Source: an uncultured delta proteobacterium | Lineage (GTDB): Bacteria > Desulfobacterota > Zymogenia > Zymogenales > Zymogenaceae | DNA length: 64,000 bases | Assembly (NCBI GenBank): GCA_963792965.1 | Contig: CAWBYW010000016.1 | Span: forward strand, 96,001-160,000 | Direction: 5' to 3' | Shown here: in pieces, positions 1 to 64,000 of the stretch | How positions within the stretch are numbered: position 1 is the stretch's first letter | How the letters are laid out: every line of letters starts with the position of its first letter | The notes under the pieces: model-generated | Database searches by the model: none | Seen by the model: the letters and a program-made list of their open reading frames with translations, nothing else | Told to the model about the DNA's origin: nothing | Translations under genes and position numbers: made by a program

Positions 1-1
1 C

Positions 2-142
2 AAGCTGGGAAAGGATAAGGTTGGAATCATCTACGATGAGAATTCGCTTCACTCAAAACCTCTTGCAAGACGTGATACCGTACGCATATCATACTATATC
101 AGAATTCCAGAAAGTATCAATCTGCATATTCCGAAGATCTGA
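2..142 (+). CDS. 3' end of a hypothetical protein running off the window edge
   Basis: Open frame from base 2 (KLGKDKVGIIYDENS...LHIPKI*) ending at TGA 140-142; no recognisable motif. Confidence 0.35.
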   Translation, partial: KLGKDKVGIIYDENSLHSKPLARRDTVRISYYIRIPESINLHIPKI

Positions 143-400
143 TCGGGCTCGATATCCTGTCGGTCTCAGAAAATTTCCAGGCGACGTAGTCCGGATGAGA
201 GTATTGACATCAGCATAGGCACCGCTCAAGAAGATTCGTGCATATCAGCCGGGGAGCGAGAGTGTTCGGGAAGGTATTTTCAGTGGAAGCTCGGACGCTT
301 TAAACCCCGGGGAACCAGGGGAACTCGGTTAAAGTTCTCGAGAGCCCTCCTTATGTTCACCCGCGGATTACGGAAAGGATACCGATCCGTTCTATTGACG

Positions 401-1039
401 CTATTTCAGTTGATAGGATATCCGATAGGTACACTGTTCATCGCCGAGGAGCCTACACTTATCCTCGACCACGGTTACGGACAGCTCCTTTTCGAAGCAC
501 TCTCCAATGCCCTGGAGGACGCCCCTGACGAAGTCACAGGAGGGCCTTGTGAAGTCCTTTGCCTTTCCCGTGTCCTTTGTCAGCTCGTTGCACTCCGTGC
601 AGTCGGGCCGATGGTTGACGATCTGTCGCGCCTCCGGCAGGTATTCGAGTGTCTTTTCCGGGTCATACCCCGCGTTCTTGACGTATGCCTGATACCCGAG
701 CTTGAGCTTTTCAACCGGGTCAAAGTTCATCGTAACGAGGCTCTGAAGAGGGACCGAGTGTTTCAGGATATTCTTCACTGCAAACGTCCCACCCCGGTAC
801 ATGACCACTCCATAGCCCCTGTTGCCCAACAGGTCCCTGACACCCAGAAACAGCTTCGTGATGTATTCATAGGGGACCCGAGCCTCGGGATCATAGTCCA
901 CCGGGTTCTGGATCAGCTCAGCCAATCCGGCAAACCTAAGGACGGAGTTCTTGCCGTTTTGTCCCAATACGTCCTCAATCGCATCCACGCAAGACCGGTA
1001 ACTCACATGGGTAAGAGAGCTTCCTTCGGTCATCAGCAT
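401..1039 (-). CDS. V4R (4-vinyl reductase) domain ligand-binding protein
   Basis: C-terminal pattern CTEC...SCDFVRGVLQG...VEDKCRLLGDEQCTY is typical of V4R; AAGGAG RBS just upstream. Confidence 0.85.
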   Translation of the reverse strand: MLMTEGSSLTHVSYRSCVDAIEDVLGQNGKNSVLRFAGLAELIQNPVDYDPEARVPYEYITKLFLGVRDLLGNRGYGVVMYRGGTFAVKNILKHSVPLQSLVTMNFDPVEKLKLGYQAYVKNAGYDPEKTLEYLPEARQIVNHRPDCTECNELTKDTGKAKDFTRPSCDFVRGVLQGIGECFEKELSVTVVEDKCRLLGDEQCTYRISYQLK

Positions 1040-1616
1040 ACTCCTTTCATTATGTCATAAAGGCGATCTTGTGCCCGGCCATTTCCCGCGAACCTTCTTG
1101 CGGACGCCTTCGAATGTTCGATGGACCGCGTCGCTCCGAACGGCAATAAGCCCGCCGGGGAACAGCGCCCTTGCCGGTTCCCGAATCGCCGCCGGGGTCG
1201 TCCGCCCGGGTCGCCTCGGCTCTGAACGTCACCCGCTTTTCCGGTCTTAGTGCAAAAATTTAATGATTGAAGTATCTTTATTATGTATTTTTAGCCAAAT
1301 GTCAAGAGACTTTTTCGTTGCGCTTGTCTTAAAAGGTGTATGCTGAAAGATGGATGCTGTCCGGACGCCCCGACGTAACGGAGTATAGGCCGTCTCCCTG
1401 TCGGAGGCCAACGGGGCTCTGATGTGACTGAGAGGGATGCCGTCCCGGCGGGGCGACGGCTCCGAACAGAAAAGGGTCACTCACCGATGAGGATCCGGCA
1501 CCTCCCGGCTCCTCTTTCGGTCCCCATCAAGGGCAATGCTCGCTATGGGTTGGGTGGTATGAGGAGACCTCACACCGGCAGGTCCATCGGGCGAGAGGTC
1601 CGGGCGCGACCTTAAG

Positions 1617-2009
1617 TTACGAGCCGAGCCCGGACTTGTCCCGCTCCTGGAAGACTTCCTTTGCCGCGGACATCCCGTTGAGGGCCGCCGGGAATCCGGC
1701 ATAGACGGCCATCTGGATGATGATCTCAACAACCTCCTGGCGCGTGCAGCCCACGTTGAGGGCGGCGTTTATGTGCACCTTCAGCTGTGGCGTGGCGTGG
1801 CCCAGCGCCGTGAGCGCCGCCACCGTGGCGATCTCCCTCGACTTCAGATCGAGCCCCGGGCGGCTGAAGACCTCCCCGAACGCGAACTCGATCACATATC
1901 GCCCGAGGTCCGGCGCGATGTCTTTCAGGCTCTCGATGACCCGATGGCCCGCCTCGCCGTCGATCTCGCCGAGCTTTTCAAGACCACGCTCATATCTGTC
2001 CTTGCTCAT
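1617..2009 (-). CDS. Carboxymuconolactone decarboxylase (CMD/AhpD-like) family protein
   Basis: [25 protein letters not shown]...[13 protein letters not shown]...[12 protein letters not shown]; start moved to MSKDRY (ATG 2009, GGAG RBS). Confidence 0.92.
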
Positions 2010-2092
2010 CGTTCTCCTCCCTTTCTCCCTCACGGCAGGTATCGGGCATCGATGATGGAGGGAGAGCTGTTTCTTTGCGAATGGTCGGCCGG

Positions 2093-2612
2093 TCACTTCT
2101 TTTTCAGAGTGATCGTCACCTCGAAGGCCCCGGTGTTGTTGCCGTAATACCCCGGGTAGTCGTTGTAGCCGATAAAGAGACGGCCGTCCCGATCGGCCGC
2201 GTTCTCATACGGACGCGCCGATCGAAAAGGGCGTACCCGTATCGGTGATCCGGCCGACCAGCACCGCCAGCCTCCAACCCATGGCGCCGCCCGCGATCAC
2301 GTCGCCCGGCCCGCGATAGGGGGGACAGCCGGTCCTCCCGTCACAGGGGGGGTGATTCTTGCTCGGGACTGCCGTGACATGGAGGGTGTCGCCGTTCTTG
2401 ACGTCGATGCCCGTGTCCAGCCAGGTCATGTTGATCGGCAACACGACCAGGTAGTTGTTCCCACCGCCGCCCATGCCGATCCCGGCACTCCCCCGGATCT
2501 CGCCCTCCTTGGCGCCTGTGGTGTCCAACGGTTGCTGAGCTTGACCCACCGGCGAGAAAACGAAGAGAGCCGTCAGGACCGAGACGGCGACGGATAGAGA
2601 GAGTCTTTTCAT
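2093..2612 (-). CDS. Secreted LecA/PA-IL-like lectin domain protein (one frameshift near 2208)
   Basis: Signal peptide [25 protein letters not shown] and [12 protein letters not shown] motif. After a 1-nt shift the frame reads [30 protein letters not shown], matching the LecA C-terminus ([20 protein letters not shown]). Confidence 0.75.
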
Positions 2613-2967
2613 TTCGCACCGCTCCGATTTCTTGAATAAACGCTCATGCCCGTGCGGCCGCGGCACGGACGGTGAAAATAGAGGGCGTCGGGGGCCGCAC
2701 CGGCCCTGCCGGCACCCGACTGCCCGTACATGGGCGACCCGGGGGCATTAACACGTCGCCAGACGGGCGGACCGGGAGCTATTTTAGCATGATTTGTGGA
2801 GATGTAAAAGGATTCTCACGTCCCCGCAGGCCTGCGGTCGACGTTTCGTGGACGCGCCGCATGGCGCAGAGGAAAAGGGTCCCCGGTCGCTCGCGATAGC
2901 GGCAGTCGGCCGGGGTGTGGCTCTCGGGCGGCGCGGATAAGGGCCGCCGCTCGCGTCGCCGATGCCT

Positions 2968-3366
2968 CTACAGGACGGCGGTCAGCTTCTTTATCTCGGC
3001 GTACCGGGGAAGCAGGTCTTTGACGACCCGGTTCTTCTCGTCGACAAGGATGTGCTTGGGGACGTACTTCTTGGCCTCTTCGTCGTCAATCAGCGCAAAG
3101 GCGGCGATGATGACGAGGTCCCCCTTGTTGACGAGCCGGGCCGCGGCGCCGTTGATCCCAACGGTCCCGGAGCCCGCCTCCCCCTCGATGACGTAGGTCT
3201 GGAGCCGATTGCCGTTGGTGATGTCATAGATCCAGACCTCTTCGTAGGGGACGAGATCGGCCGCATCCATCAACTCCCGATCGATGGTGATGCTTCCCTC
3301 GTAGTTGATGTCGGCGCAGGTCACCGTGGCGCGGTGGATTTTCGATTTGCAAATTGATCTCAACAC
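2968..3366 (-). CDS. panD: Aspartate 1-decarboxylase
   Basis: [10 protein letters not shown]...YEGSITID (Gly-Ser self-cleavage site), [17 protein letters not shown]; adjacent to panC. Confidence 0.97.
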
Positions 3367-4223
3367 TTGTCAAACTCCTCCCCCAAAACGGTGTTGTCGA
3401 TGAGACGCGTAGTACCAATATAGACCGCGAGCGCCAGAAGCGCCTTGTCCCATACCACCCCGACGATATCGTTGGTCGTCTCGGGGTGGGCCAATTTCAC
3501 GTAATCGATGCGGGCCGCCTCCTCGTTCATGATCACGCCGACGGCCCGATCCATGAGCGCGCCCACGCGCCGCTCCCCGTTCTCGAAGAGCTCGCGGGTA
3601 GCCATGATCGCACGAACGAGGCAGAGGGCCGCTTTACGCTCCTTGGGATTGAGGTATTTATTCCTCGAGCTCATGGCAATGCCGTCGGGCTCCCGCACGA
3701 TCGGCATGCCGATAATCCCCACGTCCATGTTCATGTCCTTGACCATCCGCTCGATAACCTTGAGCTGCTGGAAGTCCTTTCTGCCGAAAAGGGCGATGTG
3801 AGGCAGCACGCAGTGAAAGAGCTTGGCGCAGACCGTGGCGACTCCCCTGAAGTGGCCGGGGCGGGAGGCGCCGCAGAGGTTCTTGGTCACCTCCTCGACG
3901 TTTACATAGGTCTGGTAGCCGTCGGGATACATCTCCTCCACCGTGGGGGCAAACACCACGTCCACCCCGACCCCCTCCATCATCGACTTGTCACGCTCAA
4001 AATCACGCGGGTACTTACTGAGGTCCTCATTCGGCCCGAACTGGGTGGGGTTGACGAAAACCGAGACAACCAGCACGTCCGCGCGTTTTCGCCCCTCCCG
4101 CATGAGCGACAGGTGCCCTTCGTGGAGATATCCCATGGTGGGCACGCACGCGATGACTTTCCCCTCCACCCTGAGGTCCTGTGAGTAGGCCTGCATGTCT
4201 TTGATCCGCTCGATGATCTCCAT
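3360..4223 (-). CDS. panC: Pantoate--beta-alanine ligase
   Basis: [52 protein letters not shown]. Confidence 0.98.
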
Positions 4224-4292
4224 TGCTATCTTTCCTCACATCGTCGTTATCGTTGTCGTCACCGGACCCCGCACCGATGGCCGGGCGTCGCC

Positions 4293-5105
4293 TCACTTGA
4301 CTTCGTAGGTATACTCCTTGGTGGGGAATCCGCCCCCCCTTACTTCGGATATATAAGTTTCAACGGCGGCCTTGGCCACCTCCTTGAGATTCGCGTATTC
4401 CTTGACGAATTTCGGCCGCCGGCCAAAGGTGAGGCCGAGGATATCGTGCATGACCAGCACCTGGCCGTCACACTCCGGGCCCGCGCCGATGCCGATGGTG
4501 GGGATCGAAAGCATCTTTGTGATCTCGGCGGCGAGGTCCGCGGGCATGGCCTCCAGCACGATGGCGTAGGCGCCCGCCTCCTCGACGGCCTTGGCGTCCT
4601 GGATCAGCTTCTTTCTGCCCTTATCGTCCTTTCCCTGTACCTTGAAGCCGCCCATGCGATGAACCGACTGGGGTGTGAGCCCGATGTGTCCCATGACGGG
4701 GATATCCATGTCGGTGATCGCCTTGATCCTTTCGCCGACGTTGACGCCGCCCTCGAGCTTCGCGGTCTCGGCCCCCCCTTCCTTCAGAAAGCGGCCGGCG
4801 TTTCTCACGGCCTCCTCGGTCGAGGCATGATAGCTCAAAAAGGGCATGTCCCCCACGACGAGCGCCCGGGGCTTGGCCCGCGCCACCGCCCGGGTGTGGT
4901 AGATCATCTCATCCATGGTGATAGGGAGCGTCGACTCGTAGCCCGCATAGACGTTGGCCGCGCTGTCCCCAACGAGGATCACGTCGATGCCGGCGTCCGA
5001 GAATATCCGCGCGAACGGGTAGTCATAGGCGGTGATCATGGTGATCTTTTCGCCCTCATCCTTCATCCTTTTCAGGTCGAGGATCGTCACTTTTTCCTGG
5101 CTCAT
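4293..5105 (-). CDS. panB: 3-methyl-2-oxobutanoate hydroxymethyltransferase
   Basis: TAYDY, LVGDS, DMPF, KLEGG, GHIGLTPQ, IGIGAG, GQVLV motifs. Confidence 0.98.
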   Translation of the reverse strand: MSQEKVTILDLKRMKDEGEKITMITAYDYPFARIFSDAGIDVILVGDSAANVYAGYESTLPITMDEMIYHTRAVARAKPRALVVGDMPFLSYHASTEEAVRNAGRFLKEGGAETAKLEGGVNVGERIKAITDMDIPVMGHIGLTPQSVHRMGGFKVQGKDDKGRKKLIQDAKAVEEAGAYAIVLEAMPADLAAEITKMLSIPTIGIGAGPECDGQVLVMHDILGLTFGRRPKFVKEYANLKEVAKAAVETYISEVRGGGFPTKEYTYEVK

Positions 5106-5200
5106 GTTTCGCCATCCTTTCGTGAAACAGGGACACTATTCCGCGGTCGAGGCAGCCGCCCGAAAGTCATTCCCGGAGGACGTGTAGTCCCCGCCGCTCC

Positions 5201-5242
5201 AAATAGAAAACCCCCGTGCCGACGTATCCGGGCACGGGGGTT
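5201..5242 (-). terminator. Intrinsic terminator in the panB leader (putative attenuator)
   Basis: Minus strand AACCCCCGTGCC-cggatacgtc-GGCACGGGGGTT followed by TTCTATTT; lies ~95 nt upstream of the panB start, between co-oriented genes. Confidence 0.85.
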
Positions 5243-5377
5243 GGTGAGGTCTTGGGCTGGACAAAGGGGCTCTGAGCTGGGGATCCTCCCGAGAGAAACA
5301 GGGGGGGAGTCGGAGGGACTTTCCCCGTTCACCGAAGGCACCTGTCCTTTTTGTCCTTTATCGCCCTTCCTTCTCTT

Positions 5378-5483
5378 CCGTCCCAGTCCCTTTCAGCCGG
5401 CGGCTTACGGCACAAAACGGGGGTTCCAGCCTACGCTGTCTCCCCCGCGTGCGGCCCACCTGCTATGGAGTGGATCCAAGCGG
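5378..5483 (-). ncRNA. pan RNA motif (cis-regulatory stem with two bulged As)
   Basis: Minus strand CCG-CUUGG-A-UCC ... GGA-CUGGG-A-CGG pairs with one bulged A on each arm; upstream of panBCD as described for the pan motif. The 5' arm overlaps the last codons of the kinase gene. Confidence 0.75.
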
Positions 5484-6107
5484 CACGAAGTATTGGGTTC
5501 CCGTCTTGAATTCTTTGATCTCTCTGACAAGCTGGGCAAAGTCGGTTTCGTTGGCCACGAAGTCGATATTCGTGGTGGAGATCACCAACAGCGGCGTCTC
5601 GTCATAGTGGAAGAAGAAGTCGCTGTAGGCCGCGGCGACCTTCGACAGGTAGCCGGCATCCAGGTTCTTCTCGTACGGCTTTGCCCTGCCCCTGATCCTC
5701 TTCTTGAGGGTCTCGGTATCCGCCGAGAGGTAGATGACCAGATCCGGCCTCACGACCCTCTGGCTCAGGATTCGATACAGCTCTTCATAGAGGAAGATTT
5801 CGTCCCGGTCGAGGTTGAGGTAGGCGAATATCCGATCTTTGGCGAAAAGGTAGTCGCCGATGGTCGTCGTCTGGAAAAGGTCGGCCTGGACGAGCGCAAG
5901 CTGCTGCTGGTACCGGGAAAGGAGAAAATAGAGCTGCGTCTTGAGCGCGTTCTTCTTCCGATCGCGATAGAATTCTTTCAAGAACGGGTTTTCTTCTACA
6001 TTCTCAAAGAGCGTCCTGGCCTGAAATTCTTCAGCCAGGCGGGAAGCCAGCGAGGTCTTCCCGACACCGATGGGGCCTTCCAGGACGATGTATCGTATCT
6101 TCTGCAT
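5463..6107 (-). CDS. Deoxynucleoside kinase family protein (Dgk-like)
   Basis: P-loop EGPIGVGKTS, ENPFLKEFY, QLYFLLSRY, DYLFAKD, PDLVIYL. Confidence 0.92.
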   Translation of the reverse strand: MQKIRYIVLEGPIGVGKTSLASRLAEEFQARTLFENVEENPFLKEFYRDRKKNALKTQLYFLLSRYQQQLALVQADLFQTTTIGDYLFAKDRIFAYLNLDRDEIFLYEELYRILSQRVVRPDLVIYLSADTETLKKRIRGRAKPYEKNLDAGYLSKVAAAYSDFFFHYDETPLLVISTTNIDFVANETDFAQLVREIKEFKTGTQYFVPLGSTP

Positions 6108-6418
6108 CAGTGCTCACAAACCATCCGCAGACCAAGCCCCACTACCTTATAGCACGCGGTGGATACGATGTCCAGCATTTTTTTGCGTCGGTCAGGGACT
6201 GCTCCCACCGCCCGGACTTCACGGCGGCCGACGGCCCTTTACCCATCCGCAGAGGAGCAGTCGCGGGACGAGGCACTCCCTGCCACGGAAAATAGCGGAA
6301 TATCCGGCGCTTTTTGCCTTACTGCACTCGTTTATCCTGTTGTAATGGTTGGACTTTCATGATAGATTTTAACCCTATTTGTTAGTCTACCCGCAACAAA
6401 TAATAGGCAGTCGCTGAC

Positions 6419-7531
6419 ATGAAAAGGTTTTTACTTCTTACCGTGCTTGTTTCTCTCATCGCCGGGACCAGCGTACTCGGTGCAGACAACGCCCAGGAGC
6501 TGTACAAAAAAGGCACCGACGCGCTGGGCAGGGGCGAATACATGAAGGCCGTCGAGTACCTTTCCGAGTCGATCGCCATAGAACCGCATGACGCCCGTGT
6601 CTATACAAAACGGGGATATGCCTATTACCGGGGCGGCAAGTTCGAAGAGTCTCTTTCCGATTTTTCCCGCGCGCTACAAATCGATCCGATGGACATCGAC
6701 GCCTACGTAGGTCGGGGCAACGTCTATGTCGTCTATCACGAGTTCGCCAAGGCCGATGCTGACTACACGAAGGCGATCACGCTTTCGCCGAAACTCGTCC
6801 GCGCTTATATGAGCAGGGGGCAGCTCTATGTCGTGTACGGACGATTCGACGACGCCGTTGCCGACTTCAGTTCGGCAATCGGGCTTGAGCCGGGCAACTT
6901 CCTTGCCTACGCCTATCGCGGCGGCGCCTACGCCTCTCTCGGACAGTACCGCAAGGCGCTGGCGGACTATAATAAATCGATCTCACTCAATCCCGGGGTA
7001 ATCGACACCTATTATAAGCGGGGACTCGTCTACGACAACCTCGAGCAATACGATCGGGCGATAGCCGACTTCACGGTCTACCTTTCAAAGAAGAATGACG
7101 CGAAGGCGCTGTATAATCGAGGGATGTCCTTTATGTTCCTCAAGCGCTATGTGGAGGCCCGAAAGGATTTCACAGACGCCATCGATCTCGACGGCAATTT
7201 CGGCATGGCCTACCTCAACCGGGCCTATGCCGCGATGAACCTTTCCGACTATCACGCGGCCGAGGACGATTTCGACAAGGCGATCAAGCTGTCGTCTAAT
7301 GACGTCCTGTCCTACATCGGCAGGGGGAATCTCTATCTGACGCAGAAGAAATACGATCCGGCCATTGCGGATTTTTCCGAGGCGATCCGTATCGCGCCTG
7401 AGCTTGCCGTCGCCTATTTCTACCGGGCGGGGGCGCTCAGGGGTATCGGGCGAGAAAAAGAGGCCGATTCCGATTTCCTCAGGGCCTGTCAGCTCGGGTA
7501 TGATGAGGCGTGCACCATGGTGAAGCGATGA
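6419..7531 (+). CDS. Exported tetratricopeptide repeat protein
   Basis: N-terminal signal peptide; ~10 TPR units (AY..RG..Y......A..D...AI.L.P); ends ACQLGYDEAC. Confidence 0.92.
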   Translation: MKRFLLLTVLVSLIAGTSVLGADNAQELYKKGTDALGRGEYMKAVEYLSESIAIEPHDARVYTKRGYAYYRGGKFEESLSDFSRALQIDPMDIDAYVGRGNVYVVYHEFAKADADYTKAITLSPKLVRAYMSRGQLYVVYGRFDDAVADFSSAIGLEPGNFLAYAYRGGAYASLGQYRKALADYNKSISLNPGVIDTYYKRGLVYDNLEQYDRAIADFTVYLSKKNDAKALYNRGMSFMFLKRYVEARKDFTDAIDLDGNFGMAYLNRAYAAMNLSDYHAAEDDFDKAIKLSSNDVLSYIGRGNLYLTQKKYDPAIADFSEAIRIAPELAVAYFYRAGALRGIGREKEADSDFLRACQLGYDEACTMVKR

Positions 7532-7662
7532 GTGCGCCGTCGCCTCGCGGCGGGAAAGACGACGGAACTATTTACACGGGCTCAGCGGCATTTTCGGAAG
7601 GACGGGGCGACAGGTTGGCGGCGTTTCTTGGGATGTCGGGTATGACGCGTTGAGGGGGTTCG

Positions 7663-7857
7663 CTATTTTTTGTGCTCTTTACCGGCACGGGCGTCCTGGG
7701 ACCAGGTGCGCTCCCAGAGCTTTCGGATTGCCTGGGCCTGTCTGACGCCGAATTCTCCGAGGCAGACGGGGATCACGATATCCGGCGGCTCGGGGAGGCC
7801 TCTCACTTTCCCCGATCGTTCCTCCTGCCTTTCCTTCTCTTTTCCGATTTTCCGCAT
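7663..7857 (-). CDS. Possible small hypothetical protein (64 aa)
   Basis: ATG 7857 with GAGG 9 nt upstream, just after the YihY gene; no motif recognised. Confidence 0.3.
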   Translation of the reverse strand: MRKIGKEKERQEERSGKVRGLPEPPDIVIPVCLGEFGVRQAQAIRKLWERTWSQDARAGKEHKK

Positions 7858-7886
7858 TTCGTAATACCTCGCGCGGATCCGTCGCC

Positions 7887-9260
7887 TTACGGCCGCCTCA
7901 CGCCGGGTCGCTCCTTCCGTATATATCCCTCCGAGTACCGGTCGCACAGCTCGGCAAACGTGACACGCCCGTAATTGTGCGTCATATCGGCAAGGATCCC
8001 CTCTATCGCCTCCTTCAGAAACGGGCGCTCCCCTTCGGAGATATTCTCCTCGGGGTTCTCCCCGTACTCCCTGAGGGCAAAGAGAAGGTCCACAAGACGG
8101 ATCTTACCGAGATCTCGTGCCGGAAGATACCTCCCCTCATCCTCGCCGACCGCCGTAATCAGGCCCTCGTCCCGGAGGATGAACATAACGTTGTTGATCA
8201 GGTGAACCGGGATATCCAAGAGCTCCGAGATCTCCATGACGGACAGCGCCTCCTTCCCCTCGTGGAAAGTGGCCGCGACGGCCATAAAGACCCTGACGGC
8301 GAGCCGCTCGGAAAACGAGAAGCTCACCTTCGAGGCCGCCGCGTCCAGTCGGAAACGTCGGTAGTTCTGATGGACGTAAGCGGTAACCGCGCCGAGGATC
8401 ACCATGAGCCAGCTCATAAAGAGCCAGACCATGAAGAAGGGGATGGAGGCAAACCCTGAATAGATAATGTTGTAGTTGGAGAGCCCCAGCTGGAATTTCG
8501 TGTAGAGATAGAGCATCAGCTGCCAGAGCGTCCCGCCCACCAGCGATCCGAAGAGCGCCGAGGCAAGCCTTACCCTCGTATTTGGAATCACCTTGTAGAT
8601 GAACGTGAAGAGGAGCCAGACGACAAGATACGGCAGCATCCGCATAAACATTCTGATGAAGCTTGTGAACCAGGCCAATTCCACAAGCTTCTTGAGGATG
8701 ACGTTGCTCTCCAGCACCGTTGTGATGCCGATCGAGCCGATGATGAGGACGGGGAAGAGAACCGTGATGGTTGTATAGTACGACATGCGGGAAAGGAGCG
8801 GGCGCCTGTCCCTGATCCCCCAGATATCGTTGATCGTCGTCTCCAGCGAGCCGAGGGTTACAAAGAAGGCCCAGAACGTGATCACCAGACCGATGAAGCC
8901 GAGGGTGGCAAAGTTGGTGTTTCCCATGGAGTTCAGGATAGACTCGGCCAGATCGCTTCTTCCGAGGGTCATGTTCATAAGTATATACTGTTTCACATCC
9001 CGGCTTACCTTGAAGGCGGTGAGGAGCGAAAAGACAAAAGCAAGCATCGGGATCAGCGAGATGAGGGTGGTGTAGGTCAGGGCGGAGGCCCGAACCAACA
9101 TCCCACGCTCCCGGAGGGTCTGGAAGATGAGGGAGATCGTTTTTGACTCACGGGCGATCAGTCGGCCGAAGGGGACCCCTTTGCCTCCCGCCCGACCGAC
9201 GATTTTGGCAAGCAGACTGCCGAAGATCCCACCGATCGGGTCGGACTCCTTTTTTTTCAT
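7887..9260 (-). CDS. YihY/BrkB family inner-membrane protein with C-terminal winged-helix extension
   Basis: ASALTYTTLISLIP, INDIWG, YKVIPNTRV, YNIIYSGFASIPFFMVWLFMSW...LGA; C-terminal YLPARD HTH-like domain. Confidence 0.92.
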   Translation of the reverse strand: MKKKESDPIGGIFGSLLAKIVGRAGGKGVPFGRLIARESKTISLIFQTLRERGMLVRASALTYTTLISLIPMLAFVFSLLTAFKVSRDVKQYILMNMTLGRSDLAESILNSMGNTNFATLGFIGLVITFWAFFVTLGSLETTINDIWGIRDRRPLLSRMSYYTTITVLFPVLIIGSIGITTVLESNVILKKLVELAWFTSFIRMFMRMLPYLVVWLLFTFIYKVIPNTRVRLASALFGSLVGGTLWQLMLYLYTKFQLGLSNYNIIYSGFASIPFFMVWLFMSWLMVILGAVTAYVHQNYRRFRLDAAASKVSFSFSERLAVRVFMAVAATFHEGKEALSVMEISELLDIPVHLINNVMFILRDEGLITAVGEDEGRYLPARDLGKIRLVDLLFALREYGENPEENISEGERPFLKEAIEGILADMTHNYGRVTFAELCDRYSEGYIRKERPGVRRP

Positions 9261-9330
9261 AGATTGGCCTTTACTTTATGGAGACGATTATATTATAGTT
9301 TTTTATATCATTTAGGCAAGGATAAAAAAG

Positions 9331-11067
9331 ATGTACGACACGATCATAAGGGGCGGCACGGTGATAGATGGCACCGGCGCCGAACCGAAAGAAACCGACA
9401 TCGGCATCGTCGATGGGAAGATCGACACGATCGGGGACCTGAGCGGCGCCCCCGCAACGCAGATTATCCACGCCGCCGGCAGGCTCGTGACTCCCGGCTT
9501 CATAGACATCCACTCACACGCCGACCTGAGCATCCACTTCGACAACCATGAAGAGATCCTGGCCCCCCTCGTGCGTCAGGGGATCACCACGTTCGTGGGC
9601 GGAAACTGCGGCGTAGGGGCGGCGCCGGTTACCAAAGAAAACCGAAGCGATATCCTTGCCTATCTCGAGGCATTTACCATGAGGTCGATGGAGCCTCACA
9701 TCCGCTGGGAGACGGTGGGCGACTTTTTGGAAAAGATGGAGAGGCGCACGACTATCCTTAATATGGGGATGTTGGCCCCCCACGGTATCCTCAGGCTCTC
9801 CGCGGCGGGCTCGGCGCGCAGGCTCGCCAAAAAGGAGGAGCTTTCACGGATGACCCGGCTGCTGGAGCAATCGCTCGAGGAGGGGGCGTTCGGGTTGTCC
9901 ACGGGCCTCCAATACTTCCCCGGCTCCCAGTCCGATACCGATGAGCTCGTCGTCCTCGGCGGGGCACTGAAAAAATACGGGGCCGTCTTCACCTCGCACC
10001 TGAGAAGCTACTCGCACACCCTTCCGCAGGCTATCGACGAGGTCCTCACGGTCGGCAAGAAGAACGATATCCATGTCCAGATTTCACACATATACTGGCA
10101 GCCGTACTCCAAGGCCCTCACGCCGGTCGTGCGGGGACTGGTTCGCGCGGGATCCTTCCTCTATAACCGTCTGTCTCTCCCCATCCCCATTGAGATCGGC
10201 CTGAAACAGCAGTTCGCCCCCATCGACGAGGCGCTGGCCCGGGGAATGCGCCTCGGCGTCGATATCGTCCCCACCTCCCAGGGTTTCACGGAACTGTTGG
10301 CTTTCTTCCCTCCGTGGGTGCTGGAGGGCGGGAGAAGTCAGGCACTTGCACGCCTGGCCGACCCCGAGACCCGAAAGAAGATCCGGCACGACATCGAGCG
10401 CGGTGAGCCCGCCTGGCCTCACCGGGAAGCGGCCGGCTGGTCAATGAACTACCTCAAGATGACCGGCTGGGGAGGTCTGAGGGTGATGAGCGTGGCCTCG
10501 GAGAACAACCGCTTCATGGAGGGGCAATCGTTTGTCGAGCTTGGCGGCGAGACGAAACGGCACCCCTTCGAGGTGATGACGGACCTCCTGGTCGAGGAGC
10601 GCGGCAAAGTCCTCGTCTTCCATACCCCGACGACTCCGGACGACCCCTTCGTGGCACGTTCGATGTATTACGCGTGGTTTCACCCTCACGCCTCCATCAC
10701 GACCGATACGATCCTCCTCGGCATGGGAAGACCTTCCCACCTCTTCTTTGACGCGTACCCCCGCTACCTCTCGCGCTGCTGTCGGGATCAGAAAAGAATC
10801 GAGCTTTCCGAGGCGATTCGCAAGTGCACGTCGCTGCCCGCACGCCAGATCGGGATCACGAAAAGGGGAGAAATCAAAAAGGGGTATGCCGCCGACCTCC
10901 TCGTGATTGACTGGAACAAACTGGCGAGCTCCGCCAGCTTCTACGAGCCCGCGCGAACTCCCACGGGGATCGAGCACGTCCTGATCAATGGTAAGAGCGT
11001 CGTGACCCCCGAGGGTTTCCGGAAGGGACAGAGGGCCGGGAAAGTCTTGAGGCGGGGGAGGGGTTAA
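9331..11067 (+). CDS. N-acyl-D-amino-acid deacylase family amidohydrolase
   Basis: IRGGTVIDGTG, PGFIDIHSHAD, QGITTFVGGNCG, GLSTGL, HLRS, AIRKCTSLPA, GYAADL. Confidence 0.92.
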   Translation: MYDTIIRGGTVIDGTGAEPKETDIGIVDGKIDTIGDLSGAPATQIIHAAGRLVTPGFIDIHSHADLSIHFDNHEEILAPLVRQGITTFVGGNCGVGAAPVTKENRSDILAYLEAFTMRSMEPHIRWETVGDFLEKMERRTTILNMGMLAPHGILRLSAAGSARRLAKKEELSRMTRLLEQSLEEGAFGLSTGLQYFPGSQSDTDELVVLGGALKKYGAVFTSHLRSYSHTLPQAIDEVLTVGKKNDIHVQISHIYWQPYSKALTPVVRGLVRAGSFLYNRLSLPIPIEIGLKQQFAPIDEALARGMRLGVDIVPTSQGFTELLAFFPPWVLEGGRSQALARLADPETRKKIRHDIERGEPAWPHREAAGWSMNYLKMTGWGGLRVMSVASENNRFMEGQSFVELGGETKRHPFEVMTDLLVEERGKVLVFHTPTTPDDPFVARSMYYAWFHPHASITTDTILLGMGRPSHLFFDAYPRYLSRCCRDQKRIELSEAIRKCTSLPARQIGITKRGEIKKGYAADLLVIDWNKLASSASFYEPARTPTGIEHVLINGKSVVTPEGFRKGQRAGKVLRRGRG

Positions 11068-11178
11068 GGGCGCCGCAGGTGATCAGGAAGTCTATAGGCC
11101 GTCGGGGCGCGCGTATGCGCACCCCGATGAGTCTCCGCAAGTCTATCGTGTTTGAGTACGATGGGTGAGACGCCCGGG

Positions 11179-11622
11179 TCAGGAAGCGTTCTTCTTATGC
11201 CTCGAAGTGGAGAAACGGCCTTCAGACGGCTCGTCAAGCCACGCCTCGGCCTCCTTGGTGGTTATGAAGTGTCTTACCACATCATTGGAGCCGGTCTCTC
11301 TCGCCAGCCTGCTTGAAGCCTTATGCATTTCGGGGTTGTCGATGATATGCGCCGATTTCCTCAGCCCCTTCCTGAGCGCGTAGCGTTGAGCCTTCGCGAA
11401 TAGCCTGAAAACCTCTTCGGAGGGTATCAGTAGATCTCTCGCGTCGATGAGTGAGGTGAAGCCGGGTTTGAGTCTCGCGGTTGCCTTCACGATGTCGGCA
11501 TAGTAGTCCGGAACGGCCGAGACGCTCTCCCACTTTCCACGGTAGGTGAAATAGATCCTATTCTTCCCCCGATCGACCGAAATCTCATAAAGGCTGTTGC
11601 TTATTATCTCTTCCAAGATCAA
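11179..11622 (-). CDS. Hypothetical protein, STAS/SEC14 (SpoIIAA-like) fold
   Basis: KNRIYFTYRGKW...LKPGFTSLIDARD...KGLRKSAHI...F.T..EAEAWLD pattern; TTG start. Confidence 0.7.
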   Translation of the reverse strand: MILEEIISNSLYEISVDRGKNRIYFTYRGKWESVSAVPDYYADIVKATARLKPGFTSLIDARDLLIPSEEVFRLFAKAQRYALRKGLRKSAHIIDNPEMHKASSRLARETGSNDVVRHFITTKEAEAWLDEPSEGRFSTSRHKKNAS

Positions 11623-11731
11623 ACGCCCCTTTGATCTTCATAGAATTTGAAGTCTATAAATAAATAATAAGCGCAACATGGTGAGTCTTTTCGGTGATTG
11701 TTATCACGTCTACTTAATTCCATGGATCACC

Positions 11732-11842
11732 CTAAGAGGAGCTGTCGAGCCATGTCTCCGCATCAAACCTGTTGTTGAAGTTTCTCACGACGTCCTTGGA
11801 GCCCGTTTCCCTCACGAGTCCGCCCGATGCCATTTCGATCAC
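11732..11842 (-). pseudogene. 36-codon remnant (or small protein) paralogous to the C-terminus of the 11179-11622 gene
   Basis: PVIEMASGGLVRETGSKDVVRNFNNRFDAETWLDSSS* vs PEMHKASSRLARETGSNDVVRHFITTKEAEAWLDEPS: 20/37 identical, no gaps. Confidence 0.75.
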
Positions 11843-11863
11843 CGGCGCATATGCCAACAAAAA

Positions 11864-11879
11864 AGCAAAAAATGTACCA
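11864..11879 (-). promoter_or_regulatory. Putative sigma54 (-24/-12) promoter
   Basis: Minus strand TGGTACATTTTTTGCT = GG-N10-GC, close to the TGGCAC-N5-TTGC consensus; sits in a long intergenic region. Confidence 0.55.
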
Positions 11880-12407
11880 TGAAGGGCCCCGTGAGCGCCG
11901 GGAGGACAATAAAATGACGGTCAAAGAGGCAATCATTTCGGTCAAACAGGCAATATAAGCAGATTCCTAAGGCGGGGAGTACAAAAAACATCATCCCTTC
12001 TCCCCCGATGAAGAAATGGCGGAAATATCCACGATAATTCAATGAGTTACGGCATGACGAATATTTTGCACAGGAAGCAAGCGCATTGTCGGACTATGGA
12101 CGCAGTCCCGGGGGCGGTGGATGAGTGTCGGGCATCCCTCTGTCGTCGCTCAAGGACCGGGGGAGGCCGGCGGCGATCCGGTTAAAGGCGTCCGGGGCGG
12201 CGCGGCTTAAGAGGCGAAGTCGCCTTTGGTGACCCCGGAGATCTCAAACTCGGGGGAAACGCTCCGGACACGCGTCAGTTTTCGATTGCCGTCACGGGGC
12301 AGCAGGTTCGGCCGGCCGCTGTTCTTCATCGATCGTCTTCGTTTAAAACTAAAACAGACCCCAAGGGCCCGGAGACGTCATCAAAGAGATCCGAGGGGGA
12401 GCTCTTT

Positions 12408-15185
12408 TCAGGGACTCTCTTTCTTCCTTCCGTCCAGCATTTCCCTGATCTTCATCATCACCTGCCGGATCTGATACGGCTTTTGAATGAAACCGTCGGC
12501 CCCGGCCGTCATGAGCTCCCGCGCCTCGCCGTTCTCGCTGTAGCCCGACGACACCAGCACGATCACGTTCGGATAGAGCTCTCTGATCCTGTCGAATGTT
12601 TCTCTTCCTCCCATCCGCGGCATGACAAGGTCAAGGATCACCAGATCCACGTTTCCCGCCCGCTCCTTCAGGACAGCCAACGCCTCAGTCCCCCCATCGG
12701 CCGGGAGCACGTGATATCCGAGCTCGGCCAGAATCTCGCCCCACATCTCCCGGACGATCGGCTCGTCATCCACCAACAGGAGCGTCTCACCACCCCCGAG
12801 CCGCATCTCCTCCTTCTTGAGATCCTCCTTCTCGACTTGGACGAAGATCGCCGGGAAATAGAGTCTGAACGTGGCCCCCTTGCCCGGCTCGCTGTAGACG
12901 GTGAGCAGCCCCTGATGATTTTTCACGATCCCCCAGACCGTGGCCAGGCCCATACCGGTACCTCCCGCCTGCTTCTTCGTGGTGAAGAAGGGCTCGAATA
13001 TATGACTCTTATCCTGGGTGGGAATGCCGATGCCGGTATCGGTCACCGAAATGACCGCGTAGTAGCCGACCTTGGAGCCGAGGTGCGCCCGCACAAAATC
13101 TTGATCGAGCTCCTGGTTGTTCGTCTCTATGATCAGCTTTCCTCCCTCCGGCATGGCGTCGCGCGCGTTAATGCAGATGTTGAGGAGGCTCTGCTCGAGC
13201 TGGCCGACGTCGCCCTCGATGACCATAAGGTTGGGGTCGAGGTAGGTCTCGATCTCTATGGACTTGTTGAAGGTGCCACTGATCAGGGGGAGGGCCCTCT
13301 TCACAATGTCGTTGAGAGAAACCCTGACCCGCTTGAATTCCCCGCCGCGGGCGATGTTGAGGAGCTGGCGCGTCAGCTCGGAAGCCTTGACGCTCCCCTC
13401 GTGTATCGTCTTGAGGGCCTTGAAGTCGGGGCTCTTCTCACCTTTTTTGATGAGGAGGTACTCCGAATAGCCCATAATCCCCACCAGGATGTTATTGAAG
13501 TTATGAGCCATGCCGCCGGCCAGGGTCCCGATGGCCTCCATCTTCTGGGCATGCAGCAGCTGATCGTTAAGCTTCACCCGCTCCGCCTCGGCGATCTTCT
13601 GCTGGGTGATGTCCCGGATGAAGCAGAGCGATGAGGGCTTCCCTTCCCATTCGGTGAAAACGACGCTTATATCCACGTTCAGAATCGTCTTGTCTTTGGC
13701 AATCACCCGAAACTCATATCTGCCGGGAGGGCTCTCCCCTCCCAATCGTTTCAGGTAGTTGTTCAGCACGCGCTCCCTATCGTCGGGGTGAACGACTTCT
13801 ACGAAGGGGCGGTTCATCAACTCCTCCTGACCGTAGCCGAGCAGACTCAAGACCCGCCGATTGAAAAAGACCATATTCAGATCGCTGACGACGACGATGC
13901 CATCGTTGCTGCTCTCCACCAGGACGCGATAGCGCTCCTCGGAGCTTCTCAGTCGGTGGAGCGTTTCCTCAAGCTCCTTTTCGACTTTTTTCCGCTCCGA
14001 TATGTCGATGAAAACCCCCTGGATCGCCTTCTCACCGAGGTACTCGATATTGCTGCCGTAGATGAGTATCGGAACGATATCGCCGTCTTTCCTGACAACC
14101 TTCACCTCGTACCCGCTCGGAACATCCTCCCCAAGGGCCCTCCGCCGGGCGCGCTCCGCAACAAGCGGCCTGTCGTCCTCATGGATGAAATCCATAATGT
14201 TGGTCCCCAGTATCTCTTCGACCTCGAAGCCGAGCATCCGGGCGGCTTCCTTGCCCGCATATCTGATACTTCCGCCCACATGGATGAAGATTCCGACCGG
14301 AACGCTGTCGGCAATAGCCCTGTATTTTTCCTCCGACTGCCTCAGCTGCTCTTCGCGGATCTTGCGATCGGTGATGTTGTGGAGCACATTGACGACATGA
14401 GTTACCACCCCGTCATTGACTATCGGTATCCTCCTCTTTTCCACCGAAAGCGTGCCGGTACCAAGGTTCATCAGGCCTTCGGTGACGAGGGGCTTGCCCG
14501 TTTCGATGACGTCGCGGAATTCCGCCTCGACGTCGTAGCCCAGCTCAATGTTTATCTCGGTGATCTTCCTGCCGATGCTCCCACGGAAGTCTACGCCGAG
14601 CATTTTCGCGTACGTGTCGATCCGCTCGTTGATATAGACGATAACGAGATCCCGATCCACGACGTATACTGAATCGCCGAGGTGATCCAGCGTCTTGCGA
14701 TAGCGCGCCTCCGATTCCGAGAGAGCGGCCATGGCTTGCTGATAATCGGTCATATCAATGCACGACGCGACGATGCCCATGAAAACCCCGTCATAATCCA
14801 TAAGACGGGAGCCGGCCATCGAAACGGGGAACGTACTATTGTCCTTTCGCTTCCCGACGACATCTCCCCGCCACGTCCCTTCGCGATAGATGGTCTTGAT
14901 GATCCTTTCAATCTGTTCGGGGCTCACCGATAAGAAATCGTCGGGGCCCTTCCCGATTACGTCATCGATCGAGTCCTGCCCCCACAGCCGTAGCATGGCC
15001 GGGTTGACATACTGAATCCTCCAGTTGTTATCGGTGATAACCACGCCCCCGAGACAGCGATCCACCGCCTGAGCAATCCCCGTCGTCGACCCGGGAAGCT
15101 TGCCGGGGTCCTGCCCTTGAGTGAGAGAGGCGATCCTTTTTTTCAGCGCCTCGTTTTCTTTTCTGAGTCTTGTCAATTCGTCCAT
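12408..15185 (-). CDS. Cytoplasmic hybrid sensor histidine kinase (4 PAS-HisKA-HATPase-REC)
   Basis: PAS/PAC repeats, LAGGMAHNFNNIL H-box, INARDAM, DTGIG, FFTTK, GTGMGL, C-terminal receiver (LVDDE, LDLVMP, KPY). Confidence 0.95.
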   Translation of the reverse strand: MDELTRLRKENEALKKRIASLTQGQDPGKLPGSTTGIAQAVDRCLGGVVITDNNWRIQYVNPAMLRLWGQDSIDDVIGKGPDDFLSVSPEQIERIIKTIYREGTWRGDVVGKRKDNSTFPVSMAGSRLMDYDGVFMGIVASCIDMTDYQQAMAALSESEARYRKTLDHLGDSVYVVDRDLVIVYINERIDTYAKMLGVDFRGSIGRKITEINIELGYDVEAEFRDVIETGKPLVTEGLMNLGTGTLSVEKRRIPIVNDGVVTHVVNVLHNITDRKIREEQLRQSEEKYRAIADSVPVGIFIHVGGSIRYAGKEAARMLGFEVEEILGTNIMDFIHEDDRPLVAERARRRALGEDVPSGYEVKVVRKDGDIVPILIYGSNIEYLGEKAIQGVFIDISERKKVEKELEETLHRLRSSEERYRVLVESSNDGIVVVSDLNMVFFNRRVLSLLGYGQEELMNRPFVEVVHPDDRERVLNNYLKRLGGESPPGRYEFRVIAKDKTILNVDISVVFTEWEGKPSSLCFIRDITQQKIAEAERVKLNDQLLHAQKMEAIGTLAGGMAHNFNNILVGIMGYSEYLLIKKGEKSPDFKALKTIHEGSVKASELTRQLLNIARGGEFKRVRVSLNDIVKRALPLISGTFNKSIEIETYLDPNLMVIEGDVGQLEQSLLNICINARDAMPEGGKLIIETNNQELDQDFVRAHLGSKVGYYAVISVTDTGIGIPTQDKSHIFEPFFTTKKQAGGTGMGLATVWGIVKNHQGLLTVYSEPGKGATFRLYFPAIFVQVEKEDLKKEEMRLGGGETLLLVDDEPIVREMWGEILAELGYHVLPADGGTEALAVLKERAGNVDLVILDLVMPRMGGRETFDRIRELYPNVIVLVSSGYSENGEARELMTAGADGFIQKPYQIRQVMMKIREMLDGRKKESP

Positions 15186-15441
15186 GGCCCAGCCTAAAAA
15201 CGTCTTTACATCCCGCCGCGATGACGAAGGAGAAGGAAGATATGCCGGATAATAGCAGAAAATACAAGTAATCTCAAGGAAGTACTGTGCGGAAAACGAG
15301 ACGCGTCGACGGGATCAGGGGCCTGCTGAAAGATATGATTTTGAGGGCATGATGGGGGAGAGAGCCGCAGAAACTCGTTTTTGCCGGTACGCCGGCACAA
15401 ACGCTGGAAAGCCATCCGCAAGACTCGATCATGACCCGACG

Positions 15442-15987
15442 TTACGCGTCGTCCTCTGCTTTCTGCCTATCTAAAAAGAGCCCTGCATTGACGACCGCTC
15501 CGAGCAGCGCCGACATGCTGTTTATTAATACGTCGCGGGCGCTGAATATCTTCAGAGACAGCAACACCTGTATATATTCATCCGATCCCACCACGATGAC
15601 GCCCAGCGCCACCACGACGCCGTAGACGACGGCCAGGCTCACTCCCCACATCGATGCGGCCCACCCAATCAGACCTCCGAGGATGGAGAATTCGATAAGA
15701 TGGAGCTTTTCTTCGGGGCCGTACAACAACCTCATGACGAAGAAGAGGGCAATTGAGACCACGATCAAGAAGAGAAACCGCCAAGGCTGTTTCTCCTTCG
15801 AAACAAACGTAAGGTAAACCAGAAACAGGGCGATAATGGCGTAAGGAAACAGCGACAATATGAGGTCGAGACGATAGCCGAAGAGGGCTTCTCCTGCGGA
15901 CAAGACCATCACCGGATCACCGAGGGAAGTCAGAATCAGCGTGCAATAGAGCGCTGTGATGATGAGGGCGAATTGCTTTTGGGACAT
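15442..15987 (-). CDS. VanZ family membrane protein
   Basis: EEKLHLIEFSILG, SDEYIQ...FSARDVLINS; several TM segments. Confidence 0.8.
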   Translation of the reverse strand: MSQKQFALIITALYCTLILTSLGDPVMVLSAGEALFGYRLDLILSLFPYAIIALFLVYLTFVSKEKQPWRFLFLIVVSIALFFVMRLLYGPEEKLHLIEFSILGGLIGWAASMWGVSLAVVYGVVVALGVIVVGSDEYIQVLLSLKIFSARDVLINSMSALLGAVVNAGLFLDRQKAEDDA

Positions 15988-16011
15988 GTGCCTTCCTCAT
16001 GGATTTTGACC

Positions 16012-16040
16012 ATACTAACCGGGAACAGTTAAGGTGTCAA
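16012..16040 (-). promoter_or_regulatory. sigma70 promoter for the VanZ gene
   Basis: TTGACA-17 nt-TAGTAT on the minus strand. Confidence 0.6.
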
Positions 16041-16061
16041 TAGAGAATATGTGTCTTGGTC

Positions 16062-16090
16062 TTGACAAAGGTGACCACTTAACATATCAT
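16062..16090 (+). promoter_or_regulatory. sigma70 promoter for the Lon-like protease
   Basis: TTGACA-17 nt-TATCAT, 37 nt before ATG 16128. Confidence 0.75.
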
Positions 16091-16127
16091 TTAACTATAT
16101 TGTTCATTCTCATATGGAGCGGCCATT

Positions 16128-18597
16128 ATGATCGATATTAGCTCTCGAAGGGTACCTCAGGAAAAACTCCGGTGGAAATGCGACCCTGGCCTCTTTTCAT
16201 TCAAGACAACGGCTCAGATACCTCCGCTGGACGGGATTCTCGGCCAGGACCGGGCGCTGACCGCGCTCAAGACGGGTCTGGAGATCGAGAGCCCGGGCTA
16301 TAATATCTTCGTGGCGGGCCTGACCGGAACGGGGAGAACCACCACCATCAAGAAGACCCTCGAGAAGTTCCTGAAACCCGGCCCCGCTCCCGATGATATA
16401 CTCTATGTCCACAATTTCAAGAATCCCGACAGTCCCAAGGCCCTCCAGATGCCGGCCGGTGATGGCTCTCGATTCAAGAAGGCTATGGAGTCCCTCATCG
16501 CCGGCCTGGTGACCTCCATCCCCCAGGTGCTGGCCAGCCAGGAATTCAAGAACAGCATCAAAAATACGGTTGAAGAGTACCGAAACCGGCAAAAGGAGTT
16601 GGTCAATCGCATTAAGCTCCGATCCCAGGAGGAGGGGTTTTCCCTCGTCCAGGTGCAGATGGGCCCCTTTCAGCGCCCCGTGCTTATGCCCAACTTTCAG
16701 AACCAGCCCACCCCCCTCGAGAAGCTGGAGAGCATGGTCGAGTCCGGGGAATTTCCCAAAGAACGGTTCGAGGAGCTGAAGGAAAAATCGTTTCAGCTCA
16801 ACAACGAACTGGAGAATATCCAGCGGGCCACTATGGATATCGAAAAGGAGATGCGAAAGGGCATAGAGAACCTCGAGGTTGAGGCGATCCGCCCCTTCGT
16901 CGAGGAGCAGGTAAAGGCGATCGCGGCCTCTTTTCCCTCCGAAAAGGTCGGCCAATACCTCGAGGATTTGAAAAGCGATATCATCGAAAACGTCTCATTC
17001 TTCAAGGAGGAAGAGGCGCCTCAGACGCCTCAGATGCCCTTTCCGTTCATGCCGCCGGGTCAGGAGCGCAGCCCCCTGTGGCGGTATGAGGTAAACCTCC
17101 TGGTGGACAACTCCGAGACGAAAGGGAGGCCCGTGATCCTCGAGACCAACCCATCGTTCACCAACCTCTTCGGGATGATCGAGCGCTCCATAGACCGCAC
17201 GGGCACCCTGCTGACCGACTTCACGAAACTGAAGGCCGGCAGCATTCACAAGGCCAACGGCGGCTACCTGGTCCTCAACGCATTCGACGTCCTCACGGAG
17301 CCCGGGGGATGGAGGGGCCTCAAGCGCGTTATCAAAAACCGAAAGATCGATTTTCAGCATGTCGAGCCGCTGCTGCTTTTCGCCACGCTCGCCCTCAAGC
17401 CGGAGCCGATCGACGGCAACGTCAAGGTCATCATGGTGGGTGACCCCTACGTCTACTACCTCCTCCTGGGCCAGGACGACGACTTCCAGACGATCTTCAA
17501 GATCAAATCCGACTTCGATCCGGTAATGGAAAAGAGCGAGGTGAACATCAACGGTTACGCCGCGTTCGTCAAGAAGATCACCGAGGAGGAAAACCTCCCC
17601 GCCTTTGCCAACACGGCCGTCGCCGCCCTCGTCGAGCACGGGGTCAGGGAGGGAAGATCCCAAAACAAGATCTCAAGCCGCCTTGCGGACGTGGCCGATC
17701 TCATCCGGGAATCGTCTTATTGGTCCAGGGCCGACGGCAAGGACGTCGTCGAGGGAGTTCACGTCGAGCGGGCGTTCATGGAGAAGATCAAGCGCCTCGA
17801 TATGGTCCACGATAAAATGAAAGAGCGGATCAAGGAAGGCGTATTGATGATCGACACCGAGGGCAAAAAGGTGGGCCAGGTAAACGGCCTTGCCGTGTAC
17901 GGGCTGGGCAACATCAGCTTCGGCATGCCCAGCAGGATCACGGCCGTCACGTCGCTCGGGCGGGCGGGGATCATCAACATCGAGCGGGAGGCCAAGCTCT
18001 CCGGCAGCACACACGACAAGGGAGTCCTGATCCTCTCGGGCTACCTGAGGGGACGCTACGCGCAGGACGGGCCGATGACGCTGTCGGCCTCGCTCTGTTT
18101 CGAGCAGTCATACTACGGCGTGGACGGCGACAGCGCTTCCTCGACCGAGCTCTACGCCCTCATCTCGAGCATCACGGATCTGCCGCTGCGCCAGGACATC
18201 GCCGTCACCGGCTCGGTCAACCAGAAGGGGCAGGTGCAGCCCATCGGCGGGATCAACGAGAAGATCGAGGGTTTCTTTGACGTCTGCAAAGACCGCGGCC
18301 TCTCCGGCACCCAGGGGGTGATGATGCCCACGACAAACGTCGATGACCTGATGCTGCGGCCCGATATCGTGGACGCGGTGAAGGCGGGGAAATTCCACAT
18401 CTACCAGGTCTCCTCCATCGACGAGGGGATCGAGATCCTCACCGGCATCACCGCGGGCCAGAAGGGAAAGGACGGTAAATTCCCCGCGGGCACGGTCAAC
18501 GCGCTGATGATCGAGAAGCTGCGCGAGATCCATAAGAAGACTCAAGGATGTGGACAAGACCGACGAGAAGGAGAAGAAGGACAATAAGGAAGAGTAG
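16128..18597 (+). CDS. LonC-type (Lon-like, AAA_32) protease
   Basis: GQDRA, GYNIF, GTGRTT P-loop variant, HKANGGYL, catalytic GDSASS and GINEKIEGF. A probable 1-nt slip near 18540 gives the true end LKDVDKTDEKEKKDNKEE* at 18597. Confidence 0.93.
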
Positions 18598-18768
18598 GAT
18601 CTTTTATCTTTTCACCGAGAGGCAATTCGACTTTCCGCGCCGCTTACAGCTCACGTAACCGGCGCGTTGTCGTTGGCGCACGCAAGGTTAACGGTGATCC
18701 ATCTCCCGGTGGATTTCATACTGACTGCTCGTCACGATTCGGACGAGCGGCGGATACCGGGCTGGAAA

Positions 18769-19626
18769 TCAGTCTCCCCCTCCCTCCACCACCTTTCTCT
18801 TTTTTATCCCCTTCTCGGCGTACATCGCCCGATCGGCCCCGTGGATCAGCTCCTCGGCCGAGCCGTCTGTATTGAGGCACGCGATCCCCGCGCTGATGCC
18901 GATCTCCGAGAATAGCTCGGTCACCTGCTCGACGATTCTGTCGGCGACGCTCCTGGCCTTCTCTTCGTCGGAATGGGGCAGGATGACGGTAAACTCGTCG
19001 CCGCCGTACCGGAAGGCGGTGTCGGTGTCCTTCCTGATAGAGCCCGCCACGATCCGGGCGACGGCCACCAGCACGTCGTTGCCGGCAAGGTGTCCGTGCG
19101 CGTCGTTGTATTGTTTAAAATCATCAAGGTCCAGCATCATGAGCGAGAGGGGATATCCCGCGCGCCGCGCTCGTTTTACCTCCTCTGCGATCTTCTTGGT
19201 AAAATAGCGGTGGTTGAACAGCCCCGTCAAGTCGTCGGTGATCGAGAGTTGAAAGAGCATGTCCTCGATCCTTTTCTTGTGGGTGAGGTCCACGCAGGTG
19301 TTGACGACAAAGACCGGCTCGTCATTCTCGTTTTTCACAACATCGGAGGTAAGCCGGACGGGAAAGACCGTGCCGTCTTTCTTTACGTTGACGGTCTCCC
19401 GGGCGAAAAAGCGGATCCGGCATATCTCGTCGCGCGTCATGGGCTTCCATATATCGGGGGGCGCAAAGATACGCGACTGCTTGCCGATAAGCTCCTCGAC
19501 GCTCCAGCCGTGAATCGTCGCGTCAATGGGATTGGTATAGATGATCATCCCGTCGAGATCGGTTATGGTAATCCCAATTTCCATCGGTATCACCCGCCCG
19601 AGAGGCACAGGGGTTTTAGTATCCAC
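18769..19626 (-). CDS. PAS-GGDEF diguanylate cyclase
   Basis: PAS, then DDLTGLFNHRY, DLDDFKQYNDAHGHLAGN, intact RYGGDEF, ADRAMY. Confidence 0.95.
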   Translation of the reverse strand: MDTKTPVPLGRVIPMEIGITITDLDGMIIYTNPIDATIHGWSVEELIGKQSRIFAPPDIWKPMTRDEICRIRFFARETVNVKKDGTVFPVRLTSDVVKNENDEPVFVVNTCVDLTHKKRIEDMLFQLSITDDLTGLFNHRYFTKKIAEEVKRARRAGYPLSLMMLDLDDFKQYNDAHGHLAGNDVLVAVARIVAGSIRKDTDTAFRYGGDEFTVILPHSDEEKARSVADRIVEQVTELFSEIGISAGIACLNTDGSAEELIHGADRAMYAEKGIKKRKVVEGGGD

Positions 19627-19727
19627 GTAGCGTGACGGCCCCGGATTAACCGGCGGCTCATCCTAGGCCTTTCCCCGGCGATCGTCAAGGATGAGAGAGG
19701 AATGAGGGGAATGAGTACAATGGAATT

Positions 19728-19755
19728 AATATACGACGACTATTTTTCATGTCAA
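19728..19755 (-). promoter_or_regulatory. sigma70 promoter for the diguanylate cyclase
   Basis: TTGACA-16 nt-TATATT on the minus strand. Confidence 0.5.
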
Positions 19756-19917
19756 TAAAAAAATGATACCAAAGTGAAAAAATCGAAAGGGGGGGCGACT
19801 TCCATACCGTCTGGACACGGCCCGACGGCGGTGTTAGCGAGAGCGTCACCGGCTTCTCGGCTGCGCCAAGACGCCTGAGGGGCGGGAAAGACGCGCGACA
19901 ACGAAATCTGCCCCTTC

Positions 19918-19946
19918 TTGACAATAGGGGACATAGGCGTTATACT
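19918..19946 (+). promoter_or_regulatory. Near-consensus sigma70 promoter
   Basis: TTGACA-17 nt-TATACT upstream of the small membrane protein. Confidence 0.8.
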
Positions 19947-19984
19947 TAAAGTATGGTTGTTGTTAATACATGAAGGAGGGTACT

Positions 19985-20155
19985 ATGGCCAAAGTCAATG
20001 TCTCAAATAAGGTCTTCTGGTGGGTTGCGCTGATCCTGCTCATTGTCGGAGGCGTCTCTTTCATTCTCGAACAGCTGGGCGCATTCGCGCTGCCGTATGA
20101 GCTAACGGGGTGGCTGCTGTTGATTTCAGCGCTCCTTTTTGCTTTCGTGGTCTGA
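19985..20155 (+). CDS. Small two-TM membrane protein (56 aa)
   Basis: AAGGAGG RBS, own promoter and terminator; two hydrophobic segments. Confidence 0.75.
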   Translation: MAKVNVSNKVFWWVALILLIVGGVSFILEQLGAFALPYELTGWLLLISALLFAFVV

Positions 20156-20212
20156 CGCCAGCGTCGCTCGCCGGCGCGTCAGCCTCACAAAGCGATTTAT
20201 CAGAGTGTTTCC

Positions 20213-20246
20213 AAGGTGACCCTTCAACGGGTCACCTTTTTATTTT
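20213..20246 (+). terminator. Intrinsic terminator
   Basis: AAGGTGACCC-ttcaac-GGGTCACCTT followed by TTTATTTT, between convergent genes. Confidence 0.8.
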
Positions 20247-20263
20247 CCCGGTTACCCCCCCAC

Positions 20264-20494
20264 TCAGCGCTTTTTGACTGCCGCGACAACGAGGAGGATA
20301 ATCCCTCCGGTCAGTGCGACGACTCCCAGTATCGGCGGGAGGGGAAGCGTTTTGGTCTTCTCCGCGGTCACGTGCAAGGGACCGAGCTCGACGACATTCT
20401 CCTGGGTTTTATAGGTAATGCCGTGATAGGCCAGCGCCACGACCCCTAACACGATCAGAATAATCGCAACGACAATCATGACTTTTGGCTTCAT
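20264..20494 (-). CDS. Small membrane protein (DUF3185-like)
   Basis: IILIVLGVVALAY.GITY...E.VV.LGPL.VTAEK.KT.PLPPILG pattern; GGAGG RBS. Confidence 0.8.
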   Translation of the reverse strand: MKPKVMIVVAIILIVLGVVALAYHGITYKTQENVVELGPLHVTAEKTKTLPLPPILGVVALTGGIILLVVAAVKKR

Positions 20495-20710
20495 CCAGAC
20501 CTCCCATTCCCTTGCTTCTGGTAACCGCTTTACCCGCCATGATCATCCCTGGATGGCGCGACTAACGCCGGGATAGCGGCATCCCCTGCTACGTCGACCC
20601 TTGCTTAAAGTATTATTTACGCGATACGTTACGGTCCCTTTGAACTCTGCGTCGAGCGGAGTGTAGGTTTCGGTGAGAAGGGACGGCTGCGCCGGCGCGG
20701 CCGTGACGTC

Positions 20711-22117
20711 TCACGTGCGGGCCGTGCGAATCCTCCCGAGGACTTCCGTAAACTCCCGGATGTCCTTCATCTCATCGATTCTCATGGCGGATTCATAGAT
20801 CTCCCGCCATTGGCCGTCGGAAAGGAAGTTTCTCGTGCAGACGAGGAGCTTTTCCCGGATATCGATCGGGTTCTTGTAGGAGCCCTTCATCGCCTCGGTG
20901 AACTTCGAAAACGTCGCACCGTTCTTCATCACGAAGGTGACCTCGCCCGAATTGATTCCCTCCTGCATCTCCCTGACGTCAAGAGACGGATCGGCGGTGA
21001 ACTCTATTTTATCGAAGAAGGCGTGGAGTCTCTTGTCCGCCATCCTCTTCTTCGTAAACTGGGCCTCCGTCAGCTCACCGTCGAGGATCGCCGCCGCCAG
21101 CGGATAGACCGAATTGAAGAAGAGCGGCACCGCGGTCAGGTAATCGGTCTTGACGATCTCGCCTATCAGATCGACCAGCTCGTCGGTAGGCTTGTTGAGG
21201 AGCAGCGTCACCGTGGGGCACCGCACCTGGACCCGGTCGATCGCGTCGCGGTCGATCCCGTGCTCTCGGATCAGGTCAAGGGCGCTGTCCACCAGGGCGT
21301 CCAGCCACCCGCAGCAGGGATAGAGTTTGGGTGAGTGCGTGTCCGTGCGCCAGTCGGTGCCGAGGTCCTTGACCATCTCCGTCAGGTCGTACCGGTCAAA
21401 AATCGCGTTGGAGAAGCCGTCGGGGTGCTCGATGATCTTCCGAAAGCCGTGGAGCCCGCTCTTGGCCAGCGACGCACCGAGGATCCCCGCGTAGACCGGG
21501 GCCCCGGTGATGAACCCCTTGCTCGGGGAAAACCATCCGGCAAACGACTGGGTCATCGGCGGAAAACACGAGATCCCCACCGCGTCCATTATCTGTTCCT
21601 TCGTGAGACGGAAGAGTTTCCCGGCCACGAAGGCGGCATCGATCTGGTGGTTCGGGCACGAGTTGGTGAAAAGACGGCTCTTGATGTAGGCGTGGCCCGT
21701 CCTTCCGGAGATCTCGTTGCCGACGATCAGCGCCGTCAACAGCTCACGGCCGGATGCCCCGACCGCCTCCGCCACCGCCAGGGCGCAGGGGACGGTGGAC
21801 GCGCCGGAGTGCTGGGACCTGAGGTAATCCTCCCACTCGAGCGTCTGGGCGGCCACCGCGTTGGCCATCCCGGCGTGGCGCATGCTGCTCTTGGTGCCAC
21901 GGCCGATGAGGGTCGATTCTTCGCGGTCTCCGAACGACTCGACGCCGGCAAAGAGCGGCGCGAGCTCATCCGTGCGGCTCCCGGCAAGGATCGCCGCGAC
22001 GATGCCGATCACCTGCTCCTTGGCGCAGCCGACGGTCTTTTTCGGAATATCGGTAAACGCGAGGCCGGACGCCCATTCGCTCAGGATCTCCGTTACCGCA
22101 ATGCCTTTCTGTGTCAT
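20711..22117 (-). CDS. MmgE/PrpD family protein
   Basis: ANAVAAQTLEWED...HSGASTVP.ALAVAE...SGRELLTA..VGNEI; KLYPCC. Confidence 0.9.
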   Translation of the reverse strand: MTQKGIAVTEILSEWASGLAFTDIPKKTVGCAKEQVIGIVAAILAGSRTDELAPLFAGVESFGDREESTLIGRGTKSSMRHAGMANAVAAQTLEWEDYLRSQHSGASTVPCALAVAEAVGASGRELLTALIVGNEISGRTGHAYIKSRLFTNSCPNHQIDAAFVAGKLFRLTKEQIMDAVGISCFPPMTQSFAGWFSPSKGFITGAPVYAGILGASLAKSGLHGFRKIIEHPDGFSNAIFDRYDLTEMVKDLGTDWRTDTHSPKLYPCCGWLDALVDSALDLIREHGIDRDAIDRVQVRCPTVTLLLNKPTDELVDLIGEIVKTDYLTAVPLFFNSVYPLAAAILDGELTEAQFTKKRMADKRLHAFFDKIEFTADPSLDVREMQEGINSGEVTFVMKNGATFSKFTEAMKGSYKNPIDIREKLLVCTRNFLSDGQWREIYESAMRIDEMKDIREFTEVLGRIRTART

Positions 22118-22131
22118 GACAAATCCTCCGA

Positions 22132-22530
22132 TTATCCGAGCGGAAGGAGCACCATCGCCTGCATGACCGACGAGAAGCGCTCGACCAGCGCCATATCCTT
22201 CAGGGCGACGACGTCACGGACCGGGTCAAGCTCAAAGCGGAAGACCGTGGCGTAGGTCTTCTTCCCGGTCAGGATTTTCTCCCACTGGTCGCGCGTGGTG
22301 ACAAGGCGCGCGTGGCAAAACGGGTCGTCCCCATCTGTGACGGTCATCCCCTCGGGGGTGATCGTCACGGTATACGCCCGCCCCCCGGCCTCGGCGAGCA
22401 CGACCTTCTTGTGGAGGAGGTCCTCCACGATGCCCATCTGCAGCATGACGGGGATGAGCATATTGAAACGGTCTTTTACCCTGCCGAGCAATTCCAAGAG
22501 TCGTTCATTGTTTTTCACCGGGTTCTTCAT
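22132..22530 (-). CDS. Hypothetical protein, SCP2-like lipid-binding fold
   Basis: YTVTITPEGMTVTDGDDP...LVTTRDQWEKILTGK resembles SCP2; co-oriented with the PrpD gene. Confidence 0.55.
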   Translation of the reverse strand: MKNPVKNNERLLELLGRVKDRFNMLIPVMLQMGIVEDLLHKKVVLAEAGGRAYTVTITPEGMTVTDGDDPFCHARLVTTRDQWEKILTGKKTYATVFRFELDPVRDVVALKDMALVERFSSVMQAMVLLPLG

Positions 22531-22590
22531 GGCCCATTCTCGCTAAAGGGATGAGATAAACGGCAACCCGCGCCCTTCCCGGGCCGAGGC

Positions 22591-23909
22591 CTATTTCAAT
22601 CGTTTGACGATCTCAAAGACTTTTGCCAACGCCTCCCCCTCGTCGAACGTGAGGATCTTCCCCCAGTGATGGACGACCCGCCCCCCACGATCGTGGTCTT
22701 GACATCGAGCCCCCGCGCGGAATAGACGAGGTGGGACTCGTACGAGAAGAGCGGCGCGGCATGGGGACGCGACAGGTCGACGACGATCAGGTCCGCGGCC
22801 ATGCCCGGCGCAAGGCTCCCCACCTCCGTTTCCAGCCCGAGGGCCTCGGCGCCAAGGAAGAGCGAGAGCGAGAGGACGGTTTTGGCGTCCATCTGGGCGG
22901 GGTCCTTCGAGGCAAGCTTATGCCCCTTGGCGCAGAAGTCCATCTCGTAGAAGAGGTCCTGGCGGTTGTTGGAGGCCGGCCCGTCGGTGCCGAGCCCCAC
23001 AGGGATGCCGGCCGCCAACATCGCCGGCACCGGGGCAAGGCCGTTGCCGAGCTTGGCGTTGCTGCCCGGGCAGTGTACCACGGACGCGCCGTACTCGGCC
23101 AGGATATCGATCTCCTCGGGCTCGACGTAGACGGCATGCACCGCGATAAAGGTATCGGAAAGAATACCCTCCCGCGCGAGGAGGCGCACGGGTGTCGCCC
23201 CGTATTTCTGCGTGACCGTCTTCACCTCCGCCTCCGACTCGGCAAGGTGGGTGAAGAGCGGCACTCTGTACTCGTCGCACAGCTCCTTTACCGTGCGGTA
23301 TGTCCGGGGGGAGGCGGTGTAGGGGGCGTGAACGAAGAGGGCCGGGGTCACGAGGCCGCCGCCCTTCTTTTTCGTTTCTTCGAGGAATTGCCTGAGGACC
23401 GATAGGCGCCCGCCGTCGTCCTTCCACTGGGGCTGCGGCCCATCGATGACTCCCTGGGCCGAGATCGCCCTTATCCCCGCGGCGCCGAAGGCCTCGGCGG
23501 CAGAGGAGGCAAAGAAATAGGCGTCGGCGCACGTGGTGATGCCCGAGCGCAGCATCTCGGCGGCCGACACGAGGCTCCCCCAGTAGACCATGTCGCGTCC
23601 CATGAGTTTTTCTTCGGCGGGTATGATCCGATTAAATAGCCAGGTGTCAAACGGGAGGTCATCGGCATAGCCGCGCAGGACCGACATGGCGGCGTGGGTG
23701 TGGCCGTTGATGAGCCCCGGCATGACGAGGTCGCCCCCGGCATCTAAGGTGCGCTCGGCCTCAAATCCGTGGCCGATCTCGAATTCGTCGCCGACCGCGA
23801 CAATCACCCCGTCTTTTATGCAGACGATGCCGCTCGGAAAGCGGCTCCCCCGCTCATCGAAGGTGAGGACCGGACCACCCTTGACGATGAGGTCGACCTT
23901 CTCGGTCAT
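22591..23909 (-). CDS. MTA/SAH deaminase family amidohydrolase (paralog 2)
   Basis: PGLINGHTHAAM, HLAES, AVHAV, HCPGSNAKL, GTDGPASNN; probable homopolymer slip near 22685, true end ...VKRLK* at 22591. Confidence 0.9.
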
Positions 23910-24271
23910 ACGACCACCGACTCGTCATCGGCGCGCCAGGCCGGGTCAACGATGCAATAGAAGACGAGGTCGGAATTGCCCGTGTTCTCGGTCCACTGCA
24001 GCGCCCCGGGGGGGACGTAGACGAGGCTGCCCGCCGAGACCTCGGCCGCCTCATCATTCACGTGCATGATGCCCCGTCCCTCGGTGACGATGAAGACCTC
24101 GGAGGACGATTTCAGCCGGTGGGGCAGGTTCCGGGAGCCCTTCGGCATGCGCGCGACGGCGATCGAGTAATGCGTCGCGACGGGGTCCTTCATGGGCGAC
24201 ATGAGCTCCTTGATCGGCGTCGTGTCGGCGGCCGTGATGCCCGGCGTCTTATGCGGTTCAACGATTTTCAT
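23906..24271 (-). CDS. Cupin domain protein
   Basis: HRLKSSSEVFIVTEGRG...VYVPPGALQWTENTG...FYCIVDPAW. Confidence 0.88.
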   Translation of the reverse strand: MKIVEPHKTPGITAADTTPIKELMSPMKDPVATHYSIAVARMPKGSRNLPHRLKSSSEVFIVTEGRGIMHVNDEAAEVSAGSLVYVPPGALQWTENTGNSDLVFYCIVDPAWRADDESVVV

Positions 24272-24289
24272 TTGTTCTACCCGATTAGA

Positions 24290-24377
24290 GGATTTTGGTG
24301 ACACTCTACTTAATTAAGACTCTATAAATTGACGGGGTAGATCTCAATTAAAATTAAGCATGGTGTCCCCCTAATTC
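24290..24377. repeat. Degenerate palindromic element A (88 bp)
   Basis: Arms GGATTTTGGTGACACTCTACTTAATT and AATTAAGCATGGTGTCCCCCTAATTC are 19/26 complementary; same family as element B; overlaps the DUF3795 stop codon. Confidence 0.8.
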
Positions 24378-24784
24378 TACTTCCTTCTCCCGCACTCAGA
24401 ACAAACACCTTTATGAACACAAATAGTCCCACCACAATCGGGACATGTCCATCTTGATTTTTCGTTTAGTAGAAATTTTGTAATACCCAATTTTTCAATA
24501 TTCCCGAGATTTTCAATCATGCTCATAGTATACTTTGTTCTATATCTTTTGTCCAAATGCTTCAATGTATCGCAGGGAAAATCATTGCATTGAAAACAAA
24601 ACGTTGCCTTTCCATTCTTGAGGACTTCGCAGATTTTGATTTTGCATGTGGTGCGGGTAATCGGCTTGCCAACATCCGAGCCTCTGCATCCACGACATTT
24701 GTTACTTTCTCTCAGATATGCTAAGCAAACACCGCAATTCATCCCACAGGGGGCGATGAGCAAAGCTGCGCCTAATGATGCCAT
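24377..24784 (-). CDS. DUF3795 family Cys-rich protein (AT-rich, foreign)
   Basis: IAPCGMNCGVC.AY...CRGCR...CKIKIC...CFQCNDFPC..LKHLDKRY...CPDCGGTICVH...CSEC; visibly AT-rich against GC-rich flanks. Confidence 0.88.
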   Translation of the reverse strand: MASLGAALLIAPCGMNCGVCLAYLRESNKCRGCRGSDVGKPITRTTCKIKICEVLKNGKATFCFQCNDFPCDTLKHLDKRYRTKYTMSMIENLGNIEKLGITKFLLNEKSRWTCPDCGGTICVHKGVCSECGRRK

Positions 24785-24811
24785 GCTATTACTATATATT
24801 ATTTCCCAAAA

Positions 24812-24895
24812 GAATTAAGGGGACACAATACTTAATTCACTTTTCTTTGCTTATCCTGAAGGCCCGTTGAATTAAGTATTGTGTCCCCTTAATTC
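24812..24895. repeat. Perfect palindromic element B (28-bp arms, 28-nt spacer)
   Basis: GAATTAAGGGGACACAATACTTAATTCA (24812-24839) and its exact reverse complement (24868-24895); starts 2 nt after the upstream gene's stop. Confidence 0.92.
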
Positions 24896-24897
24896 GC

Positions 24898-26226
24898 TTA
24901 CCCCACCGACTTCCTCACCCTCCCCGACAGCTCCCGCGCCTTAGCCATGATGTCGGCCGCATCCGCCTTCGTTAGCTTGCCGTCGTGCACCAGCACGTCC
25001 CCGTTGACCAGCACGTCCCGCACGTCGGTGGATTTTGCGGCGTAGACGAGGTGCGAATAGGGGTTGTAGACAGGCGTCAGGTGGGGCTTATTGAAATCGA
25101 CGATGATGAGGTCGGCCTTCTTGCCGACGGCGAGCGTCCCCACCAGCTCACCGAGCCCGAGGGCTCGCGCGCCGTTTTTTGTGGCGGTCTGGAGGACGGT
25201 CTTTGCCTCCATGTGCGTCGGGTCCGCATCGTAGACCTTGTGGAGCTTTGCCAGCGTATCCATCTCCCCGAAGAGGTCAAGGTCGTTGTTGCTGGCGCAT
25301 CCGTCCGTGCCCAGCCCCACGACGATCCCCCGCCCAAGGTACTTGTGCACCGGCGCCCATCCCGAGGCGAGCTTCATGTTGCTCTCGGGGTTGGTGACGA
25401 CGGTAACATTCCTTTCACGCATGATCTCCATCTCGGCATCATCCACCCAGACGGCGTGGAGCGCCGTGAATCTCTCGTTGAGGACGCCCAGGTCGTCCAG
25501 ATACTCAAACGAGCTCTTGCCGTGCTTCTTCTTCACGTCCTCGATGTTTGCACGGGACTCCGCCACGTGGACGATGCAGCGCACCCCAAACCCGTCCGAA
25601 ATCTCCTTTGCCCGCACGAAGAGCTCCGGCGAGCAGGTGTCCAGCGCGTGGGGCTGGATGGAGGGAACGATAAGGGGGTCGCTCTGCCACTTCTTGATGA
25701 AGTTTTCCGTATACTCGAATCCCTTCTCGATGGGCCCGTAGTTCGGGGAGGGAAAGTCATAGAGCACCTCGCCGAGCACCCCCCGCATCCCCATCTCTTT
25801 GGCGGCTCTCGCCGCCGAGTCCTCGAAGAGGTACATGTCACAAAAGGTCGTCACCCCCCCGAGCAGCATCTCCGCGCAGGCGAGCTTCGTCCCCCAGTAG
25901 ACGAAGTCGTCGTCGAGGTTGGCCTTCTCGGCCGGAAAGATATAGTCGCATAGCCACCGCTCCAGCGGCAGGTCGTCGGCGATCCCCCGAAAGAGGCTCA
26001 TGGCCGCATGCGTGTGCCCGTTGACCAACCCCGGCATCACGACGCATCCCGTCGCGTCAATCTCGGTTCTTGCCGCCCAGCGACGGGCGGCATCGCTCCG
26101 TTTCCCCACGAAAGCGATCGCGTCGCCTACGACCACGACCGCGCCGTCTTCAATCGGGACCCCGTCCTCCATCGTCAGGACGATCCCGCCCGAAATAACT
26201 ACGTCCGCGCCGATTCTCTCCGTCAT
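24898..26226 (-). CDS. mtaD: MTA/SAH deaminase family amidohydrolase (paralog 1)
   Basis: MTERIGAD start; PGLVNGHTHAAMSLFRG, HVAES, NPESNMKLASG, GTDGCASNNDLD. Confidence 0.88.
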   Translation of the reverse strand: MTERIGADVVISGGIVLTMEDGVPIEDGAVVVVGDAIAFVGKRSDAARRWAARTEIDATGCVVMPGLVNGHTHAAMSLFRGIADDLPLERWLCDYIFPAEKANLDDDFVYWGTKLACAEMLLGGVTTFCDMYLFEDSAARAAKEMGMRGVLGEVLYDFPSPNYGPIEKGFEYTENFIKKWQSDPLIVPSIQPHALDTCSPELFVRAKEISDGFGVRCIVHVAESRANIEDVKKKHGKSSFEYLDDLGVLNERFTALHAVWVDDAEMEIMRERNVTVVTNPESNMKLASGWAPVHKYLGRGIVVGLGTDGCASNNDLDLFGEMDTLAKLHKVYDADPTHMEAKTVLQTATKNGARALGLGELVGTLAVGKKADLIIVDFNKPHLTPVYNPYSHLVYAAKSTDVRDVLVNGDVLVHDGKLTKADAADIMAKARELSGRVRKSVG

Positions 26227-27087
26227 TCCTCTTTTGTTTCTCCTATCCGCCGGATTACCGCGGCGATCAGTCTGATGAGGTCCGGACCGGTCCTCTTCTC
26301 CCGTGGCGATGATATCGTCGATCAGGATGGGAGCCATGGCGTCGGGGAGGTTAACGTTGGCCACGAGCGAAAAGCCCAACACCCGCATCCTCACGTGCGC
26401 CGCGGTGATCACCTCCATAACCGTCGACATGCCCAGGGCGTCGGCACCGAGGCCGCGAAACATCCTGGTCTCGGCCGCCGTCTCGAGGCTCGGGCCCAAG
26501 ACCCCGATATAGACCCCCCGGTTGACGTGGATGCCCAGCCTGAGCGCCTCCTCTTCGGCGATCTCGATGAGCTCCCGATCATAGGCCTTCGTCATGTCGG
26601 GAAAGCGGGGGCCCAACGTGTCGAGATTGGGGCCGACGAGCGGGTTACGGCCCGTGAAGTTGATCTGGTCGTGGATAACCATGATCTCCCCCGGCCGAAA
26701 GAGCGGATTGAGGCCGCCGGCCGAATTGGTGATGATGAGGGTGTTGATCCCAAGGGCGAAGAGGGCCCGGACGGCAAAGGCGATCTCGGGGGCCGTATAC
26801 CCCTCGTAGAGGTGGAACCGGCCCTCCATGGCCGCCGTCTCCACCCCGGCGATCCTCCCGATATGCAAAATCCCCGCATGACCCTCCGCGGTCGAGACGG
26901 GGAAGTGGGGGATCTCCCCATACGGGATCGAAACCTCCGTCTCCATGACCGCGGAAGTACCGGAAAGTCCCGTGCCGAGGATCACGGCCACGCGCGGACG
27001 GAGGTTTGTCTTGATGAGGATGTGATCGGCCGCCTCGTGGATCTCTTTGATCGCTTTGTCTGCATCGCGGGGGGGCTGGACTGTCAT
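26223..27087 (-). CDS. Purine-nucleoside phosphorylase (trimeric type); frameshift near 26300
   Basis: ILGTGL, YGEIPHFPVST.EGHAG, GRFHLYEGY, TNSAGG, GPSLET.AE, LGMST. Shifted frame ends ...LIRLIAAVIRRIGETKEE* with TGA overlapping the mtaD ATG. Confidence 0.92.
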
Positions 27088-27237
27088 GGTATGACTCCCT
27101 CCACTGAGATAGACCGCTGGACCGGACGGACACAAACGGTCCGTCTGCGGCGCACGGGTGAGTGGCATACGGTCAGCCGGGCCGCATGAGCACACGGCCC
27201 ATCGCGTCCGCGCGGCGCACCGTGCCCGAAAGTATCT

Positions 27238-30200
27238 TTACTTTGCGTTCGGCCGTATGGGCTTGGGCGGGATCGGGGTTTTCTTCTCCTCTTTTGGGAT
27301 CTTTTCGTCGACCGTGGAGAGAAGCTCGGTGATCTCCGCATCGTCGGGGAGCCCGTTTTTAGCCAGCTTCAGGTACTTCTTTGCCTCGGTATAGTTCTTC
27401 ATCTGAAAATAGATGAGCCCGAGCGCTTTTTCCGCCGGCGCGTTTTCGGCCTTGAGGACGAGGGATCGATTGGCCAGCTTCAGCGCCCTATCGAGCTTCT
27501 TGTTTTCTTTCGCGTACAGGAGTGCCGTGTCGGACCAGACCGAGTAGTCGCTCGGGTCAAGCGCGAGCGATTTCTCGTAATATTTGAGGGCCTCCGACAC
27601 CTTTCCGTTCCTGAGGTAGTAATCGCCGATGGTACGGAAGGTGGCATAGTCGTTCGGCTTGAGCTTGACCAGCGCAAGGTAGGCCGCCTCCGCCTTTTCG
27701 GGGTCGGGTTTGGCCTCATAGGTCTCGGCAAGCCCGAGCATCGCGGGGTAGTTGTCCGGTTTTGTCGCCAGCGCCGCCGTCAACAGCTCAACCGCTTTGT
27801 CATACTGCCCCGTGCGGGAATAGCACTGGCCCAACAGATAGTAGACATCGGTGTTGTCGGGGGCCATCTCCCGCGCCTTTTCGAGATACCCGATGGCTTC
27901 ATCAAACTTCCCGGCGATCCTCAGCCCGTCGCCAAGGTCGATGTAGGGCCTCGGGTCGTCGGGGTAGCTCTTCATGAGGTTGGTGTTGAATTCACGCAGC
28001 TTATCGAGCGCAACGTCGTAATCCGGCTTTATCGAGAGACAACGCTTGAGGGAGAGCATCGCCTCTTCCGACCATCCCCGCACGGCGAAGATGACGCCGA
28101 GGTTGTAGTGGGCCTTGTAGTTTTCGGGCTGGATGCGCACGACGTTGTTGAAGGCCGAGATCGCCTCGTCATAGGAGCCGAGCTTGACGTAGTTGGTGCC
28201 GAGGACGAAATAGAGGTCGGCGTTGTCCGGCTCGATCTCAAGCGCTTTCCAGATCGTATCGACGGCGAGCTTGTATTGGCCGGTGTTGGAGTAGCACTCG
28301 GCGACGTAGAGCATTGCCTGGATGTTTTTCGGATCCCGTGAGATCACGTCCGCAAAGACCCCGAGCGCCTTCTCGTAGAGTCCCCCGTCGAAATAGGTCT
28401 GCCCGAGCAGTATCTGCGCGTCGCTATAATCCGGCTTGACTTCAAGCGCCTTTCCGAGGGCCTTGGCCGCTTCGTCGTAGTTGGCCAGTTGGTGATAGGC
28501 AAGCCCGAGCATGAACAGGCCGTCGACGTATTCCGGGGAGTAGGAGACCGCCTTCTTGAAATATTCGAGGGCTTCCGGCGTCTTGCCGCCTTCCATCTTC
28601 AGAATACCGATCTGATAGTAGGCCAGGTAGTTATCCGGGGACTGCTCGATCGATTTTTCGTAGTTCAGGGTGGCATTGTCGGTATCTCCGAGCTTCCAGT
28701 AGACCTGGCCGAGGCTGTAATAGACCAAAAACTGGTTGGGATCGAGCTTGAGCGACTCCTCGTAGGCCGCAATCGACTTGTCGTATTCTTCCCGGTAGTA
28801 GTAGACCTTACCGACCCCCTTGTAGGAGCGGGGGTTGGCCGGATCGATGTCTTGCGCGCGCTCGTAGTAGTCCATGGCCTTGTCGAGCTCACGGTTATCG
28901 AGGTAGGTCTCGGCCATGAGGATCAGCGCATCAAAAAAGCGGGGGTCGATCTTGACTGCCATATCCAAGAGCGCCATGCCGTTGGTCTTTTCTCCCTTTG
29001 CGATATAGATATCCGCAAGCGAGTAGAGGGCCGTCGTGTTCTTCGGGTCGATCTCGACGACCTTCCGGAAGGTCTCGATGGCCGTGTCCTTCTGGCCCAG
29101 AAAGGCATAGAGATTGCCGAGGGCGAGGTAGGCGTCGACATACTTCGGATCCGTGTCGATGGCCTTCTTAAGTATGCGACGATGGCCGATTTCACGTCGC
29201 CGGCCTCGACATAGATCCTGGCCCTGTTATAGTATCCGGGCGCGTATCCCGGTTGTATCTTTATGGCCTTATCGATCGCGGCGATCGCCTTTTTCTTCTC
29301 CCCCATGGCAAGGTAGACACGCGAGAGCTCCACGTAGGCCTCGTAGTAGTCGGGCTTGAGCTTGATGGCCCGCTCCAGCGTGGCGACGGCATCACCGAAC
29401 CTGCCGAAGGACGCATACGACCTGCCGATGGCAAGGTACGCCGGGTAGAAATCGGGCTTTATCTTCAACACGCCCTCATAGACCGATATCGCCCGGTCGA
29501 TATCGCCGATGGCCAGCGCCACTCTCCCGATGTGGTCGTATCCGTCCACGAAATCGGGCCTGAGCTCCACGGCCTTCAGGTATGCCGCCAGGGCGTCCCG
29601 TGATTTCCCCTGGGCCTCCAGCACCGCCCCGAGCTCGTCGTATGCCAGGTAGTGGTGGAATCCAGGGCGACGGCCTCGTTGAGGAACTGCTCGGCCATGA
29701 CGTATTCGCCCTTCTTGAAGTAGGCGACGCCGAGGCCGTAGTCTATATCGGCATCCTTCGCGTCAAGGGCGAGTGCTCGGGAGAAGACCCCGATGGCGTT
29801 ATCGGTGTCGCCCGTCAAAAGGTAGATCGTCCCGAGCTCGGAGAGGACCTTCGGGTTGTCCCCGGCAAGGGCCAGCGCCCGGGTAAGGACTGTCACCGCC
29901 TCGGCGTATTCCTTCTGAGCGGAGAAGACTTCGCCCTTGAGGATATAGATGGAAGGATCGGCGGGGCGCAGCTTCTCGGCCCTCGCGAGAAAGGAGAGCG
30001 CACCCTCAAGGTTCCCCGAGGCCACCGCGTTTCTTGCCGAGAGGATGAGCGCGTCGAAGTGGTTGGGATCGATGGTCAACAGCGCGTCGAGCGCCGTTTT
30101 GGCCCCGGCGAAGTCTCCGAGGTCATACGACAGCTTCGCCATGAGGAGGAGCCCCTCCGGGGAATCCTTCGCCGTCTCGGCCGCCTTCTTATACGCGGCG

Positions 30201-30760
30201 AGGGCTTCTTTCGTCAGGCCCTCGGACGCCAGGAGTTTTCCTATCTTGATATATGCCTCGGTATAGTCAGGCTTGATGTCGACGGCCCGATTGTAGGCCT
30301 CAAGCGCCCCGTCGCGGTCGCCCGCGCCCGCCAGCGCATCGCCAAGGTAGTTGTAGGCAATGAACGAATCGCCGACGATATCGACGGCCTTTTTCAGCGG
30401 GTCCGTGGCCTCATCAAACCGTTTGTCCTCGAGGTAGGTCTTGCCGAGGTTGAAAAAAGCCTCGAAGAACTTCGGGTCAATGGTGACGGCCTCCCGGAAG
30501 GCCCGGGTAGCATTCTCGTGATCTCCCATCGCGAGGTAGACGAGTCCGATCTTATTCTCCGGGCGGGGATCACCGGGGGTGAGGCGGTAGGCGGTTTCAA
30601 ATTCCTTGAGGGCTTCCTGATACTCGGCGTTGTTCAGGTAAAAATCGCCCTGGCTCATGGCCGAGAGGAACTCGGTATCGTCGGTCTGGCCCACGAGAGG
30701 AGGGACTAGGGAAAGAAGAAGCATCACACACAAGGCGCACATCCAAACGGTTCGTTTCAT
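27238..30760 (-). CDS. Very large exported TPR protein (~1170 aa), split by two frameshifts
   Basis: Signal peptide MKRTVWMCALCVMLLLSLVPPLVG; TPR periodicity continues across ORFs 29576-30805, 28923-29624 and 27238-28977, with shifts near 29655 and 29165. Confidence 0.85.
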
Positions 30761-33549
30761 CTCTGTTCGCTCACAAAATCGCTTAAGAAAATAACGGTAG
30801 TCCATCCTATCGGGGAGCCCGACCCCATACCCTGTGCAAGATCGCGGACGGTCTGGGCATAGCCGTCAAGAAGAGGGGCCTTCCTGGACGCGGTAATCAT
30901 TCGAGACAGAAAAGGGGATACCTCGTCCGGGCGCGCCCCCCGGGGGATCAGCAGATAGGGTGCATCCTTCATGAAGGCCAGGTATTCTATCTGGAAAAAC
31001 TCCCCGGGAGCGGAGTCTTCGTCGATGTCCGATACAACGACGAGGGGTGCCTCCTGCTCCCACCACGCCCGGTCGCCCGGATGCGCGAGGAGGAGCACGG
31101 TTGGGGCTCCCACGCCCGTCTCTTTCGTGTCTGGGTCCGGGAGTCGCCTCACGTCCGTAAAGAGGTCTAATAATCCCTTGTCGACAGGGCCGGCGTCTCC
31201 GACGACGGTCACGCTATCCGGCATCGTCGGGAGGGCCTGAGGGATCATCGACCGGGGAGAAAGACAGGACGTAAGGAATACGGCGTATTCGGCCGCAAGC
31301 GGCACGAACGTCCCGTCCCCGGGACTATGCCCGAGGGCGTTGAGCGGAAGTGATGAAAGACGAGGCCCGGGAGATATCCCGAGCGTGGTGACGCCGTCGA
31401 GCTCCCCGATCAGAGGGGCAATCAGTATTGAGTAGAGGTGGTCCGATGCCGCGGCAAATGGGGGAAGCGCGGCCGCCGTCGACCCCTCGGGGGCGGGAGC
31501 GGCGACGGGGGGTGTGGAGATTTCCTTCTTTAGGTCCCGCACAAGCCCCGCGGCTTCCTCCTGTGTTGTCCCGAGTTTTACGACGGATGTCCCCCGTGAT
31601 GTGACCACGAATGCAAATGCGGCCTCCCCGTCAAAGTAGTAGTGGACGAAGGCCGCGCCGTTCGGCACGATCCGCGCAAGGTCGCCCGCGTCGGGCGGCC
31701 CGATGCCCATGAAGGCGGCAAGCCGAGGGGACCGCCGCGCGATCGAGGACACGGCGTCGGAAAGCGCCGCGTTTGCCTCATCGCGGCGTCGGATGATGTC
31801 CGTGCGCGAGGATTCGGCAAGCTTGGTGAAGTCACCCGACAAAAAGACCCCTTGGGCCGCGATCGCGCGCATCGCCGCGTCCCGAAAAAGGCCCACGAGC
31901 TCCGCGTCTGTTTTCTTCAGGACGGGTGGAGACTGAAAGATCCCTCGCGCCACCCACGATCCCTCGGACGAAATGAGGGCCTCAAGCCCCTCCCTCTCTT
32001 CCCCGAGCTCCGCACAGAGGCCCAGGAGCTTATTAAGGGCTCCCGCACGCTCCTCTGTTCCGAAGGAAAGGAGCGCTGCTTCCGGCACATCCGTCCTGAT
32101 GTCCTCCGAGGTTCGGACGCAAGAGGCCAGCGCGTCGAAGGCCTTCTCTTTTTGACCGAGGGCGATCCTCACTTCGGCCTCGGCTAAAAGCGCCGCGGCG
32201 CGCGTGAGCGGGACATCCTCGGAAAACGCGAGCGTATGGGCCGAAAGGGCGGCCGCCTCGGCCCCCTTGAGATCGCCCATGGCGATGAGAACCCGCGCCG
32301 TCTCGCAGTAGACCGCCGTCTCGCCGAGGGTCCAGCCGAGATCCTTTGCCACCATAAGGGCGTCCTTCAGGAACAGCGAGGCCGCCTTTGAATCGCCGGC
32401 CTTGCGGTAGGCCGTCGAGAGCCCTATGAGGGCGGTTTCTCTGACCACTTCGTCCTCGATTCTTTCCCCGAGGGTCTCGGCGACCTTGTAGGCCGCTATG
32501 GCACCGGGGAAGTCCCCCTCGCCGGCGAGGATCCGGCCGAGCGTCAGATAAGCACGGCCCAGCCGCCCGGCATCGGCCAGTCTCTCAAAGATCGTGATCG
32601 CCTCTCTGATCTTCGCCTCTCCCTGTTTGTTCTCTTGCTGGGCGGCGTCAATCTCGGCGCCCAGCATGAGGACATCGCCGACGTCAGGCGCCGGCCCCGA
32701 TGCCCCCACCTCTTTGAGAGTCTCATCGGCCTGGCGCTTTGCGGCCTCTCGATCACCCGTGAGGAAGAGAAGCCGCGCCTGCGCAAGCCCGGCTTCGGCG
32801 ACGTACTCGGGCCTGCCGAGGGTGCGTGATAGCTCTTGGGCCGCGGCCAGGTCGTCCCGCGCGCCTGCCGCGTCGCCAAGGGATATCCGTGCCCTCGCCA
32901 GCCCCATCAGGCACTGATAGATCCCTTCATCGTTTTCCGCCGTCCGAAAGATATTCTCCGCGGAGAGGTACGACTCGATGCCCCGAACGCGATCCAGGAG
33001 GATGTCGGAGGCGACCTCCGCCTGGATGAAGATCGCCTGGGCCTTGGAGACGAGGATCTCCTTTTCCGGGGCGGAGAGCTTGGCCGGCGTGAGGGGTTTT
33101 GTCTTGAGGTCGGCGATATTATTGAGGTAGGCCGAAAGGGTGGCGGCATCTATCGTGACCCTGGCCGTCACCAATACCATATCGGAGGTAGGGAACGGGG
33201 TGGAAGAGACGACCTCGGTTTTCTTGATATATTTCTTGTAGTCGGGGATGACCAGGGCGTCCAGCGCGTCCTGGAGGCGGAAGAATTCATCTTCGCCGAG
33301 GGTCTGGAAGATAGACGTGACAAGCGCCCTTTTTTCGGCGTCATCGACGGCGGTCGGAAGCGGCGGCTCCGCATCCGAAGGTGTCTTCTGAGCGGGCGCG
33401 CCCAGGCCGAGGGAAAAAATGGTGACCCCGTCTTCGCCTCCGTTGCCGGCGCCGAAGAGCGGATGCGCGCCGAATGAGACGAATAGAAGGATAAGGAGCA
33501 CGACTATGCGGTACGTAGTATGGATAATAGCCCGAGAAAAAAAGGTCAT
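30757..33549 (-). CDS. Exported TPR + degenerate CHAT-domain protein
   Basis: Signal/TM segment, FlgT_N-like region, TPRs, then CHAT-like AFVHYYF...LYSILIAP...LGISPGPRLSSLPLNAL and C-terminal PIGW; catalytic LSAC motif absent. Confidence 0.78.
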   Translation of the reverse strand: MTFFSRAIIHTTYRIVVLLILLFVSFGAHPLFGAGNGGEDGVTIFSLGLGAPAQKTPSDAEPPLPTAVDDAEKRALVTSIFQTLGEDEFFRLQDALDALVIPDYKKYIKKTEVVSSTPFPTSDMVLVTARVTIDAATLSAYLNNIADLKTKPLTPAKLSAPEKEILVSKAQAIFIQAEVASDILLDRVRGIESYLSAENIFRTAENDEGIYQCLMGLARARISLGDAAGARDDLAAAQELSRTLGRPEYVAEAGLAQARLLFLTGDREAAKRQADETLKEVGASGPAPDVGDVLMLGAEIDAAQQENKQGEAKIREAITIFERLADAGRLGRAYLTLGRILAGEGDFPGAIAAYKVAETLGERIEDEVVRETALIGLSTAYRKAGDSKAASLFLKDALMVAKDLGWTLGETAVYCETARVLIAMGDLKGAEAAALSAHTLAFSEDVPLTRAAALLAEAEVRIALGQKEKAFDALASCVRTSEDIRTDVPEAALLSFGTEERAGALNKLLGLCAELGEEREGLEALISSEGSWVARGIFQSPPVLKKTDAELVGLFRDAAMRAIAAQGVFLSGDFTKLAESSRTDIIRRRDEANAALSDAVSSIARRSPRLAAFMGIGPPDAGDLARIVPNGAAFVHYYFDGEAAFAFVVTSRGTSVVKLGTTQEEAAGLVRDLKKEISTPPVAAPAPEGSTAAALPPFAAASDHLYSILIAPLIGELDGVTTLGISPGPRLSSLPLNALGHSPGDGTFVPLAAEYAVFLTSCLSPRSMIPQALPTMPDSVTVVGDAGPVDKGLLDLFTDVRRLPDPDTKETGVGAPTVLLLAHPGDRAWWEQEAPLVVVSDIDEDSAPGEFFQIEYLAFMKDAPYLLIPRGARPDEVSPFLSRMITASRKAPLLDGYAQTVRDLAQGMGSGSPIGWTTVIFLSDFVSEQR

Positions 33550-33629
33550 CGGATAGATCCTCGCCCCGGCCCGATACGGCCTCAGTTCATCGTCGAACAT
33601 CACCGATAGATGATCTCGTGTTCCCCGTG

Positions 33630-34199
33630 CTATAACCCGAGCTCCCCCGCAATCGTCCCCATCGCCTCGATGCTGAGGGTGACGAACTCCTCAAGCGGTA
33701 TCCCGATCTCCTCACAGAGCCTGATCCCCTCGCGGCTGACGGACCTGGCGAAACCCTTCTCTTTCATCCGCTTGACGACGGAGGAGGGTTTCACCTGGGC
33801 GATCTTCTTGTCCGGCTGCACGAGGGCCGTGGCCACAATCAGCCCGGTGATATTTTCCGCGGCGGTGAGGGCGAAATGGAACGTGTCGGTGCGGGAAATC
33901 CCAAGGGCCTCGGCGTTGTGGCTCTTGATCGCCTCGATGATCTCGGGGCTTACCCCCTTTTCGACGAGGATCTTTTCAGTCTCGAGTCCGTGGCGCTCGG
34001 GGGTATCCTTGGTCGTCGCGTAGTCAAGGTCGTGAAGCAGGCCCGCGACTCCCCATACCTCGGGGTCTTTTCCGAACCGCGCCGCAAGCCGCCTCATGAT
34101 CGCCTCGGTGGCCAGGCTGTGCTTGATCAGGGCCTGATCCGTGACTTTTTCTTTCACGAGCGCCCACGCCTCGTCTCTTGTTACCGTGCGGCCGCTCAT
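33630..34199 (-). CDS. HD (HDIG) domain phosphohydrolase
   Basis: LIKHSLATEAIM, GLLHDLDY, HG, IKSHN, KEKGFARSVSRE. Confidence 0.92.
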   Translation of the reverse strand: MSGRTVTRDEAWALVKEKVTDQALIKHSLATEAIMRRLAARFGKDPEVWGVAGLLHDLDYATTKDTPERHGLETEKILVEKGVSPEIIEAIKSHNAEALGISRTDTFHFALTAAENITGLIVATALVQPDKKIAQVKPSSVVKRMKEKGFARSVSREGIRLCEEIGIPLEEFVTLSIEAMGTIAGELGL

Positions 34200-34657
34200 C
34201 GATATCGATTCTCCTTTTCCGTTCTTTTTTGTTTGTCTTCCAGCATCTTTGCCGTACAGTAGGTGTCGGCCAGCTCACAGGCCTTCGTAATGTCGGCATC
34301 GGCCTTATCGGCAAGCCCCATCATGTTGTAGCAGCCGCCCCGCTGGTAGAGGGCCTCGGCGTCGTTCGGGTAAAAGCCCAATACCATGGAGAAATCATCC
34401 GAGGCCTCTTTCCATTTGAAAAGCTTTTTATAAGAGAGCCCCCGGTTGAAATAGACGGTCGACAGATCGATCCCCTCTGTCGTTGTGCCGGAAGATGCCG
34501 CCTCGATTACGCTCGTCCACAGCTCGATCGCAGTCCCATAGTCGCCCCTTCTGAAGTGCCGCTGGGCATCGTCATTGACATCTTTAACGCTGGCGGCCGC
34601 GGCTATCGAGGCCGCCAGCGAGAGGATCAGAAGAGAAACACATACGCGCTTTTTCAT
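34196..34657 (-). CDS. Small exported TPR protein
   Basis: Signal peptide MKKRVCVSLLILSLAASIAAA; VYFNRG, ALYQRG, ADITKACEL. Confidence 0.85.
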   Translation of the reverse strand: MKKRVCVSLLILSLAASIAAAASVKDVNDDAQRHFRRGDYGTAIELWTSVIEAASSGTTTEGIDLSTVYFNRGLSYKKLFKWKEASDDFSMVLGFYPNDAEALYQRGGCYNMMGLADKADADITKACELADTYCTAKMLEDKQKRTEKENRYR

Positions 34658-34800
34658 GCTCTGCACCCGCATCGGTAAGATCGGCCTTCTCCCCGGCAAT
34701 ATCTGGTAGTTATCCACAATAATATACACAACATGTGGATAGAATAGCGAAAAACAGGGGAAAATTGTTACTTATCATGATGATACGCTGAAATTGTTTT

Positions 34801-34829
34801 ATGATACTGTATTGTGAGAGTATAGTCAA
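34801..34829 (-). promoter_or_regulatory. sigma70 promoter for the TPR-HD-CHAT-TPR run
   Basis: TTGACT-17 nt-TATCAT on the minus strand. Confidence 0.6.
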
Positions 34830-34950
34830 GCTTTTCCCTTGACGATGACTCCTGCTTATGATATTTAATTATATTTATACACACGGCACTGTTCGGTCTG
34901 ACACACGGCGTGCGGTATCTTTTCGGGCCGACGGCTCGATGGGGTCAACG

Positions 34951-35382
34951 ATGAAACAGCTCCTGCTGGTGGATGACCGCAACAAATATTCGAAGATCAT
35001 CACGAGCTTCTTCACGAAGCGCGGCTACCTGGTCGACCGCGCCGTCTCCGCCAGAGAGGGGATCAGACTCCTGGGCGAAAGAGGGCTGGATTACTATTGT
35101 GTCGTGGTCACGGACATCACCATGGAGCATCAGCTGGCCGGCCTGACGGTGATCCTGTATCTACACCGAAAGAGGTTTTCGGGGACGGTTGTCATGGCGA
35201 GCACCGGCTTCGACGTATTTTTCGGGATGTTCTTCTCCAAGCTCTTCATGGGAATTTTCGGCGTGCACTATCTCGTTCCCAAGACCACGGTGTTGAAGCA
35301 CGATTTTGATTTTTACCCGGCCCGGCTCGGCTCGCAACCGCAAAAAGAGTTCACCGAGGTTACCGCCGCACTCGGGGCTTGA
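34951..35382 (+). CDS. Single-domain response regulator (atypical)
   Basis: LLVDD, VVTDITME (phospho-Asp), MASTG, LVPK. Confidence 0.8.
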   Translation: MKQLLLVDDRNKYSKIITSFFTKRGYLVDRAVSAREGIRLLGERGLDYYCVVVTDITMEHQLAGLTVILYLHRKRFSGTVVMASTGFDVFFGMFFSKLFMGIFGVHYLVPKTTVLKHDFDFYPARLGSQPQKEFTEVTAALGA

Positions 35383-35499
35383 CCGTAGGATCGTAGCTGC
35401 GATTGAGCCCTCAGAATCATCACCACAGCAAACCTCCTCGTAAGGGGCGGTGAGTGTCGACAAAATAAAGTACATAATCTATTAAGAAAGGAGCATCCT

Positions 35500-36513
35500 A
35501 TGAAACGGTTTGTACTTCTTACGTTAGTGGCGGCCCTGATCGTCCCCCTGGCCTTCGGGATCACCGGCTGCGCGAAGGAAAAGAAACATTACCTCATCGG
35601 CATCTCCCAGTTCGTCGAGCACCCGGCGCTTGATGCCGTTCGCAACGGATTCATCGACTACCTCAAGGAGAACGGCTACGTGGAAGGGGAGAACGTGACG
35701 TATGATATTAATCTGGCCCAGGCCGATTTCGGAACGGCGGCGCAGATCGCGGAGAAGCTTGTCGGGATGAAGCCGGATCTGGTTCTTACCATCGCCACTC
35801 CCTCCTCCCAGGCCATGGTCAAGGCGACCGCGGAAATCCCCATCGTCTTTTCCGCCGTGACCGACCCGGTCGGAGCGGGGTTGGTGAGCTCGCTTTCCGG
35901 CGGCGGGAAGAACGTGACCGGGACCTCGGACCTCTCCCCCGTAGACAAGCAGCTTGAGCTCATCAAGAAGATCGTACCGAACATCAAGAAGCTCGGCTTT
36001 ATCTACAACGCCGGCGAGTCCAACTCCCTGACTTCTCTCAAGCAGGCCAAGGAAGCGGCCGCCAAGCTCAACATTGAGATCGTCGAGGCCACCGTCACCA
36101 ACTCAAGCGAGGTCTTGATGGCGGCTCAATCCCTGGTGGGCAAGGTGGACGCCATTCACGTCCCCACGGACAACACCGTCGTTTCCGCCTTTGAGGCGAT
36201 CACCAAGGTCTGCATCGACAATAAGATCCCCCTCTTCGCGGCGGACGTCGATTCGGTCCCGCGGGGCGCCGTCGCGGCCCTCGCGATTGACTACTATCGC
36301 CTCGGCCAGCAGACAGGCAGGATGGCCATCGAAATCCTCAAGGGAAAGAAACCGGGCGACATGCCGGTCGAAACCCTCGAAGATCTGCTGCTTTATGTCA
36401 ACCTCGATTCCGCCAAGAAGATGGGCGTGACGATCCCGGCCGACGTGCTTGATAAGGCCGACAAGAAGATCGAAGAAATCTCGGCGCCGACGCCCGCGGA
36501 AGAAAAGAAGTAG
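35500..36513 (+). CDS. ABC transporter substrate-binding lipoprotein (TrpX-like, aromatic amino acid family)
   Basis: Lipobox ITGC; QFVEHPALDA, ATPSSQA, FSAVTDP, NVTGTSD, PTDNTV. Confidence 0.92.
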   Translation: MKRFVLLTLVAALIVPLAFGITGCAKEKKHYLIGISQFVEHPALDAVRNGFIDYLKENGYVEGENVTYDINLAQADFGTAAQIAEKLVGMKPDLVLTIATPSSQAMVKATAEIPIVFSAVTDPVGAGLVSSLSGGGKNVTGTSDLSPVDKQLELIKKIVPNIKKLGFIYNAGESNSLTSLKQAKEAAAKLNIEIVEATVTNSSEVLMAAQSLVGKVDAIHVPTDNTVVSAFEAITKVCIDNKIPLFAADVDSVPRGAVAALAIDYYRLGQQTGRMAIEILKGKKPGDMPVETLEDLLLYVNLDSAKKMGVTIPADVLDKADKKIEEISAPTPAEEKK

Positions 36514-36613
36514 GCGCACGTGCGCAGACGGATACCGCCGGAAGTCGCCGTCGGCGCTCCGACCGGTCGATACCGGTGCCGAGTCGGGAGTTTTCGAACA
36601 TCGAAGGTAAAAC

Positions 36614-36655
36614 GAGACGGGGTGGGATATCGATTCTCACCCCGTCTCTTTTTTT
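36614..36655 (+). terminator. Intrinsic terminator after the substrate-binding protein gene
   Basis: GAGACGGGGTGGGAT-atcg-ATTCTCACCCCGTCTC followed by T7. Confidence 0.85.
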
Positions 36656-36767
36656 GTCACGACGGCGGCGCCGGGCTTTTCCCTTGACCATATAAAGTTA
36701 TTGTGATATTTAACTACTTTTAATAATTGATTTTCGAGCCCGGCCTTTCAAGTACCGTGACCTGGAG

Positions 36768-37712
36768 GTGGCGCACGTGTCGTTGTATGCCCTCATGGGT
36801 GCGATCTCACAGGGCCTCGTCTATTCCCTGATGGCGCTCGGGGTTTACCTTACGTTTCGGGTCTTGGATTTCCCCGACCTCACGGTGGACGGCAGCTTCC
36901 CGCTCGGGGCTTCGGTGAGCGCCGTGTTGATCACACACGGGGTAAACCCGTTCCTGACGCTCCCCGCGGCCATAGCCGCCGGGATGCTGGCCGGCCTCGC
37001 CACGGGCTTTCTCTCCACGAAGCTGCACATCCTTAATCTCCTGGCCTCGATCCTAACGATGATCGCACTCTATTCCATCAACTTGAGGATCATGGGCAAG
37101 CCAAACATCTCCCTCCTCAACAGGAAGACCGTCTTTGACTACTTTTCGGCCCTCAGGGATTTCATGGTGGGTCTCGGCATCCCCGAGTCGGTGATGGTCC
37201 CCCTTCTCTTCCTTGCGATCATCATCCTCGTCAAGATCGCCCTTGATTTCTTCCTCCACACGGAGCTCGGATTGGCGCTGCGCGCCACCGGCGACAACCC
37301 CCATATGATCCGGGCGCAGGGCGTCAATACGAACTTCACCATCATGCTGGGCGTTGCGATCTCAAACGGCCTTGTCGCGTTGTCCGGGGCGCTCTTTTCC
37401 CAGAACCAGGGGAGCGCGGACGTCAACATGGGGGTAGGGACGATCGTGGCGGGGCTCGCTTCGGTGATCGTCGGGGAGGCCGTCATAGGAGAGATGACCG
37501 TATTTCGGGCGACGATCGGCGTTATCATCGGGTCGGTCATCTACCGACTCGCCATCGCCGTGGCCCTGCAGATCAAGATCGGAAGCCTCCAGATCACCCC
37601 GAGCGACCTGAAGCTCATCACGGCGATTCTCGTGATCATCGCACTGACCCTTCCCACGTTCAGGAATAAGATCAAGATCGGCATCTTCCGAAGGGGAGGG
37701 ACCCAACAATGA
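36768..37712 (+). CDS. ABC transporter permease
   Basis: LDFPDLTVDGSFPLG, YSINLRIMG, GLALRATGDN, GLASVIVGE. Confidence 0.93.
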   Translation: MAHVSLYALMGAISQGLVYSLMALGVYLTFRVLDFPDLTVDGSFPLGASVSAVLITHGVNPFLTLPAAIAAGMLAGLATGFLSTKLHILNLLASILTMIALYSINLRIMGKPNISLLNRKTVFDYFSALRDFMVGLGIPESVMVPLLFLAIIILVKIALDFFLHTELGLALRATGDNPHMIRAQGVNTNFTIMLGVAISNGLVALSGALFSQNQGSADVNMGVGTIVAGLASVIVGEAVIGEMTVFRATIGVIIGSVIYRLAIAVALQIKIGSLQITPSDLKLITAILVIIALTLPTFRNKIKIGIFRRGGTQQ

Positions 37713-38515
37713 TCAGGGTACGCGATCTCACCAAGATCTTCAATCCGGGCAGCGTCAATGAGAACCTTGCCCTGGACGACGTAACCCTCGATATCAAGAA
37801 GGGCGACTTCATCACCGTCATCGGCTCCAACGGCGCCGGGAAATCGACGCTGCTCAACCTCATCGCGGGCGTCTATCCTCCGGAGCGGGGCCGAATCGTC
37901 ATCGACGGCGTTGACGTCACTTCCTTGAGGGAGTACGAGCGGGCCAAGTTTATCGGCCGCGTATTCCAGGATCCGATGATGGGGACTTCCGCCGCAATGA
38001 CCATCGAGGAGAACTTCTCCATCGCCCTGGCGCGTGGCAGGAGGCGGACCCTTCGGTTCGGCGTGAATCACCGGACGAGAGACCTCTTCAAGAGCCGCCT
38101 GGCCCTGTTGGGGCTGGGGCTTGAGAACCGCCTCAAGGATAAGGTGGGCCTCCTTTCCGGAGGGCAGCGCCAGTCGCTCACCCTCCTCATGGCGACCCTC
38201 AACTCCCCGAAGGTGCTCCTCCTTGACGAGCATACGGCGGCGCTTGACCCCAAGACGGCGAAGCTCGTCATGGACATCACCACAAAGATCATCGAAAAGT
38301 ACGAGCTGACAACCATCATGATCACCCACAACATGCAGCAGGCCCTGGCCAACGGAAACCGGCTCATCATGATGCACCTGGGCAAGATTATCCTCGACGT
38401 ACGGGGCCCGGAGAGGGACAACCTGACGGTGGAGGACCTCCTGGAGCAGTTCGGCAAGCTCAGGGGGAGCCTGACGGACAAGACCCTCCTTTCGATCAAG
38501 TCCGAGGCGCCGTAA
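37709..38515 (+). CDS. ABC transporter ATP-binding protein
   Basis: GSNGAGKST, LSGGQRQ, LLLDEHTAALDP, ITH. Confidence 0.95.
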   Translation: MIRVRDLTKIFNPGSVNENLALDDVTLDIKKGDFITVIGSNGAGKSTLLNLIAGVYPPERGRIVIDGVDVTSLREYERAKFIGRVFQDPMMGTSAAMTIEENFSIALARGRRRTLRFGVNHRTRDLFKSRLALLGLGLENRLKDKVGLLSGGQRQSLTLLMATLNSPKVLLLDEHTAALDPKTAKLVMDITTKIIEKYELTTIMITHNMQQALANGNRLIMMHLGKIILDVRGPERDNLTVEDLLEQFGKLRGSLTDKTLLSIKSEAP

Positions 38516-38670
38516 AGACACCCCAAAAATGCTTCGCATTTTTCGGGGCCCCGTCAGAGAGGGGATAAAAGTGACAACGGTCTAAGAATAATGTGCCCAG
38601 TCATTAAACTCTCAGTACCTAGTTGGACGATCGTAGTATTAGAAAGATAGACCTTTCTTATTCCAGGTGT

Positions 38671-40041
38671 ATGTCAAAAAAAACCAAGACCCATTTCATT
38701 TGCCAGTCATGTGGATTTACCGTGCCACGCTGGGTGGGCAGGTGCCCCCAGTGCAACGAGTGGAACACCATCGTCGAGGAGGCCGTGCCGGAGAAGACAC
38801 TGGCGACGTCGAGGGCCGCCCCCCGAAGCAGTGCGGTCTTCCTCTCGGCGGTAGACAGGACCGAGGTCTCCCGCATGGTCATCGGGATCGGAGAGCTTGA
38901 CCGCGTGCTCGGCGGCGGGCTCGTGCCCGGCTCCGTGGTGCTCGTGGGAGGAGACCCCGGCGTCGGCAAGACGACGCTCTTGATGGAGGCGCTCTCCCGT
39001 CTGGCATCACACGGGGTCAAGACCCTCTATGTCTCGGGAGAAGAATCGGGGGCGCAGCTTGCCGTCCGCGCGGAGCGCCTGGGCCTTGATCCCGCCAAGA
39101 TGCTCGTCCTTTTCACAACCGCGCTTTCCGACATCATGGATGCCATGGAGCGGCTCTCCCCGCGGGTCGTGGTCGTCGACTCGATCCAGACCACGGCCGA
39201 CGACGAGGTCGAGTCGGCTCCAGGGGGCATCGGGCAGATCCGTGAGGTCGCCCAGAAGCTGACGCAGGCGGCCAAGGAAAAAGGGACCGCGATTTTTCTC
39301 GTGGGACACATCACCAAAGAGGGCGCCATCGCCGGGCCCAAGGTGTTGGAGCATCTTGTCGATACCGTCCTCTATTTCGAGGGGGGGACCCATTACCCCT
39401 ATCGAATCCTCAAGGCCCACAAGAACCGTTTCGGTCCCACCCACGAGGTGGGGATTTTTGAGATGCGAGAGCGGGGGCTTGTGGAGGTGACAAACCCCTC
39501 GGAGCTCTTCCTCACCCGGCGCGACGAGCCGGTCTCCGGCGGCAGCGTTACCGCGGCGATCGAGGGAACCAGGACCATCATGGTCGAGGTGCAGGCCCTG
39601 ACCACCCCGAGCGCGCTGGCCGTGCCGCGCCGGACGTCTCTCGGCATCGACTATAACCGGACCAACATCATCGCCGCGGTGCTCGAGAAAAAGGGGGGCG
39701 TCAACCTGTCGGGGCACGATATCTTCGTCAACGTCGCCGGCGGCATCAGGCTTTCCGAGCCCTCCGTGGATGCGGCGCTGGCCGCAAGCCTCATATCGAG
39801 CTTTTCAGACATACCGGTCGCCTCCGACACCGTCTTGTTCGGGGAGATCGGGCTCTCGGGAGAGATCATGGGCGTCTCTCAGGGAGCGCAAAGGATCGCG
39901 GAGGCCAAACGGCTCGGCTTTTCGAGGGCCATCGTGCCGGCCAAGAACGCGGAGGAAAAGGGGATGCCCTCCCAGATCGAGGCCGTCGGCGTGAGAACGG
40001 TCCGGGAATTGATCGACATCCTCTTTAAGGGCAAGAAGTAA
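38671..40041 (+). CDS. radA: DNA repair protein RadA/Sms
   Basis: CQSC/CPQC zinc finger, GDPGVGKTT, VDSIQT, KNRFG, Lon-like C-terminus GEIGLSGE. Confidence 0.97.
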   Translation: MSKKTKTHFICQSCGFTVPRWVGRCPQCNEWNTIVEEAVPEKTLATSRAAPRSSAVFLSAVDRTEVSRMVIGIGELDRVLGGGLVPGSVVLVGGDPGVGKTTLLMEALSRLASHGVKTLYVSGEESGAQLAVRAERLGLDPAKMLVLFTTALSDIMDAMERLSPRVVVVDSIQTTADDEVESAPGGIGQIREVAQKLTQAAKEKGTAIFLVGHITKEGAIAGPKVLEHLVDTVLYFEGGTHYPYRILKAHKNRFGPTHEVGIFEMRERGLVEVTNPSELFLTRRDEPVSGGSVTAAIEGTRTIMVEVQALTTPSALAVPRRTSLGIDYNRTNIIAAVLEKKGGVNLSGHDIFVNVAGGIRLSEPSVDAALAASLISSFSDIPVASDTVLFGEIGLSGEIMGVSQGAQRIAEAKRLGFSRAIVPAKNAEEKGMPSQIEAVGVRTVRELIDILFKGKK

Positions 40042-40093
40042 GGCGTCGTTGGGTAGGGCGATGCCCCGGCGGTTTCGGAGCCTCATCAAAGGC

Positions 40094-43000
40094 TTACTTG
40101 GCGATGAGCTCGTCCAGCCGCTCGATGAGTAATTCGACGCTGAAACGGCTTTTCGACGAACGGGCTTCCCGTAATCTTCAGGAAGGCCTGGGTGTCTTTT
40201 CCGAGGACGTCACCGGTGATAAAGAGAACCCTGTTGGAAAGGCCGGGGTGATATTTCTGAATAAAGGTATAGAGCTCTTTTCCGCCGATACCGGGCATCT
40301 TCATGTCCGAGATCACCACGTCATATCGCTTGCCGTTGATAGCCTCGATGGCCTCCTCGCCGCCCGTGCATAGATCCACCCGATGCCCCTCGTCGGCCAA
40401 CGCTTCAAACAGGAGGTCCCTCACGGATTTCTCATCTTCGACCACAAGCACCGACTTTCCGTTTCGCGGTCCGGCCGCCTTTTTCTGCATGGGCCGCTCC
40501 GTGCGTTCTTCCTCACTCGTGACGGGGAGCTCGATGCTAAAGCGTGTCGCCTTCCTTGGGGAGCTTGTCACGTCGATTTTCCCGCCATGCTCACCTATGA
40601 TGCCGTAGACGATGGCAAGGCCCAAGCCCGTCCCCTTTCCGACCTCTTTGGTCGTGAAAAACGGATCAAAGATGTAGTTGATGATATCCTTGGGTATGCC
40701 CGGCCCGTCGTCCTCAAATTCGATCGAGATGGCGCCGTTTTTCAGTACCGAGCGGATCACGAGCGTGCCCCCGCCGGCCGTGACCAGGGCGTCGTGGGCA
40801 TTGTTGATGAGGTTGATGAAAACCTGCTGCAGCTGGTAGGGGTCGGCCGAGGTCTTGGGTATATCCTCGGAAAGATCCGTCTGAATCACGACGTTGTCCA
40901 CCCGCAGCTCATATTCCCTGAGCCGGTACGATTCCATGATCACGTCGTTGATGGATATCATTTTTCGCTCGGGCTTGTGCTCGCGCGCAAAGGCCAATAG
41001 TCCCTGGATGATCTTCGACGAGCGGAAGGACTCTTTACGGATGATTTCGAGCTTTTCCCGTATGTGGGCCGGTATCTCCTTTCGCATCATCAGATCGGCG
41101 TGGCCGATGATGGAGGTCAGGGGGTTGTTCAGCTCGTGGGCCACCCCGGACAGGATCCCCCCGAGGCTCGAGAGCTTCTCGGCCTGGGCGAGCTGTCGCT
41201 CCATTTTCTTTCTCTCGGTGATGTCCTTGAGGAAGCCCTGGTAGCCGATGATCGCGCCCGACTTGTCCTTCCTGACGACCGCCGTCATCAGGCAGTCGAG
41301 CAACTGGCCGTCTTTTCGCGTGAACGATATCTCGTGGTCCTTAACGAAACCCCTTTCCGCAAGAAGACGAATAATCCGGTCTCTTTCGTCCGACGGTGAA
41401 TAGACCTCGGTGAGGTCCAGGCTCAAGAGCTCTTCCCTCGTGTATCCGGTGAGTTGTTCCGCCGCCCGATTGATGTCGATGATCCGGGCCTCTCTATTCG
41501 TCACGACGATGATATCCCGGGAAGTCTCGAAGATACCGCGGTACCTTTCTTCAGACTCTTTGATTGCCTCTTCGGCCTCTTTTCGCTCGGTGATGTCTCT
41601 GATGGTCCCCTGGTAGCCGACGATAGCTCCTTTCCTGTCCCTCCTGGCCGCCGCGGTCATGAGGCAGTCCGCATACGTCCCGTCTTTTTTCCGCATAGTC
41701 AATTCAAAATCCTTGATAAACCGTGTCTTTCTATGGTCTCCTTGAATCGATTGCGCTCCGTGAGGATCCTTATAGAAGTAGCTGACGTTTCTGGAGAGGG
41801 TCTCCTCCCTCGTGTAGCCGAGGATCGTTTCAAACGCCGGATTGACGTCAAAGATAGCTCCTTCTGGCGAGGTAATGAAGACGATATCCTGGGACGTCTC
41901 GAAAAAGCCGCGGTATTTCTCCTCGGACTCTTTGAGGGCCTCCTCGGCCCTTTTGCGCTCCTGTTCGCTCTCAATAGACCGACAGGGCAAATGCGATATC
42001 TCCGGCTACTTCCACGAGCAGGGATGCTTCCTCATTATCGAAGACGTCGGCCTGGTCCCCATAAACCCCCAGCGCGCCGAAGACCTGTGTACCGACCACA
42101 ATGGGCAGCGCCATGCATGAGCGGTAACCCCTTTTCAGCGCCTCCTTCCGCCAGGGCAGGAAGTCCGGATCATGGGCGGTATCATTGGTTATCCACGGGC
42201 GCTTCGTTTTGATCGCCGTCCCCATCGGGCCCCTTGCCGGTTTTCGTGCTCATCCCAGGTTACGGTGATGTTCTTGAGATATCCGTCCTCAAATCCCCAG
42301 TAGGCCGCCGGGATGACTCGTTTGTGCCCCTCTTCGACCAGGCCGATCCAGACGAAGTGGTAGCCGCTCACCTCGCACAGGATCTCGCATGCTCCCTCAA
42401 GGATCGTATCTTTATCCTTTCACCTTCGCGATCAACTGGTCGATGTTCCTCAGCGACCGGAGGAGCCGGTTGAGGTGGGCGATCCGCTCCTGCGCCCGCT
42501 TCCATTCGGTGATGTCCCTCCCGAGGCCGTGCGCCTCGACGACTTTCCCGTCCTTCCAGATCAGGGTTTCCCTCATCTCCACCGTCCTGATTTCTCCGCC
42601 CTTATCAACAATGGAAAGATCGAAGGGGCCGATATCCTCGCCCTTTCGCTGTCTCTCGAAGAGCTCGGGAATCTTTTTCACTGATTCCGGGGCCAAGAGC
42701 TCAATGTAGTTTTTCCTGATCAGCTCATCCCGGGTATACCCGGAGACCCGCGCGAGGGCCCGGTTGAGATAGAGTATCTTTCCGGTTCCGTCCGTCACGT
42801 AGACGATGTCGTCGATGTTCTCCACCAGCTCCCGATAGCGCCGTTCCGACTCCCTGAGCGCATCCTCCGCCCTCTTACGCTCGGTGATGTCGCGCCCGAT
42901 CCCCTGAAATTCCACGATGCGATTTCCGCTCCAAACCAGTTTTTCCCGGGTCTCGATGGTCTTCAGCGTAACCGTCGGCATCAAAGACATCAAGGCGGAA

Positions 43001-44419
43001 GATCCCGACATCCTCACCGGCGCGCTGGCGCGCTGAAGACGTCGGCGGCGGTCTCCAATGAGCCGGGCGCAAGGAAATCGGCGAAGCTCCGTCCAATCAC
43101 CTCCTCCCGTCGACGTCCGATAAACTCCTCCGCCGCGCTGTTCAGAAAAGTGATTTTCCCCTGCTCGTTGGTAACGTAGACGATATCCGCGATATTCTCG
43201 ACCAGCTCCCGGTAGCGTTGTTCCGACTCCCTGAGAGCCAGCTCGGCCTCCTTGCGCCTGCTGATATCCGTTACGATAACCTGAACAGCCGGCTTTCCCC
43301 GATACGTGAGAGGTGTCGCAAGGACATCGACGGGAACGGCGGTGCCATCCAGCCTGACGTAGACATTCTCCGCCGGGTAGAGCCCTTCCTCTCCGGACAA
43401 CATCCGCTTAATCCGGTCCTCGGCATCTTTCAGATAGTCGGGGTGGATGATCTGCTTAATATCACGGCCGGTTATCTCGTCGGGGGATCCCGCGCCGAGG
43501 ATCTTTGCCCCCTCCATATTCGTGAAAACGATCTTCCCCTCGGACTGGACGGCTATACCCACGGGGGCGATCTCAAGGAGTTTACGGTAACGCTCCTCGC
43601 TCTCGCGGAGGGCTTCCTCGGCCTCCCTGCGCTCCGTAGTGTTTCTTCCCACGCCCAGAAAGCCGGAGGGCCGCCCGTCGGCGTCCCTGAGGAGCGTCAC
43701 GTTGATCTCGCCCCAGAAGGTGGAACCGTCCTTCCGACAAAACTCGAGCTCCATCGTTCGGGATATCTTCACGTTCGGGTCGTAAAGCCGCTCAGGCGTC
43801 AGGTCTTCCGCCATCGCCCCGGCGGCGATCCGATACGAATCGGGGGCCATGCTTTTTTCAAGAGGAAGGTCACGGAGCTCCTCGAGGCTGTACCCCCGGT
43901 TGAATGCGACCGAAGGATTCGAGTACGTCGTGCGAAAGTCCATGTCCATCATCCAGACGGTGTCGTTCATATTCTCGGTGATGATGCGGTAGCGCTCGTC
44001 TTTTTCGCGCAGGGCCGCCTCGGCGCGCTCTTTTTCGATCCGGAGCCTTTTTTGTTCGAGGGCGACGGCGACGGCGGGCCCCAGCCCTTCATATGCTCCT
44101 TGATGACGTAGTCGGCCGCGCCCGCCTTCATGCACTCGACGGCGGTGTCCTCGTTTTGCGATCCGGTCAGGATGATCACGGGCGTTATCGGCGCGCGCTC
44201 AAGGGTAAGTTTGAGCGCCGTCAGCCCGTCAAAGGAGGGGAGCTTGAAGTCCGAGACGATGAGGTCGGGACGGAACGCCTCGAGGGCCGCGAGGAACTCC
44301 TCGCGCGTCTCGACCGTCCGGAAGACACACTTCTTGCAGCTCTTGCCGATCTCCCGCTCGGCCAATTCCGCGTCCGTCGGGAGGTCTTCGACGATCAGGA
44401 TGCGCGTGGGCTCATCCAT
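40094..44419 (-). CDS. Large hybrid kinase (REC-PASn-GAF-PAS2-HisKA-HATPase-REC), fragmented by many frameshifts
   Basis: Consecutive fragments: REC (43967-44419), PAS (43014-44135, 42412-43017), GAF (41971-42371), PAS-HK-REC with GVAHELNNPL (40086-41990); true end ...LDELIAK* at 40094. Confidence 0.85.
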
Positions 44420-44467
44420 TGGGTTTCACCTTCGCTTCATTGATAAGAAGGGATGCCGTCGGCCCGC

Positions 44468-44912
44468 CTAAGAAGGGGGCTGATTCACCAGCAGCCAGTA
44501 GAGCCCGAGGTTGCTCATCGCCTGAAAGAACTGGTCGAAATCGACCGGTTTGACCACGTAGCTGTTGGCGCCGAGGGCGTAGGCCTCCTTGATGTCCGGG
44601 TCTTCCCGCGAGGAGCTCACGACGACGACGGGGATGCTTTTCGTCCGCTCGATGCCCTTGATCACCCGCAGAACCTCAAGACCGTTCATCTTGGGGAGCT
44701 TCAGGTCAAGGAGCACCACCTTGGGAAGCTTCATCGTCTTTCTTTCCGCGTATTCCCCCTGGGCCAGGAGGATATCCAGCGCCTGCGCCCCGTCCTGCGC
44801 AACATAGATCTGGTTTGCCAGATGGTTTTTCTTGAGTGCCCTGACCGTCAGCTCGGCATCATTGGGATTATCCTCCACCAGGAGGATGTCTAATCGGTTC
44901 GATGTTGCTCAT
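44468..44912 (-). CDS. Rcp1-like single-domain response regulator (1-nt shift near start)
   Basis: [48 protein letters not shown]. Confidence 0.9.
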
Positions 44913-47432
44913 GAAGTCCCCCCTTCATTGAGTAGGGCAAAGTAAAACGCGGCGCCTTTTTCCACTTCTCCTTCGGCCCAGACCCGCCCGCCGTGGCGGT
45001 GGATCACCCGCTGGACGATAGCGAGGCCGACGCCGGTGCCCGGAAATTCCCGCTCGCCGTGGAGCCGCTGAAAAACCCCGAAGAGCTTGTCCGAATAGCG
45101 CATGTCAAAGCCGGCGCCGTTGTCCCTGACGGAGTAGATCGCCTCGCCGTTCTGTATTTCTCCGTTTACCTCGATTACCGCCCGCTCTTTCTTGGACGAA
45201 AACTTAACCGCGTTCGATATGAGGTTCACCCACACCTGCCGAATCATCGTCGGGTCTCCCTCGAAGCGCGGCAATTTCCCCACCCGAAAGTCGATGCGTC
45301 CGCGGCCTTCCTCGTTCGTCAGCTCGAAAAAGACGGAGCGCGCCAGAATCCCCATATCGATCGGGGCGGCCTGCATCTCGACGCGCCCGATGCGCGAGAA
45401 CGCCAGCAGATCGTCGATGAGCCTGCCCATTTTGTTCGTGTTATCGCGGATGATCGCGCTCAGGCGCCTTCCCTCCTCGTCCAGAGACGCCTCGTGCTCC
45501 TCGAGAAGGACCTTGGTGAACCCGTCGATGGCGCGCAGCGGGGCGCGCAGGTCGTGCGACACCGAGTAGCTGAAGGCCTCGAGCTCCTTGTTGGAGGCCT
45601 CCAGCTGCGCCGTGCGGTCGCGCACGCGCTGTTCCAGCTCCTTGTTGAGCGTCTGAATTTCTTCCTCCGCCCGCCTGCGGTCGGTGATATCGAGCGCCGA
45701 AGACAGCGCACCCGTCACCTTTCCGCTTTCGTCTTTGAGCACACGGCACCACCAACCGAGCAGTCGACTTTGGCCGTCACTGCGCCGCTGCCAGCTCTCG
45801 ACGTAGAAAACGTTTTCAACACCGTCAAAGAGTGGCTGCACCACGGTCATAGGTTTCCTGCTCACCGACGAAGTAACCGGCCGCTTCTTTCCCGATTACG
45901 TCCTCCCCGAAGAACTCGAGGCCCGCCTGATTGGCCCAGGTATAGACCTTGTTGTTGTCCACCTCCATGATGATGTCGCTAACGGCGTCCAGGATGGCCT
46001 CCTGGCGATTAGACAACGCCCGCAAATTCTCCTCGGCGCGTTTTTTTTCGGTGATGTCTCGTAGGACGGACCGGCTATAGAGGATTTTGCCCTTCGCGTC
46101 TCTCACCGCGCTGGTGCTGAGCATGACGTCGATCGTCGTCCCGTCCTTTCGCAGTATCTTGAGCTCTTCGCCGTGCACCTCTCCCGTCTTCAGAAAGGTC
46201 GGGAACACCACCTTGCCGGGAACGTTCGGCGCTGTCCGGATGATATATTTCAAAGACGGGGCGGCCGATGATCTCGTCCTTCGTGTACCCCGCTTGCCCT
46301 GGCAAACGTCTCGTTGCAGCTTGATGATTTTCGCCGTTTTTGCGTCCACCGATACGAACATGTCGGGGGCGTTTTCGTAGAGGTCCTCGTATCGTGCCTC
46401 CGACTCCCTGAGCGCCTCTTCTGCCCGCTTGCGCTCCGTTACGTCCCTCCCGATTCCGTGGACTTCCTTGGCTCTCCCTTGTTCCCAAATGAGCCGCTCT
46501 CTTGTTTCGACCGTGTGGATAGCGCCGCCCTTACCGTGTAGTTTGACTTCAAACGGGCCGACATTTTCCCCGGCGAGTTGTCGTTTATATACACGCGTAA
46601 TATCCTTATACGAGTCGGTTGTGAGGAGGCTCTTCGTATTGAGCCTGAGGAACTCTTCCCTCGAATATCCCAGTTTTGACGCGGCGGCGCTGTTGACGAA
46701 CGTTATGTTTCCCTTATCGTCAAAGACATAGATAATGTCCTCGATATTTTCTACGATATTGCGGTAGCGCTCTTCGCTTTCCTCGATCCGGCGCAGCATC
46801 GGAGACGAGACCCGCAGGAAGAGAAAGGCGCCGACAAGCGCCAACAGGAGCGCAATGGAACCCGCGGTCAGGCCCGCCCGGACGAAGGGGGCTTTGACCT
46901 CCGCAAGGTCGATCTTGGCCACGACGCCGAGGCCCAGCGCCTGCACCGGCTCGTAGGCCGCCAGCACCTTCTCCCCCCGGTAGTCGATGCCGACCATCGT
47001 CCCGGAAAGCCCCGAGAGGGCGCGTCGCATTGGCTCGGCCACGGGGGAATCGAGTGGGAGGATCGTCGGCGCCTGGGCCTTCTCGGCGAATCTTCCTGCG
47101 AACAGGAAGACCATCGAGTCTCCCTCGCGACGGGCGACGACGACCTCCCCGCTCACTGTTTCGGGATGATAATGGATGTGAGACTCAAGGAGCTCCCGGA
47201 GCTTTGCGTCGTCTATTTTTTTGACTCGACTCCCGGCCACTATTCCATTTGCGCGGGTGATCTCCTCAAAGTGCAACGCCTGGCTCCGCGCGATCTCTGA
47301 CAGGCGCTGCTTCTGCTCCTCGATAGCCGCCCGGTAGAGCATGCTGATCGTGACGCCGAGGACGACGAGAATAATCGCGGTCATGATGAGGATGAGGATG
47401 GCGATTCTTCTTCCGCTCTCTTCACGGTCCAA
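44909..47432 (-). CDS. Membrane-bound PAS sensor histidine kinase (frameshifted)
   Basis: Two TMs around a Cache-like domain, PAS domains, then FSYSVSHDLRAPL, NAVKF, DNGAG, GTGVGL; shifts near 46300 and 45850. Confidence 0.88.
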
Positions 47433-47893
47433 GACCTCGCTGTTTATCTTTTAGAATGCAGAGTGAACACGAATCCGCCGCCCACGTCTTGTCGGGATCT
47501 TTGAGAACAAACCAATACGTTAGTTAGTGCCGTGAATTGAGACTACCCTCCGAGAGCATGCCGTGCCGTCTCCGAGCACGGATTTCACCGCGTAAAGTCA
47601 GTTCGACCGATGGCCCGCCGCGAGAGGTCGCTGTGGAAGTTGAATAGTAAGACGGTACTGATAGTCGCCACGAATGTGAGCTGATGGAGGGAGCGGTAAC
47701 ATACAACGTGCCCCGGTCTCTCTTGATTAACCAATAACGATTCTTATGATATTATCCGCCGTTTTATTTGATTATGCAAACAGTATTTTGGATATCCTTT
47801 CACTATCATATCAGATTAGTATACGCATGCCCGTTTTTGCGCTTCATGCTCGGATAAGAAACGGCCATTCATGCGCCTTCCTTCTCTCCCCAA

Positions 47894-48538
47894 TCACAGC
47901 CGGATCACGATGGTGTCGCATATCATGTCGTGCCACCCCTGCCGCTCCTCGTCCCAGATGATCCACAGGAATCCGACGAAGAGCAAGAGCCCCGATGGAA
48001 TATAGCACACAAGCCTTAGGGCGGAGATCGGAAAGGATACCGCCCTTCCATCACTCATGACCACCCTGATGCCCATGATCATCTTCCCCACGGTCTGCCC
48101 GAACAGGGTAGTCATCACGATGAAGTAGAGGGGCGGAACGGCAATCCCGACAAGGAGTCCCGCTTTCAGGAGGGGAGAAAGGAATCCAAGGAACTCCAGG
48201 CCCTGGCTCGTGAGTATCATGTCTACAATCCCCGTGGTCTTATCTATGAGAAGCGCCGCTCCCAATAGGAGCGCCAGGTCGAACATGAAGACAAAGAGGA
48301 TATCGAAGGCCATCGCAAACGACCGGATGAAGAAACCGGCTCGCCTGAAATCGGCGATATTCTTCTTTGGAACAGGGGCATCATGCCGCGCCGGAACAGT
48401 CGCCTTCCTCCGACGGACGAGCGGCTCTCTTTTCGGGCTTTTCACGGCAACCGCCTGTCGGCCGGGCAACAGGGCGCCGCATGAGCGGCAGCGCAGCGCG
48501 TCGGCCCTGTTATAGTAGTCGCACTCGGGGCATTTCAT
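47894..48538 (-). CDS. RDD family membrane protein with N-terminal zinc ribbon
   Basis: MKCPEC...CRSCG; AGFFIRSFAMAFD, GQTVGKMIMGIRVV, QGWHDMI. Confidence 0.9.
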   Translation of the reverse strand: MKCPECDYYNRADALRCRSCGALLPGRQAVAVKSPKREPLVRRRKATVPARHDAPVPKKNIADFRRAGFFIRSFAMAFDILFVFMFDLALLLGAALLIDKTTGIVDMILTSQGLEFLGFLSPLLKAGLLVGIAVPPLYFIVMTTLFGQTVGKMIMGIRVVMSDGRAVSFPISALRLVCYIPSGLLLFVGFLWIIWDEERQGWHDMICDTIVIRL

Positions 48539-48542
48539 CGTC

Positions 48543-49265
48543 TCAGCGCCACCCCCACTCGTATTGAACGATCGCGGCCGCCACCAGCGGCGCGGTCTCC
48601 GCCCGAAAAATGAGCCCGCCGAGGCCCGCCACAATAAGGCCGGCCTCCCGTGCGCCGGCGATCTCGGCACCCGAGAAACCGCCCTCCGGGCCGGTGAAAA
48701 GGGAGATCGTGCCGGGGGGGTCCGTCACCTCTCCGATGATCTCCTTTATTCCCCTGGTCTCCTCCTCCGAGAGGATGAGGGAAAGGCCCCCGCGAAGCTC
48801 GACGGCCTCCGAAAAAGCGAGGGGGGAATGCACCTCCAGCGCGCGGTTTCGCCGCGCCAGCCGGGACTCCTCCTCGGCGATCTTCTTCATTCGCGCAAGC
48901 TTCATGTCGCCGATATCACGCACGATCGTCCGTGATGAAACAAAGGGAGTCACCGACGAAACGCCAAGCTCGGCCGCGTCCCGAACGAGGCGCTCCATCT
49001 TTTTCCCCTTCAGAAGCCCGATAAAGAGGTGAACGGCAAGCGAGGCCTCGGGGTGCGGCGGCATCTCTTCAATAACGACGAGCGACACCATCTTCCGTGA
49101 GACGGCCGCCGTCCGCGCCGCGAACTCGTGCCCCCTCTCGTCCACAAGGCAGATCGTATCGCCGACCGAAAGCCTCAACACATCCCTGATATAGTGGGCC
49201 TGCTCGGACGAAGGCATGATCGCCGCCCCCGAGGAGAGCGTCCCCTTAACGAAGAGCCGCTTCAT
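48543..49265 (-). CDS. rsmE: 16S rRNA (uracil1498-N3)-methyltransferase
   Basis: HYIRDVLRL, AELGV, GPEGGFS, LIFRAETA. Confidence 0.92.
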   Translation of the reverse strand: MKRLFVKGTLSSGAAIMPSSEQAHYIRDVLRLSVGDTICLVDERGHEFAARTAAVSRKMVSLVVIEEMPPHPEASLAVHLFIGLLKGKKMERLVRDAAELGVSSVTPFVSSRTIVRDIGDMKLARMKKIAEEESRLARRNRALEVHSPLAFSEAVELRGGLSLILSEEETRGIKEIIGEVTDPPGTISLFTGPEGGFSGAEIAGAREAGLIVAGLGGLIFRAETAPLVAAAIVQYEWGWR

Positions 49266-51240
49266 CTTCTGCCCCGCCTGTTCCCAGCAGCTCGTAAATC
49301 CCCACGGCCTGTTCCTTCCCCTTGACGTTGACCTGGCCCAGATCACGGGTCACGAAATCTCCCGCCTTCTTTAGCGTAAACTCGCTGATGATGATCGTCG
49401 TGCCGAACTCCTTGTTCAGCCCCTCCAGTCGCGAAGCCAGATTGACGCTGTCGCCAATGACGGTATAATCCATCCGTCGCTCCGAGCCGATATTACCGAC
49501 GACCACTTCGCCGCTGTTGATGCCGATGCCGATCTGCATGGGCGGTATCCCCTCCGTCATGAGGCGCTCGTTGACTTTTTTGAGCTCTTGCTTCATGGAC
49601 AGGGCGCAGAGACACGCCTTGCGCGCGTGGTCGGGGGCTTGTTTCGGCGCCCCGAAAAACGCCATGATGGCGTCGCCGACGTATTTGTCGAGGGTTCCGT
49701 CGAATCGGAAGACCACCTCGACCATGGCCTTGAAATAGATATTCAGGCGCCGCACCACTTCCTCGGGGGGGAGCTTCTCGCTCATGGAAGTAAAGCCCCG
49801 GATGTCCGAAAAGAGGATCGAGATATCCCTGCGCTCGCCGCTATCGAGCTTCAGGTCCTCGATGTTCTTGCTGATCTCTTCGGCCACCTGGTGGGAGACA
49901 TACTTCGCGAAGGCTTCCTTGAACTTCTTTTTTGTCCTCCCTTCGGTAACATAGTTGAAGACGAGCGTCGAGACAAAGGAGAGAAATATCGCCGACGTCG
50001 GCGCGATATAGTCCATCATGACCCTCTCCCAGCGAAAGAGGTAGCCGACGATAAGCGTAAAGACGATGAGGATTACGAAAAGCGAGAGGATGCCGTACGC
50101 GGCGGACGAGGCCCTGAGCGAGACCGCCGCCACCAACAGGGAGAGGATGACAATGACCGCCACGCCCTCCGCCCGCGGGAGGCTTTTCACATGGTCGTTA
50201 TTGAGGATATTGTCAAGTGCCGTGGCGTTGAGCTCCACCCCCGGGTAGACCGGCGAAAAGGGGGTCGCCCGCAGGTCGAAGAGCGATACGGCGGTCGTCC
50301 CCACCAGGACGATCCTGCCGGCGAAGGTCTCGGCGGGGATGCGTGGGGGCTGCCCCCTCCGGAGTGCCGCCATCGATTCGATAATGTCGCCGATCGAGTA
50401 GTATTCATAGGTACGGTACGGGCCGTGCCAATTGACGGCCATCCTCCCGTCGGGAGACAGCGGAATGGTAATCGGCCCAGCGAGGAGCGTTCGATTCTTC
50501 GTGATGACGATTGACTCCTTTTTCGGGTCGACTCCAAGGTACTTCAGGGCGGATATGAGACAGAGAGACGGATAATAGCGGCCCTGGTACAGAAAGAGGG
50601 GATAGACGGCGCGCGAGGGCCCGTCGGGGTCGGCCACGAAATTGATGCATCCCGTCCCCGATGAGGCGGCCAACAGCCCGAGGTAAGGCAGCGTGGCCGA
50701 CCGGTATTGTGAAAGGGTGATATCGCTTCTGTTCTCCACCGGGACACTGAAGTGCTCCGCCAGATAGAGGTGCTCCATGAGCGCCTCATAGGTCTCGGTC
50801 CCGGTTTCCGGGCCCGGCAGAAAGACCGTCGAGGTGATGGCCTTCCCGAAACCGGAGGCGGCCCGAGCGAATGCGGCATCGGATGTCGGGTTTTTTATGT
50901 CGGGCTCAGCGAAGATGAGGTCGAAGGCCACCAGCCGCGCCCCGCCGGCTTTCAGGTAGTCCAGCAGTGCCCCAAAGACCTCCCGGGGCCAGGGCCACGT
51001 ACCCAGGTCGTTCCGATAGAAGTTGAGGCTCTCCTCATCGAGCGTGATGATGACGATGCGGTCGTCATGGCGCTTCGGGTCGGAAAAGATCCTGAAGCGG
51101 ACGTCGCCGGTCTTGTTCTCAAGTGAGGTCAACAATCCCCCGAGATGGGCGGACAGGACCACCGCGCTTACCACAGCGCCGATCACTGCACCCATCAGGA
51201 ATCGATAGAGAGCGGGATATGTTTTCCTAATATTCTTCAT
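49246..51240 (-). CDS. CHASE2 class III adenylate cyclase
   Basis: WPWPRE, FDLIFAE (CHASE2), three TMs, FSDIRGFT, DKYVGDAIM, DYTVIGDSVNLASRLE; Lys/Thr specificity residues fit ATP. Confidence 0.94.
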   Translation of the reverse strand: MKNIRKTYPALYRFLMGAVIGAVVSAVVLSAHLGGLLTSLENKTGDVRFRIFSDPKRHDDRIVIITLDEESLNFYRNDLGTWPWPREVFGALLDYLKAGGARLVAFDLIFAEPDIKNPTSDAAFARAASGFGKAITSTVFLPGPETGTETYEALMEHLYLAEHFSVPVENRSDITLSQYRSATLPYLGLLAASSGTGCINFVADPDGPSRAVYPLFLYQGRYYPSLCLISALKYLGVDPKKESIVITKNRTLLAGPITIPLSPDGRMAVNWHGPYRTYEYYSIGDIIESMAALRRGQPPRIPAETFAGRIVLVGTTAVSLFDLRATPFSPVYPGVELNATALDNILNNDHVKSLPRAEGVAVIVILSLLVAAVSLRASSAAYGILSLFVILIVFTLIVGYLFRWERVMMDYIAPTSAIFLSFVSTLVFNYVTEGRTKKKFKEAFAKYVSHQVAEEISKNIEDLKLDSGERRDISILFSDIRGFTSMSEKLPPEEVVRRLNIYFKAMVEVVFRFDGTLDKYVGDAIMAFFGAPKQAPDHARKACLCALSMKQELKKVNERLMTEGIPPMQIGIGINSGEVVVGNIGSERRMDYTVIGDSVNLASRLEGLNKEFGTTIIISEFTLKKAGDFVTRDLGQVNVKGKEQAVGIYELLGTGGAEDEAALR

Positions 51241-51317
51241 ATGTTATACATACCAATAAAAGCAGTCGGAGGCAATAATTTTTATACAACGGGGACGCCT
51301 TTCCTCGCTCGTGACGA

Positions 51318-51346
51318 TTGACATGATATAAAGAACGGGGTACTAT
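51318..51346 (+). promoter_or_regulatory. sigma70 promoter
   Basis: TTGACA-17 nt-TACTAT upstream of the GT-C gene. Confidence 0.7.
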
Positions 51347-51407
51347 TTACGGCATTACATAATCTTCATGTATTCTTGATGGTAAGCGACAGAGGGAGGC
51401 CGCGCTC

Positions 51408-52996
51408 GTGTACGGAACGGATGAAGGATACGACGGGTGGGAGGGATATCTTGCCTTATTCATGATTTTCGCGGTCGGCACCGCCCTCAGGGCGGTCATG
51501 CTTTTTCACCAGACCGTTATCTCGCCCGATAGTCCCGGGTATATTTATAATGCCCTCGCAATCGGTAAGGAAGGGCTGAAAAGTCTCTTCGCAGGCGGTT
51601 TCGCCGGGAATTTCTCCATCTACCCCATCTTCATCTACCTTACCAATCTCGTGATCGGCGATCCGGTATTGTCCGGTCAGCTGGTCTCGCTCGTATTCGG
51701 TTCGCTCGCTATTTTGCTCGTTTATCCCATCACGAAAGAGATAATGGGTGCGCGGGCCGGGCTCATCGTCGCCTTTCTCGTGGCCGTTCATCCGCACCTG
51801 ATCAGGTATTCGGGGATGGTCCTGAAAGACTCGACCCTGATCTTCTTCGCCCTCGGGGCTGTGGCCCTGGGTCTGTTTGGGTGCACGAGAAGGAACAGGC
51901 TCCTCATCGTCCTTGCCGGGATCTTGGCATGGACCACGGCGGTCGTGCGTCTGTATGGCATCATCGTCGTCCCCTCGCTCGCTCTCGCCATCGTTGTCTA
52001 TACCCTTTTTCAGAGGGAAGGGATAAAGGAGACGCTCCTTCGTCTGGCCCTCTTTCTCTTTCCCCTGCCCGTCGTGGGGTACATCGCGTTCCTCATCTTT
52101 ATCGGGCCCCACAATGAATTCTTCATCGAGAGTTTCCTGAAGGTCCTCACCATTGTCGTATCCTTTGTTCATCAGACCGGGACCTACCGGGACCTGCTTT
52201 TGCGTGGCAATCCCGAAATCAGTCGTGGTTATCTGGACGTGATAACCCGCTATCCCCGGGTTTCGGCCGCCGTTCATTTCGTTGCTGTTTTTGGAACCGC
52301 GTTCTTTTTTTTCTTTTTCGTCCTTTTTCTGTTGGGCATCTACATTGACAGGAAAAATCTCCTCAACAAGGGCCCGCGCCTCTTCATTCTTTCGTTTGCC
52401 TCGGTATACATCTTTTTCGATCTTGCCATTCTCATGGTCTTCTTCTTCCTCACGAAAAGGCAGCTCATGCCGCTCGTTATCGTTCTTCTCCCCTGGTCGG
52501 CGCTCACGTTCGAAAGGGGCATCACGTGGCTCACGGACTATTCGCGTGCCCGCGCAGAAGAAGAACGCGGCAGATCCTTCGGGCGACAGTTCCGCTCCTC
52601 GCCGTTATCTGGATCGTCGGCGCCTTCTCTTACACAAGTTCTCCGACCGCGGAAGGTGCGCTGCTCGGGTACAAAAGGGCGGCGGGCGAGTATATCAAGG
52701 AGACGGCAGGCGGCCATCCCCTGATTCTTCTTCCCCACGCCGATGCCGAAGGACTGGTCGTCTTCTATGCGGGCGCCGAGGGCATATCCTTCGATGACCC
52801 GGCCACAATCGAGAAGATGATCGATACCGATGACCCCAATATCATCTTGTGGGATACGGTCCTCGGCCCCCTGCCGAAGGAGTTTCCTCTGCTGGTTGAG
52901 CACGGCAAAATCGAGCATATCACGACGATACCGGGCTCAGGCACCAATGTTATCTATATCTATCGGAATACCCGAAACGAAACCGGCAGGCGGTAG
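51408..52996 (+). CDS. GT-C fold (PMT/ArnT-like, family 39) membrane glycosyltransferase; frameshift near 52560
   Basis: ISPDSPGY first-loop Asp, YP, many TMs, HPHLIRYSGMVLKD; C-terminus continues in ORF 52526-52996. Confidence 0.8.
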
Positions 52997-53100
52997 GCGC
53001 CACGGAAGGCCCGCAAAAAAGGGGCTGGAGAAAACTATCCCCAACCCCTCTTGTTTCCCACGACTCGCCCCGCCGAGCGGCGGCGTCCCAAAATCTCAGA

Positions 53101-53724
53101 TCAGTTGGTCGCCGGGACCACGTTGAAGGCCACGGAGGTGTAGTATTCATTGTCAAAATAGATGTCCCAGCGCCACTGACCCGTGGGGTCACCCGAGGGA
53201 TTAAACCCCCAGTAGCTGGTAAAGATGTCGCTGTCCGGCGTCAGCGTGGTGCTATAGACGGCGCGGTTCTCCGCCGGGTAGGTTTTATAGCTTCCCTCGC
53301 TCCCCTCCCAGAGGGTCCAGTTCTGGGGCGCATAGGGGAAAAACTCCTCTTCACGGTAGGAAACCGGATGTCCGCTGTTGCTTTTGTATTTGAATGAGAT
53401 GCCGAAATAGGTGCTCGGGATGTACGGTATGGTAGTCGCGTCCTCATACACGTAGAGATTTCCCGAGCCGTCGTCCTTCATCTTGCCCATCCTGAATTCA
53501 GTGATGACACACGTCGTGAGGGCTTGCGGGGGCGACATCCCGGGCCCGACCACGCTCGGCACTCCGGGCTGGGACGGCGCGCCATACGGCTGCGGGCCCG
53601 CGGGCCCCGCCTGTCCGGGTCCCCCGGCTCCTATCCCGAGCATCTGTTTGATCCTGTCGCATCCCGTCCCCGCGAAGGCCAGCGCAAGCACAAGGAGGGA
53701 CAAAATAATCAGGTTCTTTCTCAT
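53101..53724 (-). CDS. Lipoprotein with Pro/Gly linker and beta-sandwich domain (DUF3859-like)
   Basis: Lipobox AGTGC, PG-rich linker, FGISF...GQWRWDIY...FNV. Confidence 0.75.
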   Translation of the reverse strand: MRKNLIILSLLVLALAFAGTGCDRIKQMLGIGAGGPGQAGPAGPQPYGAPSQPGVPSVVGPGMSPPQALTTCVITEFRMGKMKDDGSGNLYVYEDATTIPYIPSTYFGISFKYKSNSGHPVSYREEEFFPYAPQNWTLWEGSEGSYKTYPAENRAVYSTTLTPDSDIFTSYWGFNPSGDPTGQWRWDIYFDNEYYTSVAFNVVPATN

Positions 53725-53778
53725 ATCGTGCTCCTTTATCTATAGTCTATCATAGGCCGAAAAGTAGATGTTTTTCGT

Positions 53779-53807
53779 ATAGTAATGAAATCGGGGTCCC
53801 CTGTCAA
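53779..53807 (-). promoter_or_regulatory. sigma70 promoter for the lipoprotein
   Basis: TTGACA-17 nt-TACTAT on the minus strand. Confidence 0.7.
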
Positions 53808-53856
53808 GGGGGGAAAGACCCGACCCACCGTTTTGACGGACGACACCGGACCCGAT

Positions 53857-54504
53857 TCAGGGCAACCGTTCCCCCCGCGTGGACGCCCGGCCCTGCCCCC
53901 CGATAACCTTTACCGCCTCCTCATAGGCCAGCACATACCCCCACCGATTTTTCTCCCTGTCCGTCCGCTCCGAAAGGAGCGCGTCGATCTCGCCGGTGTT
54001 CCGGGTGACGGGCTTGGGTCCCGAAAGGCCCTTTTTCAACGCGTCGATCTCGCCGGCATAGTAGACCGCGAGTCCCTCCGAAAACCAGAGCGGCACGTGG
54101 GTGCCGAAACGAAGCCGGAGAAGCGCGAGACACACCTCATGGGCGACGGTCGACTTCAACACCCCGCGCTCTTTCAGGACGTTCACCGGCTGCAGGTAGA
54201 TCGATCCGTCGATCATCGCCGAGGCCGACCAGAACGGCAGCCTCGTCTGGGCCGTGAAATCTCCGGTCTCCTTGAAGATCACCACGTCGATGGGACGGCC
54301 CGCGCCGCTCCCAACCCTCGTTTCCATCGCGGTGTATGCCGATTCGAGGGCGTCCTTTACCTCCGAGAGCTCGCCGGCCCGAAGGGTCTCGGCGAAATAG
54401 ATATTGAAATGCCGTGTCTGGGTCTGGGCAAAGTCAAGGGCGCCTGCCTCTCGGCTGATGACGAGAAGAAGGCACGAGATCAGAAATAGGAACGGTCTTC
54501 TCAA
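53857..54504 (-). CDS. Exported peptidase MA-like protein with degenerate zinc motif
   Basis: Signal peptide; TVAHEVCLA (HExxH with the second His replaced by Leu) and PLWFSEGLAVY. Confidence 0.75.
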   Translation of the reverse strand: MRRPFLFLISCLLLVISREAGALDFAQTQTRHFNIYFAETLRAGELSEVKDALESAYTAMETRVGSGAGRPIDVVIFKETGDFTAQTRLPFWSASAMIDGSIYLQPVNVLKERGVLKSTVAHEVCLALLRLRFGTHVPLWFSEGLAVYYAGEIDALKKGLSGPKPVTRNTGEIDALLSERTDREKNRWGYVLAYEEAVKVIGGQGRASTRGERLP

Positions 54505-55529
54505 TCCGTATGCACGCCTCCGAAATAGACGCGGAAAACCTCCCGGGCCACCGGCGCGGCATCCTCACCCCCCCGGCCGTGGTAGAGGAAGACGACCACG
54601 GCGATCTCGGGGTTCTCGGCGGGGGCAAAACCCAAGAACCAGGCGTGAGTCGCCCAGCTGGAGCCGAGGAACTCGCCGGTGCCGGTTTTGCCCATAATCT
54701 CGTGCCCGTCCGGCGTCCCCTTGACGGCGGTTCCGTACGCCGCCGCATCGCGCATTCCCTCGGCGAGGATCGGCGCCGCGCGGGAAACCTCTACCTTCCT
54801 GTTGAGTCTCGGCGAAAATGAACCGATATCGTCTGCGGTGGGGGTCACGCGGGGAACCCAGATACTGCCCCCGTTCACGAGGGCCGAAAGATTCACGATC
54901 ACCTGAAGGGGCGTCGCCGTGACGTTGTCGGTGTCTCCGATGACATACTCACGGGCAAACGCCGGCTCGGGGGGGATGAGCCTTCCCGCCTCCTCCTGTG
55001 GAAGGTTGACCCCGGTCTTTTCTCCAAACCCGAGCTCGGAAAGCCCCCGGTAGGTGGTGTCGGCGCCCAGCGTCTCGGCAAGGGAAAGGAAATAGAGATT
55101 ACACGAGTAGGCGATCCCGCGGACAAGGTTGAGATCACCGTGTCCGGGGGGGTACCAGCAATCGTATTTCGTTCCCGATATAACGGCACTCCCGGTACAC
55201 CTGAAGCGAGCGTCGGGAGAGATACGCTTCTCTTCGATCCCTTTCCAGACGCTCACAAGCTTGACGAGCGAGCCGGGGGGAAAGGCCCAGCGTGTCGCCA
55301 TGTCGGGCCCCACCATCGCTCTGATGCGTCCCGTCTTCACGTCCATGACGACGACCGCCCCGGTCCGGCCCGCCAGGGCGTCGGATGCCGCGCTTTCGAG
55401 GAGGGCGTCGCCTTTCAACACCTGTTCCGGGCCCGGCCTGCAACCCGAGGCGAAGAGAAATAAAAGGGCGACCCCCCCGATGAGGGGTCGCCGAAAGAGT
55501 AAACGAATCCGCCGCCGGATCCCCGTCAT
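54501..55529 (-). CDS. Penicillin-binding transpeptidase-domain lipoprotein
   Basis: Lipobox ASGC; SxxK (PGSLVK), SxN (YSCN), KTG (GKTGT), AWFLGFAP. Confidence 0.9.
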   Translation of the reverse strand: MTGIRRRIRLLFRRPLIGGVALLFLFASGCRPGPEQVLKGDALLESAASDALAGRTGAVVVMDVKTGRIRAMVGPDMATRWAFPPGSLVKLVSVWKGIEEKRISPDARFRCTGSAVISGTKYDCWYPPGHGDLNLVRGIAYSCNLYFLSLAETLGADTTYRGLSELGFGEKTGVNLPQEEAGRLIPPEPAFAREYVIGDTDNVTATPLQVIVNLSALVNGGSIWVPRVTPTADDIGSFSPRLNRKVEVSRAAPILAEGMRDAAAYGTAVKGTPDGHEIMGKTGTGEFLGSSWATHAWFLGFAPAENPEIAVVVFLYHGRGGEDAAPVAREVFRVYFGGVHTD

Positions 55530-58500
55530 TTCCCCTCGGTGATGACAAGGCTTGAGCTTCCCGTCCTTCCGAAGCGGTCCGGGAAGTACATCAGGTACGC
55601 CTCGGCCGGCATGACACCGTAGGTCCCCGGGTTTTGGGCGCGGAGGATATACTTGAAGACATAGGTCCCCACGTCGACGTAGTCCATCGATAGAGCGATC
55701 CGCTCATCCCGGAATTCCCTTCCGGCAAACCACCAGTCCGCATCGCCGGTATAGAGATCGTCCCCGGAGATGACATAGTTTTTATCGTCGCTGATGGCCT
55801 CATAGCCCGCCGGGTAGTAGTCCTCCAGCAGGAAGTATTGGGCCTTCTTGTCGGTCGTGACCGAAAGCTCCACGAGGATCTCGTCCCCGCTACTGACCGG
55901 GCCGCTGAGCGGCACCTTCGCGTAGATGAGCTCTCCCTTCTTGGGCACCTTCTTGAGGAGGTAGTACTTTCTGCTCACGGCAAATCCGGCGTTCAGCGGG
56001 GCTATCGAGGGGGCCGCGCTGTAGTGCGTGAAGGTCGAGGAATAGTAGAGGCTACCCGGCCCGTCCTTCTTGATGACGATCGTATTGGGGCCGGTCTTGA
56101 GATCCCCTTCCTTGACGGTAATCGTTCCCCCCTCGGTGAGCATCGTCTCCTTGGTGATGTGGCTCTTCTTGAGCTGTTTGCCGTTGAGGGTAAGCGTCAT
56201 GGTGTAGTTCGGCTTGATCTCCCCGGTCCGGGTGATGTAGTCCGTCAGGGCATAGATGATCTTCCCCGTGGCCTTGGTGGAGCGCCAGTAGCTTCCGGTC
56301 CGGTTGATGATAAGCCAGCGGATCGTCTTGGGGATGAGGGGATTATTGACGTCGCGCATGGCCATCACCCGCAAAACGTACGCGGTGGTCTCCAGGGGAT
56401 CGGCCTCCCAGTCCCACCAATAGAAGTCCTCTCCGACGTAACCCCAGTGAACATAGCCGTTCTCCTGGATCTTTTCCTTCATGAGCAGGTCATACAGGAC
56501 GTTGGCCTTCTCCCGGATCCCCTCGTTCTCGTAGGCCAACAGCAGCATCGCCTGAGAAATGGGGGTGAGCTTGTCGCGCTTCTCGAACATCTCGTCGAGC
56601 CACGCGGTCTTGAGCTTGTCCGTGTAGGACAAGACGTAGAGGGCGTAGACCTTGACGGAGTCCTGATCGATCTTGCTCAGCTGAGAGATGAGGGACGCGG
56701 TGCCGCGCTTGATGACGCCCTCGTCCACGGTGATGGGAATGCCTGCCTCGGGAAGGAGGCGTTTCGCTTCGAGGAGCCCGTACAACACGTAGGCGGTCAT
56801 GTAGGGATCGGTCTCGTCGAACTCGTACCACCCCCAGCCGTTATCGTCGTGCTGCCGTTTGTAGAGCACCATGAGCCCGCTCTTGATGTAGGCGGGGAGG
56901 TCCTTCTCTACGCTCTTATCGGAAAGGTCAAGCTTCTTTAATACCGACGCGACCATGACTGATGGCAAGAACCTTGCCATTACCTGCTCGTTTCACCCAT
57001 AGGGGTAGCCGACGAGGAATGGTATAGCGGCAAGCATTGTGTTGACGAGCGATGGACTGGTGGTAATGGTGAGCTCAGCAGCGTTCTTTATCGTGTTGGC
57101 GGGCTTGTTGACCGTCACCGTGAGCGTCCCGGAGTCCTTGATGATCTCTCCCATATCGTTCTTTGTCTCTTTGATGCCGAGCGGGAGGATCGGCACCTTT
57201 ATCTCCATTCCGTCGGAGACCTCGTTGGTCATCGCCTTTGCCGTGAGAACGGCACTTCCCACGAGGTCCGCCCTGACGTGCCAGTCGACGCGCTTCTCTC
57301 CGTTTTTCGGGACGATTGCATCGACCGGAACGCCGGAAGCGAGCGTCAATCCCTTTGCGTCGAACGTGAAGTGCACCTTCTTGTCGGTCGACAGGTAATT
57401 ATGGGCGATGGTGGAGATTACGAGGTCGTCCCCCTGGCGCAGAAATCGCGGCGCCTCTATGCGGACGAGTAAGTCCTTGCGCTCGATGACCCGGTAGGTA
57501 GTCTCCCCCATGCTGTCGCCCGTGGTCACCCCCCGGACCGTCGCACGCCAACGCGTCAGGTTGTCCGGGAAGGTGACGGTGACCGTGGCCATACCCTTTG
57601 CGTTGGTCGTGATCGTGGGCGACCAGTACATCGTGTCCTTGAAGTCCTTTCGGATCAGCGGTTGAACGAGCGTGTCTCCCTTGAAGTCGGCAAGCTTCGT
57701 CTCTTTTTCCGGAAGTCCCGCCAGGAGTCCTTTCCGGTGAGAGTATCCGTAAAAGCGGAAGTAGAGGGATGACGACGTGTCCACGGAATGATAGCGCAGC
57801 GAGTAGAAATACTTCTGGATTTCGTCGACAAGCTCCGGTGAGATGGCGTAGATGGCGTCGTCCACGACGCCGAGCGACACCTCTGCCGACACGGGTTTGC
57901 CTGTGCTGTCCGTCGTCTTTATCGTAAAGGTGCCCTTTTCTTGCGGCTCGTACGTCGCCTTATTGGAGGTCACCTCGACGTTGATGAACTTTTCGGTCGG
58001 TGGGATGATGATGTTCTTGCTGTCCGAATAGAGCTCATCGTTGAAGATCGCGGCAACCGAGAGGTAGATGTTGGGGGTGTATCTCTCCTTTATGGGGAGA
58101 TCCAGCATCGCCGTGCCACCCGTGGCTTTGATGACTCGGCTATCAAGGATCGAGTCTCCCTCGGTGGTAATCAACAGATAGGTATCCTTCACCGGCGCGG
58201 CGATCAGGATGTGGGCGGTATCGCCCACCGCGTAGGTATCCTTGTCGGGGATAATCGTGACGCCGCCCTCCGACGTCCCGCCGTAGGCATACCCCTCCGT
58301 AAAGGAATACGATGAGTCCTTGGCCGTGGTGGAGTTGCCCGCGTTATCGAAGACCGTGGCGATGAAATTGACGTCGCCCACGTTTTTCACCGTATATTCG
58401 ATGACGGCGTCCCCACCGGAGTTCGTCCTTCCCGAAAGGGTGGCCGAGCTCGTGACCTTGCCCCCCTGCCAGTCGGTCTCCGTGACGATGAGCGTCACCG

Positions 58501-60166
58501 GCACATTCGCCACACCCTTGTTGTCAAAGTCGGAGACGTTGACCGTGATCCGCGCCTTATCCCCCGGCGCGTAGACCCAGCGGTCGGGACGTAGCGAAAC
58601 GGTGTAGTTTGACCGAACGACCTTGACGACGCTGCTGGTGGTAACCACCCGGCGCGAGAGATCGGTAACGTTGGCCTCGATGGTGAAGGTATAGTCGTTG
58701 TCGGGCGACTCAAGGTATTGCGACGTGTCTACCGTGAGCCTGAGCTTCCCGGCGTTGTCGAGCATAGCCGTGCCACTGTCCACCATGACCTTCTCGGTGG
58801 CGGTCCAGTAGTCTTCGTCCATGAAGTACCAGCCCCAGTCGTACCCCCACCACCAGGGGCGCTCGTAGACCGACCGGTAGACCGTATAGTCCACCTTGGC
58901 CTCCGTTACGGGGCTGCCGAAGTAGTAGCCCGCCTCGATATCGGCCGTGATCGTGTCGCCCCGGATGTAGACGTTCTTATCCGTCCTGATCTTGACCTCG
59001 TATTCGGGCTTCTTGTACTCCTCCACCTTGAAGCTGTTGTAGTAGTTCTGTCCATTCAGTCCCACGACGATCTGATATTCGCCGAGCGAGGGCTCCTCTC
59101 CGAGGGTGAAGTCCCCCGAGAGGCTCCCGTACTTATTAATCTTATAGTTGTTCCGGAAGACCTCGTCGCCCTTGGCGTCGTCGATGATGACCAGGTAGTC
59201 GTCGCCGGTGTCGGGAACCTTCAGCCCCGAGTCGGTGGCGTTTCTCAGGATCGAGCGAAAATGCACCGTGTCGCCGGGACGGTAGACGGGTCGGTCGGTG
59301 TAGGTGTAGACCTTGTCGCTTGCTTCCCCTTCCCCGTAGGCATAGGGGTCGGCCAGGGTGAAGTTCTCGCCGTCCTGGGCGAAGACATAGATGACGTCAC
59401 TCTCGGTCGCTTTCACCTTGGAGTAGTAGATCCCGTCGGAGTCCGTCTTCCCCTTGAAGAGGAGTTTTTTCTGGTTGTCGTAGACCGATACCTTAACGCC
59501 TTTCATCGGTTTGCCGGTTACCCGGTCGGCCACGTAGATAAGGCTGTCGGTGCTCGAGTTCTTCACGACAAACGACATGGGGGTAACGACGACCATCGTA
59601 TAGGCCACCGAATCCTCAAAGACCGCCTCGACGAGGTAGCACCCCGGTTTCGGGACTTTGACGTCTATGTTGTGGTACTCCCACTGTCCACTGCCCGAGA
59701 TGACCAACTTCTCCTGCCAGCGGTTGAGGAGCTTGAACTGGGTCAGGATCGGGAAGAGCTCGTAGGTCTGTGGCGCGGGTGAGACGGGCTCCTGGGCGTG
59801 CGGCAGGCCGAGTGCCGAGACGACATCGTCTCGGATGTTGTCGGAGAGTTTTGAGCGATAGTCGTCCCGGAAGAGTTCTACCCCCTTCCGTTTGATCGCC
59901 CCAACCATCTCGGCGGGGGCCGATGTCCCCCGTTTCGTCGTCACCACCGGCGAGTGGACGTCATCGAGCCCGAGGAAGTACGATTTCGGATCGTCTACCC
60001 GGTAGAGCCGGATATCGAGGGACGGGACATCCATGGAGGAAACGGTGACGGTGACGGGCTCCCCCGGAGCGAAGATCTTGTCCGTGGAGAGCTCAAAGGA
60101 GCCTGCGAGCGTCACGGCCGGCAGTGTTAAGAGCAATACGATCGAAAGAATAAGGGACTTTTTCAT
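55526..60166 (-). CDS. Alpha-2-macroglobulin, 1546 aa, with in-frame UGA (putative Sec1058) in the thioester motif
   Basis: Signal peptide; YTDRPVYRPG, EEYKKPEY, SLGVVDDA, RKDFKDT.YW, PDNLTRW, YPYG-TGA-NEQ, QHDDNGWGW, YWRSTKAT. ORFs 56993-60178 and 55526-56980 are in the same frame, separated only by TGA AAC GAG CAG GTA. Confidence 0.9.
56962..56980 (-). promoter_or_regulatory. Putative bacterial SECIS hairpin
   Basis: mRNA UGA-AACGAGCAGGUA-AUGGCAAG-GUU-CUUGCCAU: a perfect 8-bp stem begins 12 nt after UGA; its apical AGGUUCU resembles the E. coli fdhF SECIS loop AGGUCU. Confidence 0.72.
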
Positions 60167-60409
60167 AGTTTCCCTCAAAGAATGGAGTATATCGTTGTTT
60201 GGTCTGTCACCGTGAGAGTGCGCGGCGACCGCGGCAATCCCCGGCTGTCGTTACCGATACGGAGGTAATAAGGATCCTTCCTCGAGAATCAGGGCTCGCC
60301 TCGTTGTGCCACATCGCCTGGCCTCCCACGATTCGGGCAGGAACGTTCCCCTGCAATGACCGAGAAGAGCTCCCACGATACTTTGGACCTCAAAAGCACC
60401 TATAAAGCT

Positions 60410-61507
60410 TTAGTTCAGTATCTTGAACCGATAATAACCCAAAAAATGGTCGTTCTCTCTTACCGGCCGCCAGCGCTCGTCCGGATGCACTTTGAGCGTG
60501 GCGAGCCTGACCTTCCTCACGTCCCCGTTATCGTGGGAGCGCGGGCCGGTGTGATAGACGAGCCAATCTTCGTTTACGTCCGAATCGCTCTCCTTTCCCC
60601 ACTCGCCGAGGTAGATCATCATATGGGAGGGCATCCGGGGGTTTTCCGGGTTGAAGAAAAAGAGGAGATCACCGGGAAGAATACCCTTCTCGGTTCGCCC
60701 GAGGAACACGACGTTGTACTGAAGCAGCGCCTCGGCCGATGCCGCCGCAGAAAAGTTGACGCCGATATCGGAAGGGACAAACGGCCCCGGCGCCGTCCGA
60801 AAGACATCGACTCCCAGCAGCGGCACGTGGGGATAGGTGTACTTCTTCACGTCGGGATTTGCGGGGCTGACCAGCGTCGCGTAGGAGGAAAAGAAAGCGT
60901 CGTCGTGGCGCTTGAGCGCCTCGACATAGGCAAAACGCACAAGCCCCGCACAGTCCCGGTTGATCTGGTCCCAGTGGCGGTTCTTCTCGTAGACTTGAGA
61001 TTCCGCGATGGCGCAGAGCCACCGCCGGAAGTTGAGGCGGTCTGTGTCGCCGAAGAGCTCCACCACATCGGGAAACCCGTCCCCGTCCCGGTCACGCATG
61101 TCGGGGATAACATTCACCTGTGCCCGGGCAGGCGCCACCCCCGGAGACTCGGCCCGGATCGTGAGGTCACCCGTCTCGAAGGTCGAGATGAGCGTGAGGG
61201 AGGCCGTTCCGCGGACAAACGCGAGCGGTCCTGTTTCCACCCTTGTCGTCGCCGGGCCGACAAGCGTCACCGTAAGGGGTGCGCCGCAGCCGCGCGCAAC
61301 ATTCCCCCTGTCGGTCTTTGCAAGGATCGTGATCTCCACGGTATCTTCCTTGTTGGCCCAGAGCGTCTGCTTTGACACGGCGATCTCGATGCTTTTGGCC
61401 TTTGCGCACGACGTGATCAAACAGGCCAACAGGAGCGTCGAAAGGATCGCCGCTCCGCCTTTAATCCAGGTCCTTGACCCTGATCTTAAACCCGCCTTGA
61501 ATTGCAT
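60410..61507 (-). CDS. DUF1175 (YfaT-like) lipoprotein with N-terminal Ig-like domain
   Basis: Lipobox LITSC, Ig-like region, DRDGDGFPD, FRRW..IAE.Q, RDCAGLVRFAY, PGDLLFF, HMMIY, YHTG, W.P...N.HFLG.YR; exact start uncertain. Confidence 0.85.
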   Translation of the reverse strand: MQFKAGLRSGSRTWIKGGAAILSTLLLACLITSCAKAKSIEIAVSKQTLWANKEDTVEITILAKTDRGNVARGCGAPLTVTLVGPATTRVETGPLAFVRGTASLTLISTFETGDLTIRAESPGVAPARAQVNVIPDMRDRDGDGFPDVVELFGDTDRLNFRRWLCAIAESQVYEKNRHWDQINRDCAGLVRFAYVEALKRHDDAFFSSYATLVSPANPDVKKYTYPHVPLLGVDVFRTAPGPFVPSDIGVNFSAAASAEALLQYNVVFLGRTEKGILPGDLLFFFNPENPRMPSHMMIYLGEWGKESDSDVNEDWLVYHTGPRSHDNGDVRKVRLATLKVHPDERWRPVRENDHFLGYYRFKILN

Positions 61508-63204
61508 CACCGCTGAAGTTGACCCCCCCGTAGCATGAGACAAAAGATCTTCTGGTCAGTTCCACGAGCGGCACGAGCCGCTTTTCCGAATCCTGGTAGA
61601 GAAAGTATTTATAGTTTGCCGAGATGTTGACGAGATAACCCTCGATCAACGACATGGCGTTGTTCCCGTCTACGTAGAGATAGAGGTCGTAGGCGTCTTT
61701 CGGCATGTCTTTTTGCGCCGAGATGAACGCGGGCGACTTCACGAGAAAATCGCGGTCAAAAAGGCCGCCCGCCCCCGTCATCGAGGAAATAACAGAGAGG
61801 TCGTTGAGCTGCTCCATCGTCGAAAGGTCCCAGAAGAGGAAGAGCCTGTCATCCTTGAGCGCAAAACCAGGATTAGGCTTGACGGAGGCGACGTACGACG
61901 TCCCGTTCCAATCGAGGCTCTTTTCCCTGAACTGGCCCATATAGGAGATGTGAGCGGCGTCAAGCTCGAGGGGAGACGGGCCCGCATCTGAAGAATGAAT
62001 AGCTGTAGAGCTTGCCGATATTGGTGGAAAGGGCCTCTTCTTTGCCCGGTGCCACCCCAACGGAGGCGATCGTCCTGAGGTACGGTTTTTCTCCCTCATA
62101 CCCGATCCCGACGAGGGCCGCCAGCGCCCCCCTGCCGAGGTTGTTGATGATTCCACCCTCCAGGTCGAATCCGCCCTTGTCCTTCCATTTTTTCAGGATC
62201 GAGATGTAGTTTACCTTTTGGGCGATGTCGGTAAACCAGACCTTCCCGAAATGGGTATAAAGGATGCCGGGGTCGAAGGCCCGAAACGCCACGAGCGCCG
62301 CCGTCTCGCCGGGCATCGCCGATAGGTCTATTGTCGCCTTATCGGAGAGCGACCCCAGCCCCGCCAGGAGGCTTTTCCCCTCGCCCCCGGTGTAGGGGGC
62401 AAAGAGCGTGATATCCGCGCCGGCCTCGGAAAAGGTGACCGAGAAAAGGAGCGCGTCCGTCCCCTTGAGAAGCCGTCTGGCATGGGCGACGATGCCCATC
62501 TCGGAGTCATCGGGGCTCATCGCCTTCGTTGAATAGAAAAGGATATGGTAGTCCTTTGGCAGGTGGGAGAGCCGATCCATGACGGCGGGGTTTCCGGAGA
62601 GGTTCTTTGGGTTTTGCCCCGTAACGATGTCCCACTCGGATTTGAAGAGATCGGGGGAGTCGGAGACGATCGTATAGCCTTTGACGTTCTTGTAATAGAT
62701 CTTCTTGTCTGTGCTCGCGACAACCCAGACGGAATAGGAGCCCCAGTTTTCCTTCGTCACGTGGCTCGAAAAGATCGAAAAGAGGTTGATGAGAAAACCC
62801 TTAAACCAGCCCGTCTCAAGCAGCGCCGCCGAGGCCTCCTTTCCCTCGAGGGTCGTCCGATAGAAGACGGCCCGCGCACCTATGACCCACAGGAAGCGTT
62901 TCAGGGTCGGGCGAATCCCGGTCATCTTCTCGATAGTCCCGAGCCTGGAGAGCATCGGGGCCGAGAGGTCGCTCTTGATCGGGCCCTCAAAGAGCGAAAG
63001 ATCGCCGACTTCATCAAAATAATCGCTTGAGAGCAACGGCCTCAATCCTGCCCTGAGGTCCCTGAGGTAGACGAAGGAGTCTACGTTCTCCGGGATGATC
63101 TGATAGAGCTCGTAGGCGTCTCCGGCCACGGCACTAAGGGCCCCAAGCGAAAGGGCCGCGATAACGACCGCGCCGATCAGACATGCCCTGATCTTAGATC
63201 TCAT
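61461..63204 (-). CDS. Exported hypothetical protein (positionally YfaA/DUF2138-like); frameshift near 61985
   Basis: Signal peptide MRSKIRACLIGAVVIAALSLGALSAVA; ORFs 61960-63246 and 61461-62156 join; sits just upstream of the DUF1175 and A2M genes. Confidence 0.65.
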
Positions 63205-63223
63205 GAATCCCTCCTTTTCTCCG

Positions 63224-63817
63224 CTATCGGCCGATGGGGCCCGCAAATGACTCGGGATCGGCCCCCGCCCGGAGGATCGTATTGTAGTACCTCAGCGTGA
63301 CGATGTGAATCACCCGCTCGCGCATAGTATCGGGGGTCGCCTTCATGAGAGCGGGGAGGTCCTTGTAGAAATCCTTCAGCGACTCGTTCACGTCGCTCTT
63401 CATCTCGGGCGTCGGCGCGCCGGCACGACCGAGGCCCGGAGGTTCTTGTATTCGTCCCACTCGGCGTCAAGGATGACGTCCAGCGCGTCTCCCACGGCAC
63501 CTGTGTCCGTCCCGCCGGGCTGGCTGTAGTCCGTACCCGACGGCGTCTCGGAGACCGTGGGAGGCACAAGCATCCTGGTCCCGGGCGGCGGCGATCATCT
63601 CCCACTCGTGGCGAGGGACGTCCGGATCTCGCTTTTGCGGCTTGGGATAGCCCGCCTTGATCTGATCGATCGCAAGGGTAACGTCGGCAAAGACCCCCCC
63701 GACCTTCGGACCCTTCTCTCCGGGCGCGGGCGCCTTTTTTTCGCAGGCCCACGAGAAGATCAAGAGAAACGAGAGGAGCCCAAGAATCGGCCAGAGCAGT
63801 CCCGGTCGGGCGCTCAG
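63224..63817 (-). CDS. Hypothetical lipoprotein, two frameshifts, start uncertain
   Basis: Hydrophobic leader with FSWAC lipobox; fragments rejoin as ...DVILDAEWDEYKNLR...MKSDVNESLKDFY...PIGR*. Confidence 0.55.
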
Positions 63818-63835
63818 TCCGTCCCGCCGTTTCCG

Positions 63836-64000
63836 TCAGGATCGGCCGAGCGCCGAGAGGATCTCGGCCAGCGCCCGATCCGAGCGATACGTATTGGTCT
63901 TGATGTTCCATCCCTTCTCCTTCAAACCGATTAAGAGCTGGGTAACCTCGGGCAGAAACGGCCTCACGCCGTCGAGCGCCGCCCGGTCGGAAAAGAGTTC
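63836..64000 (-). CDS. 3' end of a probable ECF-transporter ATPase (partial)
   Basis: ELFSDRAALDGVRPFLPEVTQLLIGLKEKGW...LAEILSALGRS* resembles the EcfA C-terminal tail. Confidence 0.5.
   Translation of the reverse strand, partial: ELFSDRAALDGVRPFLPEVTQLLIGLKEKGWNIKTNTYRSDRALAEILSALGRS

Follow-up and report, generated by a model that had tools for sequence, protein, structure and literature searches.

The alpha-2-macroglobulin (A2M) gene described here lies on the minus strand of a window of 64,000 nucleotides, by which is meant the whole stretch of DNA analysed, from a genome of Candidatus Zymogenaceae. A gene encoding a DUF1175 protein is found directly upstream of it, and a gene encoding a penicillin-binding-protein (PBP) transpeptidase follows downstream (Table 1). 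The start of the PBP gene overlaps the stop codon of the A2M gene (ATGA), and judging from this arrangement the two are probably co-transcribed. The PBP protein aligns with the C-terminal portion of PBP2 models, at scores below the cut-offs of these models. It has a transpeptidase domain alone, and no transglycosylase domain was identified.

The A2M gene is a single frame with one internal stop, a TGA at codon 1058 when numbered from the ATG at 60166. An ORF listing gives it as two ORFs, one at 56993..60178 (1061 amino acids, an upstream TTG being counted) and the other at 55526..56980 (484 amino acids). The original prediction held that these ORFs share one frame, with no frameshift and no other internal stop, and both the nucleotide sequence and the translation obtained when TGA is given as U agree with this. 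The minus-strand letters around the site are GGC TAC CCC TAT GGG TGA AAC GAG CAG GTA ATG GCA AGG TTC, which translate to GYPYG-U-NEQ. The terminator of the gene is itself a TGA, and it is the only one in the frame besides codon 1058.

Pfam searches with both halves of the protein identified the full bacterial A2M architecture, consisting of bMG3, MG2, bMG5, A2M_BRD, A2M, TED_complement, and bMG10. The Cys-x-Glu-Gln motif of the thioester proteins is present here as U-N-E-Q; the glutamate and the glutamine are kept, while the codon for the cysteine is TGA. As judged by its domains and motif, the Zymogenaceae A2M belongs to the fold family but carries a variant warhead. A search of NCBIfam returned no family for the protein. 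When read by eye, the N-terminus (MKKSLILSIVLLLTLPAVTLAGS) contains no cysteine that could serve as a lipobox anchor.

Table 1. Position and supporting evidence of the features at the A2M locus (window coordinates).
Feature	Position	Strand	Evidence or remark
PBP transpeptidase gene	54501..55529	-	PF00905, E 3.1e-46
A2M coding frame	55526..60166	-	1546 codons, from ATG at 60166 to terminator TGA at 55526-55528; Pfam set; dN/dS 0.13-0.22 both 5' and 3' of the TGA
bMG10 domain, 3' of the TGA	55577..55987	-	Pfam, E 7.1e-29
TED_complement match holding U-N-E-Q	56696..57031	-	Pfam, profile positions 17-121 of 312, E 3.4e-13
Frozen block directly 3' of the TGA, candidate bacterial SECIS	56960..56992	-	33 nt; 1 variable column of 33, n = 11 distinct TGA-type sequences
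Hairpin, 8-bp stem (AUGGCAAG / CUUGCCAU), GUU loop	56962..56980	-	Encoded by M-A-R-F-L-P
CAG, Gln of U-N-E-Q; supplies the acyl group of the thioester in Cys-type A2Ms	56984..56986	-	Sequence reading and orthologues
In-frame TGA at the thioester Cys position, very probably read as selenocysteine (Sec)	56993..56995	-	TGA in 8/10 family genomes, Cys codons in 2; two 151-nt contigs agree
Bait-region domain (A2M_BRD)	57845..58258	-	Pfam, E 7.1e-23
Probable type-I signal peptide (MKKSLILSIVLLLTLPAVTLA/G)	60104..60166	-	By-eye reading of the translation
DUF1175 gene, directly upstream of A2M	60410..61543	-	PF06672, E 5.4e-61

An internal TGA may be the result of a sequencing or assembly error, or it may mark a pseudogene. 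The source assembly does carry indel errors; selA is found in three frames here, while it is intact in eight of nine relatives (and in two pieces in G005), which fits the earlier statement that the other errors of the assembly are indels. The TGA itself was recovered from the short reads of the public run X1 in two contigs of 151 nt (56854-57004 and 56992-57142), both of which span the codon with 0 differences and have neither TGC nor TGT there. Among the differences listed for runs X2, X3, and X6, which come from relatives less than 95% alike, none falls at 56993-56995 or within the hairpin; nothing is concluded from these runs. Since these contigs agree and eight of the ten family genomes carry the TGA, it is not regarded as an assembly error; the same TGA is present in eight independently assembled genomes as well as in dozens of metagenome contigs. 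A pseudogene is contradicted by the dN/dS values of 0.13-0.19 for the part of the gene that lies 3' of the TGA, and the values for both sides indicate that purifying selection is acting on both halves. The probability of error or decay is accordingly put close to nil, and this explanation is effectively refuted already.

Among the relatives, TGA is found at this codon in G000, G001, and G004-G009, which represent four of the five genera, while G002 has TGT and G003 has TGC. Full-length frames with exactly one TGA were obtained from G001, G004, and G006 (1557-1573 amino acids). NEQ is kept in all eight TGA-type and both Cys-type orthologues of the family, and the YPYG context is likewise kept in the eight TGA-type orthologues. 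The Cys-type orthologues are single polypeptides. Further Cys forms are P0009, P0015, and P0157, and a cysteine is found in all of the 119 full-length homologues that bear the motif; the other 42 genomes of the phylum with a match have no stop at the site. In the phylogenetic tree the focal clade contains four Cys forms, each of which branches from within the Sec forms. This swapping of Sec and Cys within one clade, with the motif otherwise unchanged, suggests from the sequences that the two residues do the same job. A lack of homologues with TGA at this codon had been named as an outcome that would refute the original prediction; such homologues were found, both within the family (8/10) and in many divergent metagenomic clades.

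A hairpin next to the TGA resembling a bacterial SECIS was also part of the original prediction. It is present, with its first paired base 12 nt after the UGA, and it is conserved in all eight TGA-type family orthologues. When 11 distinct TGA-type sequences are compared, only one of the 33 columns following the TGA is variable, against 10-30 of 33 in the flanking windows. The codons at +1 to +10 are the same in 11/11 of these sequences (GTA, GCA, AGG, TTG, and CCA being used for V, A, R, L, and P), despite a dS of 1.3-2.2 between orthologues of the focal clade. The two Cys orthologues encode M-S-R-F-L-P with GC-rich codons (GTG, TCG, CGC/CGG, CTG, and CCG) and have no counterpart to the hairpin. 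On this comparison of sequences, a SECIS-like hairpin is frozen at the synonymous sites of the focal clade. The significance of the hairpin comes from the comparison with relatives and not from its folding energy, which for the 76 nt after the TGA is ordinary relative to shuffled sequences (z = -0.65). At a permissive threshold Rfam gave no SECIS family in the window region 56850-57050, but only one chance-level match to an unrelated sRNA (E 6.7). This null result is taken as uninformative, because the bacterial SECIS models in Rfam are presumably gene-specific.

The machinery needed for the insertion of Sec is encoded in the source genome, where all four of selA, selB, selC, and selD were found, as had been anticipated. 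SelA and SelB are both encoded, SelD contains Sec itself (from an in-frame TGA of its own), and tRNA-Sec is the sole tRNA with the anticodon UCA among the 49 tRNAs found. Across the family SelA is found in 10/10 genomes, SelB in 9/10, and a tRNA-Sec scoring above 70 bits in 8/10. A global recoding of UGA is disfavoured, as the A2M ends at a TGA where its orthologues end. Taken as a reading of the genome, it is very likely that the UGA at codon 1058 is decoded as Sec, in which case selenium takes the place of sulfur at the position of the thioester cysteine. Decoding would be carried out by SelB and tRNA-Sec and be directed by the hairpin 12 nt downstream.

Read-through of the UGA could also proceed independently of selenium if a near-cognate or mis-charged tRNA inserted Cys, Trp, or Gly and the hairpin acted as a stimulator. 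A hairpin is by itself no proof that SelB binds, and this explanation would be compatible with the failure of the Rfam SECIS models to match. It is contradicted by tRNA-Sec being the only UCA-anticodon tRNA found, by the use of TGA as the terminator of the same gene, and by the combination of Sec/Cys pairs, hairpin spacing, and machinery, which is the classical signature of a selenoprotein. Such read-through is considered highly improbable.

The gene might also be functionally split, translation stopping at the UGA and restarting at the AUG 12 nt further on. Two proteins would then be made, one of 1057 amino acids and one TED-MG10 piece of 484 amino acids devoid of the thioester residue, and the hairpin would serve in coupling or regulation. 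The position of the AUG makes termination-reinitiation conceivable, and exactly these two proteins are what gene callers produce. However, the stop is situated on the one catalytic cysteine codon, and this is so in many clades, several of which have no AUG after the site (T-E-Q-T-L-A-K-F, I-E-Q-T-S-S-G). Moreover, the eight TGA-type family orthologues all keep the N-E-Q codons that separate the stop from the AUG, the Cys orthologues are made in one piece, and the genome has the full Sec machinery. We regard a split gene as very unlikely, and decoding as Sec is retained in what follows.

The occurrence of such genes was found to extend beyond the family. In a metagenome scan, 37 of the 80 loci listed are A2M homologues with TGA at the site and an identity of 21-84%; the search pattern demanded a TGA followed by x-E-Q, and the E-Q is hence retained in the matches by construction. 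Long open frames are found on both sides of the TGA in at least 10 of the 37. The original prediction treated the TGA as a feature of a single gene; the TGA is real, but its scope was under-estimated, since it recurs in environmental bacterial A2Ms. The named Cys homologues of one divergent clade come from Myxococcota MAGs, and this is the sole taxonomic hint for the metagenome clades.

Several of the divergent Sec clades have a hairpin of their own 12-17 nt after the UGA, formed by different arms. When a strict hairpin is defined as at least five contiguous pairs starting at nt 12-20, it is found in 9 of 20 Sec clades versus 5 of 17 Cys clades. The folding energy of nt +9 to +48 has a median of -9.8 kcal/mol for 45 distinct Sec sequences versus -7.5 kcal/mol for 21 distinct Cys sequences (Mann-Whitney p = 0.0024), in a comparison where the rows are mutually related and the Sec set included three non-A2M chance matches (L079, L113, and L151). 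As evidence for Sec, this difference and the strict hairpin count are both weak. With a fixed pairing register, 66.2% of the cells are paired in 38 distinct TGA-type A2M sequences, versus 59.6% in shuffles and 61.8% when the partners are slid by -3, a modest degree of support for such a register. A single consensus hairpin model for all 38 sequences was rejected, as different clades use different registers. Seven further Sec clades have 0-3 variable third positions out of 11 in the window starting at the TGA versus mostly 4-10 in the flanks, and a milder dip is also found in four Cys control clades; the clade definitions fixed the peptide in that window. Outside the focal clade the freezing of third positions is suggestive, and for the focal clade only it is taken, as a property of the aligned genes, to be decisive. 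About half of the divergent clades have no evident SECIS, and singleton contigs among them could be errors or pseudogenes.

If Sec is inserted, the chemistry of the thioester proteins offers a model for what it may do. Once the protein has been exported and has folded, the side-chain amide of Q1061 would be attacked by the selenolate of U1058 and ammonia would leave, a step that mirrors the one carried out by cysteine in A2M, C3, and ECAM. The product would be a buried gamma-glutamyl selenoester. An attacking protease that cuts the bait region would then cause the selenoester to be exposed, and a lysine of the protease would be acylated, leading to covalent trapping. Because amines are acylated more readily by selenoesters than by thioesters, capture would be faster and would compete better with hydrolysis. 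A Sec-Gln selenoester is, on the other hand, thermodynamically harder to form than a thioester, and it is more easily hydrolysed. We infer the Sec-Gln selenoester from the retention of the glutamine and the TED fold, together with small-molecule chemistry. In one such study, the aminolysis of a phenyl selenoester was about 6 times faster than that of an activated p-nitrophenyl thioester, and a plain phenyl thioester was judged to be insufficiently efficient; these were aryl esters in DMSO, unlike the alkyl selenoester that a protein would contain (PMC7232547).

It is also possible that Sec is inserted and that no stable selenoester is formed. The residue might then function as a free selenol or through a transient adduct (in redox sensing, binding of metal or sulfide, or a selenenylsulfide), or trapping might be non-covalent as in the bacterial A2Ms that have no thioester. 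All the evidence for Sec decoding fits this explanation equally well; abstracts describe most known bacterial selenoproteins as redox proteins, and in general chemistry selenoesters are more labile than thioesters. Against it, the Gln/Glu of x-E-Q and the YPYG, which make and shield the thioester, are kept in 8/8 TGA-type family orthologues, the Sec and Cys forms interchange in one clade where the motif is otherwise unchanged, and the partner cysteine of a redox motif is absent next to U1058 in the translation. The absence of a stable selenoester is on balance rather unlikely, and the formation and use of a selenoester warhead by the A2M is judged to be probable. For the environmental set as a whole, comprising Zymogenaceae, Myxococcota-like, and other clades, we lean slightly towards a common scheme in which SECIS-directed Sec replaces the thioester cysteine and a Sec-Gln warhead would acylate protease amines faster and with a higher selectivity over water.

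The closest known parallels are ECAM/YfhM of E. coli and the Salmonella A2M, which are of type 1 (PDB 4ziq, 5a42, 4rtd, and 4u48) and match the sequence with E-values from 9e-20 to 1.5e-16. They have in common with the Zymogenaceae protein the MG domains, the bait region, the TED, MG10, and the Y-P-Y-G-x-x-E-Q context, as well as an adjoining PBP gene and a presumed role in trapping proteases in the periplasm. They differ from it in having Cys at the reactive residue where the Zymogenaceae gene has UGA (Sec), and proteins of the ECAM/YfhM type have the lipobox of a lipoprotein, while a plain signal peptide is seen by eye here. The neighbouring PBP, with its transpeptidase domain only, is class B PBP-like, and in this it presumably differs from PBP1c. 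The upstream DUF1175 gene is a further difference, and its family is one which we take to belong to thioester-less operons of the yfaS/mag type.

The best sequence matches in the PDB are eukaryotic thioester proteins, namely CD109 (E 7e-27), human A2M (E 2e-24), and TEP1 (E 3e-22). Human A2M, CD109, complement C3/C4, and insect TEP1 employ the same Cys-x-Glu-Gln warhead logic, all with Cys, and no Sec form was found in literature searches. When it comes to classical bacterial selenoproteins such as FdhF and SelD, the features in common are UGA at a catalytic Cys position, the existence of Cys homologues, a hairpin at a fixed short distance 3', and dependence on selA, selB, selC, and selD. Known selenoprotein families are, as far as abstracts describe them, overwhelmingly redox enzymes, whereas the Sec of the A2M would be part of an acyl-transfer warhead. 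The A2M further differs from the classical selenoproteins in being a large exported protein with a signal peptide that is not of the twin-arginine type. Selenosubtilisin and synthetic peptide selenoesters are also acyl donors favouring amines, and the acyl-selenoenzyme of the former reportedly has a strong preference for aminolysis over hydrolysis. These are man-made, while the selenoester of the A2M, if formed, would be natural and genetically encoded. No description of a Sec-type A2M was found in literature searches, and none is mentioned in the main text of two recent selenoproteome papers (PMC13188914, PMC12013277); supplementary selenoproteome tables may list an A2M-like family.

If the proposed scheme is true, these proteins would provide a natural, genetically encoded protein selenoester and the first case of an exported defence protein that employs Sec for acyl transfer instead of redox chemistry, in a class overlooked because gene callers split the genes in two. 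Dozens of public entries for an 'N-terminal half' or a 'C-terminal half' of an A2M are probably single selenoproteins split at the UGA. For protein chemistry, a self-forming encoded selenoester would be nature's equivalent of the selenoesters that chemists employ for ligation. With respect to selenium biology, a large family of exported selenoproteins that are not oxidoreductases would bear on the old question of what repays the cost of Sec to the cell; the advantage would then lie in its properties as leaving group and nucleophile and not in its resistance to over-oxidation. For the biology of A2M, complement, and TEP proteins, the closely related Sec and Cys forms within one bacterial family would constitute a natural experiment, in which the reactivity of the thioester trap can be compared directly between the two.

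The original prediction held that the two ORFs listed for the focal A2M share one frame with a single internal stop, and both points are borne out. The minus-strand letters at the site read GGC TAC CCC TAT GGG TGA AAC GAG CAG GTA ATG GCA AGG TTC, and with TGA translated as U the frame gives a single unbroken protein. From the ATG at 60166 it has 1546 codons, of which the TGA is codon 1058, both as first given, and the sole other TGA is the gene's own terminator. The protein carries the full bacterial A2M domain set of Pfam (bMG3, MG2, bMG5, the bait-region domain, A2M, TED, and bMG10), with domains on both sides of the TGA, and its closest solved structures by sequence are CD109, human A2M, insect TEP1, E. 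coli YfhM/ECAM, and Salmonella A2M. Compared with three TGA-type orthologues, the gene of the window's own genome (G000) gives dN/dS values of 0.14-0.22 before the TGA and 0.13-0.19 after it; both halves are thus kept as coding sequence in this frame.

Coordinates of features at the A2M locus and of selA
Feature	Position	Strand	Remark
In-frame TGA	56993-56995	-	sequence read directly
ORF 1 (ORF listing)	56993..60178	-	same frame as ORF 2
ORF 2 (ORF listing)	55526..56980	-	same frame as ORF 1
PBP transpeptidase ORF, 342 aa	54501-55529	-	starts inside the A2M stop (ATGA overlap)
ORF, 215 aa	53857-54504	-	next downstream of the transpeptidase ORF
DUF1175 gene	60410-61543	-	directly upstream of A2M
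Three further upstream ORFs	61461-63911	-	
CHASE2/cyclase fusion, 664 aa	49246-51240	-	
selA (loci L001-L004)	G000:C16:161118-162159		about 1.1-2.2 kb past the window's end

The TGA in the focal A2M is real. Two contigs of 151 nt each from the public short-read run X1 span 56854-57004 and 56992-57142 without any difference to the window, and thus read TGA, not TGC or TGT, at this codon; X1 is possibly from the same sample as G000 (42 contigs, 88.85% complete), and tests the assembly, not an independent organism. Stronger evidence comes from other organisms. The ten species genomes compared from the family represent five genera and all have an A2M orthologue. TGA is found at the exact thioester codon in eight of them, covering four of the genera (G000, G001, and G004 to G009), while G002 has TGT and G003 has TGC. 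The A2M frames of G001, G004, and G006 are full length (1557-1573 aa) with one TGA each, and the same TGA is nonetheless present in G005, G007, and G009, whose assemblies contain many frameshifts. In G008 the gene lies on two contigs (C543:3-3167 and C232:7-1830); one stops at the residue preceding the TGA and the other carries it, reflecting either a contig break or two copies.

The SECIS-like hairpin that had been proposed beside the TGA is supported by a freeze at the nucleotide level. The first 32 nt past the TGA do not vary among the eight TGA-type genomes, in contrast to the flanks, which differ at synonymous sites. Among 11 distinct TGA-type sequences from family genomes and metagenome relatives, only one of the 33 columns from +3 to +35 is variable, compared to 10-30 of 33 in flanking windows. 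Codons +1 to +10 (N E Q V M A R F L P) use one codon per position, including GTA, GCA, AGG, TTG, and CCA at four- and six-fold degenerate residues, while P, L, A, V, G, and S residues that are invariant outside this block are each encoded by two to five codons. The freeze persists even though dS among these genes is saturated (1.3-2.2). The frozen block contains a hairpin with an 8-bp stem (AUGGCAAG/CUUGCCAU) and a GUU loop, whose first paired base is 12 nt past the UGA. The minimal SECIS of E. coli fdhF lies 11 nt past its UGA and displays G and U in the loop. The Cys orthologues of G002 and G003 encode V-M-S-R-F-L-P in GC-rich codons (GTG, TCG, CGC/CGG, CTG, CCG), disagree between themselves in 3 of the 11 third positions of this window, and neither forms the focal hairpin. 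Loss of the UGA thus appears to have lifted the RNA constraint, as predicted for a SECIS.

All of selA, selB, selD, and the gene for tRNA-Sec are found in G000. Its one tRNA-Sec (contig 25, ARAGORN) has the sole UCA anticodon among 49 tRNAs found. SelD (locus L006, G000:C7:544093) is a selenoprotein in its own right, with an in-frame TGA close to the N-terminus and a GC-rich hairpin behind it, so that Sec synthesis in G000 is selenium-dependent and feed-forward. The matches to selA fall in three reading frames with TAA and TAG inside them. The gene is unbroken in eight of nine relatives and in two pieces in G005, in keeping with the earlier remark that the other errors of the assembly are indels, and the breaks in G000 are probably such errors and not the mark of a dead gene. 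In the family SelA is found in 10/10 genomes, SelB in 9/10 (not in G002, which is 89% complete), and a tRNA-Sec above 70 bits in 8/10 (none in G001 or G008, both fragmented). The A2M terminator, itself TGA, coincides with the ends of the orthologues; TGA is therefore not reassigned across the genome. Judged from the sequences, the UGA of the focal A2M is very likely decoded as Sec.

Homologues with TGA at this codon also exist beyond the family genomes, in many divergent metagenomic A2M clades, and the phenomenon extends much further than the one gene first pointed out. In a phylum sample of 401 genomes, 52 had a TED match, and a stop within the match was found in none of the 42 other phylum genomes, being confined to the family's own matches. 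A metagenome scan for Y-P-Y-G-TGA-x-E-Q, a pattern that by design imposes the TGA and E-Q on its hits, gave 96 stretches, 80 of which were examined as loci. Among these 80, 37 are A2M homologues (tblastn, 21-84% identity to the focal protein), each with an in-frame TGA where the thioester residue is expected; the remaining 43 had no tblastn match and were set aside as chance hits. Six further stretches outside the 80 resemble A2M sites. Long open frames flank the TGA in at least ten contigs (e.g., 1477+483, 1129+483, and 1106+457 codons), and the peptides past the site in divergent clades include T-E-Q-T-L-A-K-F, I-E-Q-T-S-S-G-T-R, I-E-Q-I-M-G-Q-F, V-E-Q-V-M-G-K-F, and T-E-Q-T-M-G-K-V. Several such clades have their own hairpin in the same place, with G/U-rich loops and differing arms (GGGACG/CGUCCC, GGCAGG/CCUGCC, UGGGCAA/UUGCCCA, UGGCCAA/UUGGCCG, and CCUCGU/ACGAGG), and no one pairing register fits all TGA-type clades. 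The wider hits call for caution. A strict hairpin test was passed by 9 of 20 Sec clades versus 5 of 17 Cys clades, and the third-position dip in the smaller Sec clades is partly matched by Cys control clades. Where a singleton contig has no hairpin, it may be an error.

Evidence independent of the scan pattern comes from protein databases, which, as anticipated for standard pipelines, hold many C-terminal halves starting just past the UGA, the product to be expected of a gene caller that ends a gene at such a codon. In the focal clade these pieces measure 476-486 aa and begin with MARFLPSV or at the following Met. Those of a second clade, whose named Cys relatives come from Myxococcota MAGs, are 440-483 aa, lie in part on contigs of 44-136 kb, and begin with MTRPLL, MSSTRPLL, or right at V-E-Q-T. 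In that second clade, entries named 'A2M family' of 464-479 aa (P0057, P0068, P0071, P0101, P0103, P0106-P0108, P0116, P0117, P0119-P0121, P0130, P0131, P0133-P0135, P0142, and P0143) start a few residues past the thioester position, and seem to be selenoprotein A2Ms that gene callers have cut, leaving the C-terminal half. The 120 full-length-range relatives listed include none with an annotated U, and 119 have the Cys motif; the exception is the window's own N-terminal piece.

A FastTree phylogeny of 330 residues past the site (122 rows; 41 Sec, 81 Cys), unrooted, with several long branches and rows biased by the way they were found, requires at least 14 state changes, and for eight of them the branches that force the change are well supported. 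Each of the 4 Cys forms of the focal clade sits among its 11 Sec forms, all of which have one identical hairpin. On this unrooted tree the pattern is most simply explained by Sec being ancestral in the clade and repeatedly replaced by Cys. Such Sec/Cys exchange is typical of selenoproteins.

The transpeptidase ORF adjoining A2M has that domain only; it gives sub-threshold matches to the C-terminal region of PBP2 models, and neither a transglycosylase nor a dimerisation domain was found in it. Its place beside A2M resembles the known A2M/PBP1c pairing, apart from the transglycosylase domain. DUF1175 is known from the thioester-less yfaS-type A2M operon, and the locus may mix traits of both bacterial operon types. 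The three further upstream ORFs have no Pfam or NCBIfam match. The 215-aa ORF shows a weak match (E 2.5e-4, far under the cut-off) to flagellinolysin, an HExxH metalloprotease model; if it is a protease, its position beside a protease trap would be of interest. A protein joining a CHASE2 sensor to an adenylate/guanylate cyclase domain is also encoded in the window. In seven of ten family genomes (G000, G001, G002, G003, G005, G007, and G009), including both Cys-type genomes, selA lies 4-7 kb from A2M; the two are on separate contigs in G004 and G006, and selA is on a third contig in G008. This proximity may reflect nothing more than synteny, or it may point to a functional link.

Selenoester A2Ms are not known to have been characterised, and the full-text literature search likewise found nothing relevant joining selenoprotein, Sec, or SECIS with macroglobulin or thioester. 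The terms 'macroglobulin', 'thioester', 'A2M', and 'protease' are all absent from the main text of PMC13188914, a 2026 review of the prokaryotic selenoproteome, and from that of the deep-Sep paper (PMC12013277). Both the trap and the recoding system are known; their combination and its chemistry are undescribed in the literature and main texts searched.

By eye, the N-terminus of the focal A2M resembles a type-I signal peptide with no lipobox, and the protein would thus be exported first. Following the chemistry of A2M, C3, and ECAM, the selenolate of U1058 would then attack the amide of Q1061, releasing ammonia and leaving a buried gamma-glutamyl selenoester. A protease that cuts the bait region would uncover the ester and be acylated by it on a lysine. 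The acyl-selenoenzyme of selenosubtilisin strongly prefers aminolysis over hydrolysis. In PMC7232547, acyl transfer to amines from a phenyl selenoester is about six times as fast as from an activated p-nitrophenyl thioester, a plain phenyl thioester being too slow to be of use; these are aryl esters in DMSO, and serve for a protein as an analogy only. A selenoester is also harder to make from an amide and more easily lost, which would favor some other role for Sec in this protein, a reading we consider rather unlikely. The putative selenoester warhead is plausible and fairly probable. Since selenoesters acylate amines faster than thioesters, capture of the protease by such a trap, if it is formed, would outrun hydrolysis more often than capture by a thioester.

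Follow-up and report, generated by a model that had tools for sequence, protein, structure and literature searches.

The closest described counterparts of the element reported here are the bacterial SECIS (bSECIS) hairpins, which lie within an open reading frame (ORF), directly 3' of an in-frame UGA. As laid out in a 2026 inventory (PMC13188914), the bSECIS model comprises a loop of 3–9 nt, a stem of 4–16 bp, a UGA-to-loop distance of 16–37 nt and a minimum free energy (MFE) of ≤ −7.5 kcal/mol, with a G at loop position 1 or 2 that is usually followed by G or U. The SECIS of E. coli fdhF, as described in PMC8659212, has a minimal 17-nt upper stem-loop located 11 nt from the UGA, with G23 and U24 in the loop, and is contacted by SelB at U17 and G23. 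On the protein side, the closest systems are the type I bacterial alpha-2-macroglobulins (A2Ms) with a CxEQ thioester, represented by E. coli YfhM/ECAM (5a42, 4ziq) and a Salmonella protein (4u48), together with insect TEP1 (2pn5). In the window, that is, the whole 64,000-nt stretch of DNA that was analysed, an A2M gene carries an in-frame UGA at the codon of the thioester Cys, followed by a hairpin that is very likely a bacterial SECIS embedded in the coding sequence, judging from sequence comparisons; the thioester Cys is predicted to be replaced by selenocysteine (Sec). The gene, its UGA and its neighbours are located as follows:

54501..55529, minus strand: penicillin-binding-protein transpeptidase domain protein, the operon partner, overlapping the A2M stop (Pfam PF00905, 158.4 bits)
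55526..60178, minus strand: A2M gene, 1550 codons given read-through of the UGA (from translation)
56993..56995, minus strand: in-frame UGA, proposed Sec codon, at the thioester Cys position in the motif GYPYG-U-NEQ
60410..61543, minus strand: DUF1175 protein, the upstream gene (Pfam PF06672, 206.4 bits)

Two table-11 ORFs, of 1061 aa and 484 aa, are joined by the UGA into the 1550-aa A2M, with 488 further codons open in frame 3' of the UGA; the true stop of the gene is also a TGA. The protein has a signal peptide, and its Pfam domains, all above their cut-offs (bMG3, MG2, bMG5, A2M_BRD, A2M, bMG10 and TED_complement), include the MG domains, the bait region and the TED domain, with U1062 inside the span of TED_complement (residues 1050–1161). 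This architecture is shared with the type I bacterial A2Ms and TEP1, as are the signal peptide, the adjoining penicillin-binding-protein gene and the G-x-x-E-Q motif. The main difference lies in the codon of the reactive Cys, which is UGA in the window's gene and aligns with the Cys of GCGEQ in TEP1; moreover, the matches in the PDB are distant (E 5e-12 to 4e-4), the partner gene carries the transpeptidase domain only, and the DUF1175 gene lies upstream, both of the latter differing from the type I bacterial A2Ms. The A2M lacks the reactive Cys of the CxEQ motif, reading U(TGA)-N-E-Q instead, with E and Q kept, and this protein would work in the manner of its family only if Sec is inserted. 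The frame beyond the UGA is translated, as seen from its dN/dS, which is 0.08–0.31, as compared to 0.10–0.22 upstream, and from the E and Q residues between the UGA and the AUG, which are kept across clades while their codons vary.

Counting the U of the UGA as nt 1, the element itself is made up of the following parts:

56981..56992, minus strand: 12-nt spacer AACGAGCAGGUA (AAC GAG CAG GUA, codons N-E-Q-V) from the UGA to the stem, without variation, even at synonymous sites, across 10 distinct family-type TGA sequences
56973..56980, minus strand: hairpin 5' arm AUGGCAAG, nt 16–23 (from sequence, folding, pair counts and RNAalifold)
56970..56972, minus strand: apical loop GUU, nt 24–26, in which G24 is a synonymous third position
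56962..56969, minus strand: hairpin 3' arm CUUGCCAU, nt 27–34 (from sequence, folding, pair counts and RNAalifold)
56961..56995, minus strand: 35-nt block from the UGA through nt 35, identical among all family-type TGA orthologs

A sequence-only reading of this DNA had pointed to a perfect inverted repeat 12 nt after the UGA, with a GU-containing loop about 19–20 nt away, and this is borne out: on the minus strand, the whole hairpin (56980..56962) is a perfect 8-bp stem closed by a GUU loop, it begins 12 nt 3' of the UGA, and the loop starts 20 nt past the A of the UGA (a spacing of nt 4–23). With its 3-nt loop, its perfect 8-bp stem, a loop that reads G24-U25-U26 (G first, then U), its 20-nt spacing and an MFE of −9.1 kcal/mol for the 19-nt hairpin alone, the element agrees with the bSECIS model in all four of its constraints. 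It differs from the described bSECIS elements in that the loop is a minimal triloop and the stem is made of codons for the first helix of the thioester domain. The same reading had set the upper stem of fdhF about 11 nt after the UGA, with SelB reading the loop GU, in agreement with PMC8659212. The A2M element resembles fdhF in the start of the stem-loop (12 nt after the UGA versus ~11) and in the position of the loop G-U (24/25 versus 23/24); it is unlike fdhF in that the stem is perfect, without the bulged U17, and the GU is shifted by 1 nt. The loops also differ in sequence, being GUU in the A2M gene and GGUC in fdhF, and a conserved lower helix including the UGA was supported neither by folding nor by RNAalifold.

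Folding of the 60 nt from the UGA, proposed beforehand as a check, yielded a structure that includes the hairpin (−16.6 kcal/mol, z −2.67; 2 of 200 shuffles as good), and nt 9–48 gave −9.8 kcal/mol. In a 140-nt context, the MFE structure pairs the 5' arm with an upstream GCUUGCC and the hairpin is absent (z −0.18). An Rfam E-value scan of positions 56700–57200 returned 0 matches. Perfect 8-bp hairpins with loops of 3–9 nt number 12 in the window, versus a mean of 9.35 (range 4–13) in block shuffles; a single hairpin of this kind is not rarer than chance in the window, and the case for more than chance comes from the comparison of homologs.

The codons of the hairpin had also been called atypical (GCA, TTG and CCA), and rightly so: GTA, GCA, AGG, TTG and CCA account for fractions of 0.10, 0.09, 0.18, 0.06 and 0.06 within their codon families across the long ORFs of the genome, GC3 of the A2M gene is 0.82, and the peptide ARFLP would be encoded as GCA-AGG-TTC-TTG-CCA with a joint probability of ~4e-5. 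Regarding the orthologs, TGA occupies the thioester codon in 7 of 9 other genomes of the same family, or 8 of 10 with the window's own, and TGT or TGC in the remaining two. The 31 nt after the TGA are identical across all 8 TGA genomes, while flanking synonymous sites are near saturation (pS 0.53–0.74). Ten distinct family-type TGA sequences, sharing 66–83% nucleotide identity save for one near-identical pair (0.90), were aligned by codon over 1566 nt. No invariant run in this alignment is longer than the 35 nt that start at the T of the TGA, and the runner-up has 7 nt; in windows starting at the UGA or one codon after it, 10 of 10 third positions are invariant, as compared to 11.8% overall. 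As judged from this alignment, selection is shown to act on the RNA, not on the protein, at the UGA-hairpin block. Both Cys orthologs (TGT and TGC) read GTG ATG TCG CGS TTC CTG CCG, which destroys the stem, with GAA or GTG as spacer codons. They are nested separately within the TGA clade (SH-aLRT 100 and 99), and the history to be read from the tree is one of two independent, putative Sec-to-Cys reversions in the family, with decay of the hairpin after each.

As the hairpin never varies within the family, the evidence from covariation rests on a few deep clades. In metagenome-assembled genomes (MAGs) of Planctomycetales and Armatimonadota, the TGA homologs retain this hairpin at an unchanged register, and some of its pairs have changed in a compensatory manner. 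A run of 6 or more uninterrupted pairs around an in-register GUU loop was found in 18 of the 22 distinct TGA sequences (the four without a clean hairpin in register being L075, L084, L109 and L110) and in 0 of 37 Cys homologs, none of which exceeded 2 pairs; conservation with covariation in the UGA-bearing genes, and absence from Cys homologs, is again a trait shared with the bSECIS elements, save for these 4 exceptions. Nt 24–26 are GUU in 21 of the 22 distinct TGA sequences versus 8 of the 37 Cys sequences, a comparison in which U25 and U26 sit in a Phe codon that is itself conserved, and for which some of the TGA sequences were retrieved with patterns fixing nt 22 (A/C), 23, 25, 26 and 27 (C/T). 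Overall, 87.5% of cells pair, versus 34–55% with the partners slid, and the covariation score is 0.222 versus 0.099 in shuffles (reached by 0 of 500), bearing in mind that related sequences may beat shuffles without any structure; pairs that changed on both sides number 2, versus 1.4 in shuffles (reached by 244 of 500). The compensatory changes are located at pair 20–30 (CG to GC in 3 distinct rows), pair 22–28 (AU to CG in 4) and pair 23–27 (A23-U27 in L089). Moreover, RNAalifold, unaided, recovered the same helix (nt 18–23 paired with 27–32), and the G-U pairs U17-G33 and G21-U29 fit the RNA of the coding strand only. The proposal that the hairpin is a SECIS and that the UGA is recoded to Sec was to fall if the hairpin were equally present in Cys homologs or missing from TGA homologs; covariation in the latter and loss in the former (2 of 2 family Cys orthologs) were both found, and the proposal survives as a probable one. 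The residue set by the stem codons is Ala or Gly with TGA and mostly Ser in Cys homologs, and Ala or Gly appears to be imposed by the overlap between the stem and the first thioester-domain helix. A second macroglobulin subfamily of Planctomycetota, LPYG-U-FEQTSSVTYPN (FEQ subfamily), carries a different, longer hairpin.

We then considered the Sec machinery and the other TGA genes. The window's genome encodes selB (363.8 bits versus a cut-off of 242.25), a tRNA-Sec (72.9 bits; called as SeC with anticodon tca by ARAGORN) and a Sec-type selD with its own in-frame TGA; selA is present too, but interrupted by six 1-nt insertions within a local cluster of frameshifts. A selB above the cut-off is also present in the Armatimonadota and Planctomycetales MAGs; in Planctomycete relatives it is non-discriminating, occurring in 8 of 11 genomes with a TGA-bearing A2M versus 23 of 30 without. 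Five other TGA genes of the genome have hairpin loops that begin with GG or GU and start at nt 22–36 from the U (18–32 nt after the codon); a UshA-like PCGU selenoprotein (NF041198, 506.6 bits) and SelD are among them, and this type of loop start, seen likewise in the GrdB/PrdB-like and DUF3179 genes, is the same as in the A2M element. A triloop, GUG, recurs in the GrdB/PrdB-like gene, where it caps a stem of 7 bp. The stem sequences of these genes are unrelated to that of the A2M gene, and SelD further differs in that its likely element is the second, more distant hairpin (loop GGUCA, nt 36–40). Scans of the genome for TGA plus hairpin were noisy, giving 547 and then 482 candidates, and 58 after a six-frame coding filter. 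TGA cannot have been reassigned throughout the genome, since more long frames end in it (426 of 1035) than in either of the other stops. As to read data, among the sequencing runs listed for the stretch, those of DNA share 0.11 and 0.06 of the words with it and none is of RNA; contigs of ~2x depth cover the stretch in patches and neither confirm nor contradict the TGA.

In the mechanism that we propose, a ribosome standing at the UGA of the thioester-Cys codon would hold the 12-nt spacer in its mRNA channel, with the 8-bp stem and its G24-U25 loop at the channel entrance. SelB-GTP-Sec-tRNASec would bind the loop and bring Sec to the A site, and translation would go on into the thioester domain to give a full-length protein with U-N-E-Q instead of C-x-E-Q. 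It is improbable that the gene is instead a fossil selenoprotein in this genome, with a SECIS that once worked in the lineage, a selA that is really inactivated, and a UGA that now terminates or is read at a low level by another tRNA, the gene heading to decay or Cys reversion. Such a view draws on the state of selA, whose reading frame is broken into 5 or more pieces, none of them reaching the curated cut-off, and which carries six 1-nt insertions relative to 5 relatives; the assembly, 88.85% complete, yielded no second selA, and if the break were real the genome would be unable to make Sec-tRNA. It also draws on the replacement of Sec by Cys in the two family relatives. Nevertheless, the frameshifts extend beyond selA to at least 3 neighbouring genes within ~8 kb, whereas neither the A2M gene (4.65 kb) nor other neighbours are disrupted (as determined by tblastn per gene, blastn against relatives of ~70–75% identity being too gapped for indel counts), and similar breaks are seen in relatives assembled into few contigs. 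Because each of the six changes adds 1 nt to coding sequence that is otherwise well conserved, the selA frameshift cluster is probably an assembly error; a related metagenome contig has one base fewer at one of the frameshift sites, L054:17527 (weak evidence, from ~2x depth and a related strain). Further against a fossil, the TGA of selD is retained, and in the A2M gene both the hairpin and the frame after the UGA are intact.

Stop-proximal hairpins can promote read-through, and the stem could be a selected RNA structure with another job, such as a pause site, near-cognate read-through (Trp or Cys), or termination followed by reinitiation from the AUG of the 5' arm to give a separate C-terminal protein. 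In fact, an in-frame AUG opens the 5' arm and is the start of the 484-aa table-11 ORF, and 3 genomes with a TGA-bearing A2M showed no selB at E 1e-60. We nonetheless hold this to be highly improbable. The interval between the UGA and the AUG is itself translated, given that its E and Q are conserved as amino acids while the codons vary; the AUG is replaced by UUG or CUG (Leu) in L109–L111 and is absent from the FEQ subfamily; and a split at this point would leave the reactive residue and its partner Gln on different polypeptides and interrupt the TED domain. In addition, the loop base, spacing and energy agree with the SECIS model as well as with the genome's other selenoprotein genes. A chance hairpin, merely resulting from the coding of M-A-R-F-L-P-S, next to a TGA that arose by error or as a lesion in a pseudogene, is hardly credible, even with 8-bp hairpins about as common in the window as in shuffles and with other in-frame TGAs inside Pfam domains of the assembly lacking good hairpins (a GFO_IDH_MocA gene and a TetR gene). 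Chance would have to account for a TGA shared by 8 of 10 genomes of the family and by MAGs from two further phyla, for the improbable codon choice, for a 35-nt invariant run amid near-saturated synonymous change, and for compensatory changes in a stem that none of the 37 Cys homologs has. A SECIS that directs Sec to the thioester position is the reading that we retain.

The A2M host gene did not turn up in any catalogue searched: the word 'macroglobulin' is absent from the main text of the 2026 inventory of 119 families (PMC13188914), from the main text and one supplement of BSepDB (111 families), and from deep-Sep. Moreover, no NCBIfam model matches the window's A2M protein, and literature searches returned unrelated papers only. 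If the SECIS is real, alpha-2-macroglobulins would join the bacterial selenoproteome, with genes that standard gene callers split into two ORFs at the UGA. To our knowledge, nearly all known selenoproteins are redox enzymes, and Sec in a thioester trap would, if true, represent a different kind of chemistry. We put forward tentatively that the protein forms an intramolecular Sec-Gln selenoester warhead, a non-redox, covalent-trap use of Sec, kept in at least three phyla by a shared SECIS architecture and present also in the LPYG-U-FEQTSSVTYPN subfamily of Planctomycetota. In such a case, RNA and protein would constrain each other where the SECIS and the first helix of the thioester domain overlap, with Ala or Gly alongside Sec and Ser after reversion to Cys. 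The A2M family would thus offer a clean natural experiment, in which two independent Sec-to-Cys reversions were each followed by decay of the hairpin.

In the window, the macroglobulin gene is laid out as follows, together with its immediate neighbours:
60178..56993, minus strand: open reading frame 1 (table 11), 1061 aa, in the same frame as the adjacent open reading frame 2
56995..56993, minus strand: in-frame TGA, residue 1062
56980..55526, minus strand: open reading frame 2 (table 11), 484 aa, in the same frame as the adjacent open reading frame 1
54501-55529, minus strand: PBP-transpeptidase-only gene, overlapping the macroglobulin stop
60410-61543, minus strand: DUF1175 gene, flanking the macroglobulin gene

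Read-through of the TGA fuses both frames into a 1550-residue protein with a signal peptide and the complete Pfam architecture of a bacterial alpha-2-macroglobulin (A2M; bMG3, MG2, bMG5, A2M_BRD, A2M, TED_complement, bMG10), in which the TED match, residues 1050-1161, spans the TGA. The sequence around the UGA is GYPYG-U-NEQ, and a PDB search, which also matched the bacterial A2Ms 4u48 and 5a42, aligned the U to the Cys of GCGEQ in TEP1 (2pn5). Among family orthologs, dN/dS 3' of the UGA (0.08-0.31) is similar to that of the upstream part, indicating that translation continues past the UGA and that purifying selection acts on this part too. With DUF1175 upstream and the overlapping PBP-transpeptidase gene downstream, the surroundings are a typical macroglobulin neighbourhood, mixing features of the two kinds of bacterial macroglobulin operon.

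A sequence-only reading had placed a SECIS-like hairpin after this UGA, at 56962..56995, and its coordinates, 12-nt spacing and GU-containing apex are all correct: the UGA is followed by 12 nt, AACGAGCAGGUA, and then by AUGGCAAG-GUU-CUUGCCAU (counting the U of UGA as nt 1, arms at nt 16-23 and 27-34 and loop at nt 24-26). Its remark on atypical codons was likewise borne out, as GTA, GCA, AGG, TTG and CCA each make up 6-18% of their codon family in a gene with a GC3 of 0.82, and the joint probability of the hairpin codon choice, given the peptide, is about 4e-5. Folding the 60 nt at the UGA, the check it had proposed, gave a z of -2.67, and a 140-nt fold a z of -0.18, the MFE structure there taking a competing upstream GCUUGCC instead. 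This competitor (about 57027-57035, minus strand, within codons for M-L-A-A) can base-pair with the hairpin's 5' arm. Perfect 8-bp hairpins number 12 in the window and 9.35 on average in shuffled sequence. Considered alone, the hairpin is weakly more than chance.

The bacterial SECIS model cited in a 2026 review (PMC13188914) calls for a 4-16 bp stem capped by 3-9 nt, a G as first or second loop base, a UGA-to-loop distance of 16-37 nt and an MFE no higher than -7.5 kcal/mol; the window's hairpin has an 8-bp stem, the 3-nt loop GUU, a distance of 20 nt and an MFE of -9.1 kcal/mol. Compared with the E. coli fdhF element as outlined in PMC8659212 (upper stem-loop 11 nt from the UGA, bulged U17, G23/U24 in the loop), it is offset by 1 nt and lacks the bulge. 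It would work like the fdhF element but is no copy of it.

An A2M ortholog is found in all nine other genomes of the family, with TGA at the codon in seven and TGT or TGC in two. The 31 nt 3' of the TGA are identical across all eight TGA genes, the window's own included, and the hairpin is lost from the Cys orthologs, the outcome that the sequence-only reading had tied to a functional element: there, GTG ATG TCG CGS TTC CTG CCG abolishes the stem, and the same codon changes turn Ala into Ser in both genes. We then aligned 1566 nt of codons from 10 distinct TGA sequences of the family type, some of them from metagenome contigs, with pairwise identities of 0.66-0.83 except for one near-identical pair (0.90). 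Invariant sites make up only 42.5% of columns and 11.8% of third positions; the longest invariant run is 35 nt, from the T of TGA, and the second longest 7 nt. All ten third positions are invariant in the 10-codon windows beginning at the UGA and one codon after, against at most five in windows outside the 35-nt block; pS outside the conserved block is 0.53-0.74 among family orthologs. Synonymous sites of the 12-nt spacer (56981-56992, minus strand) are also invariant within each clade, reading AACGAGCAGGUA in the window's gene and AUUGAGCAAAUC in the Armatimonadota-type clade (compared in loci L061, L074, L078, L081 and L089); no conserved pairing partner was found for this spacer.

A quick ML tree (LG+G4, SH-aLRT only; loci L027, L028, L090 and L124 excluded) gives the family clade a support of 100 and separates the two Cys forms inside it, one as sister of a TGA metagenome sequence (support 100) and the other within the clade of the window's gene (support 99). 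This placement points to two independent Sec-to-Cys replacements, with the hairpin lost each time.

Beyond the family, the degenerate pattern P-[YF]-G-TGA-x-E-Q-x-x-x-R-F matched 17 places in the genome collection. Nine were chance matches without an open frame, and eight real macroglobulin genes, six of them in the window's family (record titles Thermodesulfobacteriota, "delta proteobacterium" MAGs and Candidatus Zymogenus) and the others in one Planctomycetales and one Armatimonadota MAG. A slightly tighter pattern retrieved 14 metagenome contigs, all real. The hairpin sought in TGA homologs is present in both distant MAGs in identical register, nt 23 being the last stem position before the loop G24-U25-U26. 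The search patterns had fixed nt 23, 25 and 26 and restricted nt 22 and 27, and U25 and U26 lie in a Phe codon conserved in Cys homologs as well. The anticipated covariation was also observed in the two MAG forms: C-G replaces A-U at pair 22-28, and G-C replaces C-G at pair 20-30. Across 19 sequences (16 distinct), 87.5% of cells are paired, versus 34-55% when partners are slid; double-change cells number seven versus 2.0 in shuffles, and the covariation score is 0.222 versus 0.099, neither value being reached in 500 shuffles. The number of pairs with a double change (two) is no higher than expected from shuffling, as 244 of 500 shuffles attain it. RNAalifold predicted the same 6-bp core unguided.

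Protein searches around the two MAGs, free of the pattern bias, added loci L089 (closing pair A23-U27) and L109-L111, and 36 Cys homologs. Excluding duplicates and the FEQ subfamily, six or more contiguous pairs close GUU in register in 18 of the 22 distinct TGA sequences, and no more than two do so in any of the 37 distinct Cys sequences; mean local MFE is -9.2 versus -2.2 kcal/mol. The exceptions are L075/L077 (4-bp stem, GUUU loop), L109 and L110 (outer stem of 5 bp, two mismatches) and the metagenome contig L084, whose codons near the UGA resemble the Cys type and form no stem in the usual register. At nt 29-46 after the UGA, L084 has 7 bp closing a GGUC loop, which may be a SECIS placed independently. 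Separately, a second macroglobulin/TEP-like subfamily (LPYG-U-FEQTSSVTYPN) carries TGA at the thioester Cys in ten cases (L128-L137) from eight genomes of Planctomycete relatives (G106, G109, G122, G125, G132, G138, G140, G142). Most have a different, longer predicted hairpin after the TGA, with whole-fold energies of -17 to -29 kcal/mol in nine; L133 (-10.8 kcal/mol) lacks such a stem.

TGA closes 426 of 1035 long frames in the window's genome and is thus an ordinary stop there. The genome encodes selB (363.8 bits), tRNA-Sec and a selD that itself carries a TGA. In a coding-aware search for in-frame TGAs, 58 candidates remained, and among these, family searches support SelD and the following probable selenoprotein genes:
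C3:13201-14991 (locus L032): UshA-like PCGU protein fused to a multihaem cytochrome (NF041198, 506.6 bits)
C7:686193-687194 (L037): shorter UshA-like paralog
C13:188393-189394 (L039): GrdB/PrdB-like UxxC protein
C26:14855-15865 (L041): DUF3179 UxxC protein

In these five genes, the hairpin loop opens with GG or GU, its first base lying at nt 22-36, i.e., 18-32 nt after the codon. In-frame TGAs in a GFO_IDH_MocA C-terminal domain (L034, C5:56157-57242) and a TetR C-terminal domain (L040, C18:49749-50345) have no convincing SECIS-like hairpin; errors, pseudogenization or TGG-to-TGA changes may account for them.

About 8 kb separates selA from the macroglobulin gene, and the synteny is conserved; the two are neighbours in seven of ten family genomes (the window's, G001, G002, G003, G005, G007 and G009) and on separate contigs in G004, G006 and G008. 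The selA gene is over the cut-off in all nine relatives (in two pieces in G005), and in the window's genome carries six 1-nt insertions. At least three neighbouring genes within about 8 kb are also frameshifted, one at window 61461-63291:
61461-63291 and past the window end (C16:157.4-165.4 kb; L054:10464-18375), minus strand: frameshift cluster; besides selA, genes of 624 aa (split in the window), 301 aa (one shift) and 555 aa (two shifts)

The macroglobulin gene and the other neighbours are intact. A local cluster made of insertions only, together with similar breaks in the group's few-contig MAG assemblies, points to assembly error, and the cluster, selA included, is probably a poorly polished stretch; public sequencing runs cover it only in patches, at about 2x depth.

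We found nothing in the open-access literature linking bacterial selenoproteins with macroglobulins, and "macroglobulin", "A2M" and "thioester" are absent from the main text of the 119-family inventory (PMC13188914), from BSepDB (main text and one supplement) and from the main text of deep-Sep. By every comparative test available, the window's hairpin behaves as a genuine SECIS-type element, and the A2M carrying it is a predicted, uncatalogued selenoprotein family.
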